From NCBI GenBank assembly GCA_027002375.1, contig JALWZX010000060.1:1-42482 (forward strand): a DNA stretch of 42,482 nt, read 5' to 3'. Below are positions 1-42,482 of this stretch, in pieces. The stretch comes from a candidate division WWE3 bacterium (GTDB lineage Bacteria > Patescibacteriota > WWE3 > 2-01-FULL-39-13). The notes under the pieces were generated by a model, which did no database searches, was not told the DNA's origin, and worked only from the letters and a program-made list of their open reading frames with translations. A program made the position numbers and the translations under genes. Within the stretch, counting starts at the first letter, position 1. Each line of letters opens with the position of its first letter.

Positions 1-61
1 ACATCATAAAGATTAAAAGATTAAATCATTATGAAAAATTTATTTAATATTGTAATTAAAC

Positions 62-1621
62 ATGAGAAATCCATTTAAAAACCCAAGATTCACATTGCTC
101 ATTGTTAGTTTCATTACACTCGTTGGCGTTGTCATCGCATTACCTAAAGTGCCCGTAAATATACACTATAAAAATATAAATATTGACACTACGATTGGTG
201 GTTACAATATAAATTGGTTTGGTGGTCGAGTTCAACGTGATTTAGAATTGAAAAAAGGGTTAGACATTGCTGGTGGTGTTAGTGTATTGCTAAAAGCCGA
301 CATGTCCAAAATTCCAGAAGAAGATAGAACAGAAGCTCTAAAATCATTAAGAGATATAATTGAAAAAAGAGTTAATTTATTGGGAATTTCAGAGGCAAAT
401 GTTCAAACATCAAAAGTTGGTGATGAATATAGAATCATTGTAGAGCTTGCTGGTGTTTTTGATACGACCAAAGCTTTAGATGTAATTGGGCAAGTGGCGC
501 AGTTGGAATTCAAGACAGAAGCTCCAACATCTTATTATGATGCTAAGGAACAGAAAATTTTAGAAGAAAAACCAGAAGATTTTGACGCAGAAAATAAAAA
601 GGCAGAAGAAGAATATAAGAAAGCAATAGATGAAGGTAAAAGTGGTGAAGAACTGGCTGGTATTCCACAACAAAGATATATAGAAATTCCAGATTGGCAA
701 TCTTCAGATCTAACAGGTGCAGATTTAAGAAAAGCATCAGTTGCGTTGAATCAGCAAACTGGTCAACCCGAAATACAATTAGAATTTAATGCAGAAGGCG
801 CAAAAAAGTTTAAAAAACTCACAGAAGAGAACTTAAACAAACGAATTGCAATATTTTTAGACAATCAAATTTTAATGGCTCCAAAAGTAAATTCTGTAAT
901 TGCAGATGGTCATGCTGTTATAACAGGTCAATTTACAGTAGACGAAGCTAAAAACATTGCGACACAATTAAACGCAGGTGCGTTACCAGTTCCTGTTGAA
1001 GTATTAGAACAAAGAACAGTAGGTCCAACACTTGGGCAAGAATCTGTTACAAAAAGTTTAGTCGCTGGTGCAATTGGGTTAGGTCTAGTTATATTATTCA
1101 TGATAGCTTATTACGGTTGGTTAGGTGTTTTCGCAAGTGTATCCCTTATGATATATGGAATTATAACGTTGGCACTTTATAAATTTATACCTGTTGTATT
1201 AACATTGCCGGGATTAGCTGGGTTTGTGTTGTCTATTGGTATGGCTGTAGATGCAAATATTTTAATATTCGAAAGAATAAAAGAAGAATTAAGAGATGGA
1301 AAGCCAAGAGATGTTGCATTTGAAAATGGATTTGGTCGTTCATGGGATTCAATAAGAGATGCAAATGTGGCGACATTAATAACTGCATTCATATTATTTA
1401 ATCCATTCAATTGGAGCTTCTTGCCACAGTCTGGGCCTGTAAGAGGTTTTGCATTAACATTAAGTTTGGGTATATTTATTAGTTTATTTACTGGTGTAAT
1501 AATTACTAGAAACTTAGTAAGAGTTTTTTACAGAAAACCAAAACGACAACATAAGAAGTCAAAACTAGAGCGAGATGTATTAAAAGAAGGCAAAAGCGTT
1601 TCAAAGGAGGAATCAAAATGA
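62..1621 (+). CDS. secD: Protein translocase subunit SecD
   Basis: GLDIAGG motif, LNAGALP, VGPTLG, GMAVDANILIFERIKEE; 6-TM layout; followed by secF. Confidence 0.97.
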   Translation: MRNPFKNPRFTLLIVSFITLVGVVIALPKVPVNIHYKNINIDTTIGGYNINWFGGRVQRDLELKKGLDIAGGVSVLLKADMSKIPEEDRTEALKSLRDIIEKRVNLLGISEANVQTSKVGDEYRIIVELAGVFDTTKALDVIGQVAQLEFKTEAPTSYYDAKEQKILEEKPEDFDAENKKAEEEYKKAIDEGKSGEELAGIPQQRYIEIPDWQSSDLTGADLRKASVALNQQTGQPEIQLEFNAEGAKKFKKLTEENLNKRIAIFLDNQILMAPKVNSVIADGHAVITGQFTVDEAKNIATQLNAGALPVPVEVLEQRTVGPTLGQESVTKSLVAGAIGLGLVILFMIAYYGWLGVFASVSLMIYGIITLALYKFIPVVLTLPGLAGFVLSIGMAVDANILIFERIKEELRDGKPRDVAFENGFGRSWDSIRDANVATLITAFILFNPFNWSFLPQSGPVRGFALTLSLGIFISLFTGVIITRNLVRVFYRKPKRQHKKSKLERDVLKEGKSVSKEESK

Positions 1622-2505
1622 TTAATTTTATGAGATACAAATATGTATACCTTAGTATATCTGCAATCGTTGTTACAATATCGATTATTTCACTAGCATT
1701 ATTTGGGTTAAAACCTGCAATTGATTTTACAGGTGGTGCACTTTTAGAAGTGACTATAAATACTGATAAAACTGTAGATACTGATGAATTAACAAATGAT
1801 ATAACCCAAGCCGAAGGTGTAAATGTTTATGCGATTCAAACAGTAACTGGCCAAAATAACTATATTATCAAGACGACTTATATTGATGAGCCAAAGAAAA
1901 ATGAAATTATAAATAAAATAAAAGAAAAGTATGGTGATAACGTAACAGAATTACGGTTCGAAACAGTTGGCCCAACATTGGGTAAAGAATTATTAATGAA
2001 AACTGGTGTGTCAGTTCTACTTGCATCATTAGCAATACTTTTATACGTAGCACACCAATTTAAAGACAAGTTATATGGAATCTCGGCAATACTTGCAATG
2101 TTTCATGACACTATAATTTTACTAGGCGTATTTTCTTTGCTCGGTCAATTTTACGATGTTGAAGTAGATATGCTATTTGTTACAGCACTTCTTACAACAT
2201 TAAGCTTTAGCGTTCACGATACAATTGTTGTGTTTGACAGAATACGTGAATCTCTAAGGCGTGGCATGCCATTAAGTTTTGAGCAAATAGTGGATAAAGC
2301 AGTTACAGAAACCTTACCAAGATCGTTAAATAATTCACTAACAATAATATTTGTTTTAACAACATTAGCACTTTTAGGTGGTGTTACAGTCAGATGGTTT
2401 GTTGTTGCGTTGCTTGTTGGTACTATTGCAGGTACATATTCATCAACATTCGTAGCATCCCCATTGCTTGTGATTTTTATGAAAAAATTCAGACACAAAA
2501 AATAG
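1618..2505 (+). CDS. secF: Protein translocase subunit SecF
   Basis: IDFTGG, FETVGPTLG, SVHDTIVVFDRIRE, GTYSSTFVA; ATGA overlap with secD; AGGAGG upstream. Confidence 0.97.
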   Translation: MINFMRYKYVYLSISAIVVTISIISLALFGLKPAIDFTGGALLEVTINTDKTVDTDELTNDITQAEGVNVYAIQTVTGQNNYIIKTTYIDEPKKNEIINKIKEKYGDNVTELRFETVGPTLGKELLMKTGVSVLLASLAILLYVAHQFKDKLYGISAILAMFHDTIILLGVFSLLGQFYDVEVDMLFVTALLTTLSFSVHDTIVVFDRIRESLRRGMPLSFEQIVDKAVTETLPRSLNNSLTIIFVLTTLALLGGVTVRWFVVALLVGTIAGTYSSTFVASPLLVIFMKKFRHKK

Positions 2506-2612
2506 CAATCTTAGGGTTCTTTTGACAAATTGTTGATTTCATACTATTATAACTTTGATTTCCACATAAAACATAAATGGTATTTTAGTGAGCAAATCAA
2601 TTAACTAAAATT

Positions 2613-3377
2613 ATGAAAGGAATAATACTAGCAGGTGGCACAGGTTCTAGACTTAGACCTGTTACGTTTGTTGTAAATAAGAACATATTGCCAGTTTACA
2701 ATCAGCCGTCGATATTTTATTCGGTCGATTTATTAAGAACAGCTGGTATAAAAGAAATCGCAATCATCGCAGAGTATCACTATCTAGAAGATTTTATAAC
2801 AATACTAGGTAACGGTACTGATTTTGGCGTGAAACTTGAATATATTAGCGATACACCTTATAAAAAAGGTCCAGCTAGTGCAATATATTATGCTAAAGAT
2901 TTTATTGACGGGGAATTCGTAGCGGTAGTTTTCGCTGATGGCATTTACGATTTAGACATAAGCGAAGATGTCAAAAACTTTTCAGGTGGCGCAGTGGTTT
3001 ATTTAAAAGAAGTTGATAATCCATCACAATTCGGAATTCATGAAATGAATAAAGACGGAAAGATAATTTCGATAGAAGAAAAACCTGAGAGGCCTAAGTC
3101 AAATTTAGCATATACTGGACTAACACTTTATGATGAAAAATTGGTTGATTACATTGAAATGATAAAACCAGGTCCAGGTGGTGAATATTACACCGTAGAT
3201 GTAAACAAAATTTATTTAGAAAGCGGTACATTAGAAGGTAAGGTGATTACTGAATTTTGGCAAGACATAGGAACATTTGATGGTTTACTTTCAGCTAGCA
3301 ACTATATGAAAGAGAGGTCAGAAAAACGGGGGCAGAAAAACATAGAACGAATCTCATTTAAGGATTTCACAATTTGA
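2613..3377 (+). CDS. Sugar-1-phosphate nucleotidyltransferase (RmlA/RfbA-like)
   Basis: MKGIILAGGTGSRLRP, EEKP..PKSNLA, WQDIGT motifs. Confidence 0.9.
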   Translation: MKGIILAGGTGSRLRPVTFVVNKNILPVYNQPSIFYSVDLLRTAGIKEIAIIAEYHYLEDFITILGNGTDFGVKLEYISDTPYKKGPASAIYYAKDFIDGEFVAVVFADGIYDLDISEDVKNFSGGAVVYLKEVDNPSQFGIHEMNKDGKIISIEEKPERPKSNLAYTGLTLYDEKLVDYIEMIKPGPGGEYYTVDVNKIYLESGTLEGKVITEFWQDIGTFDGLLSASNYMKERSEKRGQKNIERISFKDFTI

Positions 3378-3395
3378 TATTCACTTTCCACAACT

Positions 3396-3425
3396 AATGC
3401 TGACTGCGTAAGCTGTCGGCGTCTC
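3396..3425 (-). repeat. Degenerate single-hairpin relative of the first hairpin of the 117-bp repeat
   Basis: Reverse complement gacgccgacagcttacgcagtcagc resembles aacaccgacagtttacgctgttggc at 13802. Confidence 0.5.
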
Positions 3426-3470
3426 ACCGTTTTGTGATAAATAAACATCAACTCCGTTATAATTTATAAT

Positions 3471-4778
3471 ATGGACACTATAAAAATCTTCGGTGGCAAC
3501 CCATTAATTGGTGAAGTTACACCAATACCAAACAAAAATGCGATTCTTTCTGCTTTGCCTGTAGCGATTTTAACAGATAAAACGATAACCTATCATAATG
3601 TTCCAGACACAACTGATGTAAAAATTCTTCTTCAATTATTAGAAAAGCTCGGGGCAGAAATAAACCGTGAAGACTACAACAATTTGACAATTAACTGTAA
3701 AAGTATAAGTTCCACAAAGTTAGATCATGATTTAGGTATTAGAGTTAGAGCCTCCATTATGTTTGCGGGTCCATTACTAGCCAGATTTGGTAGAGCTGAA
3801 ATTCCAATGCCCGGTGGTTGTGTTTTAGGTAAAAGATCTATCTCTGCACATATTGACGTTTTTTCTAAAGTTGGAATTCAAACAGAATTTGGAGACGATT
3901 ATGTAACATTTACAGTTCCACCCAAAATTCAAAAAGAATATCAAATATGGCAATCAGAAGCTAGCGTAACTGCAACAGAAAACCTTGCGATGTACGCATC
4001 TGGTACAGATGCAAAATTTACGCTTGTTGACGCAGCCAGTGAGCCACATGTCACTCAACTCTTAGAATTACTTAACGATATGGGTGCTAATATTAGCGGA
4101 ATTGGTGCAAATCTAATAAAAATTGAAGGTTCTAAATCTTTGAAAAACGCTGAGTATACCCCACAACCAGACTTTGTAGATATAGCTGGGTTAATAGTGG
4201 CTACAGCAATTACAGATGGAAAAGTTAGAATAAAAGGGGCAAATATTTTCGAAACTGTTGGGGGTTTTGTGAATTGGTTTAGAAAATTTAACATACAAAT
4301 TCAGGAAGATGGTGATGACTTGGTTGTAAGTAGAAAGGGTAAACTAAAAATCGACTTAAAAACGTCAGGATTTCCTATGGCAACATCAACTATGCCTAAA
4401 TTCTCGCCAAGACCATGGCCAGGTTTTCCTGTAGATTGCTTGCCACCTGTAGTTACACTTGCAACAAAAACCGAAGGGCAAATTCTAATACAAAATTGGA
4501 TGTATGAGACAGGCTTAGATTTTATAAGAGAACTAAATAAAATGGGGGCAAATATTATGATGTGTGATCCTCAAAAGGTTATTGTAACAGGTCCAACTAA
4601 ATATCGAAAAAGTGAGATTGTAACACCTGCAATTATTCAAGCATGTAAGTCCATTTTTTTGGGAGCACTTTGCGATCCGGTAGAAATCGTTCTGCACGGT
4701 ACAGAAGTGTTAAAGCGTAGATACCCAAACGTTTATGAAGTTTACAGGTCATTGGGTGCAGATATAGAACTCTTATAA
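3471..4778 (+). CDS. murA: UDP-N-acetylglucosamine 1-carboxyvinyltransferase
   Basis: KNA, RASI, PGGCVLGKR (catalytic Cys), SVTATEN, EPHV, PWPGFPVD. Confidence 0.95.
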   Translation: MDTIKIFGGNPLIGEVTPIPNKNAILSALPVAILTDKTITYHNVPDTTDVKILLQLLEKLGAEINREDYNNLTINCKSISSTKLDHDLGIRVRASIMFAGPLLARFGRAEIPMPGGCVLGKRSISAHIDVFSKVGIQTEFGDDYVTFTVPPKIQKEYQIWQSEASVTATENLAMYASGTDAKFTLVDAASEPHVTQLLELLNDMGANISGIGANLIKIEGSKSLKNAEYTPQPDFVDIAGLIVATAITDGKVRIKGANIFETVGGFVNWFRKFNIQIQEDGDDLVVSRKGKLKIDLKTSGFPMATSTMPKFSPRPWPGFPVDCLPPVVTLATKTEGQILIQNWMYETGLDFIRELNKMGANIMMCDPQKVIVTGPTKYRKSEIVTPAIIQACKSIFLGALCDPVEIVLHGTEVLKRRYPNVYEVYRSLGADIELL

Positions 4779-4779
4779 T

Positions 4780-4917
4780 ATGAGAAAATATATTGAAACA
4801 GAAAAAGGTGTCACAGCTAACGATGTAAAAACTATAATCGATAAAGTAAAAAAAGAAGCCTGTGAAAAATTTGGCGTAAAATTGCGAAAAGAAATAATTC
4901 TACTTGGTGAATTCTAG
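4780..4917 (+). pseudogene. murB: 45-codon remnant matching the C-terminus of MurB (internally deleted)
   Basis: Not in the ORF track; MRKYIETEKGVTANDVKTIIDKVKKEACEKFGVKLRKEIILLGEF* resembles the MurB C-terminal ATAxDV...KFGVxLxxEV segment; starts 1 nt after the murA stop. Confidence 0.75.
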
Positions 4918-4998
4918 CTTCTAATGATATTATTCACTAATAATTTGCGATATTAATGGTATAATACAAATATAAATTCGTTTTATGCCCAACTTATT

Positions 4999-6096
4999 AT
5001 GCTAAATTATATACTAATAATTCTACTATCGTTTTTTTTAACCATTTTAATCAGTATCCCTTACATAAAATTACTTTACAAATTCAATATTAGAAGAATA
5101 TCAAAGACAGATTTAGATAGGGTTATGCCAGGTAAAAAAATAAAAATGGGAACTCCTATCATGGGTGGCGCGGTTATAATTTTAACGATAGCGGTGCTAA
5201 CCACTTTATTTTTACGTCATTGGGATTACTTTTATATGATATTAATAGTTTCTATCCTTGGCGCATTTTTGGGCGGTATAGACGAATACACAAATACTCT
5301 TGGTAGAACTATATTGGCCATAAGAAAGAGTAGGCCAAATCCGAAAGAGAGTTTAATAAAAGTTAGTGGTTTTTGGGCTAATATAAAGCACTTCGTTTTA
5401 ATTCCATGGCGTTGGTTTGAAGAATCTTTAAGAATTATGGGAAGTGAACAACGTGGTTTAAAAAGCCATTATAAATTCCTTTTGTACATTTTAATAACAT
5501 TTGTTGTGGTTTATTTCTTAATATCTAACAACCACTTGCCAGTATTCTATTTTCCTTATTTAGGTGCAATTGATTTTGGATGGTTTTATTATGTTATTGT
5601 TATATTTTTATTAATAGGTTTTGCAGTAGCATTTGGAATTACAGATGGATTAGATGGTTTATCAGCAGGAACTCATGCGATTTCTTTCTCAGCATTTGGT
5701 TTGCTAGCCGTATACTTGGGATATAGCGAGATGGCAATGCTCGCTTTCATAATTGTAGGAGCTGAACTAGCTTTTTTGTATTTCAATATTAAACCGGCTC
5801 GAATGGAAATGTCCGATGTGGGCACTTTACCTTTAGGTATGCTATTTGTAATAACATCTATTCTAATATATAGAGAGGTATCACTTTTGTTTATTGGTGC
5901 ACTTTTTATAATCGAAATTTTATCCAGCGTTGGTCAACAATGGTCTGTAAAGCTTAGAAAGAAAAGAATATTATTAGTTGCGCCTATACATCATCATTTT
6001 GAAAAACTAGGTTGGTCAGAAAATAAGGTTGTGGAACGTTTTTGGTTGTTTGCAGTTATTAGCGGTTTAATAGGTATTGCTATTGCATTAATCTAA
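4999..6096 (+). CDS. mraY: Phospho-N-acetylmuramoyl-pentapeptide transferase (atypical MraY)
   Basis: K.GTPIMGG, TDGLDGL, APIHHHFE..GWSE..VV.RFW; multi-TM. Confidence 0.9.
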   Translation: MLNYILIILLSFFLTILISIPYIKLLYKFNIRRISKTDLDRVMPGKKIKMGTPIMGGAVIILTIAVLTTLFLRHWDYFYMILIVSILGAFLGGIDEYTNTLGRTILAIRKSRPNPKESLIKVSGFWANIKHFVLIPWRWFEESLRIMGSEQRGLKSHYKFLLYILITFVVVYFLISNNHLPVFYFPYLGAIDFGWFYYVIVIFLLIGFAVAFGITDGLDGLSAGTHAISFSAFGLLAVYLGYSEMAMLAFIIVGAELAFLYFNIKPARMEMSDVGTLPLGMLFVITSILIYREVSLLFIGALFIIEILSSVGQQWSVKLRKKRILLVAPIHHHFEKLGWSENKVVERFWLFAVISGLIGIAIALI

Positions 6097-6288
6097 ATAA
6101 GTTTGTATAATGTTTTCAACTTTGTTCTATTTAGAAGTATTTTAAATTTAATATAGTTTTAACTTGTTCGCCAGCATTTGCCTTGAACACAGCTAAAACT
6201 AGCGATATGTTTTCTAAAGATGTTATCATATCGCCTATAACCAAGTCCGGTAATTTCGGTAGGTTTAACAATTGCCCAATTTTATATG

Positions 6289-6318
6289 TTGACAACTAGC
6301 AGTTTTATTTGTTATATT
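6289..6318 (+). promoter_or_regulatory. Putative sigma70 promoter of rpoBC
   Basis: TTGACA (6289-6294), 18-nt spacer, TG-n-TATATT (6313-6318). Confidence 0.65.
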
Positions 6319-6437
6319 TACATTCGCGCGCAGCGGCATTAATAACATACATTATGGTGGCGGTCTTTCTAGATCGTCTTTATTTGTATGTAAAAGTATA
6401 CTAGTGAACTTTTATTAATGTTGGTTGTTAATATTAA

Positions 6438-9400
6438 ATGAGAATTGCATTCTCTAAACACAACGTTGATTATTTACCCGTAAATCCAATAAAAATACAA
6501 GTTGATTCATTTAATTGGTTGATAACAGAAGGTATAAATGAAACATTAAATGGTATTGGGGATATTTACGACAGTACTGGTCGTAATTGGGTATTGACGT
6601 TTTCAAACCCTAGAATAGATAAGCCAAACAGAACACCAGATGAAGCTATAAATAAGGGAGTTACTTATGATGCTCCATGGTACATTACAGCTACTATCAA
6701 AAAGAATGGTACAAAGCAAAAGAAGGAAAAAGAAATTTATATGGGTGATTTGCCATTAATGACAGAAGATGGTGTTTTTATTGTTAACGGTGTTCAAAAA
6801 GTAGTTATAAACCAACTTTCACGTGCCCAGGGTGTGTTCTTTGGTTACGACGCTGATAACACAAGTTCAAGACTTTTGCCGAATGCAAAAATATTACCTT
6901 TTACCGGAGCTTGGATAGACTTCGAGACGAATAGGTATGGGGTTTTGACTGTTAAAATTGATAGAAAAAGAAAAATTCCTGTTACTACATTGCTTAGAAT
7001 CTTTGGTTTAGATACAGATGAAAAGATATTAAGAACGTTTGAAAAAGATATAAAAGACGAAACTGACAATATCATTTTGAATACATTAGAAAGAGATGTG
7101 GCAACAAATTATAATGAGGCTGCTTTAGAAATATATAAAAAAATGAGGCCAGGTGAACCATTGGTTGTTGATGCGGCTAAAGCTTTGGTTGACAATATGT
7201 TCTTTAATGTTAAGAGATATAGTTTAGGTAGAGTTGGAAGATTCAAATTAAATAAGAAATTGGGCTCTAATTTCCCAGAAACAGAAGAGTACTTTATTTT
7301 ACAACAAAAAGATGTTGTGGAAATCGTAAGGTATATTGTACATTTGTGGCAAGGTGATGAAGGTTACACGACTGATGATATTGATAGCTTGAAAAATAGA
7401 AGAGTTAGAGCTGTTGGCGAATTGCTACAGTCAGAAATGAGATATGGATTTTACCAATTAGAAAGATTAGCTAGAGAGAAAATGGCATTACAGCCTAGAG
7501 AAGTTTTACCAGATCCGTCGGTTTTAATATCACCGAGGCCAGTATCTTCTAGGGTTATTTCGTTCTTGGCGTCTGGTCAATTATCACAATTATTAGGACA
7601 ATTTAATCCATTAGATTCATTAGATCATAAAAGAAGACTCAGTGTTTTAGGTAAGGGTGGGTTAACAAGAGAGAGAGCAAGTTACGCTGTTAGAGATGCA
7701 CACCCTACACATTATGGAAAAATAGATGCTATAAGAAGTCCAGAGGGTACAAACATAGGATTAGTAACATACCTTGCTTTATACGCAAAGTTAAATGAGT
7801 ATGGTTTCTTAGTAACACCATATGCAAAACTTGAAAAGAAAGGAAACAAAATAAAAATAACAGATGATGTAGAATATCTTGCCACGTATGACGAAGAAAA
7901 ATACAATATCATTGGTGGTGATGTAGAAATAGACGGTAATAATATAGTTTCAGAAAGAGCTCCAATGAGAAGGGGTACAGAGTTTTTCTTAGGGTTTACC
8001 AAAGACGCTGATTATATTGAAATTTCACCACAGCAGATTCTTGGTGTTTCCACAGCACTTATTCCGTTTATTGCAAATGACGATGTCGCTAGAGCATTAA
8101 TAACTGCACAACAATCATCGCAAGCGGTACCATTAATTAAACCTCAAGAACCAATTGTTGGTACTGGTATAGAAGGTTTTATTGCTGATAGCGCTGGATT
8201 AACAGTAAAAGCGCCAGAAGACGGTGTTATTGAATATGCTGATGCTAAAAAGATAATCTTAAAGGGAAAATCTAATACCCATGAACTCAAACTAACTAAT
8301 TTTGTACAGTCTAATAGTGATTCTTGTTACACACAGATACTTAAAGTTAAAAAAGGTACAAAAGTTAAAAAGGGTGACTTGTTAGCAGAAGGTCCTTCAA
8401 GTAACAATGGTGAATTGGCGTTAGGAGTAAACTTAAGAGTTGCCTTTATGAGTTATGAAGGTTTTAACTATGAAGATGCATTTATAATTTCAGATAGAAT
8501 ATTAAAAGAAGATTTGTTATCTTCTGTTAATATTTCTGATTATAGTATTAAAGTATTGGAAACAAAATTGGGGCCAGAAGAATTAACTGCAGACATACCA
8601 AATGTGTCAGAGTCAGCATTGAGAAATTTAGATGAAGATGGAATAGTAACAATAGGGTCGCATGTGAAGTCAGGTGACATTCTTGTTGGTAAAATTGCGC
8701 CTAAGGGTCAATCAGAATTATCCGCTGAAGAAAGATTGTTAAGAGCAGTATTTGGCGAAAGAGTAAAAGATGTTAAGGACAATTCGCGTAGATTGCCTCA
8801 TGGTAGATCAGGCGTTGTTATTGATGTCCAGGTTTTAACACCTAAAGACAAAGAACAAATGGCCAAAGGTGTTATAAAAGAAGTTACAATCAAAGTTGCT
8901 GAGTTCAGAAGAATATCTGTCGGTGATAAGTTGTCTGGTAGGCATGGGCAAAAAGGTGTTATTGCTAAAATTGCACCAGTTGAAGATATGCCACATATGG
9001 CAGATGGTACTCCAGTCGACGTTATAATTTCCCCATCATCAGTTTTAGGACGTATGAATATGGGAAACATACTAGAAACACATCTTGGGTGGGTCGGTGG
9101 TTTAACCGGTAAAAAATATGCAATATTACCTTTTAGAAAAGTTACTAGACGCGAAATTAAAAAAGAATTAAAGAGTGCAGGCTTGCCAGAAGACGGAAAA
9201 GTTTATTTATACGATGGTAGAACCGGTGAAAAAATGGAACAAAAGGTAACTGTAGGTAACATTTATGTATTCAAATTACATCACATGGCAGAAGAGAAAA
9301 TTCATGCTCGTTCAACAGGCCCTTACTCGTTAATAACACAACAGCCATTGGGTGGTAAGGCTCAGATGGGTGGTCAAAGGTTTGGTGAAATGGAAGTGTG

Positions 9401-9656
9401 GGCATTAGAAGCATATGGTGCCGCAAATATTTTAAATGAAATGTTAACGATAAAGTCTGATGATATTAAAGGTAGGTATATGGCATTTCAAGCTATAATC
9501 AAGGGGCTCAAGATTCCAGAGCCACATATACCTGAATCATTTAAATTATTGGTTAGACAATTAAACGGATTGTGTTTGTCTATAACACCAATTATTTACG
9601 ATGAAAATAAGAAAATGCTTATCGAAAGTTCCTTAGTTAGTAAGGAGGATCTATAA
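6438..9656 (+). CDS. rpoB: RNA polymerase beta subunit (compact, divergent)
   Basis: HPTHYG, PEGTNIGL, GDKLSGRHGQKG, HARSTGPYSLITQQPLGGKAQMGGQRFGEME. Confidence 0.99.
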   Translation: MRIAFSKHNVDYLPVNPIKIQVDSFNWLITEGINETLNGIGDIYDSTGRNWVLTFSNPRIDKPNRTPDEAINKGVTYDAPWYITATIKKNGTKQKKEKEIYMGDLPLMTEDGVFIVNGVQKVVINQLSRAQGVFFGYDADNTSSRLLPNAKILPFTGAWIDFETNRYGVLTVKIDRKRKIPVTTLLRIFGLDTDEKILRTFEKDIKDETDNIILNTLERDVATNYNEAALEIYKKMRPGEPLVVDAAKALVDNMFFNVKRYSLGRVGRFKLNKKLGSNFPETEEYFILQQKDVVEIVRYIVHLWQGDEGYTTDDIDSLKNRRVRAVGELLQSEMRYGFYQLERLAREKMALQPREVLPDPSVLISPRPVSSRVISFLASGQLSQLLGQFNPLDSLDHKRRLSVLGKGGLTRERASYAVRDAHPTHYGKIDAIRSPEGTNIGLVTYLALYAKLNEYGFLVTPYAKLEKKGNKIKITDDVEYLATYDEEKYNIIGGDVEIDGNNIVSERAPMRRGTEFFLGFTKDADYIEISPQQILGVSTALIPFIANDDVARALITAQQSSQAVPLIKPQEPIVGTGIEGFIADSAGLTVKAPEDGVIEYADAKKIILKGKSNTHELKLTNFVQSNSDSCYTQILKVKKGTKVKKGDLLAEGPSSNNGELALGVNLRVAFMSYEGFNYEDAFIISDRILKEDLLSSVNISDYSIKVLETKLGPEELTADIPNVSESALRNLDEDGIVTIGSHVKSGDILVGKIAPKGQSELSAEERLLRAVFGERVKDVKDNSRRLPHGRSGVVIDVQVLTPKDKEQMAKGVIKEVTIKVAEFRRISVGDKLSGRHGQKGVIAKIAPVEDMPHMADGTPVDVIISPSSVLGRMNMGNILETHLGWVGGLTGKKYAILPFRKVTRREIKKELKSAGLPEDGKVYLYDGRTGEKMEQKVTVGNIYVFKLHHMAEEKIHARSTGPYSLITQQPLGGKAQMGGQRFGEMEVWALEAYGAANILNEMLTIKSDDIKGRYMAFQAIIKGLKIPEPHIPESFKLLVRQLNGLCLSITPIIYDENKKMLIESSLVSKEDL

Positions 9657-12600
9657 TGGTAAATTTAAACAGTTTGCGTGATTTAGATGCGTTAAAGATA
9701 TCACTTGCTTCATCTGAAGCAATCCTTTCATGGTCATATGGTGAGGTTTTGAAACCTGAAACAATAAACTACAGAACATTTAAGCCAGAAAGAGATGGTT
9801 TGTTTTGTGAAAGAATCTTTGGTCCTGTCAAAGATTATGAATGTGCTTGCGGTAAGTACAAAAGAGTCAGATTTAAGGGTGTTGTTTGTGATAGGTGTGG
9901 CGTGCAAGTAACGTCTTCAAAAGTAAGAAGAGAAAGAATGGGGCATATAAAGCTTGTTTCACCTGTTGTTCATGTTTGGTATTTTAAAAATATACCTTCA
10001 GTATTAGCAACTTTATTGGGAATTCCACCAAGAAGTTTAGAACTGGTGATTTACTTTTCATCATTCATAGTTACAGATATTGATCACGATGCAAAAGAAA
10101 AAGTCTTAGAAAGATTTGATGATTTAGCTGCAGAAGCAAGGGAACAGGCTGGTTTAGAAATAGAGAACCAAATTAGTGAAATATACGAGAAACTTGATGA
10201 AAAAATAAAAAGCATAACTACTGAACCAGAATCTAAATGGAATGAAAAAACAAAAGCAAAAATAGAAGATTTAAGAAAGGCAGTAGAAGATCAAATTGGT
10301 GAACTTAGAAACAAACAACTTGTAGAACAAGAGAAAGGCGAGTTAGAAATTAGAAAACAAGAAAAAAAGATAAAAGAAGTAGAACTTCATACAATAATGA
10401 CTGATAGAGAATATGTATTATTAGAAGATTATTTAGATGAATTTTGTGAAGTATCAATAGGCGCTGAGGCTATAGAGAAAATATTAGAAACTCTAGATGT
10501 TGAAAAATTAGAAAAAGAATTAGAAGAATCTATTTTAACAGCAAAAGCTTCACAGATTGAAAAGCTTAAGAAAAGATTGAGAGTTGTTAAGAGTTTTAAG
10601 AACGGAAAAGTAGATCCCAAAAACATTGTTATTGACGTTTTACCAGTGATTCCACCAGATCTTAGACCTATGGTTCAACTTGAAGGTGGTAGATTTGCAG
10701 CATCAGATCTAAATGATCTATATAGAAGAATTATTAACAGAAACAACAGATTAAGAAGGTTGTTAGACCTTGGAGCTCCAAATATAATCGTCAGAAACGA
10801 AAAAAGAATGCTTCAAGAATCTGTTGATGCCTTAATTGATTCGTCAAAAGTTAGAAAATCTAGAACAAGAGAAAGAAAAGTATATAGATCAATAGCAGAT
10901 TCTATAAAAGGTAAGCAAGGTTATTTTAGAGCTAATTTATTGGGTAAAAGAGTTGATTATTCTGGACGATCTGTAATCGTTTCTGGACCATCACTTAAAA
11001 TGCATGAATGTGGTTTACCTGTAGATATGGCATTTGAATTATTTAGACCATTCTTACTAAGGGAAATCATGGCAAGGGGTTTAGCACCAAACATGAAAAC
11101 TGCTAAAAAAGTTTTAGAAGAACGATCAGGTGCAATATACGATATATTAGAAGAGTTAGTAAAAACAAGGCCAGTTTTACTAAATCGTGCACCTACACTT
11201 CACAAGTTAAGTATTCAAGCGTTTTATCCAAAATTGGTGCACAATAAAGCTATTCAGCTACATCCTGTAGTTTGTGCCGGATTTAACGCTGATTTCGATG
11301 GAGATCAAATGGCTGTTCACTTGCCTTTGTCAGAAGAAGCCGTTAAAGAGAGCATTGATCTAATGCTTTCTACCAATAACCTTTTAAAACCTGCAGATGG
11401 TGGTGTCATTACCGTGCCTTCAAAAGAAATGGTTTTGGGGATTTATTATTTAACAAGTATAAATCCACATTTTTATATGTACAAAGTTATTTTTGCAGAT
11501 GAAAAAGAGGTTATGCAGGCCTTGGGAAATAATGTCATTAAGTTAAGACAAAAAATTAAATATTTGAAAGGCGATGAAGTTATAGAGACTTCTGCTGGAA
11601 GAATAATATTTAACGATTTTGTACCAGAAGAGTTAAGATTTATTAACGATGAAATTGGTAAAAGTGGAGTTAAAGTTTTAGTACAGAAATCTCTAAAATT
11701 AGTTGGAGCAGAACGAACAATAGAATTTATCGATAACTTAAAGAAATATGGATTTATTTATTCTACTAAATCAGGTGTATCACTTTCTATTTTTGATACA
11801 CAAAAGCCAGCCGACATGGAAAAAGTTATAAAAGAAACAAAGAAAAAGGTAGCTGAAATTGAGCAAAATTATTACATGGGTTTGATTACTAGAGAAGAAA
11901 TGATAAAACTATCATTAAAAGTTTGGAAAGAAGTAGAAAATCATTTCGACGAGACAATTTTGAGTCACTTGGACCACGAGAATCCTGTAAATATTATTAT
12001 TAGAGCAAAAGCTGGTAAAGCTTCACCAGTTCAAATCAGGCAAATCGCCGCTCTAAAAGGGCTAATCGCTGATCCAAAAGGAAAAACAATAGAATTACCT
12101 GTTTTAGGAAATTATGCTAATGGGTTATCAAGTTTTGATTACTTCTTGTCAGCACGTGGTGTTAGAAAAAATTACATGGACAAGGGGCTAGGAACAGCTG
12201 ATGCAGGTTACTTAACTAGAAGACTTGTAAATGTCGCACAAGATATATTAACTAGAGAAGATGATTGTGGAACCAAAGCGTACAGAACTGTTAAAAAAGG
12301 TGATAATACACCAATTATGGAATGGAATGAAAGAATTATTGGTCGATATTTGGCCGATACATTAAAAGATTCAAAAGGTAAGATAATAGGTAAAAGAAAT
12401 GAATTAATTACTGAGGAGATGGCAAAGAAAATTGGTGAATCTGATATTGATGAGGTTCGAATTAGATCTGTATTAACCTGTGAAAGTGAATACGGAGTTT
12501 GTTCCAAATGTTATGGTACAGATTTGTCTAAGAACGAAGAAGTTAAAATTGGAACAGCAGTTGGTATAATGGCAGCACAATCCATAGGTGAACCGGGAAC

Positions 12601-13363
12601 ACAATTAACAATGAGAACGTTCCATAGTGGTGGTATTGCACAATCTGATATAACGCAGGGTTTACCAAGGGTAGATGAACTTTTCGAGGCAAGAAAACCT
12701 AAGAGTCAATCTATAATGTCACATATTGCAGGTAAAGTTGTTATAAATGAAGAAGAAGACAAATTGATAGTTAAGATAGTTCCAACCAGCAAAAAAGAGT
12801 TAGAAGAAGTTTACGAATTAGAGAAATCAGCAGATTTAGCTGTATCAGATGGTGATTTAATTGCACCTGGAAACCAAATTACAAATGGTGCAATGAACTT
12901 GCAGGAAATGTACGAAACAGTTGGAGAAGAAGCAACAAAAGAATATATCTTAAATGAAGTCCAAAAAACGTATGCATCACAAGGTGTTCAAATCGATGAT
13001 AAGCATGGCGAAACGATAATTAGACAGATGTTTAATAGAGTAAAAATCATCGATGCTGGTGACACTAAACTATTGCCCGGTGACATTGTTACGATATATA
13101 AACTAGAAGAAGAAAATAAGAAAGCGGTGAAAAATGGTAAAAGAGAAGCTACTTATGAGAAACTATTATTGGGAATTTCAAAGGTGTCTATAAACTCCGA
13201 AAGTTGGCTTGATGCCGCGTCTTTCGAAGAAACCAGCAGGGTGTTAACAGAAAGATCTATTGCAGGAAGTGTTGACAAACTTATAGGATTAAAAGAAAAT
13301 GTGATAATTGGTCGTCGTATCCCAGTTGGAGATGCAGCACGATTAAAAAAAGAGGAGGTATAA
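9656..13363 (+). CDS. rpoC: RNA polymerase beta' subunit
   Basis: Zn-finger CERIFGP..CACGK..CDRC, catalytic [23 protein letters not shown]. Confidence 0.99.
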   Translation: [1235 protein letters not shown]

Positions 13364-13366
13364 ATC

Positions 13367-13801
13367 ATGCCAACAATAAATCAATTAATAAGAAAAGGTA
13401 GAAAAAGAAAACCAAGAAAACCAAAGACAAGAGCGTTGTCTGTAATGTTCAACGCAAAAAAACGTGAATATGTTAAGGTGTATTCACCTTTTAAGAGAGG
13501 TGTTTGTACAAGTGTTAGAACAACCACACCTAGAAAGCCAAATTCTGCTTTGCGAAAAGTGGCTAGAGTTAGATTTTCAAACGGTCGTGAAGTAACAGCT
13601 TACATTCCTGGTGAGGGGCACAATCTACAAGAGCACTCTGTAGTTTTGGTAAGAGGTGGTAGAGTTAAAGATTTAGCTGGTGTAAGATATACAATTGTTA
13701 GAGGTACATATGATTTACAAGGTGTTGAAGGTAGAAAAAACAGTAGATCAAGATATGGTACTAAAAAGAGTTCATCAGCTGGTTCGGAAACTGCCGAGTA
13801 A
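13367..13801 (+). CDS. rpsL: 30S ribosomal protein S12
   Basis: [29 protein letters not shown]. Confidence 0.99.
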
Positions 13802-13913
13802 AACACCGACAGTTTACGCTGTTGGCGTTTTGCCTTTATCTCGCCAAGGCGAGTTCGGCTACGCCGAAATAACTTTATCTGATTGTTTACACAATCAGCA
13901 GTTATGAAAAGTA
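13797..13913 (+). repeat. 117-bp four-hairpin dispersed repeat, copy 1 (rpsL-rpsG spacer)
   Basis: Ungapped match to 15175-15291, 100/117 identical by hand count, last 37 bp identical. Confidence 0.9.
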
Positions 13914-13935
13914 ATACTTAATTTAAATAATAATT

Positions 13936-14403
13936 ATGCCAAGATCAAGAAAGGTACATAAAAGAATAAAAGAGCCTGATTCCAAATATAAATCAAGAGT
14001 AGTTACTAAACTCATAAACATGGTAATGGAAGATGGTAAAAAAAGTGTCGCACGTACAATAGTATATGAAATGATGTCTAACTTAAGCGACGATATAAAA
14101 GATGCGAGGGTGTTTTTTGAAACTGCTGTTAAAAACGTAATGCCAGAAGTAGAAGTGCGATCAAGAAGAATTGGTGGTGCAAACTATCAAATCCCAATTC
14201 CTGTTAGACATGATAGATCAGAAACTTTAGCTTTAAGGTGGATAATCGAAGGAGCTAAATCTAGAAAAGGAAAACCGATGGTAGAAAGATTAACTGAAGA
14301 AGTTAAAATGGCCTACAACAAAGAGGGGTATGCTATGACCAAGAAGGTAAACACACATAAGATGGCTGATGCGAATAAAGCCTTCGCGCACTTCCGTTGG
14401 TAA
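13936..14403 (+). CDS. rpsG: 30S ribosomal protein S7
   Basis: MPR, GKKSVA, EVRSRRIGGANYQIP, HKMADANKAFAHFRW. Confidence 0.99.
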   Translation: MPRSRKVHKRIKEPDSKYKSRVVTKLINMVMEDGKKSVARTIVYEMMSNLSDDIKDARVFFETAVKNVMPEVEVRSRRIGGANYQIPIPVRHDRSETLALRWIIEGAKSRKGKPMVERLTEEVKMAYNKEGYAMTKKVNTHKMADANKAFAHFRW

Positions 14404-14456
14404 TACTTCATATATTTGTTTATTATTTGTTAACCCATTTTGCATAATATGTAGGT

Positions 14457-15158
14457 ATGGGAAAACAAAATGAAAGTAATAGAATCCAAAGTCTACCAGA
14501 ATCTGAAAGGCCTCGTGAAAGGTTAATAAACAAAGGTGCTAAATCATTATCAATTGTTGAATTGTTTGAAATAATAATCTCAAAGGGTAATAGCAAAAGA
14601 TCTGTTGTAAACATCACACACGATATACTTTCAGAATATTCAGATTTAAATGAATTGAAAAATGTTGCAGTAAAAGATTTAACTAAAATAAAGGGAATCG
14701 GGATAGCTAAGGCTTGCCAGATAGTTGCAATGTTCGAGCTAACTACTCGCCTTAACCTAATAGAAGAATCATTAGGTACATATATTGATTACAAAGCAGA
14801 AGATTTATTCAAGCTATTAAATTCATACTATTCAGATAAATCAAAAGAGCATCTAATTGTTATTTCACTCGATTCGCGAAAAAGAGTAAGTTCAATAGAT
14901 GTAGTTTCGGTAGGAACAATAAATGAAACAATCGCACACCCAAGAGAGGTTTTTAAAACCGCAATTGATAATTTGGCTTCCTACATAGTTATTGCACATA
15001 ATCACCCATCTGGTGATGTTCAACCATCATCAGAAGACCTAAGATTAACTAGAAGATTATTAGACGCATCTTATACAATAGGAATTCCAATTATTGATCA
15101 CTTAATTGTTAGTGAAGAAGGTTACATGTCTATGAAAGATCAGAATTTATTAAATTAG
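14457..15158 (+). CDS. radC: RadC-family JAB-domain protein
   Basis: ERPRERL..GA.SLS..EL, HhH KGIG.AKA, HPREVF, HNHPSG..PS.ED, DHLIV. Confidence 0.95.
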   Translation: MGKQNESNRIQSLPESERPRERLINKGAKSLSIVELFEIIISKGNSKRSVVNITHDILSEYSDLNELKNVAVKDLTKIKGIGIAKACQIVAMFELTTRLNLIEESLGTYIDYKAEDLFKLLNSYYSDKSKEHLIVISLDSRKRVSSIDVVSVGTINETIAHPREVFKTAIDNLASYIVIAHNHPSGDVQPSSEDLRLTRRLLDASYTIGIPIIDHLIVSEEGYMSMKDQNLLN

Positions 15159-15174
15159 AGTATATGTTGAGATT

Positions 15175-15291
15175 AGTAAAACATCGGCATTTTACGCAGT
15201 TGGTATTTTGCATTTATTTCCCTAAAGTGAGTTCGGTTACGCTGAAACAATTTCATCTGATTGTTTACACAATCAGCAGTTATGAAAAGTA
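15175..15291 (+). repeat. 117-bp four-hairpin dispersed repeat, copy 2
   Basis: Match to 13797-13913. Confidence 0.9.
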
Positions 15292-15349
15292 GAAAAATTT
15301 CCTAATTAATCCAGTATCGAATTCCACATAAATATATTATAATGCTAAT

Positions 15350-16492
15350 ATGCAAAAACAATATAACGTAGAAGATTTACAAATCGACCAAAAATTAATT
15401 AAAGAGCCATTTGCCTTGCTTGAATTTGAAAAAAAACTAAGTAAGCAAATGAAGCCTTACTATAATATAGAATTGGGCGATAAAACTGGTAAGATACGAG
15501 CGAAGGCATGGACTGAATCAATCCCAAATTTAGATACTAACGCAGAAGTTGGAAATATTGTAGCCATAACTGGAAAGGTTCAATCATATGCTGATAAACC
15601 CCAAATAATTGTTGAAAGGCTTGAAGTTGTTGATGACATTGCGCCAGAAGAATTTTTAGTAGTAACTGAAAGAGATAGAAGCCAAATGGCTGATGATTTA
15701 AAAGCTGAGATAGATAAGACGCAAAATCAATATTTAAAACAGTTACTTGATCTTTTTTGGAATAACGATGACTACAGAGACAAATTTATAAACTTTCCAG
15801 CCGGTGAATATGTACATCATGGTTATGTCGGTGGTTTAATAGAGCATGTTTGGGAAATGAACGAATTAAGTAAACCATATTTGAAAATGTACAAGAATTT
15901 AGATCGTGATCTTTTATTTACCGGAATATTTTTTCATGATATTGGTAAATTAGAAGAATTAGACATTGTTGGGGCAACCATTATAAGAACTGTTTCTGGT
16001 AGGTTGATAACACATATACCTCAGGGTTTACTGTTTGTTGATCATTTGATACAACAAATCCCTGATTTCCCAGAAATGTTAAAAGATAAGGTGTTTCATA
16101 TGATATTAAGTCATCAAGGTAAATTAGAATTTGGAAGTCCAGTAGTACCTCAATTACTAGAAGCTTTAGTGTTAAGCCAAATAGACGATGCTGGTGCTAG
16201 TATGAACCAAGCTGTTAAACATATAGAGAAAGAATATCAAACCGGTAATGAATTTACAGATTATCATAAATGGTTAAAGAGAAGCTTTTATCAAAAAGAT
16301 TATTATTCGGATCCAAATAAGACAGACGAATCTATTGATGGTTCCTCTAGTACAGCTATTACTAGTGACGAAAAAAGATTTGATCGGGCAATAAGATCAC
16401 ATGCTACCAATAATTCCGATATCGTTAGAAATACTGATTCTGCTGAAGAATCTGAATCCATGAAAAAAGATAAGCAAAATTCGTTATTTTGA
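15350..16492 (+). CDS. yhaM: OB-fold + HD-domain 3'-5' exoribonuclease (YhaM/Cbf1 family)
   Basis: N-terminal OB fold (LGDKTGKI), HHGYVGGLIEH, HDIGK, HMILSHQG.LEFGSP. Confidence 0.88.
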   Translation: MQKQYNVEDLQIDQKLIKEPFALLEFEKKLSKQMKPYYNIELGDKTGKIRAKAWTESIPNLDTNAEVGNIVAITGKVQSYADKPQIIVERLEVVDDIAPEEFLVVTERDRSQMADDLKAEIDKTQNQYLKQLLDLFWNNDDYRDKFINFPAGEYVHHGYVGGLIEHVWEMNELSKPYLKMYKNLDRDLLFTGIFFHDIGKLEELDIVGATIIRTVSGRLITHIPQGLLFVDHLIQQIPDFPEMLKDKVFHMILSHQGKLEFGSPVVPQLLEALVLSQIDDAGASMNQAVKHIEKEYQTGNEFTDYHKWLKRSFYQKDYYSDPNKTDESIDGSSSTAITSDEKRFDRAIRSHATNNSDIVRNTDSAEESESMKKDKQNSLF

Positions 16493-16495
16493 TTT

Positions 16496-18055
16496 TTATA
16501 TTTCAATCTTTACTTTATGCTTTTTATCTGTTCTGACTTTCTCAGTATAATGTGTAACTTTCGGTAAATACCCAAACATCATCATTGTTTCTGCATATAG
16601 CCATGGTACTAGTCCATATGTAAGCATGTTTATCATTGCAAATGGTGCTTCGAGAAGTGCTGTGTATTTTCTCCATTTAGGAAATGTTGATGGCACAGGG
16701 TATAATTTATGCCTAACATATGTTAATGGTATAAACATGAATATACCAGCGGTTAAGAATATACTAATAATTTTGGGTAAGCCATATGTTGTCGCTTGCA
16801 TTCTAAAGCTCCTGTTTACAAATGTCAGAATAGTAAATCCAAATGTAATTAGAAATACAGAGGTGCGTACTAGTAGGTGCCTTTCTATTTTTAAATATAG
16901 CCAAACTAATTTTTGGTCGAGTGTCAAATTTTCTAGCTTACGTGTAAAGAACATTTTAAAAGCTATTGCTGTTGACACACTTCCCCATCCCCATCGTACT
17001 AGTTGCTTAAATAAATTTCTATGTGCTATTACATAATTTTCACCGCCTGTAGCGTCACTGTAAATTGGTAGGTGAAAATATCGTGCAGAAAAATCCCCTT
17101 TTCTTGCCTCAAATGCGCGCCAATAAAATAGTGTGTCATCAATAAATTTGACATCCCAATAATTTGCCGAGATTAATGTATCTAAAGATGTGGAATAACA
17201 GGCAAACGTTTCTGATAACCTTGATTGTGTAGTCCAACTAGATAGTAAACCCAATGTTAAGTTTGTAGCTTCTATTCTAGCAAGTAGCGGAACTTCCCAA
17301 ATATTATTGGTAAATAAATGAACTGCCGTTTCATAAAACCTATTGTATCGCTTTTCATCTATTAAATAGTTATAAGTGACTGCAGCTAAAAAATGATGGT
17401 GTAATACAGCATCTGAGTCAAATGTTGTGAAAATGCAGTTATTTACTTTTAAGCCTTCCTTACGTAACTGTTCTATTGCATGTTTCGCCGCCCATGTTCT
17501 ATTAGGTGATGCTACCCCTACGATTTCGTCGGGCAAACCTTTCGGATGAATAAATTGCATTATTCTAGGTAATTTATTGCCATATTTTTTCTTAATTTTG
17601 TTTATGGCATCGGTTACCCTTTCTTTTCCAGCTTCTTCGGTTCCAACAACAATAATAATTTTATCCTTACCAATTGACTGCCTCATAATACCCTTAAACG
17701 TTGGCTCAAGTACTTCGAATGGTTCTTTATATGTGGGAATTAAAAGTATATGTTTCAATTCCTCATAACTATCAGGTAATGTCTTTTTATTTGGAAGTTC
17801 GGCAAAATCTAGATTTTCTACCTTTTTTAACCAATCCGTCTGTAGAGCTTTTTCGTATTTTTTATAGCCTAAAAGTAAACCTTTTGCATGAGTTATCGCC
17901 ATATAAAGCCAATATATTGCTATAAATGTTAAAACGAATGTTGCGCCTTTGGGGTAAATTATGCCAAGCCATATAGGCATAAATATCATTAACCACGATA
18001 GAAAGCCGGGTATAAACATAAATAATCTATCTGTTTTTTTCTTTGGATTTATCAT
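16496..18055 (-). CDS. Membrane GT2 glycosyltransferase (processive, cellulose-synthase-like motifs)
   Basis: IPTYKE, FDSD, DDT, QLVRWGWG (QxxRW); N- and C-terminal TM helices; start set at ATG 18055 (ORF track uses 18079). Confidence 0.85.
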   Translation of the reverse strand: MINPKKKTDRLFMFIPGFLSWLMIFMPIWLGIIYPKGATFVLTFIAIYWLYMAITHAKGLLLGYKKYEKALQTDWLKKVENLDFAELPNKKTLPDSYEELKHILLIPTYKEPFEVLEPTFKGIMRQSIGKDKIIIVVGTEEAGKERVTDAINKIKKKYGNKLPRIMQFIHPKGLPDEIVGVASPNRTWAAKHAIEQLRKEGLKVNNCIFTTFDSDAVLHHHFLAAVTYNYLIDEKRYNRFYETAVHLFTNNIWEVPLLARIEATNLTLGLLSSWTTQSRLSETFACYSTSLDTLISANYWDVKFIDDTLFYWRAFEARKGDFSARYFHLPIYSDATGGENYVIAHRNLFKQLVRWGWGSVSTAIAFKMFFTRKLENLTLDQKLVWLYLKIERHLLVRTSVFLITFGFTILTFVNRSFRMQATTYGLPKIISIFLTAGIFMFIPLTYVRHKLYPVPSTFPKWRKYTALLEAPFAMINMLTYGLVPWLYAETMMMFGYLPKVTHYTEKVRTDKKHKVKIEI

Positions 18056-18080
18056 TATTAATATAGCTGTAATATACAAT

Positions 18081-18166
18081 TAATGCTCACTGCGTTCGCA
18101 TTATCATTTGTTATTCACTTCGTTCATAACATCCTGTAATGCTCACTGCGTTCGCATTATCATTTG
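18081..18166. repeat. REP-like cluster of three hairpins sharing loop TCACT(G/T)CGTTC
   Basis: 30-bp taatgctcactgcgttcgcattatcatttg at 18081 and 18137; the middle unit tgttat-tcacttcgttc-ataaca has the same loop and a different stem. Confidence 0.85.
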
Positions 18167-18215
18167 GGCTGGTTTCTCGCATGTATCGCATTTTAGTATA
18201 CCACAGATATTTAGA

Positions 18216-18244
18216 TTGACATTAAGTTATTGCCCTTTTATTTT
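18216..18244 (+). promoter_or_regulatory. Putative sigma70 promoter of fusA-tuf
   Basis: TTGACA (18216-18221), 17 nt, TATTTT (18239-18244); a divergent TG-n-TATACT on the minus strand at 18195-18203 could drive the GT2 gene. Confidence 0.6.
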
Positions 18245-18248
18245 ATTC

Positions 18249-18521
18249 ATGCAATAATTACATGCGCTAAGTTTTTAGCAGGCTAAAGTCTTGTATTATA
18301 ATAAAAATTTAGTGCTTAAACGTAATGTTTCATTATTAATAATGATAACGACAAGGCACGACAGTATGGTCGTGAATGTGAGTTGTAAATCTCGCTATCT
18401 AGAGATTTTGCAGTTACCATTTGTATCGTGCAATTAGTACGAATTTATGGTTTCTGATATTAACACATAACTTATAATAGTTAGCATTTTGTAATACGCA
18501 AGTTGTATTATACTTATGCAT
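18249..18521 (+). ncRNA. Candidate large structured RNA / 5' leader of fusA
   Basis: At least 8 helices with G-U pairs in the + sense and a closing stem atgcaataa/ttatgcat; lies between the promoter and the fusA ATG. Confidence 0.55.
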
Positions 18522-18532
18522 AAAAATAGTAT

Positions 18533-20629
18533 ATGGCAGACGTTCATGTAGCCGATAAGGCACAACAGTTTACAATTGACAAGATTAGAAATATAGGAAT
18601 AATTGCGCATATTGATGCTGGTAAAACTACAGCAACAGAAGCAATATTATATGCGACTGGTTTAAGGCATAAAATCGGTGTGGTTCATGAGGGTGACACT
18701 ACAACAGATTGGATGGATCAAGAAAGAGAAAGGGGAGTAACCATTGTGTCTGCCGCTGTTACATCATTTTGGAAAGATCATAGAATAAATATAATAGATA
18801 CACCGGGGCATGTTGACTTTACGGCTGAGGTAGAGAGATCTTTAAGGGTTTTAGATGGTGCGGTTGTTGTTTTGGACTCAAAAATGGGTGTTGAAGCGCA
18901 GACTGAAACTGTATGGAGACAAGCTGATAAATATAAAGTTCCGAGAATTTTTGCTTTTAATAAAATAAATCAGATCGGTGGTGACTTTTACAAAACATTA
19001 GAATCTGTAAAATCACGACTAACTGAGCATGCTTATCCTGTTATGTTACCAATTGGCAAAGAAAAAGAAATAAATGGTTGGGTAGATTTGGTTACAATGA
19101 AAGCTTATAGATACAATGAATATACAGATAAAACATTAATTGAAGAAGAAATTCCAGAAGATATGAAAAATGAGGCTATGGTCTATAGAACACATATGAT
19201 CGAGAAAGCGATTGAAGCCGATGAAAAATTAATGGAAAAATATTTATCCGGTGAAGAACTTACTGTTGATGAAATTAAAACAGCAATTAGAAAAAGTACA
19301 ACAAGTTTAGAGATAGAATTTTATCCGGTTTTTGGTGGTGATTACAGGGGTGTTGCTGTTGAACATTTACTAGATGCTGTTGTTGATTATTTGCCATCAC
19401 CATTAGATACTATGCCTGCACAAGGTACTGATACCAAAACTGGTGAGACATATATTTGTAAGCCCGATAAAAATGAAAAATTCGTAGCGTTAGCATTCAA
19501 GGTGATGACAGACCCGTATGTCGGTAGGTTGGTCTACATTAGGGTGTATTCTGGTACATTAAAATCAGGGTCGTACATTTATAATACTACCAAAGGCAAA
19601 AAAGAGAGAATCGGTAGAATTGTCTTGATGCACGCTAATGATAGAGAAGAAATTCAGCAAGTGTATGCGGGGGAAATCGCAGCAGTTGTCGGTTTAAAAG
19701 ATACATCTACTGGCGACACAATAACAGAAGAGGGTATGCATGTGGTGTTGGAAAATATATCATTTGCTGAACCAGTTATTTCCATGGCTATTGAGCCTAA
19801 GACAAAATCTGATCAAGAAAAAATGGGGCTTGCTCTAAAGAAACTTATGGATGAAGATCCTACTTTTAAAGTTAGTACAGATGAGGAATCAGGACAAACT
19901 ATAATTTCCGGTGTTGGTGAATTCCAGTTAGAAATAAAAGTTGATTTGTTGAAAAGAGATATGGGGGTTGATGTAAATGTCGGTGCACCAAAGGTTGCAT
20001 ACAGAGAGACGATACAGGGTTCGGCAGATGCTGAAGGTAAATATATAAAACAATCTGGTGGTAGAGGTCAGTATGGACATGTTTGGTTAAGAGTTAAACC
20101 GTTAGAAAGGGGCGAAGGATTCAAATTTGTTAATAGTATTGTTGGTGGTACGATACCTAGGGAATATATTCCGGCTGTAGAGAAAGGGGTGAAAGCCGCT
20201 ATGGAAAAAGGTGTTGAATGGGGTTATCCAGTTGTAGATGTTGAAGTTGAACTTTATGATGGTTCTTATCATGAAGTTGATTCGTCTGAAATTGCTTTTC
20301 AGTTAGCAGCAAGAGAGGCTTTTCAAGATGCTGTAAGAAAAGCAAAAATGATCTTGCTAGAACCTATTATGAAGGTTGAAGTGGTTACACCTGAAGAGTT
20401 TGTTGGTGATGTTATAGGCGATTTGTCATCTAAAAGAGGTATGATAGAGGGTACAGAGCAAAGGGGAAACGTACAAGTAGTAAAGGCTTCGGCGCCGTTG
20501 GCAGAATTATTTGGATACGTAACTATTCTAAGAGGTTTGACACAAGGTAGAGCTGCACCTTCGATAGAACCAAGTCATTATGAGGTGGTGCCAGCTAATG
20601 TAGCAGAAAAACTAAAAACGAAAGATTAG
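18533..20629 (+). CDS. fusA: Elongation factor G (non-canonical G4/G5)
   Basis: RNIGIIAHIDAGKTT, QERERGVTI, DTPGHVDF, KQSGGRGQYGHV, YHEVDSS, LLEPIM. Confidence 0.99.
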   Translation: MADVHVADKAQQFTIDKIRNIGIIAHIDAGKTTATEAILYATGLRHKIGVVHEGDTTTDWMDQERERGVTIVSAAVTSFWKDHRINIIDTPGHVDFTAEVERSLRVLDGAVVVLDSKMGVEAQTETVWRQADKYKVPRIFAFNKINQIGGDFYKTLESVKSRLTEHAYPVMLPIGKEKEINGWVDLVTMKAYRYNEYTDKTLIEEEIPEDMKNEAMVYRTHMIEKAIEADEKLMEKYLSGEELTVDEIKTAIRKSTTSLEIEFYPVFGGDYRGVAVEHLLDAVVDYLPSPLDTMPAQGTDTKTGETYICKPDKNEKFVALAFKVMTDPYVGRLVYIRVYSGTLKSGSYIYNTTKGKKERIGRIVLMHANDREEIQQVYAGEIAAVVGLKDTSTGDTITEEGMHVVLENISFAEPVISMAIEPKTKSDQEKMGLALKKLMDEDPTFKVSTDEESGQTIISGVGEFQLEIKVDLLKRDMGVDVNVGAPKVAYRETIQGSADAEGKYIKQSGGRGQYGHVWLRVKPLERGEGFKFVNSIVGGTIPREYIPAVEKGVKAAMEKGVEWGYPVVDVEVELYDGSYHEVDSSEIAFQLAAREAFQDAVRKAKMILLEPIMKVEVVTPEEFVGDVIGDLSSKRGMIEGTEQRGNVQVVKASAPLAELFGYVTILRGLTQGRAAPSIEPSHYEVVPANVAEKLKTKD

Positions 20630-20756
20630 TATTGAATTTGTTATGATTTCTGTTAGAATAACATTTGACCTTAAATGGTAAAGTATTAAATTTAGTTAAT
20701 TTTATTGCTGAGAAGGTAAAAAACGTTGTTTTGCCTATCTCATGTTAAACACAAAA

Positions 20757-21935
20757 ATGGCTGACAAATTTGACAGAACAAAACCGCACGTCAATATCGG
20801 TACCATTGGACATGTAGACCATGGTAAAACAACATTAACTGCGGCTATCACCAAAGTCCTTTCTGATGAAGGAAAGGCGAACTTTAAGGCGTTTGACCAA
20901 ATAGACAATGCGCCTGAAGAAAAAGAAAGAGGTATTACAATTAATGTATCTCATGTTGAGTATGAAACTGATAAAAGACATTATGCTCATATAGATGCAC
21001 CTGGACACGCAGATTATATTAAAAATATGATTACTGGTGCAGCTCAAATGGATGGGGCTATTTTAGTTGTGGCCGCAACTGATGGTCCTATGCCACAAAC
21101 TAGAGAACACATACTTTTAGCGCGACAAGTCGGTGTACCTAAATTGGTTGTTTTCTTGAATAAAGTTGATATGGTAGAAGATACTAGCCTTATTGAATTA
21201 GTTGAAGAAGAAGTGAGAGATCTTCTAGTAAAATACGGGTATGAAAAGGATACGCCGATAATAGCTGGATCTGCATTGAAAGCATTAGAAGGTGATGCAG
21301 AAGCGATAGAATCTATCAAAAAATTGATGGATGCAGTTGATGCATGGATTCCTACACCAGAAAGAGATCTTGATAAGCCTTTCTTAATGCCTGTTGAAGA
21401 TGTTTTTTCAATACAGGGAAGAGGTACTGTAGCAACTGGTAGAATCGAAAGAGGAAAAGTAAATCTTAACGATGAGGTAGAAATCGTTGGTATAAAAGAG
21501 ACTAAGAAAACAGTTGTAACAGGTATCGAAATGTTTAACAAACAATTAGAAGAAGGTTTGGCAGGTGACAATGTTGGTATTTTGCTACGTGGTGTAGAAA
21601 GAGATGGTGTTGAAAGAGGTCAAGTTTTAGCGGCACCAGGAAGTATTACACCTCACACAAAATTTGAGGCAGAAGTATATGTATTGAAAAAAGAAGAAGG
21701 TGGAAGACATACACCATTTTTCAATGGTTATAGACCACAATTCTATGTAAGAACAACAGATGTTACAGGTAACGTTACTTTGCCAGAAGGTACTGAAATG
21801 ATTATGCCTGGTGATAATACAAAGATTACGGTAGAGTTAATTACACCAATTGCTATTGAAGAAGGGCTTCGCTTTGCAATTAGAGAAGGAAGCAAAACGG
21901 TTGGTGCTGGCGTAGTAACTAAAATTATTAAGTAA
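20757..21935 (+). CDS. tuf: Elongation factor Tu
   Basis: [26 protein letters not shown]; start set at MADKF. Confidence 0.99.
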
Positions 21936-21954
21936 GTTAAACTAAGAAGTTTGA

Positions 21955-21987
21955 CAATGAGCCCTCTGTAATACAGAGGGCTCATTG
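21955..21987. repeat. Perfect 16-bp inverted repeat between tuf and rpsJ
   Basis: caatgagccctctgta-a-tacagagggctcattg; no U-tract follows. Confidence 0.9.
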
Positions 21988-22002
21988 AAATTAGAGCACA
22001 TT

Positions 22003-22329
22003 ATGGCAGATAAGAAAAACACTGTAAAAAACAAACTCAGAGTATTATTAAAATCGTATGATACGAATACGATTGATCAAAGCGCACAAAGAATAGCAGA
22101 AGTCGCTATAAGAACGGGAGCCAAAATCTCTGGTCCTATTCCTTTGCCAACAAAAACTGAGATTTTTAGTTATCAAAGAGCCGCTTCTAACGACAAGAGA
22201 TCATTTGAGCAATTTGAGAGGCGAACTCATAAACGTATTATTGATATAATAGAGCCCACGGCTAATACGATTTCTGAGTTGTCTAATTTAAAATTGCCTA
22301 CCGGTGTTGGAATAGAAATAAAACAATAA
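22003..22329 (+). CDS. rpsJ: 30S ribosomal protein S10
   Basis: LKSYD, SGPIPLPT, EQFERRTHKRIIDI; start set at ATG 22003. Confidence 0.97.
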   Translation: MADKKNTVKNKLRVLLKSYDTNTIDQSAQRIAEVAIRTGAKISGPIPLPTKTEIFSYQRAASNDKRSFEQFERRTHKRIIDIIEPTANTISELSNLKLPTGVGIEIKQ

Positions 22330-22352
22330 ATATTATCCCTGCTAATTAAATT

Positions 22353-22829
22353 ATGTCTAAAACTAAGGTTTATAGAACAATTGAATATACTGTATATGAA
22401 GCTGTAAAAAAAGAAATGTCACAGCAATTTGATGATGATGGTAAAGTTGTTCCATATACAGCGTTAATGTTAAATGGCGAAAAGGACAGTGATGCTTTAT
22501 TTGATAATGAACTTGGTACAAAGGTGTTGGTTGTCGGAAATTCCAAGGGAAAAGGATTCGCAGGAACTGTAAAGAAATGGGGATTTCGGGCCGGTCCTAA
22601 TACTCATGGTCAAATAAAACGTCGGTCGTCTGGTTCTATTGGTACACAAGGACAGGGTCGTGTTATTCCAGGTAAGAAAATGGCTGGTAGAATGGGAAAT
22701 CAAAAAATCACTATTAGATCTAAGGTCGTTGGTATCGATAAGCTGTCTAAAACATTGAGGGTGTCAGGTTCTGTTCCCGGAAGTAAGGGAAGTAAGGTTT
22801 ATATTTATATAAAGAAAAATGAAGATTAA
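22353..22829 (+). CDS. rplC: 50S ribosomal protein L3 (internally shortened, 158 aa)
   Basis: [38 protein letters not shown]. Confidence 0.95.
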
Positions 22830-23436
22830 AGTATATGATAAAGATGCTAAAAATATAAAGAGTGTTAACTTCAATATCGTTGATAATGGTGTTAATCATG
22901 ATTTAATTACACAATACATTCGTATTTACCAATTAAATCAAAGACAAGGAACCGTAAAAGTCAAAACCAGATCCGAGGTTCGTGGTGGTGGAAGAAAGCC
23001 ATGGAAACAAAAAGGAACGGGCAGAGCTAGAGCTGGAACAATTAGATCACCATTATGGCGTGGAGGTGGTATAACACATGGACCAGTACCAAAAGAGTGG
23101 AATTTATCGCTAAATAAAAAAACGAAAAAGAAAATATTTGCCGATTCTATTATTCTCAAGATAAACGAGGACAAGTTGATGTCTTTTGTCGGTTTTGAAT
23201 CATTAGAAAACCCATCTACTAAAATTACAAATAAGTTTTTAGAACAAATGAATTTGAAAAATAATAGAATTTTAATCATACATGACAAATCTGACGTACT
23301 ATTTAAATCGTTTAGAAATATTAAAGGTGTTAGAGTCAAAAGTATCGATGATTTATCTGCCTACGATATTTTATCGGCGGATTATGTTTTGATAGACTCA
23401 CAAGCGGTAAGTTTAGTTGAACAAAGAATAAGATGA
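22819..23436 (+). CDS. rplD: 50S ribosomal protein L4
   Basis: [31 protein letters not shown]. Confidence 0.98.
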
Positions 23437-23732
23437 ATTATAAGAAGATAATAATTAAACCAGTTATTACTGAAAAAAGTCTAAAATTGGTTGCAAATCA
23501 AAATAAATATACTTTTATGATAACGAAGTCAGCAACCAAGGGGCAAGTTAAGCAAGCGGTCTCTGATCTGTTTGATGTTAACGTAGTGTCTGTGAATGTT
23601 CTAAAAAATAGAGGCAGAATTAAACGAAGTTTAGTAGGAAAAAGAAACGAATACTCAACTAAAGACACAAAAAAAGCGATTGTACAATTGGTAGAAAAGG
23701 ATAGTATCAAAATATTTGAAGGAGGTAAATAA
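23433..23732 (+). CDS. rplW: 50S ribosomal protein L23
   Basis: PVITEKS, KYTF, KKAIVQL; synteny. Confidence 0.97.
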
Positions 23733-24556
23733 TGATAAAGATATACAAACCAACAAGTCCAGGAAGAAGAAACCAGACAATTTTAATATCCGAATCTAAT
23801 AATAAACGAACAGATAAAAAAATCCTTAAGAAGTTTAGTAAGTCTGTTCACAGAAAAGCAGGAAGATCTCATGGTAGAATTTCTGTTTATCAAAAAAGAG
23901 TTGGTGCGAAGAGAAGATATAGAGTGATAGATTTTAAGAGAAATAAATTTAATATAGAGGCGAAGGTAGTTTCTATAGATTATGATCCAAATAGAACTTG
24001 TGATATAGCATTAATCTCCTATGCTGATGGTGAAAAAGCATACATATTAAGGCCTAATGATTTAAACGTTAATGATGTTGTTATGTCAGGTGAAAAGTTG
24101 GAAGCTAAGGTTGGTAACACAATGCAAATGAAAAATATACCGATTGGTTTACCTGTGCATAATATAGAACTGTATCCAAACGCTGGTGGTAAGTTTGTTA
24201 GAAGCGCTGGAACTGCTGCCTATATTACGGCAAAAGAGGGTAAGTATGTGAATGTAAGAATGCCTAGCGGTGAGGTTAGAAGATTTTTGGGTGATTGCAA
24301 GGCTACAATAGGACAATTGGGTAGAGACGAATGGAAATTGGTTAAGTTAGGTAAAGCAGGTAGAAACTTCCATTTAGGAAAAAGACCTAAAACTAGAGGT
24401 AAGGCCAGATCTGATTCACACCCACTAGCTGGTTCGTATAGCAGAAGGGTTGGAAGACATCCTGTAGACAAGTGGGGTAATCTCTCGAAAGGTAAGAAAA
24501 CTAGAAGAAGAAAACATACTAACAAGTATATAGTTAAAGATAGAAGAGTTAAGTAG
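23732..24556 (+). CDS. rplB: 50S ribosomal protein L2
   Basis: KPTSPGRR, YRVIDFKR, YDPNR, HNIEL.P..GG, RSAG, PSGEVR. Confidence 0.98.
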   Translation: MIKIYKPTSPGRRNQTILISESNNKRTDKKILKKFSKSVHRKAGRSHGRISVYQKRVGAKRRYRVIDFKRNKFNIEAKVVSIDYDPNRTCDIALISYADGEKAYILRPNDLNVNDVVMSGEKLEAKVGNTMQMKNIPIGLPVHNIELYPNAGGKFVRSAGTAAYITAKEGKYVNVRMPSGEVRRFLGDCKATIGQLGRDEWKLVKLGKAGRNFHLGKRPKTRGKARSDSHPLAGSYSRRVGRHPVDKWGNLSKGKKTRRRKHTNKYIVKDRRVK

Positions 24557-24600
24557 AAAAAGCTTTTCAAATAAAGAATTTTCTGCTAACATAGGCACTT

Positions 24601-24870
24601 ATGTCAAGATCATTAAAGAAAGGGCCATACCTAAACGAGAAATTAATGAAAAAGGTTTTTAAAGCAAAAGATACAGGTGATAGAACACCGATAAAAACGT
24701 GGGCTAGAGCTTCTACGATTACACCCGACATGGTGGGGCTAACATTTGATGTACATAATGGAAAGAAGCATGTTCCTGTTTATGTTAGTGAATCAATGGT
24801 AGGGCATAAGTTGGGGGAATTCGCACCAACTAGAACTTTTAGAGCGCATGCTAAAAAGAAGGGTAAATAA
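24601..24870 (+). CDS. rpsS: 30S ribosomal protein S19
   Basis: [29 protein letters not shown]. Confidence 0.99.
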
Positions 24871-24880
24871 TTAATATTTT

Positions 24881-25288
24881 ATGAGCAAAAAAAAGGTAAT
24901 TAACGAACAAAATAATATATTAATAAAAAGTACATACAAAAATGCGCATATTTCGCCAAGTAAGGTTAGACTAACTGCGAACGCCGTTCGTAGAAACGAT
25001 GTTAAAAGTGCTATTAACAAGTTAACATTTTATAATAACAAGGCATCTAAAGTGTTAAAGAAGACTTTGCTATCAGCCGTAGCAAATGCTGATCAAAAAG
25101 GATATAAAATTGCTAATCTATATATAAATGATATTAAATTAGGTAAAGGTATGACCTTAAAGAGATTTAGGTATGGTTCACACGGGCATATCCATCCTAT
25201 ACTAAAAAGATGGTCTAATATAACAATTGAATTGGGAGTTTTAAATAATAATATTGTTAAGAAAAACAAGGAGGAAAATAATGAGTAG
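24881..25288 (+). CDS. rplV: 50S ribosomal protein L22
   Basis: ISPSKVR, SAVANA, LKR...ILKR; synteny. Confidence 0.95.
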   Translation: MSKKKVINEQNNILIKSTYKNAHISPSKVRLTANAVRRNDVKSAINKLTFYNNKASKVLKKTLLSAVANADQKGYKIANLYINDIKLGKGMTLKRFRYGSHGHIHPILKRWSNITIELGVLNNNIVKKNKEENNE

Positions 25289-25904
25289 AAAGATAGATCC
25301 GAGAGCTTTGAGAGTTGGCGTTACGAAACCATGGTTATCATCATGGTTTGCTGAAGGTAATAGGTACGCTGACAGAGTTGTTGAAGATGAAAAAATAAGA
25401 AAGATTTTAAGAAAAAGGTTAAGAACTGCTGGATTAGATTCCATATTAATTGAAAGATCTATAAAATCTGTTAAAATCATTATTCGTGTTACAAGGCCTG
25501 GTGTAGTTATAGGAAGAAAAGGTGCAGGATTATCACAAATTAGAGAAGAAATAAAGAGAATAACCAAATCTGATATTGATTTGTTGATTGAAGAAGTAAA
25601 GGTTCCGGAGACAAGTGCAAGTGTGGTTGCTGAGACGATTGCAATGCAAATTGAGAAAAGAATTAACCCAAAAAGGGCTATTAATGTTGCGGCTGATAAA
25701 TCAATTGAAGCTGGGGCGACAGGTATAAAGGTAGAGGCTAGCGGTACATTATATGGTCCTAATAGTATGGGAACAATAATTGTAACTACGAGAGGGCCTG
25801 TTCCAACACAAACCCTGAGAGCGGATATCGATTATGCAAAGACTGTTGCGTACACAAGAGGTGGAACAATAGGAATCAAAGTGTGGATTTACAAAAAGAG
25901 TTAA
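25281..25904 (+). CDS. rpsC: 30S ribosomal protein S3
   Basis: RPGVVIGRKG, TLRADIDY, GIKVWIY; start at ATG 25281 after AAGGAGG. Confidence 0.97.
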   Translation: MSRKIDPRALRVGVTKPWLSSWFAEGNRYADRVVEDEKIRKILRKRLRTAGLDSILIERSIKSVKIIIRVTRPGVVIGRKGAGLSQIREEIKRITKSDIDLLIEEVKVPETSASVVAETIAMQIEKRINPKRAINVAADKSIEAGATGIKVEASGTLYGPNSMGTIIVTTRGPVPTQTLRADIDYAKTVAYTRGGTIGIKVWIYKKS

Positions 25905-25924
25905 TTAAGTTTATCAATTAAATT

Positions 25925-26341
25925 ATGTTAATGCCTAAAAAGACAAAATACAGAAAGCAGATGAGAGGTAAGAATCGCGGTATTAGTACACGTGGGTATG
26001 AGCTTAATTTCGGTGAATTCGGTCTTAAAGCCGTTGATAGCGGGTATTTAACATCAAGACAAATCGAGGCTGCTAGAAGAGCTATAACTGGAACAACTAA
26101 GAGAGGTGGAAAAGTTTACATTAGAGTATTTCCAGATAGACCTGTTACCAAAAAGCCTTTAGAAGTTAGAATGGGTAAAGGTAAAGGTGCTGTTGATCAA
26201 TATACAGCTAGAGTGAAACGGGGAAAAATGTTATTTGAGTTAGCTGGTGTAGAGATGAATGTTGCAAAAGAAGCATTTAGAATAGCAGCTGCTAAGTTAC
26301 CAATGAAAACCGTATTTATTAATGGTGAGGAGCAATTATGA
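25925..26341 (+). CDS. rplP: 50S ribosomal protein L16
   Basis: [34 protein letters not shown]. Confidence 0.99.
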
Positions 26342-26538
26342 CAATAGCAGAATTAAGAAAACAAGATATAAAAGAATTAAATAACATGCTAAAGGATAAA
26401 AACAAAGAAATTTTAGCTAAAAGAATTGATATAAAAATTGGAAAAGAAAAAAATACATCTGTGATAAAATTTTTGAAAAAAGAAATTGCGCAAATTAATA
26501 CAGTTATTCGTGAAAAGGAGGTTCTAAATGAGCAGTAA
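26338..26538 (+). CDS. rpmC: 50S ribosomal protein L29
   Basis: ELR...[13 protein letters not shown]; synteny. Confidence 0.93.
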
Positions 26539-26764
26539 AATACTAAAGGGAAAAGTTGTATCTGTAAAAATGCAGAAAACTTGCGTTGTAGAAGTGGGTA
26601 CAGCAAAGAAACATAAAAGATATAATAAGCGTTATGTTTTGCATAAGAAATATAAAGCCCACAATGACAGTTTTGATTTAAAAGTTGGCGATTTAGTTTC
26701 GATAAAAGAGGTAGCACCTATTAGTAAAGATAAACATTTTATTGTAGTTAGTAAAGAATCTTAA
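26528..26764 (+). CDS. rpsQ: 30S ribosomal protein S17
   Basis: GKVVSVKMQKT, KKYKAH, GDLV.I.E..PISK.K. Confidence 0.96.
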   Translation: MSSKILKGKVVSVKMQKTCVVEVGTAKKHKRYNKRYVLHKKYKAHNDSFDLKVGDLVSIKEVAPISKDKHFIVVSKES

Positions 26765-26786
26765 TTAGTATAAATTTTGTTATATT

Positions 26787-27158
26787 ATGATACAAAAACA
26801 ATCAGTTCTAAAATGTGCAGACAACTCAGGGGCAAAAAAACTAAATGTTATTGGAATTCCTGGGTATTCAAAAAAGCGATTCGCTAAAATTGGAGACGTT
26901 ATTACATGTTCTGTACGAGGATCAACTGGGATTGGAACAAATGTAAAAGATCATGAAGTTGTAACTGCAGTAATTGTTAGAACTAGAAAAGAAATAAGAC
27001 GTAAAGATGGTTCGTATATAAGATTCGATGATAATGCAGCGGTAGTAGTAGATAAAAACAAGGCACCCAGGGCTACTAGAATTTTTGGTCCGGTAGCTAG
27101 AGAGCTTAGAGACAATGGTTTTAATAAAATTGTCTCTCTAGCACCTGAAGTTTGGTAA
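26787..27158 (+). CDS. rplN: 50S ribosomal protein L14
   Basis: [33 protein letters not shown]. Confidence 0.99.
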
Positions 27159-27252
27159 GTATATTATATTGAATTGACGATTGATTGTTTCACGTCAGAA
27201 CAATTTATCTAATTGGCATATGCGTTTAGATATAAATTGTAAAAATGTAATT

Positions 27253-27558
27253 ATGAAAATTAGAAAAAATGATAAAGTAACAGTATTATCGGGCAAATAT
27301 AAGGGTAAAAGTGGAACTGTTGAAAGGGTATATATACAAGAAGATAAGGTGTTGGTTGAGGGTGTGAATGTTGTAACTAAACACATGAAACCTACGGTTA
27401 AGTCTTCTGGTGGAATTATGAGGGTAAATAGACCTATCAACATTTCTAATGTTATGTTAATATGTCCGAAGTGTAATAAACCTACTAGAGTTAGTTATAA
27501 GGTAGAAAACGGTAAAAAATACCGTGTTTGTAAAAAATGTAATGAAGTTATTGATTAA
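27253..27558 (+). CDS. rplX: 50S ribosomal protein L24
   Basis: KOW motif D.V.VLSGKYKGK.G, EGVN, SNV, CPKC..CKKC; start set at MKIRK. Confidence 0.97.
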   Translation: MKIRKNDKVTVLSGKYKGKSGTVERVYIQEDKVLVEGVNVVTKHMKPTVKSSGGIMRVNRPINISNVMLICPKCNKPTRVSYKVENGKKYRVCKKCNEVID

Positions 27559-27560
27559 TA

Positions 27561-28130
27561 ATGACGCTAAAAGAAGAATATCAAAAAACAATTTTAGAGA
27601 ACTTAAAAAAAGAATTAGAGTTAAACTCGATATTCGCTGTTCCTAAAATTGAGAAGATTGTAATTAACATGGGAATTGGCAGAAACAGAGATAATAAACA
27701 GTTTGTCGAAGAAGCTATAAATGAAGTGACTATGATATCTGGCCAAAAACCTGCTTTAAGAAAAGCAAAGGTTTCAATTTCTAATTTTAAGCTTCGACAG
27801 GGTCAGCTAGCTGGAATATCGGCTACATTGCGTGGAGATAGAATGTGGGATTTTTATGAAAAACTTGTTAAAATAGTTTTTCCTAGAATGAAAGATTTTA
27901 GGGGAATTTCACCTAAATCTTTTGATGGTGCTGGAAATTATAATATCGGTTTTAGTGAACAAATTATATTTCCTGAGATCGATGCAAATAAAGTTATTTA
28001 TAATAAGCCTTTGCAGGTTACGATTAGTACAACTGCAAAAAACGACGAGGATGCGTATAAATTGCTAAAAGCTTTATATATGCCGTTTCGCGAAGAAAAA
28101 AATAGATTATGCCAAAGAAATCACAAATAG
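27561..28130 (+). CDS. rplE: 50S ribosomal protein L5
   Basis: [36 protein letters not shown]. Confidence 0.98.
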
Positions 28131-28294
28131 AAAAATGGAAGAAACCTAAAAAATTTAAAGTTAAAGAATATAACAGATGTGAAAGATGCGGAAGATCACA
28201 TGGATACATGAGAAAGTTTAAATTGTGTAGAATTTGTTTTAGAGAACTCGCACATGAGGGAGTACTTCCTGGTGTACGAAAAGCAAGCTGGTAA
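28109..28294 (+). CDS. rpsN: 30S ribosomal protein S14 (Zn-binding, short type)
   Basis: [25 protein letters not shown]. Confidence 0.98.
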
Positions 28295-28295
28295 T

Positions 28296-28697
28296 ATGAT
28301 GACAGATACTATATCAGATATGTTAACAAGAATTAGAAATGCTCAAAGTAGATCTAGCCTATCTGTTGAAATGCCATATTCGAGAAAACTTGAGAGTATA
28401 GCAAAGGTATTGAAAAATGAGGGTTATATAGAAGGTTATAAGGTTTTTAAATTCGATGGTAAAGTGTATAAAGGTTTAAATATAAGTTTGAAGTATGATT
28501 CTGAAGGAAACCCTGTAATTTCCCATATATCAAGAGTGTCTAAGCCAAGTTTGAGAGTATATAAAAAATATGGTGAAATAGGATCTGTTCTGACTGGTCG
28601 TGGAATATACATAATATCTACGTCTAGAGGGGTGATGTCTAGTAATGAGGCAAAGAAAAAAAGATTAGGTGGAGAGATAATTTGTAAGGTTTATTAA
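28296..28697 (+). CDS. rpsH: 30S ribosomal protein S8
   Basis: D.ISDMLTRIRNA, EGYI, SKPSLRVY, STSRGV, GGEII; start set at ATG 28296. Confidence 0.98.
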   Translation: MMTDTISDMLTRIRNAQSRSSLSVEMPYSRKLESIAKVLKNEGYIEGYKVFKFDGKVYKGLNISLKYDSEGNPVISHISRVSKPSLRVYKKYGEIGSVLTGRGIYIISTSRGVMSSNEAKKKRLGGEIICKVY

Positions 28698-28715
28698 AAT
28701 TAAAATAATAATATT

Positions 28716-29264
28716 ATGAGTAAATTAGGAAAAACTCCAGTTGATATTCCAAACGGAGTCGAAGTAAAAATTGAAGACGATTTTGTAAAAATCAAAGGGC
28801 CAAAGGGGGAATTGTCTGTAGATAGAGTTACCGGTGTCGATATTGATTTAAAAGATAATCAAGTTGTGTTTTCTGTTAAAGATGAAAACGCCGAAAACGC
28901 AAAGGCTTATTGGGGTTTGATGCGGTCTCTTGTACAAAATTGTATCGTTGGTGTTACAGAGGGGTTCTCAAAAGAGTTGGAACTAGTAGGAATCGGTTAC
29001 AGAGTAGAAAAAGTAGACGAAAATTTGAAGCTATTTGTAGGTTATTCGCATGATGTTATTGTTAAGGCACCAGATGGTATTACTTTTGATGTTGAGGGTA
29101 ATACAAAAATAAAAGTATCTGGTATTGATAAACAAAAGGTTGGTCAAACATCGGCAGAGATAAGGGCCATTCGAAAACCTGAGCCATATAAGGGTAAAGG
29201 AATAAGGTATGTTGATGAGATTGTAAGAAGAAAACAAGGAAAAGCTGCAAAATCAGCTGCGTAA
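28716..29264 (+). CDS. rplF: 50S ribosomal protein L6
   Basis: KGPKG.L, GVTEGF, GIGYR, GYSH, PEPYKGKGIRY. Confidence 0.99.
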   Translation: MSKLGKTPVDIPNGVEVKIEDDFVKIKGPKGELSVDRVTGVDIDLKDNQVVFSVKDENAENAKAYWGLMRSLVQNCIVGVTEGFSKELELVGIGYRVEKVDENLKLFVGYSHDVIVKAPDGITFDVEGNTKIKVSGIDKQKVGQTSAEIRAIRKPEPYKGKGIRYVDEIVRRKQGKAAKSAA

Positions 29265-29280
29265 AATAATTATTGAAATT

Positions 29281-29637
29281 ATGGTTAAACTGTATAAAAC
29301 AAAAAGAGAACGAAGAAAAGCAAAAATTCGAAATAAGATTCGTGGTACTGTAGATAGACCTAGGTTTAACATTTTTAGATCGAATAAATACATCTATGTT
29401 CAAGCTATAGACGATGTTAATGGAATAACATTAGCAAGTTTTTCCTCGTTGGAGTTCGATAAAAAAGATTTGGGTAAGACCAAAACGGAACAGTCAAAGC
29501 TTGTTGGTGAGGAATTTGCAAAAAGATTAAAGAAGAAAAAAATAGAAAAAGGGGTTTTTGACAGATCGTCATATATGTATCATGGTAGAGTAAAGGCTGT
29601 AGCCGAAGGTATAAGAAGTGGTGGTATAGAGATTTAG
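29281..29637 (+). CDS. rplR: 50S ribosomal protein L18
   Basis: RPR...FRSNKYIY.Q.IDD, FDR..Y.YHGRVKA. Confidence 0.98.
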   Translation: MVKLYKTKRERRKAKIRNKIRGTVDRPRFNIFRSNKYIYVQAIDDVNGITLASFSSLEFDKKDLGKTKTEQSKLVGEEFAKRLKKKKIEKGVFDRSSYMYHGRVKAVAEGIRSGGIEI

Positions 29638-29661
29638 CAAGTTTAATATAGTTAAAATAAC

Positions 29662-30165
29662 ATGCAGGTAACAAAAGAAAATAAAACAAAAAGAGAAGAG
29701 AAAAGAAGTGATGATGATTTTAATAAGAGTGAGGAGAAATCTGTTGAAGAAAGATTGTTAAAAGTGAGAAGAGTTTCAACTAAAAGAGCAGGTGGATCGT
29801 CGTTTCATTTTTCGGTATTAGCTGTTGCTGGTGATCGTAACGGCAATGTTGGTGTTGCAATAGCGAAGTCAAAAGAAAATACACTTGCTATACAAAAGGC
29901 AAAAGATAGAGCAAAAAAGGCAATGTTTAATGTTCCGATAACAGAAGATGGTAGTATTCCACATGAGGTTTATATTAAAGACGGGCCGTCAATATTGTAT
30001 CTTAAACCAGCCCCTCAAGGTGCAGGTATTATCGCTGGTGGAAGTATAAGGCATATCTTAGAACTAGCGGGTTACAAGAACGTATCCGCTAAAATAATTG
30101 GAACAAATAATCAAATTAATAATTCATATACATTAGCGAAGGCATTAAAAAGTTTAAGAAAATAA
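29662..30165 (+). CDS. rpsE: 30S ribosomal protein S5
   Basis: RV....GG, GD.NG.VG, PAP.G.GIIAGG, LELAG. Confidence 0.97.
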   Translation: MQVTKENKTKREEKRSDDDFNKSEEKSVEERLLKVRRVSTKRAGGSSFHFSVLAVAGDRNGNVGVAIAKSKENTLAIQKAKDRAKKAMFNVPITEDGSIPHEVYIKDGPSILYLKPAPQGAGIIAGGSIRHILELAGYKNVSAKIIGTNNQINNSYTLAKALKSLRK

Positions 30166-30169
30166 TATT

Positions 30170-30622
30170 ATGAGTAATTTATTATCAAAACTAACAAAAA
30201 AAGATGGTGCTATAAAAAAATCTAGAAGAGTTGGCAGAGGATATGGTTCAACTGCGGGTGGGCATACTGCAACTAGAGGAATGAAGGGTCAAAAATCAAG
30301 ATCTGGTGGTAAGACACGTGTATGGTTTGAGGGGGGGCAAACACCTTTGGTAAGAAGACTGCCATATAGAAAAGGTTTTAGAAATCACAACAAAAAAGAT
30401 GTCGTATCCATTAGCTTTTATGATTTGAGTGATGTAATAGAGAAAAATGATAAGATTACCCCTGAGATGTTAATGGACCTAGGTATTATAGAAGCTGGTC
30501 TATACTCAGATTTTAAGATATTATCTAATGGTAAGATAACAAAAAAAGTAACATTTGAAGGTTTCAAATATTCTGCAAAAGCAAAAGAGAAGATTGAAAA
30601 GGTTGGTGGCGTTGCAAATTGA
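30170..30622 (+). CDS. rplO: 50S ribosomal protein L15
   Basis: RVGRG.GS, KGQKSRSG, FEGGQTPL.RRLP. Confidence 0.98.
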   Translation: MSNLLSKLTKKDGAIKKSRRVGRGYGSTAGGHTATRGMKGQKSRSGGKTRVWFEGGQTPLVRRLPYRKGFRNHNKKDVVSISFYDLSDVIEKNDKITPEMLMDLGIIEAGLYSDFKILSNGKITKKVTFEGFKYSAKAKEKIEKVGGVAN

Positions 30623-30663
30623 ATCTAACGCTTTTGTGATCGTTTTGAATATAATTAACAAAC

Positions 30664-31959
30664 ATGATTGACGTAATAAAAAAATCTTTTCATATCCCTG
30701 AAGTAAGAAAAAAAATTCTTATAACGTTTGCTGTATTGGCATTATACAGATTTTTAATTCATGTACCTGTTCCTAATGTAGATCTAAACGCTATAAAAAC
30801 CATCTTTGATCAAAGTCAGTTTTTTAACGTGGTTAACTTATTCTCTGGTGGTGGTTTATCTCAAGTTTCTATAATTTCACTTGGTGTTGGTCCATATATA
30901 ACAGCATCTATTATAATGCAACTTGTAACAATGGTTATTCCGCAGTTAGAAGAATTATCAAAAGAGGGTCAATACGGAAGAGAAAAGATAAATCAATATA
31001 CACAGTTTTTAACATTACCACTAGCTATAATTCAATCCTATGGTTTATATTTCATTTTTTCAAAACAAAGTGTTGGCAATTTATCTATAATGGGAAACAT
31101 GACTTCTTTAGATATAATAATGATGGTTATTATAATGACAGGTGGTGCTTTTTTATTAATGTGGATAGCAAGTCTAATAACTGATTACGGTGTTGGAAAT
31201 GGTGTTTCAATAATTATTTTTGCAGGAATTTTAGCCAGAATTCCATCTAGTATGGGTAAGATTTCAATTGTTGGTGCAGACGCAACGCAGATGTTTAATT
31301 TGCTTATATTTATAGGCATAGCATTGGTTGTTATTGCTGGTGTTGTTTATGTTAATGAAGCCTACAGAAAAATTGATATACAATATTCTACACGTGTTAC
31401 TGGCTCTAAAACTCTTGGTGGAGGGTCTAGTTATATACCTGTTAAAATAAATCAAGCTGGTGTAATACCTATTATATTCGCTGTTTCGATCGTTCTATTA
31501 CCAAGCTTTTTTGCAGGTTACTTGCAACAGGTTAATTCTGAACAGTTACAAAACATCGGTTTATGGATATCAATGAATTTTACACCTGGAAAGCCATTTT
31601 ATACTGCATTATACTTTTTCTTGGTATTTATATTTACATATTTCTATACAGCTGTTACATTTAATCCAGAAAAGATTGCTGATGACGTTAGAAGGTCTGG
31701 TGGTTTTATACCTGGAGTACGCCCAGGAAAAGCAACGGAAAATTATCTTAGCTATATAATTACAAGACTAACATTCGCTGGAGGTATTTTCTTAGGTGCG
31801 ATTGCGGTTTTACCATTGATTGTACAAAATTTTACAGGAATAACTTCTTTAGCTATAGGTGGTACAGGTTTACTAATTGTAGTGTCAGTAGTTTTAGAAA
31901 CAGTTAAACAAATTGAAGCGCAAGTTATTACGCGTGAATATGAAACATTCACACGATAA
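30664..31959 (+). CDS. secY: Preprotein translocase SecY
   Basis: LGVGPYITASIIMQL, GVGNGVS, AGVIPIIFA, FIPGVRPG..T, GGTGLLIVV.V. Confidence 0.99.
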   Translation: MIDVIKKSFHIPEVRKKILITFAVLALYRFLIHVPVPNVDLNAIKTIFDQSQFFNVVNLFSGGGLSQVSIISLGVGPYITASIIMQLVTMVIPQLEELSKEGQYGREKINQYTQFLTLPLAIIQSYGLYFIFSKQSVGNLSIMGNMTSLDIIMMVIIMTGGAFLLMWIASLITDYGVGNGVSIIIFAGILARIPSSMGKISIVGADATQMFNLLIFIGIALVVIAGVVYVNEAYRKIDIQYSTRVTGSKTLGGGSSYIPVKINQAGVIPIIFAVSIVLLPSFFAGYLQQVNSEQLQNIGLWISMNFTPGKPFYTALYFFLVFIFTYFYTAVTFNPEKIADDVRRSGGFIPGVRPGKATENYLSYIITRLTFAGGIFLGAIAVLPLIVQNFTGITSLAIGGTGLLIVVSVVLETVKQIEAQVITREYETFTR

Positions 31960-31977
31960 TTACTGTGCTTAAAAATT

Positions 31978-32253
31978 ATGATAGATAAATTAGGACAAAT
32001 GAAAGATCTTTACGCCTTAAAGAAGCAGGCAGACGCGTTAAAAAAAGAAATGGAAAAGATTCAGGTAGAGGTTTATGAGGGAGATTATAGAATTATAATG
32101 TTAGGTGATCAAACTGTGGTTGCTGTTTACAAAGATGACGTTGAAATGCCAGGGTTGAAAAAACTATATAATAAAGCATTAAAGGAATCACAGAAAAAGG
32201 TTGCAAAACAGATGCGTGGAAAGATGGGTGATATGGGTTTGCCAGGATTTTAA
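31978..32253 (+). CDS. YbaB/EbfC-like nucleoid-associated protein
   Basis: 91 aa; helix (KKQADALKKEM), beta segment, helix (NKALKESQKKVA..M), ending GLPGF, as in YbaB/EbfC. Confidence 0.65.
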   Translation: MIDKLGQMKDLYALKKQADALKKEMEKIQVEVYEGDYRIIMLGDQTVVAVYKDDVEMPGLKKLYNKALKESQKKVAKQMRGKMGDMGLPGF

Positions 32254-32270
32254 TTAATAAATAACAAAAC

Positions 32271-32873
32271 ATGTCACGTGAAATAATATTGGTTCTAGGT
32301 CCCCAAGGTTCGGGTAAATCTACGCAGGCTAAATTGCTCGCAGATTATTTAGACTATCAGTTTCTTTCAACTGGTCAAATGATACGAGAAGCCAGTCAAA
32401 AACATAACGATCTTGCTGAAAATCTTAATCGTTATCAGTTACTTGGCAAACTTGTTCCCGATGAAATCGTAGAAAAGATGCTTTTTGACAGAATAACCGA
32501 GTCTGATAGTTTAGGATTTGTAATTGACGGATTTCCAAGAGATAAAAAACAACTAGAAGATTTTTTGAATTTTATAGAAGATAACGGATATGATTTTAAT
32601 CACGCCTTTTACTTAGATGTGTCTTTAAGGGAGTGTTTAAACAGGCTTAGATTAAGACGCGAGATAGAGAATAGACCAGACGAAACAGATGGTGCGATTA
32701 AAACAAGACTTAATGTGTATTTTTCAAATACAGAACCATTATTAAGCAAATATGATAGATTGGGTGTTTTAGAAAAAGTAAATGGTGAGAAATCTATTCA
32801 AGAAATACAAGACAATATACAAGATATAATAAATAATTATTTAGAAAAATCTAGATTTTATGGGAATAACTAA
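32271..32873 (+). CDS. adk: Adenylate kinase (short LID)
   Basis: GPQGSGKSTQA, STG, LVPD, DGFPR, R.DET; synteny. Confidence 0.93.
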   Translation: MSREIILVLGPQGSGKSTQAKLLADYLDYQFLSTGQMIREASQKHNDLAENLNRYQLLGKLVPDEIVEKMLFDRITESDSLGFVIDGFPRDKKQLEDFLNFIEDNGYDFNHAFYLDVSLRECLNRLRLRREIENRPDETDGAIKTRLNVYFSNTEPLLSKYDRLGVLEKVNGEKSIQEIQDNIQDIINNYLEKSRFYGNN

Positions 32874-33654
32874 TATTTTAACAGATTCTTCGATTCCAAT
32901 AATGAGAGAAGGCGGAAAAATTGCTTCGAATATAATGAATACGGCACTATTTTCTTCTGTTTCTGGCACAAAAACAAGCGATATCAATAATATAATAGAA
33001 GAAGAAATGAGAAGATATGGGGTTAAACCATGGTTTAAAGAAGTAGATAATTACCCTTATGCATCTTGTATATCGGTAAATGAAGTTTGGTTGCATGGAA
33101 TGCCTAATGATACTGTCTTAAAAAAGGATGATGTTGTTTCAATAGATCTAGGTGTCAAATTTGAAGATCATTACATTGATCACTGTTGGACAATTTCTGT
33201 TAAGGATTCTTATGAATCAATGGATACTATACGAGAAGAATTTAATAACTCTGATGATAATGTTAAAAAATTCTTAAAGATTGGAGTTCAGGCCGTAAAT
33301 AGTGCAATTGAAAGAGCTTATCCAAGAAATAAAGTTGGTGATATCTCATCGGCAATGCAATCGGTGGTTGAGAGCAATGGGTACTCAGTGATTGAAGGTT
33401 ATGGAGGGCATGGTGTAGGTTATGGTGCTCATATGGAGCCTCATATTCCATGCTATGGAATAGAAGGTTCTGGTAAAAAAATAAAAAAAAACATGGGGCT
33501 TGCGGTTGAGGTGATGTATTCTATGGGAAATCCAGAGTGGATTGTTGATTCTAAAGACGGCTGGTCTATCATAACAAAAGACCACAGTAAAACAGGAATG
33601 TTTGAACACACAATAATAGTTACAAACAACGGTCCTGAAATCTTGACTGAGTGA
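32860..33654 (+). CDS. map: Methionine aminopeptidase type I
   Basis: CISVNE...HG.P, IDLG, GHGVG, H.EP, VE.M, FEHT. Confidence 0.96.
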   Translation: MGITNILTDSSIPIMREGGKIASNIMNTALFSSVSGTKTSDINNIIEEEMRRYGVKPWFKEVDNYPYASCISVNEVWLHGMPNDTVLKKDDVVSIDLGVKFEDHYIDHCWTISVKDSYESMDTIREEFNNSDDNVKKFLKIGVQAVNSAIERAYPRNKVGDISSAMQSVVESNGYSVIEGYGGHGVGYGAHMEPHIPCYGIEGSGKKIKKNMGLAVEVMYSMGNPEWIVDSKDGWSIITKDHSKTGMFEHTIIVTNNGPEILTE

Positions 33655-33987
33655 GATTCTAGATTGATGTGAGGTTTTCTTTGTGCCTTGAATCAGTTGA
33701 TTACCTATTCAGCTCAACCTTAAGGATTCGGCTTTTAGTGCCATAGTGAAGTACGAAATTAAATCACTATATTTTGTAATGAAATAAGTGTTGACTATGC
33801 GAAATATTGCTATATTATATTAAAAGTCGCACAATTTTGGAATTGAAATCTAATAATCAATTTAAACGTTATGATTAAGTTTCATGTAAATATCGACAAT
33901 TATACAATTTGTGTTACAATTATGCAGTAAACTGGGTTGGATACCCTTTTCCTGCTAAGCCAATCGGCATTGCACTATACTAAATTT

Positions 33988-34218
33988 ATGACAAAAAAAG
34001 ATTTAATCGAATATACAGGTACAGTTATAGAAGCTTTACCTGACGGAAAATTTAAGATAAAACTTGATGATGAAGATAGAGAGGTGACTGGTTATATTGC
34101 CGGAAAATTAAGAAAATTTAGAATATATATATTGCCTGGTGACAGGGTTAAACTAGAGTTTAGTAAATACGACTTAGAAACGGGTCGTATAACTTATAGA
34201 TTGAAAAAACAATTATGA
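33988..34218 (+). CDS. infA: Translation initiation factor IF-1
   Basis: G.VIEALP..F, GKLR...I.ILPGD.V, YDL..GRITYR; start set at ATG 33988. Confidence 0.97.
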
Positions 34219-34331
34219 AAGTTAAAGCAAGTGTAAAAAAAAGATGTAGACATTGTAAAGTAGTTCGCCGAAAGGGGAAAGTTTATATAATTTGTAGTGC
34301 GAATCCAAAGCACAAGCAAAGGCAAGGTTAA
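34215..34331 (+). CDS. rpmJ: 50S ribosomal protein L36 (not in the ORF track)
   Basis: [38 protein letters not shown]. Confidence 0.98.
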
Positions 34332-34333
34332 TT

Positions 34334-34723
34334 ATGCCAAGAATATCTGGTGTTGATATCCCAAATAATAAAAGAATTGTAATAGCTTTAACGTATATAT
34401 ACGGAATAGGTTTAAAAACATCAAAGCAAATATTAAAAAGGGCTAATGTAGATGAGAATATTAGGGCAAAAGATTTAACAGATGAACAACTTGCTTCTAT
34501 TAGAAATGTAATAGAAAAAGAGCAGTATATGGTAGAGGGAGAATTGAGACGTGTAATTAATCAAAATATAAAGCGACTAAAAGAAATACGTTGTTACAGA
34601 GGAATTCGTCATACTAGAAATTTACCAGTAAGAGGACAAAAAACTCAGAAAAACGCTAGAACAAAAAGAGGTAAAAGAGTTGCAGTTGGTGGAGCAAATC
34701 CAAAAGCAGCCGCAAAGACATAG
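34334..34723 (+). CDS. rpsM: 30S ribosomal protein S13
   Basis: [34 protein letters not shown]. Confidence 0.99.
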
Positions 34724-34748
34724 TTTTGCAGTTCTTTAAATTCATATA

Positions 34749-35144
34749 ATGGCAAAAAAAACAAAGGTAAAGAAAAAAGTTAATAAAAGCAAAAGTGTAC
34801 CTTCGGTTGGAAATGTTTATGTATTTTCTGGTTACAATAATACAATTGTTACTGTAACTGATTTAGATGGTAATACAGTATGTTGGGAATCAGGTGGTAC
34901 GAATAACTTTAAGGGTTCTAGAAAATCCACACCATATGCAGCATCTGTTGTTGGTGAAAGTGCATCAAAGAAGGCTGTTGCCCTTGGCATGAAAGAGGTT
35001 ACTGCATATATCAAAGGTATAGGTAGTGGTAAATCGCAAGCCGTAAAAGCTATTCGTAATGGGGGTTTAGTTATTAACAAAATAGTAGATATTACACCTA
35101 TTGCACATAATGGGTGTAGGCCAAAGAAAAGAAGGAGAATATAA
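34749..35144 (+). CDS. rpsK: 30S ribosomal protein S11
   Basis: NNTIVT.TD, FKGSRKSTPYAA, D.TPIAHNGCRP. Confidence 0.99.
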   Translation: MAKKTKVKKKVNKSKSVPSVGNVYVFSGYNNTIVTVTDLDGNTVCWESGGTNNFKGSRKSTPYAASVVGESASKKAVALGMKEVTAYIKGIGSGKSQAVKAIRNGGLVINKIVDITPIAHNGCRPKKRRRI

Positions 35145-35746
35145 TGTCAAGATATTTAGGACCGAAATGTAAATTATGTAGAAGAGAGGGAACAAAACTG
35201 TTTCTGAAAGGTGCTAAATGCTACTCTGATAAGTGTCCAATGAATACGCGAAGCTATCCACCTGGACAACATGGCCCATCACGTCGTAGAAGATTATCTG
35301 ATTATGGAAGACATCTGAGAGAAAAACAAAAAGTAAAGAGAATTTACGGTGTATTAGAAACGCAGTTCAGAAGATATTACGAAAAGTCTGCGTCAAAGAA
35401 AGGTATTACTGGTGAGTTACTGTTACAAATGCTTGAGAGAAGATTGGACAGTGTTGTATATTCAAGCGGTTTGGGTCTATCAAGAATGCATGCTAGAAAA
35501 TTAGTTAGACAAGGTAAAATTAAAGTAAATGGAAACGTTGTCACAATTCCATCATATCAAGTTAATGAAAAAGATATGGTTGAATGCGATTTCGTTGGAG
35601 CTAAACCAAAAGATGATAACGAAATGCCCACATGGCTCGAATGGAACAAAGATAAAAAGGCAATAAAGATTCTTAGACTTCCAGAAAGGGATGATATTAG
35701 TCAAGAAATTAACGAACAATTAATAGTTGAATATTATTCGCGTTAA
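35144..35746 (+). CDS. rpsD: 30S ribosomal protein S4 (Zn-binding type)
   Basis: CKLCRREG, PGQHG, EKQK...YG, LERRLD, IVEYYSR. Confidence 0.99.
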   Translation: MSRYLGPKCKLCRREGTKLFLKGAKCYSDKCPMNTRSYPPGQHGPSRRRRLSDYGRHLREKQKVKRIYGVLETQFRRYYEKSASKKGITGELLLQMLERRLDSVVYSSGLGLSRMHARKLVRQGKIKVNGNVVTIPSYQVNEKDMVECDFVGAKPKDDNEMPTWLEWNKDKKAIKILRLPERDDISQEINEQLIVEYYSR

Positions 35747-35788
35747 TAGAAAGATCTTTTTATCTTTTTATTACCGTATTATAAACAT

Positions 35789-36763
35789 ATGTATAATCTA
35801 AAAAAAATAAATTTTAATGTAATTAAAAAAGATGCAACTACAGGGGTTTTTGAAATATCGCCATTAGTTAAGGGCTTTGGATATACAATCGGAAGTGGAA
35901 TAAGAAGAACTTTATTTTCCGCAACTCGAGGCGCTGCAATTGTTTCAGTTTCGATAGACGGTGTATCTCATGAGTTCTCAACAATAGAAGGTGCTACTGA
36001 TGATGTCTTGCAGATCTTACTTAAATTAAAGAAAGTCATTGTTAAAATGTCACCTGAATTTGAACTTGATGATACTGTAGAACTCAAAATAGATGCTAAA
36101 GGACCTGGTGACGTTACAGCTGGTGACATAAGTAATGATGCAGGTGTTGAAATAATTAATAAAGACTTCGTTATTACATCGCTTAATACAGCGAAAGATA
36201 CATTTAAAGCAACTTTAACGGTGAAGCCTGGATATGGTTATGAGCAGGTTGATGAAGATGCAGATGTTGCTATGGGAACTATTTTATTAGATGCAAATTA
36301 TACACCTATCGTGAACGTCAGTTATGACGTTGATGTTGCTCGTGTTGGTAGAGATGATAATTTTGATAAATTAATATTAACTGTTGAAACAGATGGATCA
36401 GTTGATTCTGAAGAGGCGGTTAGAAATTCTGCAAAAGTATTAAAAGAATTCTTTTATAAGGTTGAGACAGGTGAAGATTATACAGAAGAGCAAGATGCTA
36501 TATTGGCAGAGTCTACAGAATCACAAGAGGTTGCTCAAGAGGCTAGTACAACCACACAAAGTGGAATTGCATTAGATGAAATATCGTTAGAAGAGCTGAG
36601 ATTACCTACAAGAACGGTGAATGCATTAAAGAAGGCAGGTATAAGTACACTAGCAGATTTAGCAGATAGATCAGAAGACGACTTATTAAGAGTTCGAAAT
36701 TTAGGTGAAAAATCAATAAGAGAAATAATCGCTTTATTAGAAAAAGAAGGTTTAAAAAAGTAG
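35789..36763 (+). CDS. rpoA: RNA polymerase alpha subunit
   Basis: PL.KGFG.T.G, HEFSTI.G, ARVG, TDGS, CTD RT.NALK, RNLG.KS. Confidence 0.98.
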   Translation: MYNLKKINFNVIKKDATTGVFEISPLVKGFGYTIGSGIRRTLFSATRGAAIVSVSIDGVSHEFSTIEGATDDVLQILLKLKKVIVKMSPEFELDDTVELKIDAKGPGDVTAGDISNDAGVEIINKDFVITSLNTAKDTFKATLTVKPGYGYEQVDEDADVAMGTILLDANYTPIVNVSYDVDVARVGRDDNFDKLILTVETDGSVDSEEAVRNSAKVLKEFFYKVETGEDYTEEQDAILAESTESQEVAQEASTTTQSGIALDEISLEELRLPTRTVNALKKAGISTLADLADRSEDDLLRVRNLGEKSIREIIALLEKEGLKK

Positions 36764-36786
36764 TCTAGTTGAATTCCACGTAATAA

Positions 36787-37293
36787 ATGAGACATAGAGT
36801 AAAAAGAACAAAATTAAATAGAGACAGAGATGGAAGAAAAGCCATTGAAAGAGGTTTACTAAAACAAATTATAGAGCATGGGCATGTAGAAACGACATTA
36901 ATGAAGGCCAAATATATAAGACCAAGGGTTGAGAAATTGGTAACAAAAGCAAAAAAGAATGATTTAGCGACAAGAAGGTTGTTAATTCAAAGATTAAACG
37001 ATAAAGTTTTGGCCAAAAAATTATTAGAGGAAATCGCACCTAAATACCAAGAAGTAGAGGGGGGATATTTAAGAATACGAAGAACAACTATCAGAAAAGG
37101 TGATAGCGCACAATTGGCAGAAGTGTCATTTGTAGAAGTAACACAACCAAAGATAAAAGAAACAAAGAATGATTCAAAGAACTCTACAAAGACTAAAAAA
37201 GCTAAGACAAAATTAGTCGAGAAGAACGAAGGTGAAAAAAAGGGTACCGCCAAACCAAATGGCAAGTCAGAAAGTAAAAAAGAAACAAAATAA
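36787..37293 (+). CDS. rplQ: 50S ribosomal protein L17 with Lys-rich C-terminal tail
   Basis: MRHR, TT..KAK, EKLVT.AK, GGY.RI, R.GD.A. Confidence 0.97.
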   Translation: MRHRVKRTKLNRDRDGRKAIERGLLKQIIEHGHVETTLMKAKYIRPRVEKLVTKAKKNDLATRRLLIQRLNDKVLAKKLLEEIAPKYQEVEGGYLRIRRTTIRKGDSAQLAEVSFVEVTQPKIKETKNDSKNSTKTKKAKTKLVEKNEGEKKGTAKPNGKSESKKETK

Positions 37294-37295
37294 TT

Positions 37296-37721
37296 ATGAC
37301 AAAAACAACAAGTTCAACAAAAAAAGAGAACGTGGTAAAGAAATGGCACCATTTAGATGCTGAAAATAGAGTATTAGGTCAATTAGCAACAGAAATTGTA
37401 GAATTATTAATGGGAAAGCACAAGGTTGATTATTCACCAAATATGAACATGGGAGATGGTGTAGTAGTTACGAATTCCGCCAAAGTAGTGCTAACTGGAA
37501 ACAAAGAATCAGGAAAGATTTATTATCGACACTCAAGAAAAGTAGGAAACCTAAAATCCGTAACGGCAGAACAGTTAAGGAGAATAAAGCCAAATGATTT
37601 AATCTATTTGGCTGTAAAAGGAATGCTACCTAAAAATAAATTAAGAAAAGTTAGGTTAGCTAATTTAAAAATTTACAAAGAAAGTGAACACCCACATAAA
37701 GGGCAAGTAACGTCATCGTAA
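37296..37721 (+). CDS. rplM: 50S ribosomal protein L13
   Basis: W...DA...LG.LA, LMGKHK..YSP, AVKGMLPKN, HPH..Q. Confidence 0.98.
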   Translation: MTKTTSSTKKENVVKKWHHLDAENRVLGQLATEIVELLMGKHKVDYSPNMNMGDGVVVTNSAKVVLTGNKESGKIYYRHSRKVGNLKSVTAEQLRRIKPNDLIYLAVKGMLPKNKLRKVRLANLKIYKESEHPHKGQVTSS

Positions 37722-37739
37722 TTTATTTATTATTAAAAT

Positions 37740-38333
37740 ATGGCAGACGTAAAAAAAGAAACAAAAGAGCAAAAGAAAATAAAGTCGCCCAAAGAAGCAG
37801 AAAAGAAAGCAAAAGTTACAAAACAGACTAGTGATGAGTCTGATAAAAAAGTTGTAGATAAAGTTGTTGAAAACGATGTAGATACAAAGAATCTAGAAAG
37901 CACAGAAAAAGCTGATACCAAGCCCTCAAACGGTAAAAAGAAGTTTTATGCAGGTACTGGTAGAAGAAAAGAATCTGTGGCGAGGGTATGGTTGTATGAC
38001 GAAAAAGGGGAATTTATAGTAAATGGTAAGCCTATCAAAGAATATTTTACGAGTAGAGAAGAGACATTAGAGTGGGTAAAACCGTTTCATGCAATTGGAA
38101 TTTCTCATCCACAATCTAAATTTAGTGCTTCGATAAAGGTTCATGGTGGTGGTAGAACTGGCCAACTAGGTGCTGTGCGTTTAGGCTTATCTAGGGCTTT
38201 AGTAGATCTTGATTCAGAAAATAAGGGTGTATTAAGAACTGCGGATCTATTAACAAGAGATTCTAGAAAAGTTGAGAGAAAGAAAGCATTCTTCAGAAAA
38301 GCTAGAAAGAAACCACAATATTCGAAACGTTAA
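37740..38333 (+). CDS. rpsI: 30S ribosomal protein S9 with ~65-aa charged N-terminal extension
   Basis: GTGRRK.SVARV, GGG..GQ.GA.R, LTRD.R..ERKK, QYSKR. Confidence 0.98.
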   Translation: MADVKKETKEQKKIKSPKEAEKKAKVTKQTSDESDKKVVDKVVENDVDTKNLESTEKADTKPSNGKKKFYAGTGRRKESVARVWLYDEKGEFIVNGKPIKEYFTSREETLEWVKPFHAIGISHPQSKFSASIKVHGGGRTGQLGAVRLGLSRALVDLDSENKGVLRTADLLTRDSRKVERKKAFFRKARKKPQYSKR

Positions 38334-38375
38334 AGTATACAAATTATATGGCACATACTTGTCATTCGACCTTAT

Positions 38376-38423
38376 ATAGTAATTAGCAATAAGGAACCCC
38401 GAGCTTTAACTCGTGGAGTTTCA
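38376..38423 (+). mobile_element. Degenerate partial copy (right end) of the IS200/IS605-like mini-element
   Basis: atagtaattagcaataaggaaccccgagctttaactcgtggagtttca aligns without gaps to atagtaattggcgataagaaaccacgggctttagcccgtggagtttca (42387-42434). Confidence 0.8.
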
Positions 38424-38437
38424 TTTTATATACTTAG

Positions 38438-39367
38438 ATGAATTATAAAGGCTATAATTTATTTCCAATAGGAATAGGAACATGGGGAATAGGTGGTTTT
38501 GCTTCAAAAGATACTACCAACGATAATAAACAAATCGATGCTTTGATTTACCTTTTAGAACATGGATTGAATTACATATCAATTTGCCATTGGTATGCAA
38601 AAGGCCATGCTACAGAAAATCTAGCAAAAGCAATAACCGAAAGTAGGACTAAAAGAAAAACGTTGTTTATAAACCAGTCAATATATTCACACAACAATAA
38701 GAGTGTAGAAGATATAGAAAGTGAAAGAAAAAAATTTTTTGATACACTGAAATTAGATTATGTTGATTCATTACAGTTAGATTTTGGTGTATTTCAAAAA
38801 TATAATTATTTTGAAGTTATAGATTATTTGAAAAACTTATTATCTAATAAGTTAATTAAGTACGTAAATATAACTAATACTAATTTAGAATTTTTGAAAA
38901 AGTTTTATGAGGAATTCAGTCGTGATATTTTTGCATGTGAATCTGGTTTCAATTTTGAAATAAGAGAAAATTATGATAATGGTGTTTTACCTTTTTGTAC
39001 TAGCCACGATGTATTAAATGTTATATATCAACCTATAAGAAGAAATAGAACAGCTAAAAGAAATTGGAAATTATTAGTAGAGTTAGCTACAAAATATGGT
39101 GTTACTCAAAATCAAATTATACTAAAATGGATAATTAGTAATGGGTATCTACCATTGGTTAAGTCAGAAAATATAGAGCATATTAACGAAAACATAAAGG
39201 CGTTAGATATAGAATTAGAAGAAAAAGATGTCAAGAAATTAAATGAATTTAGAGTTGCGAATTATAAACAACCGAAAATTGATTGGGGTTATGATAAAGA
39301 GGGAATTCCTATATATATGCTAAGTAATGTTTTTGATGAAGAGTACGATAGGCAAGTAAAAAATTAG
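38438..39367 (+). CDS. Aldo/keto reductase-fold protein (degenerate catalytic tetrad)
   Basis: IGIGTWGIGG, L.LDYVD, LA.KYG.T..QI.L.W, VKS....HI.EN. Confidence 0.85.
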   Translation: MNYKGYNLFPIGIGTWGIGGFASKDTTNDNKQIDALIYLLEHGLNYISICHWYAKGHATENLAKAITESRTKRKTLFINQSIYSHNNKSVEDIESERKKFFDTLKLDYVDSLQLDFGVFQKYNYFEVIDYLKNLLSNKLIKYVNITNTNLEFLKKFYEEFSRDIFACESGFNFEIRENYDNGVLPFCTSHDVLNVIYQPIRRNRTAKRNWKLLVELATKYGVTQNQIILKWIISNGYLPLVKSENIEHINENIKALDIELEEKDVKKLNEFRVANYKQPKIDWGYDKEGIPIYMLSNVFDEEYDRQVKN

Positions 39368-39371
39368 TTTG

Positions 39372-39448
39372 CGGGGTGTGGCGCAGTTGGCTAGCGCGTA
39401 CGCATGGGGTGCGTGAGGTCGTGGGTTCAAGTCCCACCACCCCGACCA
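39372..39448 (+). tRNA. tRNA-Pro (GGG), CCA encoded
   Basis: CGGGGTG/CACCCCG acceptor stem, D-arm GCGC/GCGC, anticodon arm TACGC-ATGGGGT-GCGTG, GTTCAA T-loop, ACCA end. Confidence 0.97.
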
Positions 39449-39465
39449 TTATAATTATGTCTGAC
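39444..39465 (+). repeat. 22-bp direct repeat, copy 1 (tRNA 3' end + start codon)
   Basis: gaccattataattatgtctgac, identical at 40020-40041. Confidence 0.92.
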
Positions 39466-39993
39466 TATATAGAAAACGAAGTTAAAATTCTAAACATTGA
39501 TGCACAAGAAGTTGCAAAATTGATAGAAAGGTTAGGTGCAACCAAAGTTTTTGATGGAAAAAGAGTTTTTACAACATTTGATACTACTGATAGGTTCTAT
39601 ACCAAGAACAATACAATCATACGACTGACAGAAGAGGGAAAACTTAAGTTAAGTGTTAGTTATATGAACGAAAATGGTGATAAGGAAACTATTAAATTAT
39701 TTACAAGTAGAAAAAAAGAAACTGTAGATTTCTTGTCTAGATTAAATGTTGTTCCAATTGCAAGAGTAGAATCGCATAGAGTTTCATATGAGCTTGATGA
39801 TATAGATTTCGATATAGACAAGTTTCCTAAAATTCCACCATTTTTAGAGGTTGATATAGGCGCGGATTCAAAATATTCATTAGATGAGTTAGTGAGGAAG
39901 TTAAGGTTGGATGGAAATGAATTAGTTAGTATCGGAACTGAGGATATATATTCTAAATATGGCAAGGATTATTTTGAATTGTTTGCTGTGTAA
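39457..39993 (+). CDS. CYTH-domain (triphosphate tunnel metalloenzyme) protein
   Basis: N-terminal ExExK (ENEVK), IRL, R.SY, DID.FP.IPP.LEV; the ORF-track start at 39376 lies inside the tRNA, so the start is set at ATG 39457. Confidence 0.85.
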   Translation: MSDYIENEVKILNIDAQEVAKLIERLGATKVFDGKRVFTTFDTTDRFYTKNNTIIRLTEEGKLKLSVSYMNENGDKETIKLFTSRKKETVDFLSRLNVVPIARVESHRVSYELDDIDFDIDKFPKIPPFLEVDIGADSKYSLDELVRKLRLDGNELVSIGTEDIYSKYGKDYFELFAV

Positions 39994-40019
39994 GTTTTTG
40001 ATCGAATAATATTTAGTGT

Positions 40020-40041
40020 GACCATTATAATTATGTCTGAC
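40020..40041 (+). repeat. 22-bp direct repeat, copy 2
   Basis: Identical to 39444-39465. Confidence 0.92.
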
Positions 40042-40536
40042 AATGAGATTCTTGATATAGTAAATGAAAAAGATGAGGTGATAGGTACTGCCACGCGAAA
40101 AGATTGTCATTCAAATCCCCATCTAATACATCGTACTGTTCACTTTACATTGGTTGACCCTCGTAACAAAAAAGTCTTAATGACCATTAGGTCAAGAAAA
40201 AAGAAACATGATGGTGGCAAGTATTGCGTGTTGGGCGAACATATTTTATCTGGTAAAACATATATCGATGCTATAAAAAGAGGTGTAAATGAAGAGTTGG
40301 GTTTTGTTCCACAAAAATTCAAAGAGTTGTCACATAATATCTTTACATATGATAATCAAAGGGAATTTGTTCGTTTTTTCATAATTCTTTGGAATAACGA
40401 ACAAATTAAATATGACACGAGTGAAATTGAAGATTTAGTGTGGGTTGACATTGATAAGATTGTATCCGCTGATTTAGATTATTCTGATATGACAAGGTAT
40501 TGGATTAAAACTATCAAATGGAGCGATTCAATGTAA
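40033..40536 (+). CDS. NUDIX-fold hydrolase (IDI/YfcD-like)
   Basis: E.LDIVNE.D.VIG...R..CH....HR.VH; degenerate Nudix box GEHILSGKTYIDAIKRGVNEELG. Confidence 0.85.
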   Translation: MSDNEILDIVNEKDEVIGTATRKDCHSNPHLIHRTVHFTLVDPRNKKVLMTIRSRKKKHDGGKYCVLGEHILSGKTYIDAIKRGVNEELGFVPQKFKELSHNIFTYDNQREFVRFFIILWNNEQIKYDTSEIEDLVWVDIDKIVSADLDYSDMTRYWIKTIKWSDSM

Positions 40537-40595
40537 ATTCTAAAAATTAAACTAATTACAGTGTCCATGTAATCTTGATATAATCTTTCGTATAC

Positions 40596-41801
40596 ATGTC
40601 TGAGACTAATTTATCTGAAACTACTTCCAAAAACTTAAAATCTAATATTTCTAAACTTTATGTTTACAAAGCTCTAACAGGTTCGTTTTTTGCTATTCCA
40701 ATAATGGTTTTGTTTTGGCAAGATAATGGCTTGTCATTTACACAAATAATGGTGCTGCAAGCGTATTTTTCAATATTAATTGTTTTACTTGAAATTCCAA
40801 CTGGGTATTTCGCCGATTTATATGGAAGAAAAGCATCTATCATAGTATCATCATTTGGTTTAGGATTTTCTATTTTAATTTATAGTTTTGGTAAAAGTTA
40901 TTTAACATTCTTTTTGGCTGAAACATTTTTTGCAATACAGGCATCTTTTTATTCAGGTAGTGTATCTGCGTTGCTTTATGACACGTTAGTTGATTTAAAA
41001 GAAGAACATAAATACAAGGAAATTTGGGGCAAATCTATGTCTTATGGTTTGTTTGCATTGGCAATCTCTGGAATAATTGGTGCGTTTGCTGCAAAATATA
41101 ATTTAAGATATGCAATTTGGTTATCCGTTCCATTCTTTCTTGCGACAATTCCATTTGCATTCTCTTTTACCGAACCTACTAGACATAAAATAGTAGTGAA
41201 AAAAGGGTACATGAAAGAATTATTAACAATTGTAAAAGACATATTTTTAAAAGAGAAAAACTTAAGGTGGTTAATAATTTATTCTGCGTTGATATTAGGT
41301 TTGAATAAAGCAGGTGTTTGGACATATCAACCTTATATGAAATTGATTGGTATTGATGTCGTCTACTTTGGCTTTATATTTGCAGGGTTTGCAATATTTA
41401 CAGCTATGATTTCCAAATATGCGTACATTATAGAAAAAAAACTAGGTAAGAGGTGGTCTTTGATTATGTTAGTAATTTTAACTTCGGCTGGTTATTTTTT
41501 TATGGGAACTCTCACGATTAAGTTAAGTTTAGCATTTATTTTTATTGGGCAGTTTGTAAGAGGGTTCAGAAGTGTGGTTGTTACAGATTATATAAATCAG
41601 TTAACAGATTCTAGTATTAGAGCCACGGTTTTGTCTGCAGAAAGTTTGATTGGGAAATTAATATATGCATTAATAATTCCACTTATTGGGTGGGTAGCTG
41701 ATGTGTTTTCACTAGAACAGGCTTTATTGATGGTGGGGATAGTTACACTGTTAGTTGGTGGTATATTGCTTGGCATAATGAAAAACGATCATGTGATCTA
41801 A
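40596..41801 (+). CDS. MFS transporter
   Basis: ~12 TM helices, motif A EIPTGYFADLYGRK, SG...ALLYD, RATVLS. Confidence 0.92.
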   Translation: MSETNLSETTSKNLKSNISKLYVYKALTGSFFAIPIMVLFWQDNGLSFTQIMVLQAYFSILIVLLEIPTGYFADLYGRKASIIVSSFGLGFSILIYSFGKSYLTFFLAETFFAIQASFYSGSVSALLYDTLVDLKEEHKYKEIWGKSMSYGLFALAISGIIGAFAAKYNLRYAIWLSVPFFLATIPFAFSFTEPTRHKIVVKKGYMKELLTIVKDIFLKEKNLRWLIIYSALILGLNKAGVWTYQPYMKLIGIDVVYFGFIFAGFAIFTAMISKYAYIIEKKLGKRWSLIMLVILTSAGYFFMGTLTIKLSLAFIFIGQFVRGFRSVVVTDYINQLTDSSIRATVLSAESLIGKLIYALIIPLIGWVADVFSLEQALLMVGIVTLLVGGILLGIMKNDHVI

Positions 41802-41803
41802 AA

Positions 41804-42481
41804 TTAATAATTTGTAGACTTGAGGTTAAGTTCGTATATTAATATACTTTCTCTGTTGGTAGAAGTTTTAGCTACGATGGTTCCATATGGGTCAACTATC
41901 ATTGTTTCACCTATGCTAGTTGTAACAAAAACTTTTTCAGACTTTGTTCTTATGGTTTGTTTGTCTGCATAATTTACATACAGAAAGTAACAACGGTTTT
42001 CTATTGCTCTAGCTCTTGTCAATGTCTGAACAATGTTCGTCTCAATATTTTTTGGAACATATTTTTTATATATGTAACTATCTTCATGCGACCATAATGA
42101 TATGTTAATAATCATGTTTATATCTTTTGAATATTTGCTAGATAACGATGGGGAATTTAAATCTGCGCATATTTGAATTGCAACTAAATTATTATTAAAT
42201 GCAACAAATTCTAATTTATCAGTATTGTCATTACTTAGAACTCTCTTTTCGTCTGCCCATAAATGATTCTTATAATACCAGTGAAGAATCTCTCCATTCC
42301 AATCGACAAAACAAGTTGAATTATAATATTTATTATCGCCAAACTTAAAACCACGCACTTTAGTGCGTGGATGGAGTTGGTCAACAATAGTAATTGGCGA
42401 TAAGAAACCACGGGCTTTAGCCCGTGGAGTTTCATTATTCTCTTTAAGAATAAAACTTCCAGGAATAATGTTTATCTTACG
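41804..42481 (-). CDS. Carbon-nitrogen hydrolase (nitrilase superfamily), 5'-partial, with an in-frame insertion
   Basis: Frame is open from the window edge: INIIPGSF...YYNS...YYKNHLW (catalytic K), QICADL (catalytic C), RARAIEN, IVDPYG. Confidence 0.88.
   Translation of the reverse strand, partial: RKINIIPGSFILKENNETPRAKARGFLSPITIVDQLHPRTKVRGFKFGDNKYYNSTCFVDWNGEILHWYYKNHLWADEKRVLSNDNTDKLEFVAFNNNLVAIQICADLNSPSLSSKYSKDINMIINISLWSHEDSYIYKKYVPKNIETNIVQTLTRARAIENRCYFLYVNYADKQTIRTKSEKVFVTTSIGETMIVDPYGTIVAKTSTNRESILIYELNLKSTNY
42333..42434 (+). mobile_element. ~100-bp non-autonomous IS200/IS605-end-like palindromic element (PATE/MITE-like)
   Basis: Hairpins ccacgcac-ttta-gtgcgtgg and ccacgggc-ttta-gcccgtgg, 10-bp IR ttatcgccaa/ttggcgataa, end GGAGTTTCA; second partial copy at 38376. 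Confidence 0.8.
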
Positions 42482-42482
42482 T

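Follow-up and report, generated by a model that had tools for sequence, protein, structure and literature searches.

The region directly upstream of the elongation factor G gene (fusA) looks like a young, fast-changing untranslated leader with a few conserved hairpins, and not like a new RNA gene or a riboswitch. The window, i.e., the whole stretch of 42,482 nt that was analysed, is contig C60 of the source assembly (G000; 811 kb, 77 contigs, 76% complete), and it was compared with a single congener (G001) and with seven fusA loci from other genera of the family. The hairpins are present and strand-asymmetric; the promoter block, the second hairpin (H2) and the last hairpin before the start codon are conserved, and so, apparently, is the first one (H1); the spacer carrying them is found in one genus only. 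The explanation preferred here, to which we give an even chance of being correct, is that fusA has a genus-specific, structured 5′ untranslated region (UTR) headed by a protective hairpin. The region would thus be the 5′ leader of fusA, and probably of tuf too (~268 nt here and ~165 nt in the congener), and it would have arisen in a genus of Saccharibacteria when a membrane-protein gene came to lie between fusA and its yhaM-like neighbor.

Gene order in the window begins with secD, secF and further genes, followed by rpoB (6438) and rpoC, and then by rpsL (13367), rpsG (13936) and radC (14457), all of them identified with Pfam. The next gene (15350) encodes an OB/HD protein, termed yhaM-like here since NCBIfam relates it to the 3′-5′ exoribonuclease YhaM, and is followed by the membrane-protein gene (519 aa, 16496..18055, minus strand), whose GT2-like Pfam matches are sub-threshold only. 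Both genes are convergent, and the 3 nt between their stop codons (16492-16496) leave no space for terminators. fusA itself (18533..20629, plus strand, 698 aa) is followed by tuf (20742), and then by rpsJ and the following ribosomal-protein genes, again according to Pfam. The listed start of the membrane-protein ORF is TTG 18079; nonetheless, nine out of nine relatives (G001 and eight family homologues) begin at an ATGAT at the position of 18055, and the divergent intergenic region between this ATG and the fusA ATG at 18533 was therefore set to 18056-18532, that is, 477 nt, as compared with 272 nt in G001 by pairwise alignment. Further downstream, a perfect 13-bp G+C-rich hairpin (21956-21986, aatgagccctctg taata cagagggctcatt) lies between tuf and rpsJ, 20 nt past the stop codon of the former and 17 nt ahead of the likely true start of the latter, ATG 22004; the listed rpsJ start (TTG 21985) falls within this hairpin, no T-tract follows it, and a role as terminator, 3′ stabiliser or S10-leader element is conceivable.

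Shine-Dalgarno sequences precede a minority of the genes in the window, with AGGAGG at only ~5/42 starts, and many genes devoid of them show TATAAT-like hexamers 5-12 nt 5′ of the ATG (e.g., 3471, 15350, 30664, 35789, 40596). Because of these two features, leaderless mRNAs and leaderless translation are probably common in G000. No transcript-start data for Saccharibacteria were found in the literature searched, as judged from titles and the first part of abstracts.

Folding of positions 18249-18535 (287 nt) yields -71.4 kcal/mol on the plus strand (z -3.74, 0/200 dinucleotide shuffles as good) and -52.2 kcal/mol on the minus strand (z -2.11, 7/200 shuffles as good). The comparison with dinucleotide shuffles had been proposed together with the original prediction of a densely structured RNA, and on the plus strand the leader does beat them. 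The energy gap between strands amounts to 19.2 kcal/mol, of which 12.9 (about two thirds) are compositional, the shuffle means being -56.4 (plus) vs. -43.6 (minus) and the plus strand being 54% G+T. As a genome control, gaps of at least 200 nt between ORFs of at least 80 aa (crude calls) were collected over the whole G000 assembly, and the final 273 nt of every gap were folded on either strand and compared with 30 dinucleotide shuffles per fold; 106 of the 107 gaps were folded, and 96 remained once 10 overlapping a tRNA were put aside. The tRNA-free gaps show a mean z of -2.1 (sd 2.3), and z ≤ -3.74 is reached on at least one strand in 25/96 of them (41/192 strand folds), and on the plus strand in 18/60 gaps having a plus-strand gene at their right. 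By this method the fusA gap gives z -2.61/-2.26, and a strand energy difference of at least 17.5 kcal/mol, the size of that of the fusA gap, occurs in 17/106 gaps. The fusA leader is structured relative to shuffled sequence and ordinary within the intergenic DNA of its own genome, and the claim of exceptional folding is not supported. Since about a quarter of the gaps match the z of the leader, folding z alone is no marker of an RNA gene here. A total of 16/96 tRNA-free gaps have z ≤ -5 (e.g., C21:479-689, C41:3746-4191, C73:3978-4390, C48:4135-4405), and some of the strongly folding gaps may be unannotated RNAs.

That so many gaps of the genome fold equally well favors a rival explanation, which we consider possible but doubtful: a functionless hairpin-rich spacer left behind by the rearrangement, with fusA being leaderless or near-leaderless, transcription starting near the ATG and the upstream block serving the membrane-protein gene. 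The original prediction placed the RNA behind a TTGACA promoter, and such a site exists on the plus strand (TTGACA at 18216-21, 17-nt spacer, TATTTT as second hexamer; 18216..18244, 10/12), but it is not kept in G001, where GAGTTT and a spacer shorter by 2 nt are found. The site that is kept is TTGCCC-17-(TGc)AATAAT (18230..18258, plus strand, 9/12, TG present), and the congener shares with it the two hexamers, the length of the spacer and the TG. On the opposite strand, a promoter-like ATGTCA-16-TATACT whose second hexamer is preceded by TG (18195..18222) is assigned to the membrane-protein gene, and its TGnTATACT part is also kept in G001. The conserved block (18190-18276) thus carries promoter-like sites for both divergent genes; its 52 nt at 18224-18275 are 88% identical between both species, as compared with 56% for third codon positions of fusA (random expectation, 33%). 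With third positions identical to only this extent, unconstrained intergenic DNA is expected to be hard to align, as is most of the spacer. The promoter of the divergent gene alone could explain part of the conservation of the block.

According to the preferred explanation, fusA would be transcribed from the extended -10 promoter TTGCCC-17-TGnAATAAT (18230-58), with a start predicted at ~18264-66 from the conserved -10 hexamer at 18253-58, so that the RNA would begin with H1. Promoter-like sites are common in AT-rich DNA (8 were found in the scan vs. 5.3 expected in shuffles), and the predicted fusA start is a consensus match only. A proximal start is also possible: promoter-like boxes adjoin the fusA ATG in sister genera, TATAAT-type boxes occur in this genome, and TATTAT/TATACT is found at 18506-13, all of which would suit a spacer without function. 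Against it, no proximal promoter is common to G000 and G001, and the scan lists no site ending within 40 nt of the fusA ATG.

H1 (18264..18315, plus strand) has an outer stem of 14 bp, two of them G-U, below an imperfect apical part, and its first paired base lies 6 nt past the -10 hexamer, at the predicted start. The stem had been recognized in the original prediction, and it is found at 18264-77/18302-15, topped by a small apical stem, in the sequence and in both the minimum free energy (MFE) and centroid structures. Both species fold the hairpin from a homologous GCUAAGUUUU, G001 forming a perfect long hairpin. In G000, H1 reaches -16.4 kcal/mol on the plus strand vs. -5.9 on the minus strand (z -2.8), and in G001 -14.8 vs. 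-8.4 kcal/mol (z -4.4). The shared stem is identical in sequence, and thus no covariation can be drawn from it; MAFFT/RNAalifold on the two sequences gave no consensus for H1 nor for the 18418-62 module.

Stem-loops at the 5′ terminus are well established as stabilizers of bacterial mRNAs, such as in the ompA and papA leaders of E. coli or the aprE leader of B. subtilis. Such mRNA-stabilising 5′ stem-loops are reportedly the subject of two papers cited in a review (PMC3997798), one by Emory et al. 1992 and the other by Hambraeus et al. 2002. H1 would play an equivalent role, as a 5′-terminal protective stem-loop against 5′-end-dependent decay. Like the ompA, papA and aprE leaders, the fusA leader is long, precedes a highly expressed gene and carries a stable hairpin, predicted to lie right at its 5′ end; it differs from them in that no sequence relationship exists, several more hairpins are present and the start is a predicted one. 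As in other 5′-stabilizer systems, a 5′-end-dependent RNase is encoded in G000, namely an RNase J homologue (TIGR00649, C63:4282-5937, 429.9 bits vs. a cut-off of 400); no RNase Y was detected above cut-off in this 76%-complete assembly.

H2 is a perfect 16-nt palindrome (TCATTATTAATAATGA, 18330..18345, plus strand), corresponding to the predicted tcatta/taatga pairing, which the sequence indeed contains at 18330-35/18340-45 and which also forms part of the predicted fold. A hairpin occurs at the same place in G001, and the two-sequence RNAalifold consensus contains 6 pairs, 2 of them changed on both sides and none broken. The last hairpin (18484..18519, plus strand) comprises an outer GCAU/AUGC, an inner 9-bp stem and a loop CAAGU, and ends 13 nt before the AUG. 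Its inner stem is the predicted tgtaatacg/tgtattata pairing, found at 18490-98/18504-12 with two G-U pairs in sequence and fold. In the comparison with G001, 8 out of 11 consensus pairs are unchanged and none is broken; two changes are one-sided (G-U/A-U and U-A/U-G) and one is two-sided (A-U/G-C), while its 9-nt loop is nearly all different. The G-U/U-G changes are compatible with the plus strand only. Although the covariation evidence comes from two sequences (G000 and G001), H2 and the last hairpin keep their pairing through the changes, as H1 also appears to do, and the G-U pairs fit one strand alone; this agrees with the predicted RNA-level structure on the plus strand before fusA, and argues against a functionless spacer.

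Between the last hairpin and the AUG there is an unpaired A/U-rich tract without Shine-Dalgarno sequence (AUAAAAAUAGUAU, 18520..18532, plus strand), and such a tail of 13-15 nt is common to both species. The last hairpin would leave this initiation region open and insulate it from the upstream hairpins. A closing stem atgcaataa/ttatgcat had also been proposed for the whole region. It forms at best 5 contiguous pairs, it competes with the outer GCAU/AUGC pairing of the last hairpin (18484-87/18516-19), which is the one kept in G001, and it would lie partly outside the RNA if transcription starts at the conserved TTGCCC promoter.

The same features were weighed as DNA elements. Palindromes in a divergent promoter region could be operators for dimeric regulators, the RNA structure being incidental, and this explanation, which we judge very unlikely, draws on the position between divergent genes, on the perfect 16-nt palindrome at 18330-45 and on two perfect 30-nt repeats with TAATGC-N10-GCATTA within 18081-18166. 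Nonetheless, neither the repeats nor the exact palindrome are present in G001, operator half-sites would be expected to keep their sequence, yet H2 and the last hairpin have changed in a compensatory manner, and the G-U pairs make the structures strand-specific. The two repeats (18081-18110 and 18137-18166, 56 nt apart), each with the internal inverted repeat, are absent from the remaining assembly as well; they probably belong to the 5′ UTR of the membrane-protein gene, since they lie between its minus-strand promoter-like site and its ATG, and they might serve as an operator pair or fold into RNA hairpins. Besides, a perfect 15-nt inverted repeat (18049-18063/18334-18348) matches the H2 palindrome to the start-codon region of the membrane-protein gene (UAUUAAUAAUGAUAA). 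Pairing of the fusA leader with the initiation region of the membrane-protein mRNA could in principle occur; the inverted repeat is absent from the congener and may therefore be due to chance.

Between H2 and the last hairpin lies a variable middle (18350..18483, plus strand) with hairpins at 18357-74, 18387-18408, 18416-51 (in which 18426-42 is nested) and 18468-83. Two of the stems predicted here, cacgac/gtcgtg (18357-62/18369-74) and tcgtgc/gtacga (18426-31/18437-42), occur in the sequence and are part of the fold. A proposed 16-bp stem at 18378-93/18402-17 comes down to the 7 bp aaatctc/gagattt and 4 outer pairs beyond a 4x4 internal loop; the centroid retains the 7 bp only. The three-way junction closed by acaa/ttgt is absent from the MFE and centroid structures and lacks a counterpart in G001, and the pairing ttatg-gtt/aac-a-cataa is likewise missing from both structures, ACCAU/AUGGU (18416-20/18447-51) being paired instead. 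The middle as a whole (~18350-18480) is unalignable and without counterpart in G001, whose leader is ~100 nt shorter, alignable in parts only, and forms different middle hairpins (z -4.27 for 175 nt folded). The picture of one dense structured RNA of ~270 nt is consequently not supported. According to the preferred explanation, the hairpins between the first and the last conserved ones would undergo rapid turnover and be individually non-essential. The lack of conservation of the middle and the difference of ~200 nt in spacer length between two species would also be expected from a spacer without function.

The middle contains a weak terminator-like candidate on the plus strand (18426-42; 6 pairs, 3 of them G-C, tail ATTTATGGTT). 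A mid-leader hairpin with a U-rich tail is present in both species, namely 18426-42 followed by AUUUAUGGUUUC in G000, and UUCGAAU...AUUCGAA followed by GUAGUUUUC in G001; the alignment failed to match these two hairpins and no antiterminator was identified. Together with the conserved hairpins upstream of a translation-factor operon and the little divergence between strains, these U-tailed hairpins would suit a true regulatory leader, in which the conserved hairpins bind a protein (r-protein or translation factor) or a ligand, or in which an attenuator tunes fusA-tuf. This we deem unlikely, as the mid-leader hairpins do not align, no Rfam family matches even at E ≤ 10, and there is neither a conserved multi-helix core nor an unpaired block of the kind typical of ligand or protein sites. 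Furthermore, the element is found in one genus, while its putative target genes are universal. With regard to a possible regulon, a model of the last hairpin (R3) searched against 12 family genomes gave E < 1e-8 at two fusA loci only, plus one extra match at E 0.85, and hence the motif, found nowhere else in these genomes, defines no regulon. The H1 motif, searched as a sequence pattern in the same 12 genomes, was found at two fusA loci, with one additional exact, non-syntenic match in G008 (sequence only). The autoregulatory leaders of r-protein and translation-factor operons (S10/L4, L10 and L20 in Rfam) are comparable to the fusA leader as structured leaders of a translation operon, reaching here into S10-spc; they differ in that the fusA leader matches none of them even at E ≤ 10, is confined to one genus, lacks a conserved core, and shows no identified mimic of an rRNA binding site.

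The shared architecture of the leader was also addressed with models of the whole element. A covariance model of the G001 leader finds its best match over the window at 18384-18537, with 13 bits and E 0.14, and pairs the first hairpins of the congener with non-homologous hairpins of G000; a sequence-only model of the same leader finds nothing in the window. An overall architecture common to both species is thus not upheld, and the weakness of this match counts in favor of a functionless spacer. It was also considered whether an independent small RNA might be transcribed from the distal promoter and end before fusA, as a conserved promoter followed by stable hairpins might suggest. We regard this as highly improbable: there is no terminal hairpin with a U-tract (the last hairpin is followed by AUAAAAAU), neither length nor content are conserved, and no Rfam family was found. 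The original prediction had left the choice between an undescribed non-coding RNA and a cis-acting leader; no known family matches, and the cis leader fits better than the non-coding RNA.

The Rfam 15 search of the whole window at gathering thresholds gave a tRNA (39372-39445) as its sole match, and at E ≤ 10 the interval 17900-18700 gave three chance-level matches (16-20 bits vs. thresholds of 40-229), none of them on the plus strand; in the original prediction, too, no tmRNA, RNase P, SRP or riboswitch had been recognized in the leader. A copy of a MITE-like interspersed repeat was ruled out, for 18056-18532 matches only itself in the 811-kb G000 assembly, and sensitive blastn found no further copy better than E 0.008 (69 nt at 70%). 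Rickettsia palindromic elements and MITE-like repeats are also short, hairpin-rich, AT-rich and intergenic, and an insertion of this kind could in principle account for the ~100 nt extra relative to the congener; the fusA leader differs from them in having no second copy of any of its parts in the assembly. A small protein-coding gene was equally discarded: tblastx of both spacers showed no frame-specific conservation, matching the promoter block only, in several frames and on both strands.

The neighborhood of fusA in relatives provides information on the age of the spacer. In a DNA search of 60 relatives, similarity beyond the coding part of fusA was found in the same-genus G001 only. Directly upstream of fusA, a yhaM-like gene is present in all seven loci belonging to other family genera, and two same-order loci also have one upstream; at class level, rpsG is directly upstream of fusA in five loci, and four further loci showed none of the four query genes upstream of fusA. 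The separation of fusA from rpsG by radC and the yhaM-like gene is thus family-wide (7/7 other family loci). The membrane-protein gene was found in all 11 other family genomes searched, and in every other genus it lies away from the fusA locus, as contig or coordinates differ (in G007, fusA was not located). Its upstream regions at these other sites (8 family loci) show no similarity to the fusA spacer. As read from these gene orders, the long spacer arose with the translocation of the membrane-protein gene, which was placed on the opposite strand, with the yhaM-like gene on one side and fusA on the other. With a family-wide separation and a translocation in one genus, the separation is old and the long spacer younger, which agrees with the prediction that the leader was acquired after fusA had been separated from rpsG. 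A metagenome search with the membrane protein as query gave two loci, neither of them providing another leader of the genus (in the first, the N-terminus and upstream DNA are missing; the second is a relative with 28% identity and another gene context), and a pattern scan of genome contigs for the promoter block recovered the congener only.

In sister genera, the spacer before fusA measures about 50-100 nt in the six loci read (L004-L008, L010). Five of these six share a box abutting the fusA ATG, (T/C)ATTGC - ~17 nt - TG(T/G)TTAAAT - 9 nt - ATG, in which the last 9 nt are variable; L008 fits more poorly, and in this locus an additional 147-aa ORF intervenes upstream of fusA. Because the conserved box directly adjoins the ATG, its position suggests that fusA mRNA is leaderless or near-leaderless in these genera. 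This promoter-like box in other family loci, as well as the frequency of leaderless-type TATAAT boxes in the window, would also be in line with a functionless spacer in G000. The box (TTATTGC-N17-TGTTTAAAT-ATCCGTCGT-ATG) resembles the distal promoter of G000 in its -35 TTGC, its TG extension and its A/T-rich -10, and differs in that it adjoins the ATG, whereas the look-alike in G000 is ~270 nt upstream of fusA. Homology between both was examined: their ungapped identity is 21-23/45 vs. a mean of 21-23 for shuffled queries, that is, no better, and so homology of the distal promoter to the sister-genera box is unsupported.

A more ambitious version of the regulatory proposal, which we hold to be quite unlikely, is a riboregulator born de novo after the translocation cut fusA from its old leaderless promoter context. 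If true, the first and last hairpins, perhaps together with the U-tailed mid-leader hairpin, would sense a translation-related protein or nucleotide and set the output of EF-G and EF-Tu, and a regulatory RNA would have been caught at a very young age.

Divergence among close strains was assessed with contigs from X3 and X4, two runs of a second study, aligned to ~2 kb of the window. In the membrane-protein gene, 30/711 nt differ between the close strains and the window, and third codon positions account for 20 of the 25 sites listed. The spacer (18137-18532) differs at 2/396 nt in X3, and at 0/174 and 4/213 nt in two pieces from X4; fusA shows 4/519 and 3/321 differences (7/840). The spacer is less divergent than the membrane-protein gene (Fisher p = 1.3e-4), and comparable to fusA when all sites are considered (p = 0.73). 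Against fusA third positions, p is ~0.04 if all 7 fusA differences are third positions, a borderline value. Four substitutions fall in the leader: 18443 A>G turns an A-U into a G-U pair, 18499 and 18502 are in a loop, and 18527 is unpaired. A spacer as conserved as fusA between close strains is at odds with the absence of function, and the low strain divergence of the leader fits constraint; nonetheless, divergence falls from ~4.2% in the membrane-protein gene to ~0.7% in spacer and fusA near 18110-18137, and a recombination boundary at this place could look alike.

No open question of the field hinges on the fusA leader. About one quarter of the longer intergenic regions of G000 fold as far under shuffled sequence as this leader does, and this intergenic hairpin load is a caution for structure scans of reduced CPR genomes. 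If the preferred explanation is true, the leader would be a small, datable case of a reduced CPR genome constructing a long 5′ UTR de novo following a rearrangement, in which a gene seemingly expressed without a leader in relatives would have gained a distal start, a 5′ hairpin and a hairpin near the start codon within one genus.

Follow-up and report, generated by a model that had tools for sequence, protein, structure and literature searches.

The carbon-nitrogen hydrolase gene at the end of the window (the whole stretch of DNA analysed, 42,482 nt) carries an in-frame insert of 34 codons, which is probably (at a rough probability of 0.8) a 102-nt non-autonomous element derived from the IS200/IS605 family, of the kind called PATE (42334..42435, + strand), as judged from its copies, its boundaries, and the 34-residue gaps in homologous proteins. 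The window is the entire contig C60 of an 811-kb draft genome (G000; 77 contigs, 33% GC, 76% complete). The element acts like a Rickettsia palindromic element (RPE), and the Rickettsia elements are the classic example of in-frame palindromic insertions. Both PATEs and RPEs are already known kinds, as described in the cited parts of PMC3119063 and of the review PMC10969869, and the present element offers a concrete transposition chemistry for insertions of this sort, with a Y1 TnpA, a TTTAT target and the insertion of a single strand. A survey of the open-access literature, supplements excluded, found no reports of MITEs, PATEs or IS200 elements in CPR/Patescibacteria.

The host gene at the contig end

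The host gene encodes a carbon-nitrogen hydrolase of the nitrilase superfamily (41804..42481, − strand; PF00795, E = 4.5e-20), and its ORF is open at the 5' end because the contig ends there, 46 nt past the element. The minus-strand frame reads ...INIIPGSFILKENN-ETPRAKARGFLSPITIVDQLHPRTKVRGFKFGDN-KYYNSTCFVD..., with the residues IPGSFILKENN preceding the insert, and runs without a stop to the stop codon of the ORF at 41804, in agreement with the first-pass annotation, which had described a stop-free read-through of a two-hairpin insert. A full-length version of the protein (P0001, 301 aa; 100% identity across the 225 residues encoded in the window) was found in the protein collection. Its N-terminus is alignable with those of the homologues, and the gene is therefore not broken upstream, an eventuality that the first-pass annotation had allowed for.

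All of the 15 aligned homologues (267–306 aa, 39–45% identical) lack exactly the 34 insert residues, the gap being located between IPGSF(I/V)RKxx and NKxYNS. From this alignment, the 34-residue stretch of the hydrolase is read as an insertion; the number of added residues had been put at about 33–34. No orthologue of the hydrolase was found in 40 relatives, and the empty site therefore had to be taken from these distant homologues. A PDB sequence search with the hydrolase gave distant nitrilase matches only, one of which ran into the insert spuriously. The Glu-Lys-Cys triad that is catalytic in the nitrilase superfamily corresponds to E43, K147, and C181 of P0001, and these residues are invariant across the alignment. 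In the AlphaFold2 model (mean pLDDT, 76; pTM, 0.79), residues 93–123 have pLDDT values below 50 and form a coil between the strands of residues 86–90 and 127–135. In the model, the insert is thus a loop of low confidence that joins two strands, in keeping with the loop position suggested earlier.

Copies, boundaries and anatomy of the element

A blastn search of the genome detected 35 copies measuring 90 nt or more, and a profile search with nhmmer found 63 non-overlapping loci, 40 of which cover at least 85 of the 106 profile positions, the other 23 being partial (left or right halves); the proposal of a transposase-less, multi-copy element is borne out by these numbers. Four copies are 100% identical (C60, C64:~1335-1340, C71:~6238-6243, and C22:20957), and the majority of the copies are intergenic. 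The window itself also contains a solo right-half copy between two genes (38374..38424, + strand; profile positions 56–106, E = 4.5e-8), consisting of the hairpin followed by AGTTTCATT. Over 42350-42449, the contigs of four public sequencing runs from two studies (X1–X4) reach a summed depth of roughly 5 to 88 times the value in the local flank (~77x in X1), and at 42328/42329 and 42435/42436 loose ends set in whose flanks are unrelated; the element in the hydrolase gene is not bridged by these contigs, which showed neither joints nor a strain-level empty site. None of the runs listed as holding the sequence is an RNA run. Six of the loci lie within 150 nt of one of the 154 contig ends in the assembly. 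In CPR genomes, such repeats lead to inflated or distorted ORF predictions and to broken assemblies.

The layout of the element is TTTAT / 17 nt ending in AAAA / hairpin 1 / ATGGAGTTGG... / ...GAAA / hairpin 2 / AG-TTTCAT, and its peptide in the minus-strand reading is ETPRAKARGFLSPITIVDQLHPRTKVRGFKFGD(N). The pentamer TTTAT (42329..42333, + strand) is highly conserved in the alignment of the 35 copies (T31, T35, T35, A32, T35), with an abrupt onset and nothing conserved farther left, and corresponds to the conserved target, or transposon-adjacent motif (TAM), of IS200/IS605 elements. In two tandem arrays (C8:171 and C11:62744), the TATCGCC of the next copy directly follows the TTTCAT of the previous one, whose TTCAT serves as the target; since tandem copies start right after TTCAT, TTTAT is the flanking target outside the mobile unit, which is 102 nt long. 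The left boundary, previously ambiguous, is resolved by the 35 copies together with the arrays, and the position formerly given to the element (42333-42434) proves correct except for a shift of one base. At the right end, TTTCAT is conserved among the copies and is followed by T in 25 and by A in 8 of the 33 testable copies. The terminal motif had been noted as TTCA and is better described as the transposon-encoded motif (TEM) TTCAT (42431..42435, + strand), the cleavage site in the IS200/IS605 model.

The left subterminal hairpin (IP_L, CCACGCAC-TTTA-GTGCGTGG; 42351..42370, + strand) and the right one (IP_R, CCACGGGC-TTTA-GCCCGTGG; 42408..42427, + strand) are separated from the corresponding ends of the element by 17 and 8 nt, respectively. 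Both have perfect stems of 8–9 bp on the same strand, and together they constitute a 24-nt direct repeat that is 83% alike. A 14-nt inverted repeat (42329-42342 / 42394-42407; 93% complementary) encloses hairpin 1. The two related hairpins with TTTA loops, the inverted repeat around the first and the elevated GC content of the insert (45% for the 102-nt unit versus 33% for the genome) had all been pointed out in the first-pass annotation and hold on measurement. The hairpin pattern occurs 5 times in the window versus 0.16 expected (none of 100 shuffles gave 5), and the insert folds far better than its shuffles (z = −8.0 as DNA; z = −7.25 as the RNA of the minus strand).

A size of ~100 bp, a high copy number and a strong secondary structure are also typical of conventional MITEs, which are moved by a DDE transposase through cut and paste and have terminal inverted repeats (TIRs) and target-site duplications, and the internal 14-nt inverted repeat could be taken as a further sign of such an origin. 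However, this repeat, the only long one of the element, is formed by the left terminus and a site inside the element, and the termini themselves (TATCGCC... and ...GTTTCAT in the 35 copies) are not complementary to each other. Moreover, the flanks of the 35 aligned copies show neither a consensus nor a direct repeat indicative of target duplication (0/35), and the tandem copies are arranged head to tail with TTCAT as the junction. A MITE of this conventional type is thus very improbable.

The features of the 102-nt unit fit better with a PATE. In the cited part of PMC3119063, PATEs are by definition without TIRs or target duplications and have similar near-terminal palindromes. [quoted passage not shown] It differs from them in its host, an ultrasmall CPR-type bacterium, in the lack of tnpA and tnpB in the assembly, and in its length of exactly 34 codons with at least five in-frame copies in conserved genes, which are unreported for PATEs in the cited parts of the literature. 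The resemblance to RPEs, which are described in the cited part of PMC10969869 as palindromic repeats of ~100–150 bp inserted in frame in unrelated genes, with a conserved peptide at fold-compatible sites, is functional only: both are small palindromic repeats that occur in frame within unrelated protein-coding genes. The two differ in host phylum, and the ends of the present element tie it to IS200/IS605 TnpA chemistry with a TTTAT target, whereas the cited part of that review gives no mechanism for RPEs.

The geometry of the ends is comparable to that of IS608. According to the cited part of PMC3201880, the target TTAC of IS608 is external to the element and precedes the left hairpin by 19 nt, whereas the right cleavage site is internal and follows the right hairpin by 10 nt; each hairpin foot has a four-base guide on its 5' side. 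The corresponding hairpin-to-end distances are thus 19/10 nt in IS608 versus 17/8 nt here. By analogy with IS608, as far as it is described in that text, AAAA (42347..42350, + strand), the 4 bases 5' of the foot of hairpin 1, is a candidate left guide. The candidate right guide is GAAA (42404..42407, + strand), the 4 bases 5' of the foot of hairpin 2, in the stretch GAAACCACGG common to the right ends of two tnpA loci described below (L164 and L171). As read from the sequence, the pairing of AAAA with TTAT fits the IS608 pattern (TTAC/AAAG), whereas that of GAAA with TCAT is a misfit at the same offset; GAAA can pair with either CATT or TTTC, according to the register chosen.

Related elements, a putative transposase and a proposed route of transposition

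A counterpart with a transposase gene was found in another genome of the same class (G072). At this locus (L164), a gene for a 142-aa Y1_Tnp protein (PF01797, E = 1.3e-38) is followed by AAGAAACCACGGGCTTTAGCCCGTGGAGTTTCA, which is identical to the right end of the element at 33/33 nt and contains the same hairpin as IP_R. This right end, together with the lack of TIRs and target duplications, the left TTTAT and the subterminal hairpins on the same strand, upholds the IS200/IS605-like character assigned to the ends in the first-pass annotation. In L171, from a genome (G011) of the same family-level group as G000, GAAACCACGG...CCGTGGAGAATCATT stands after tnpA and ...GGTGGAGTTAGC after the left hairpin. 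Another locus, L095, consists of TTTAT, 16 nt, the left hairpin, ATGAATG and tnpA, with the right hairpin and GTTCATT downstream. The left end of the element resembles those of the IS200 elements in layout only, not in sequence.

Relatives of these IS200 transposases are encoded at 80 metagenomic loci, 68 of which have enough upstream DNA and 76 enough downstream DNA to be testable with regular expressions, which were written after viewing the sequences. The arrangement of TTTAT, 15–18 nt, hairpin and GAATG is present in 25 of the 68 loci, with no other pentamer among them, and 54 of the 76 have a right hairpin with a TEM-like pentamer downstream of it (TTCAT in 18, TTTAC in 15, TTCAC in 10, TTAAT in 9, and others in 2). 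For comparison, the experimentally mobilised ISGst elements have the TAM TTTAT or TTCAT and the TEM TTCAC, as given in the cited part of PMC10055086.

The hairpin motif AAACCACG-NN-CTTTAG-NN-CGTGG was found in at least 106 contig stretches (one genome per species), against ~4 expected by chance in a back-of-envelope estimate. The matches listed include those in DPANN archaea, Patescibacteria, Nitrospirae, Omnitrophica, Pasteurellaceae and others, and 18 loci among them align with the element and have the same two-hairpin layout. One of the loci (L083, Gallibacterium faecale) is an entire IS605 element (tnpA + tnpB) whose left hairpin has the same motif. With the exception of this IS605 and of the tnpA of L095, which came to light subsequently, the ORF clusters neighbouring 111 hairpin matches, among those listed, belong to unrelated families, namely ABC ATPases and response regulators (assigned by sequence motifs) and an AAA_14/DUF4143 ATPase and a histidine kinase-response regulator (assigned by Pfam). 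The motif marks related small elements in many uncultured lineages, and one covariance model could annotate them widely. The full element was not found in the 40 relatives. Among 400 other genomes sampled from the phylum, 12 were matched, 11 of them inside the right half of the element only, whereas in the remaining one the match spans 28 nt at the left end; none of these matches therefore amounts to a direct parent IS.

Within G000, searches for a Y1 transposase gave no match to PF01797 and best E-values of 0.025 with custom HMMs and 0.095 with tblastn, and no TnpB was found in the 77 contigs. The assembly being 76% complete, the missing transposase genes are not proof of absence. The first-pass annotation had called for a tnpA/tnpB element with the same ends; the right end is found in L164, in another genome of the class, and no Y1 transposase was found alongside the element in the G000 assembly. 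The HUH-like match with the E-value of 0.025 (C26:9630-9884) was rejected, being unsupported by tblastn or by the neighbouring frames. Also rejected were autonomous elements bounded by split half-copies in G000: the interval C71:7976..10147 encloses a 16S rRNA gene, and the half-copies in C49 enclose a metallophosphoesterase-like ORF (named from sequence alone).

Y1_Tnp matches occur in 62 of the 134 genomes of the class. Many of the ORFs concerned are 200–280 aa long and match only profile positions ~39–119, several genomes of the class carry 4–8 of them, and they may be RAYT-like, which raises the question of whether the element is a REP/REPIN-type repeat spread by a domesticated RAYT in place of an IS200 TnpA; HUH/Y1 enzymes and hairpins are common to both systems. 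Against a RAYT, the two hairpins of the element are direct and not inverted, its ends are asymmetric and carry IS-like TAM/TEM motifs, its right end is shared at 33/33 nt with an IS200 element having a tnpA of 142 aa, and no RAYT-like ORF was detected in G000 (best E, 0.051, with an HMM of 16 such ORFs). In addition, REPs are extragenic, unlike the copies of the element located within genes. Spread by a RAYT is therefore quite unlikely.

We infer that an IS200-type transposase moves the 102-nt element, by the following route. A Y1 (HUH) TnpA, supplied in trans, would bind both subterminal hairpins on the top strand, as is the case for the family, and would release a single-stranded circle by cleavage on the 3' side of both the flanking TTTAT and the terminal TTCAT. 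The circle would then be pasted 3' of another TTTAT (or TTCAT) on the lagging-strand template, with the target not being duplicated, and copies landing in loops or linkers would persist as 34-residue in-frame insertions, for example in the nitrilase-family gene. As described in the cited parts of PMC3201880 and PMC5027513, IS608, ISDra2 and ISGst have in common with the element the subterminal hairpins on one strand, the unduplicated target 5' of the left end, and an insertion biased to the lagging-strand template (the bias being confounded in the present case, as shown below); they differ from it in that no tnpA or tnpB lies between its ends.

The GC skew of the 5-kb flanks was used as a proxy for the direction of replication. 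At 44 loci versus 15, the element reads TTTAT...TTCAT on the G-rich strand; at |GC skew| > 0.1, the top strand of the element is on the G-rich strand at 36 versus 4 loci (binomial p = 2e-7), and the bias by contig majority is 18 versus 2. It is confounded by gene orientation, 306 versus 76 crude genes (80%) being co-oriented with the G-rich strand; at the few discordant loci, the orientation of the element follows the skew in 5 and the genes in 1, which is not significant. The G-rich (leading) strand would have the polarity of the lagging-strand template, into which the top strands of IS200/IS605 elements insert according to the cited part of PMC5027513.

In-frame copies in genes and their possible effect

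An ORF scan combined with Pfam identified in-frame copies in five genes, which is in accord with the idea of a protein-expanding repeat family put forward in the first-pass annotation, the further copies being found in other conserved genes. In addition to the hydrolase, these are genes for an OGG/HhH-GPD glycosylase (C64:~1335-1340; residues 72–107 of the stop-to-stop frame), a GT4/GT1 glycosyltransferase (C22; copy between the two Rossmann domains), a DUF6624 protein (C35:~6039-6044), and MnmA (C71:~3458-3462), in which the element is read on the other strand and lies in a variable loop absent from the same-genus orthologue. The five mid-gene copies (C60, C64, C22, C35, and C71:~3458-3462) are each exactly 102 nt long and leave the ORF open, including the copy in MnmA, which is diverged. 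All six close homologues of the glycosyltransferase (58–67% identical) lack exactly the 34 residues, the insert in this gene being another of the identical copies. The DUF6624 protein is 96% identical to P0019 from another assembly, which has the same insert, all 8 differences being located outside of it; this insertion has thus persisted through some divergence. The inserts may be translated and tolerated by the host proteins.

The consensus of the element is stop-free in three of the six frames, which is marginally unusual (P = 0.035 against shuffles and 0.06 against genomic 102-mers). By codon-phase reasoning, the three open frames would be three of the five phases in which TTTAT/ATAAA forms no stop in a gene. 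Owing to the length of 34 codons and the stop-free frames, insertions into coding DNA often leave the ORF open. It is conceivable, if unlikely, that the PATE lineage is adapted to intragenic life, given the length of 3n, the absence of stops in three of the five coding target phases, and the abundance of TTTAT/ATAAA in the Asn-Lys-rich coding DNA of an AT-rich CPR genome. If this less likely reading were true, the "peel and paste" transposition of IS200/IS605 elements would be a general source of in-frame peptide insertions, that is, of an RPE-like expansion of proteins, in ultrasmall bacteria and DPANN archaea, among whose contigs the hairpin motif also occurs.

On the mRNA strand of the hydrolase (−), the element forms two terminator-like hairpins, and terminator-like sites number 3 in 783 nt versus 0.4 expected; the insert could therefore attenuate its host gene instead of being harmless. 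An inference of function for this nitrilase should accordingly allow for both the 34-residue foreign loop and the two terminator-like hairpins in its mRNA. Taken further, the hairpins could mean that the element works chiefly as a functional RNA or as a module of regulation, such as a terminator/attenuator or small RNA, and was spread by its usefulness, and that the host genes with in-frame copies are disabled or attenuated; the copies are mostly intergenic, and the very young (100% identical) ones may be still unpurged. On the other hand, an Rfam search (E-value mode) of 42200-42482 matched no family and gave three chance-level matches only, and the orientation of the element tracks the G-rich strand even in genes on the opposite strand (C60 and C64). 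In addition, the DUF6624 insertion is present, with an intact ORF, in a strain diverged by 4% in the protein, the diverged MnmA copy is still 102 nt long and open, and E43, K147, and C181 of the hydrolase are intact. We consider such a regulatory module unlikely; it is nonetheless compatible with transposition by TnpA, as it concerns the effect of the element and not its origin.

When the copies are excised in silico, no more than two insertions (C50 and C1:5839) seem to disrupt a gene, and copies of 99–103 nt that contain stops are intergenic or at gene ends. In a pilin-like ORF (C69), a sixth copy separates a possible start codon from the GFSIIELV motif.

Half copies of the element

Solo halves, left or right, account for 23 of the 63 element loci in the draft genome. 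A solo right-half copy, composed of the hairpin and AGTTTCATT, is located at 38374–38424 of the window, in an intergenic spacer extending from a stop codon at ~38330 to the next ATG at ~38439. On contig C71, a left-half copy (7976–8034) and a right-half copy (10107–10147) lie on the same strand, on either side of the 16S rRNA gene (8410–9862; Rfam RF00177, 1368 bits). For IS608, a preference for rrn operons is reported in the papers cited.

Copies near protein N-termini

In a pilin-like ORF of 646 residues, for which Pfam gave no match, an in-frame copy (C69:3342–3448) separates the GFSIIELV motif from a putative start, MNHKKLIKHNK. A prepilin-type leader would thereby gain 36 residues. Three 101-nt copies (C11:49255, C11:45465, and C35:35364) lie within the stop-to-stop frames of three membrane or surface proteins, overlapping or directly preceding the N-terminal signal or transmembrane segment, and could supply or displace start codons.

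Transposase-like ORFs and related repeats in other genomes

Many genomes of the class (G013–G048) each contain 2–8 ORFs of 200–280 residues that match the Y1_Tnp profile only over the C-terminal two thirds, and that may represent RAYT-like domesticated transposases; none was found in the 77 contigs of the draft genome (76% complete).

The hairpin motif of the element also occurs in other multi-hairpin short repeats (L056–L157, among the matches listed), whose hosts include DPANN archaea (Pacearchaeota, Woesearchaeota, and Nanoarchaeota). Among these listed matches, no transposase is present within 2.5 kb of the DPANN repeats, which end in TTTTGAT, are often found several to a contig, and probably constitute further PATE families.
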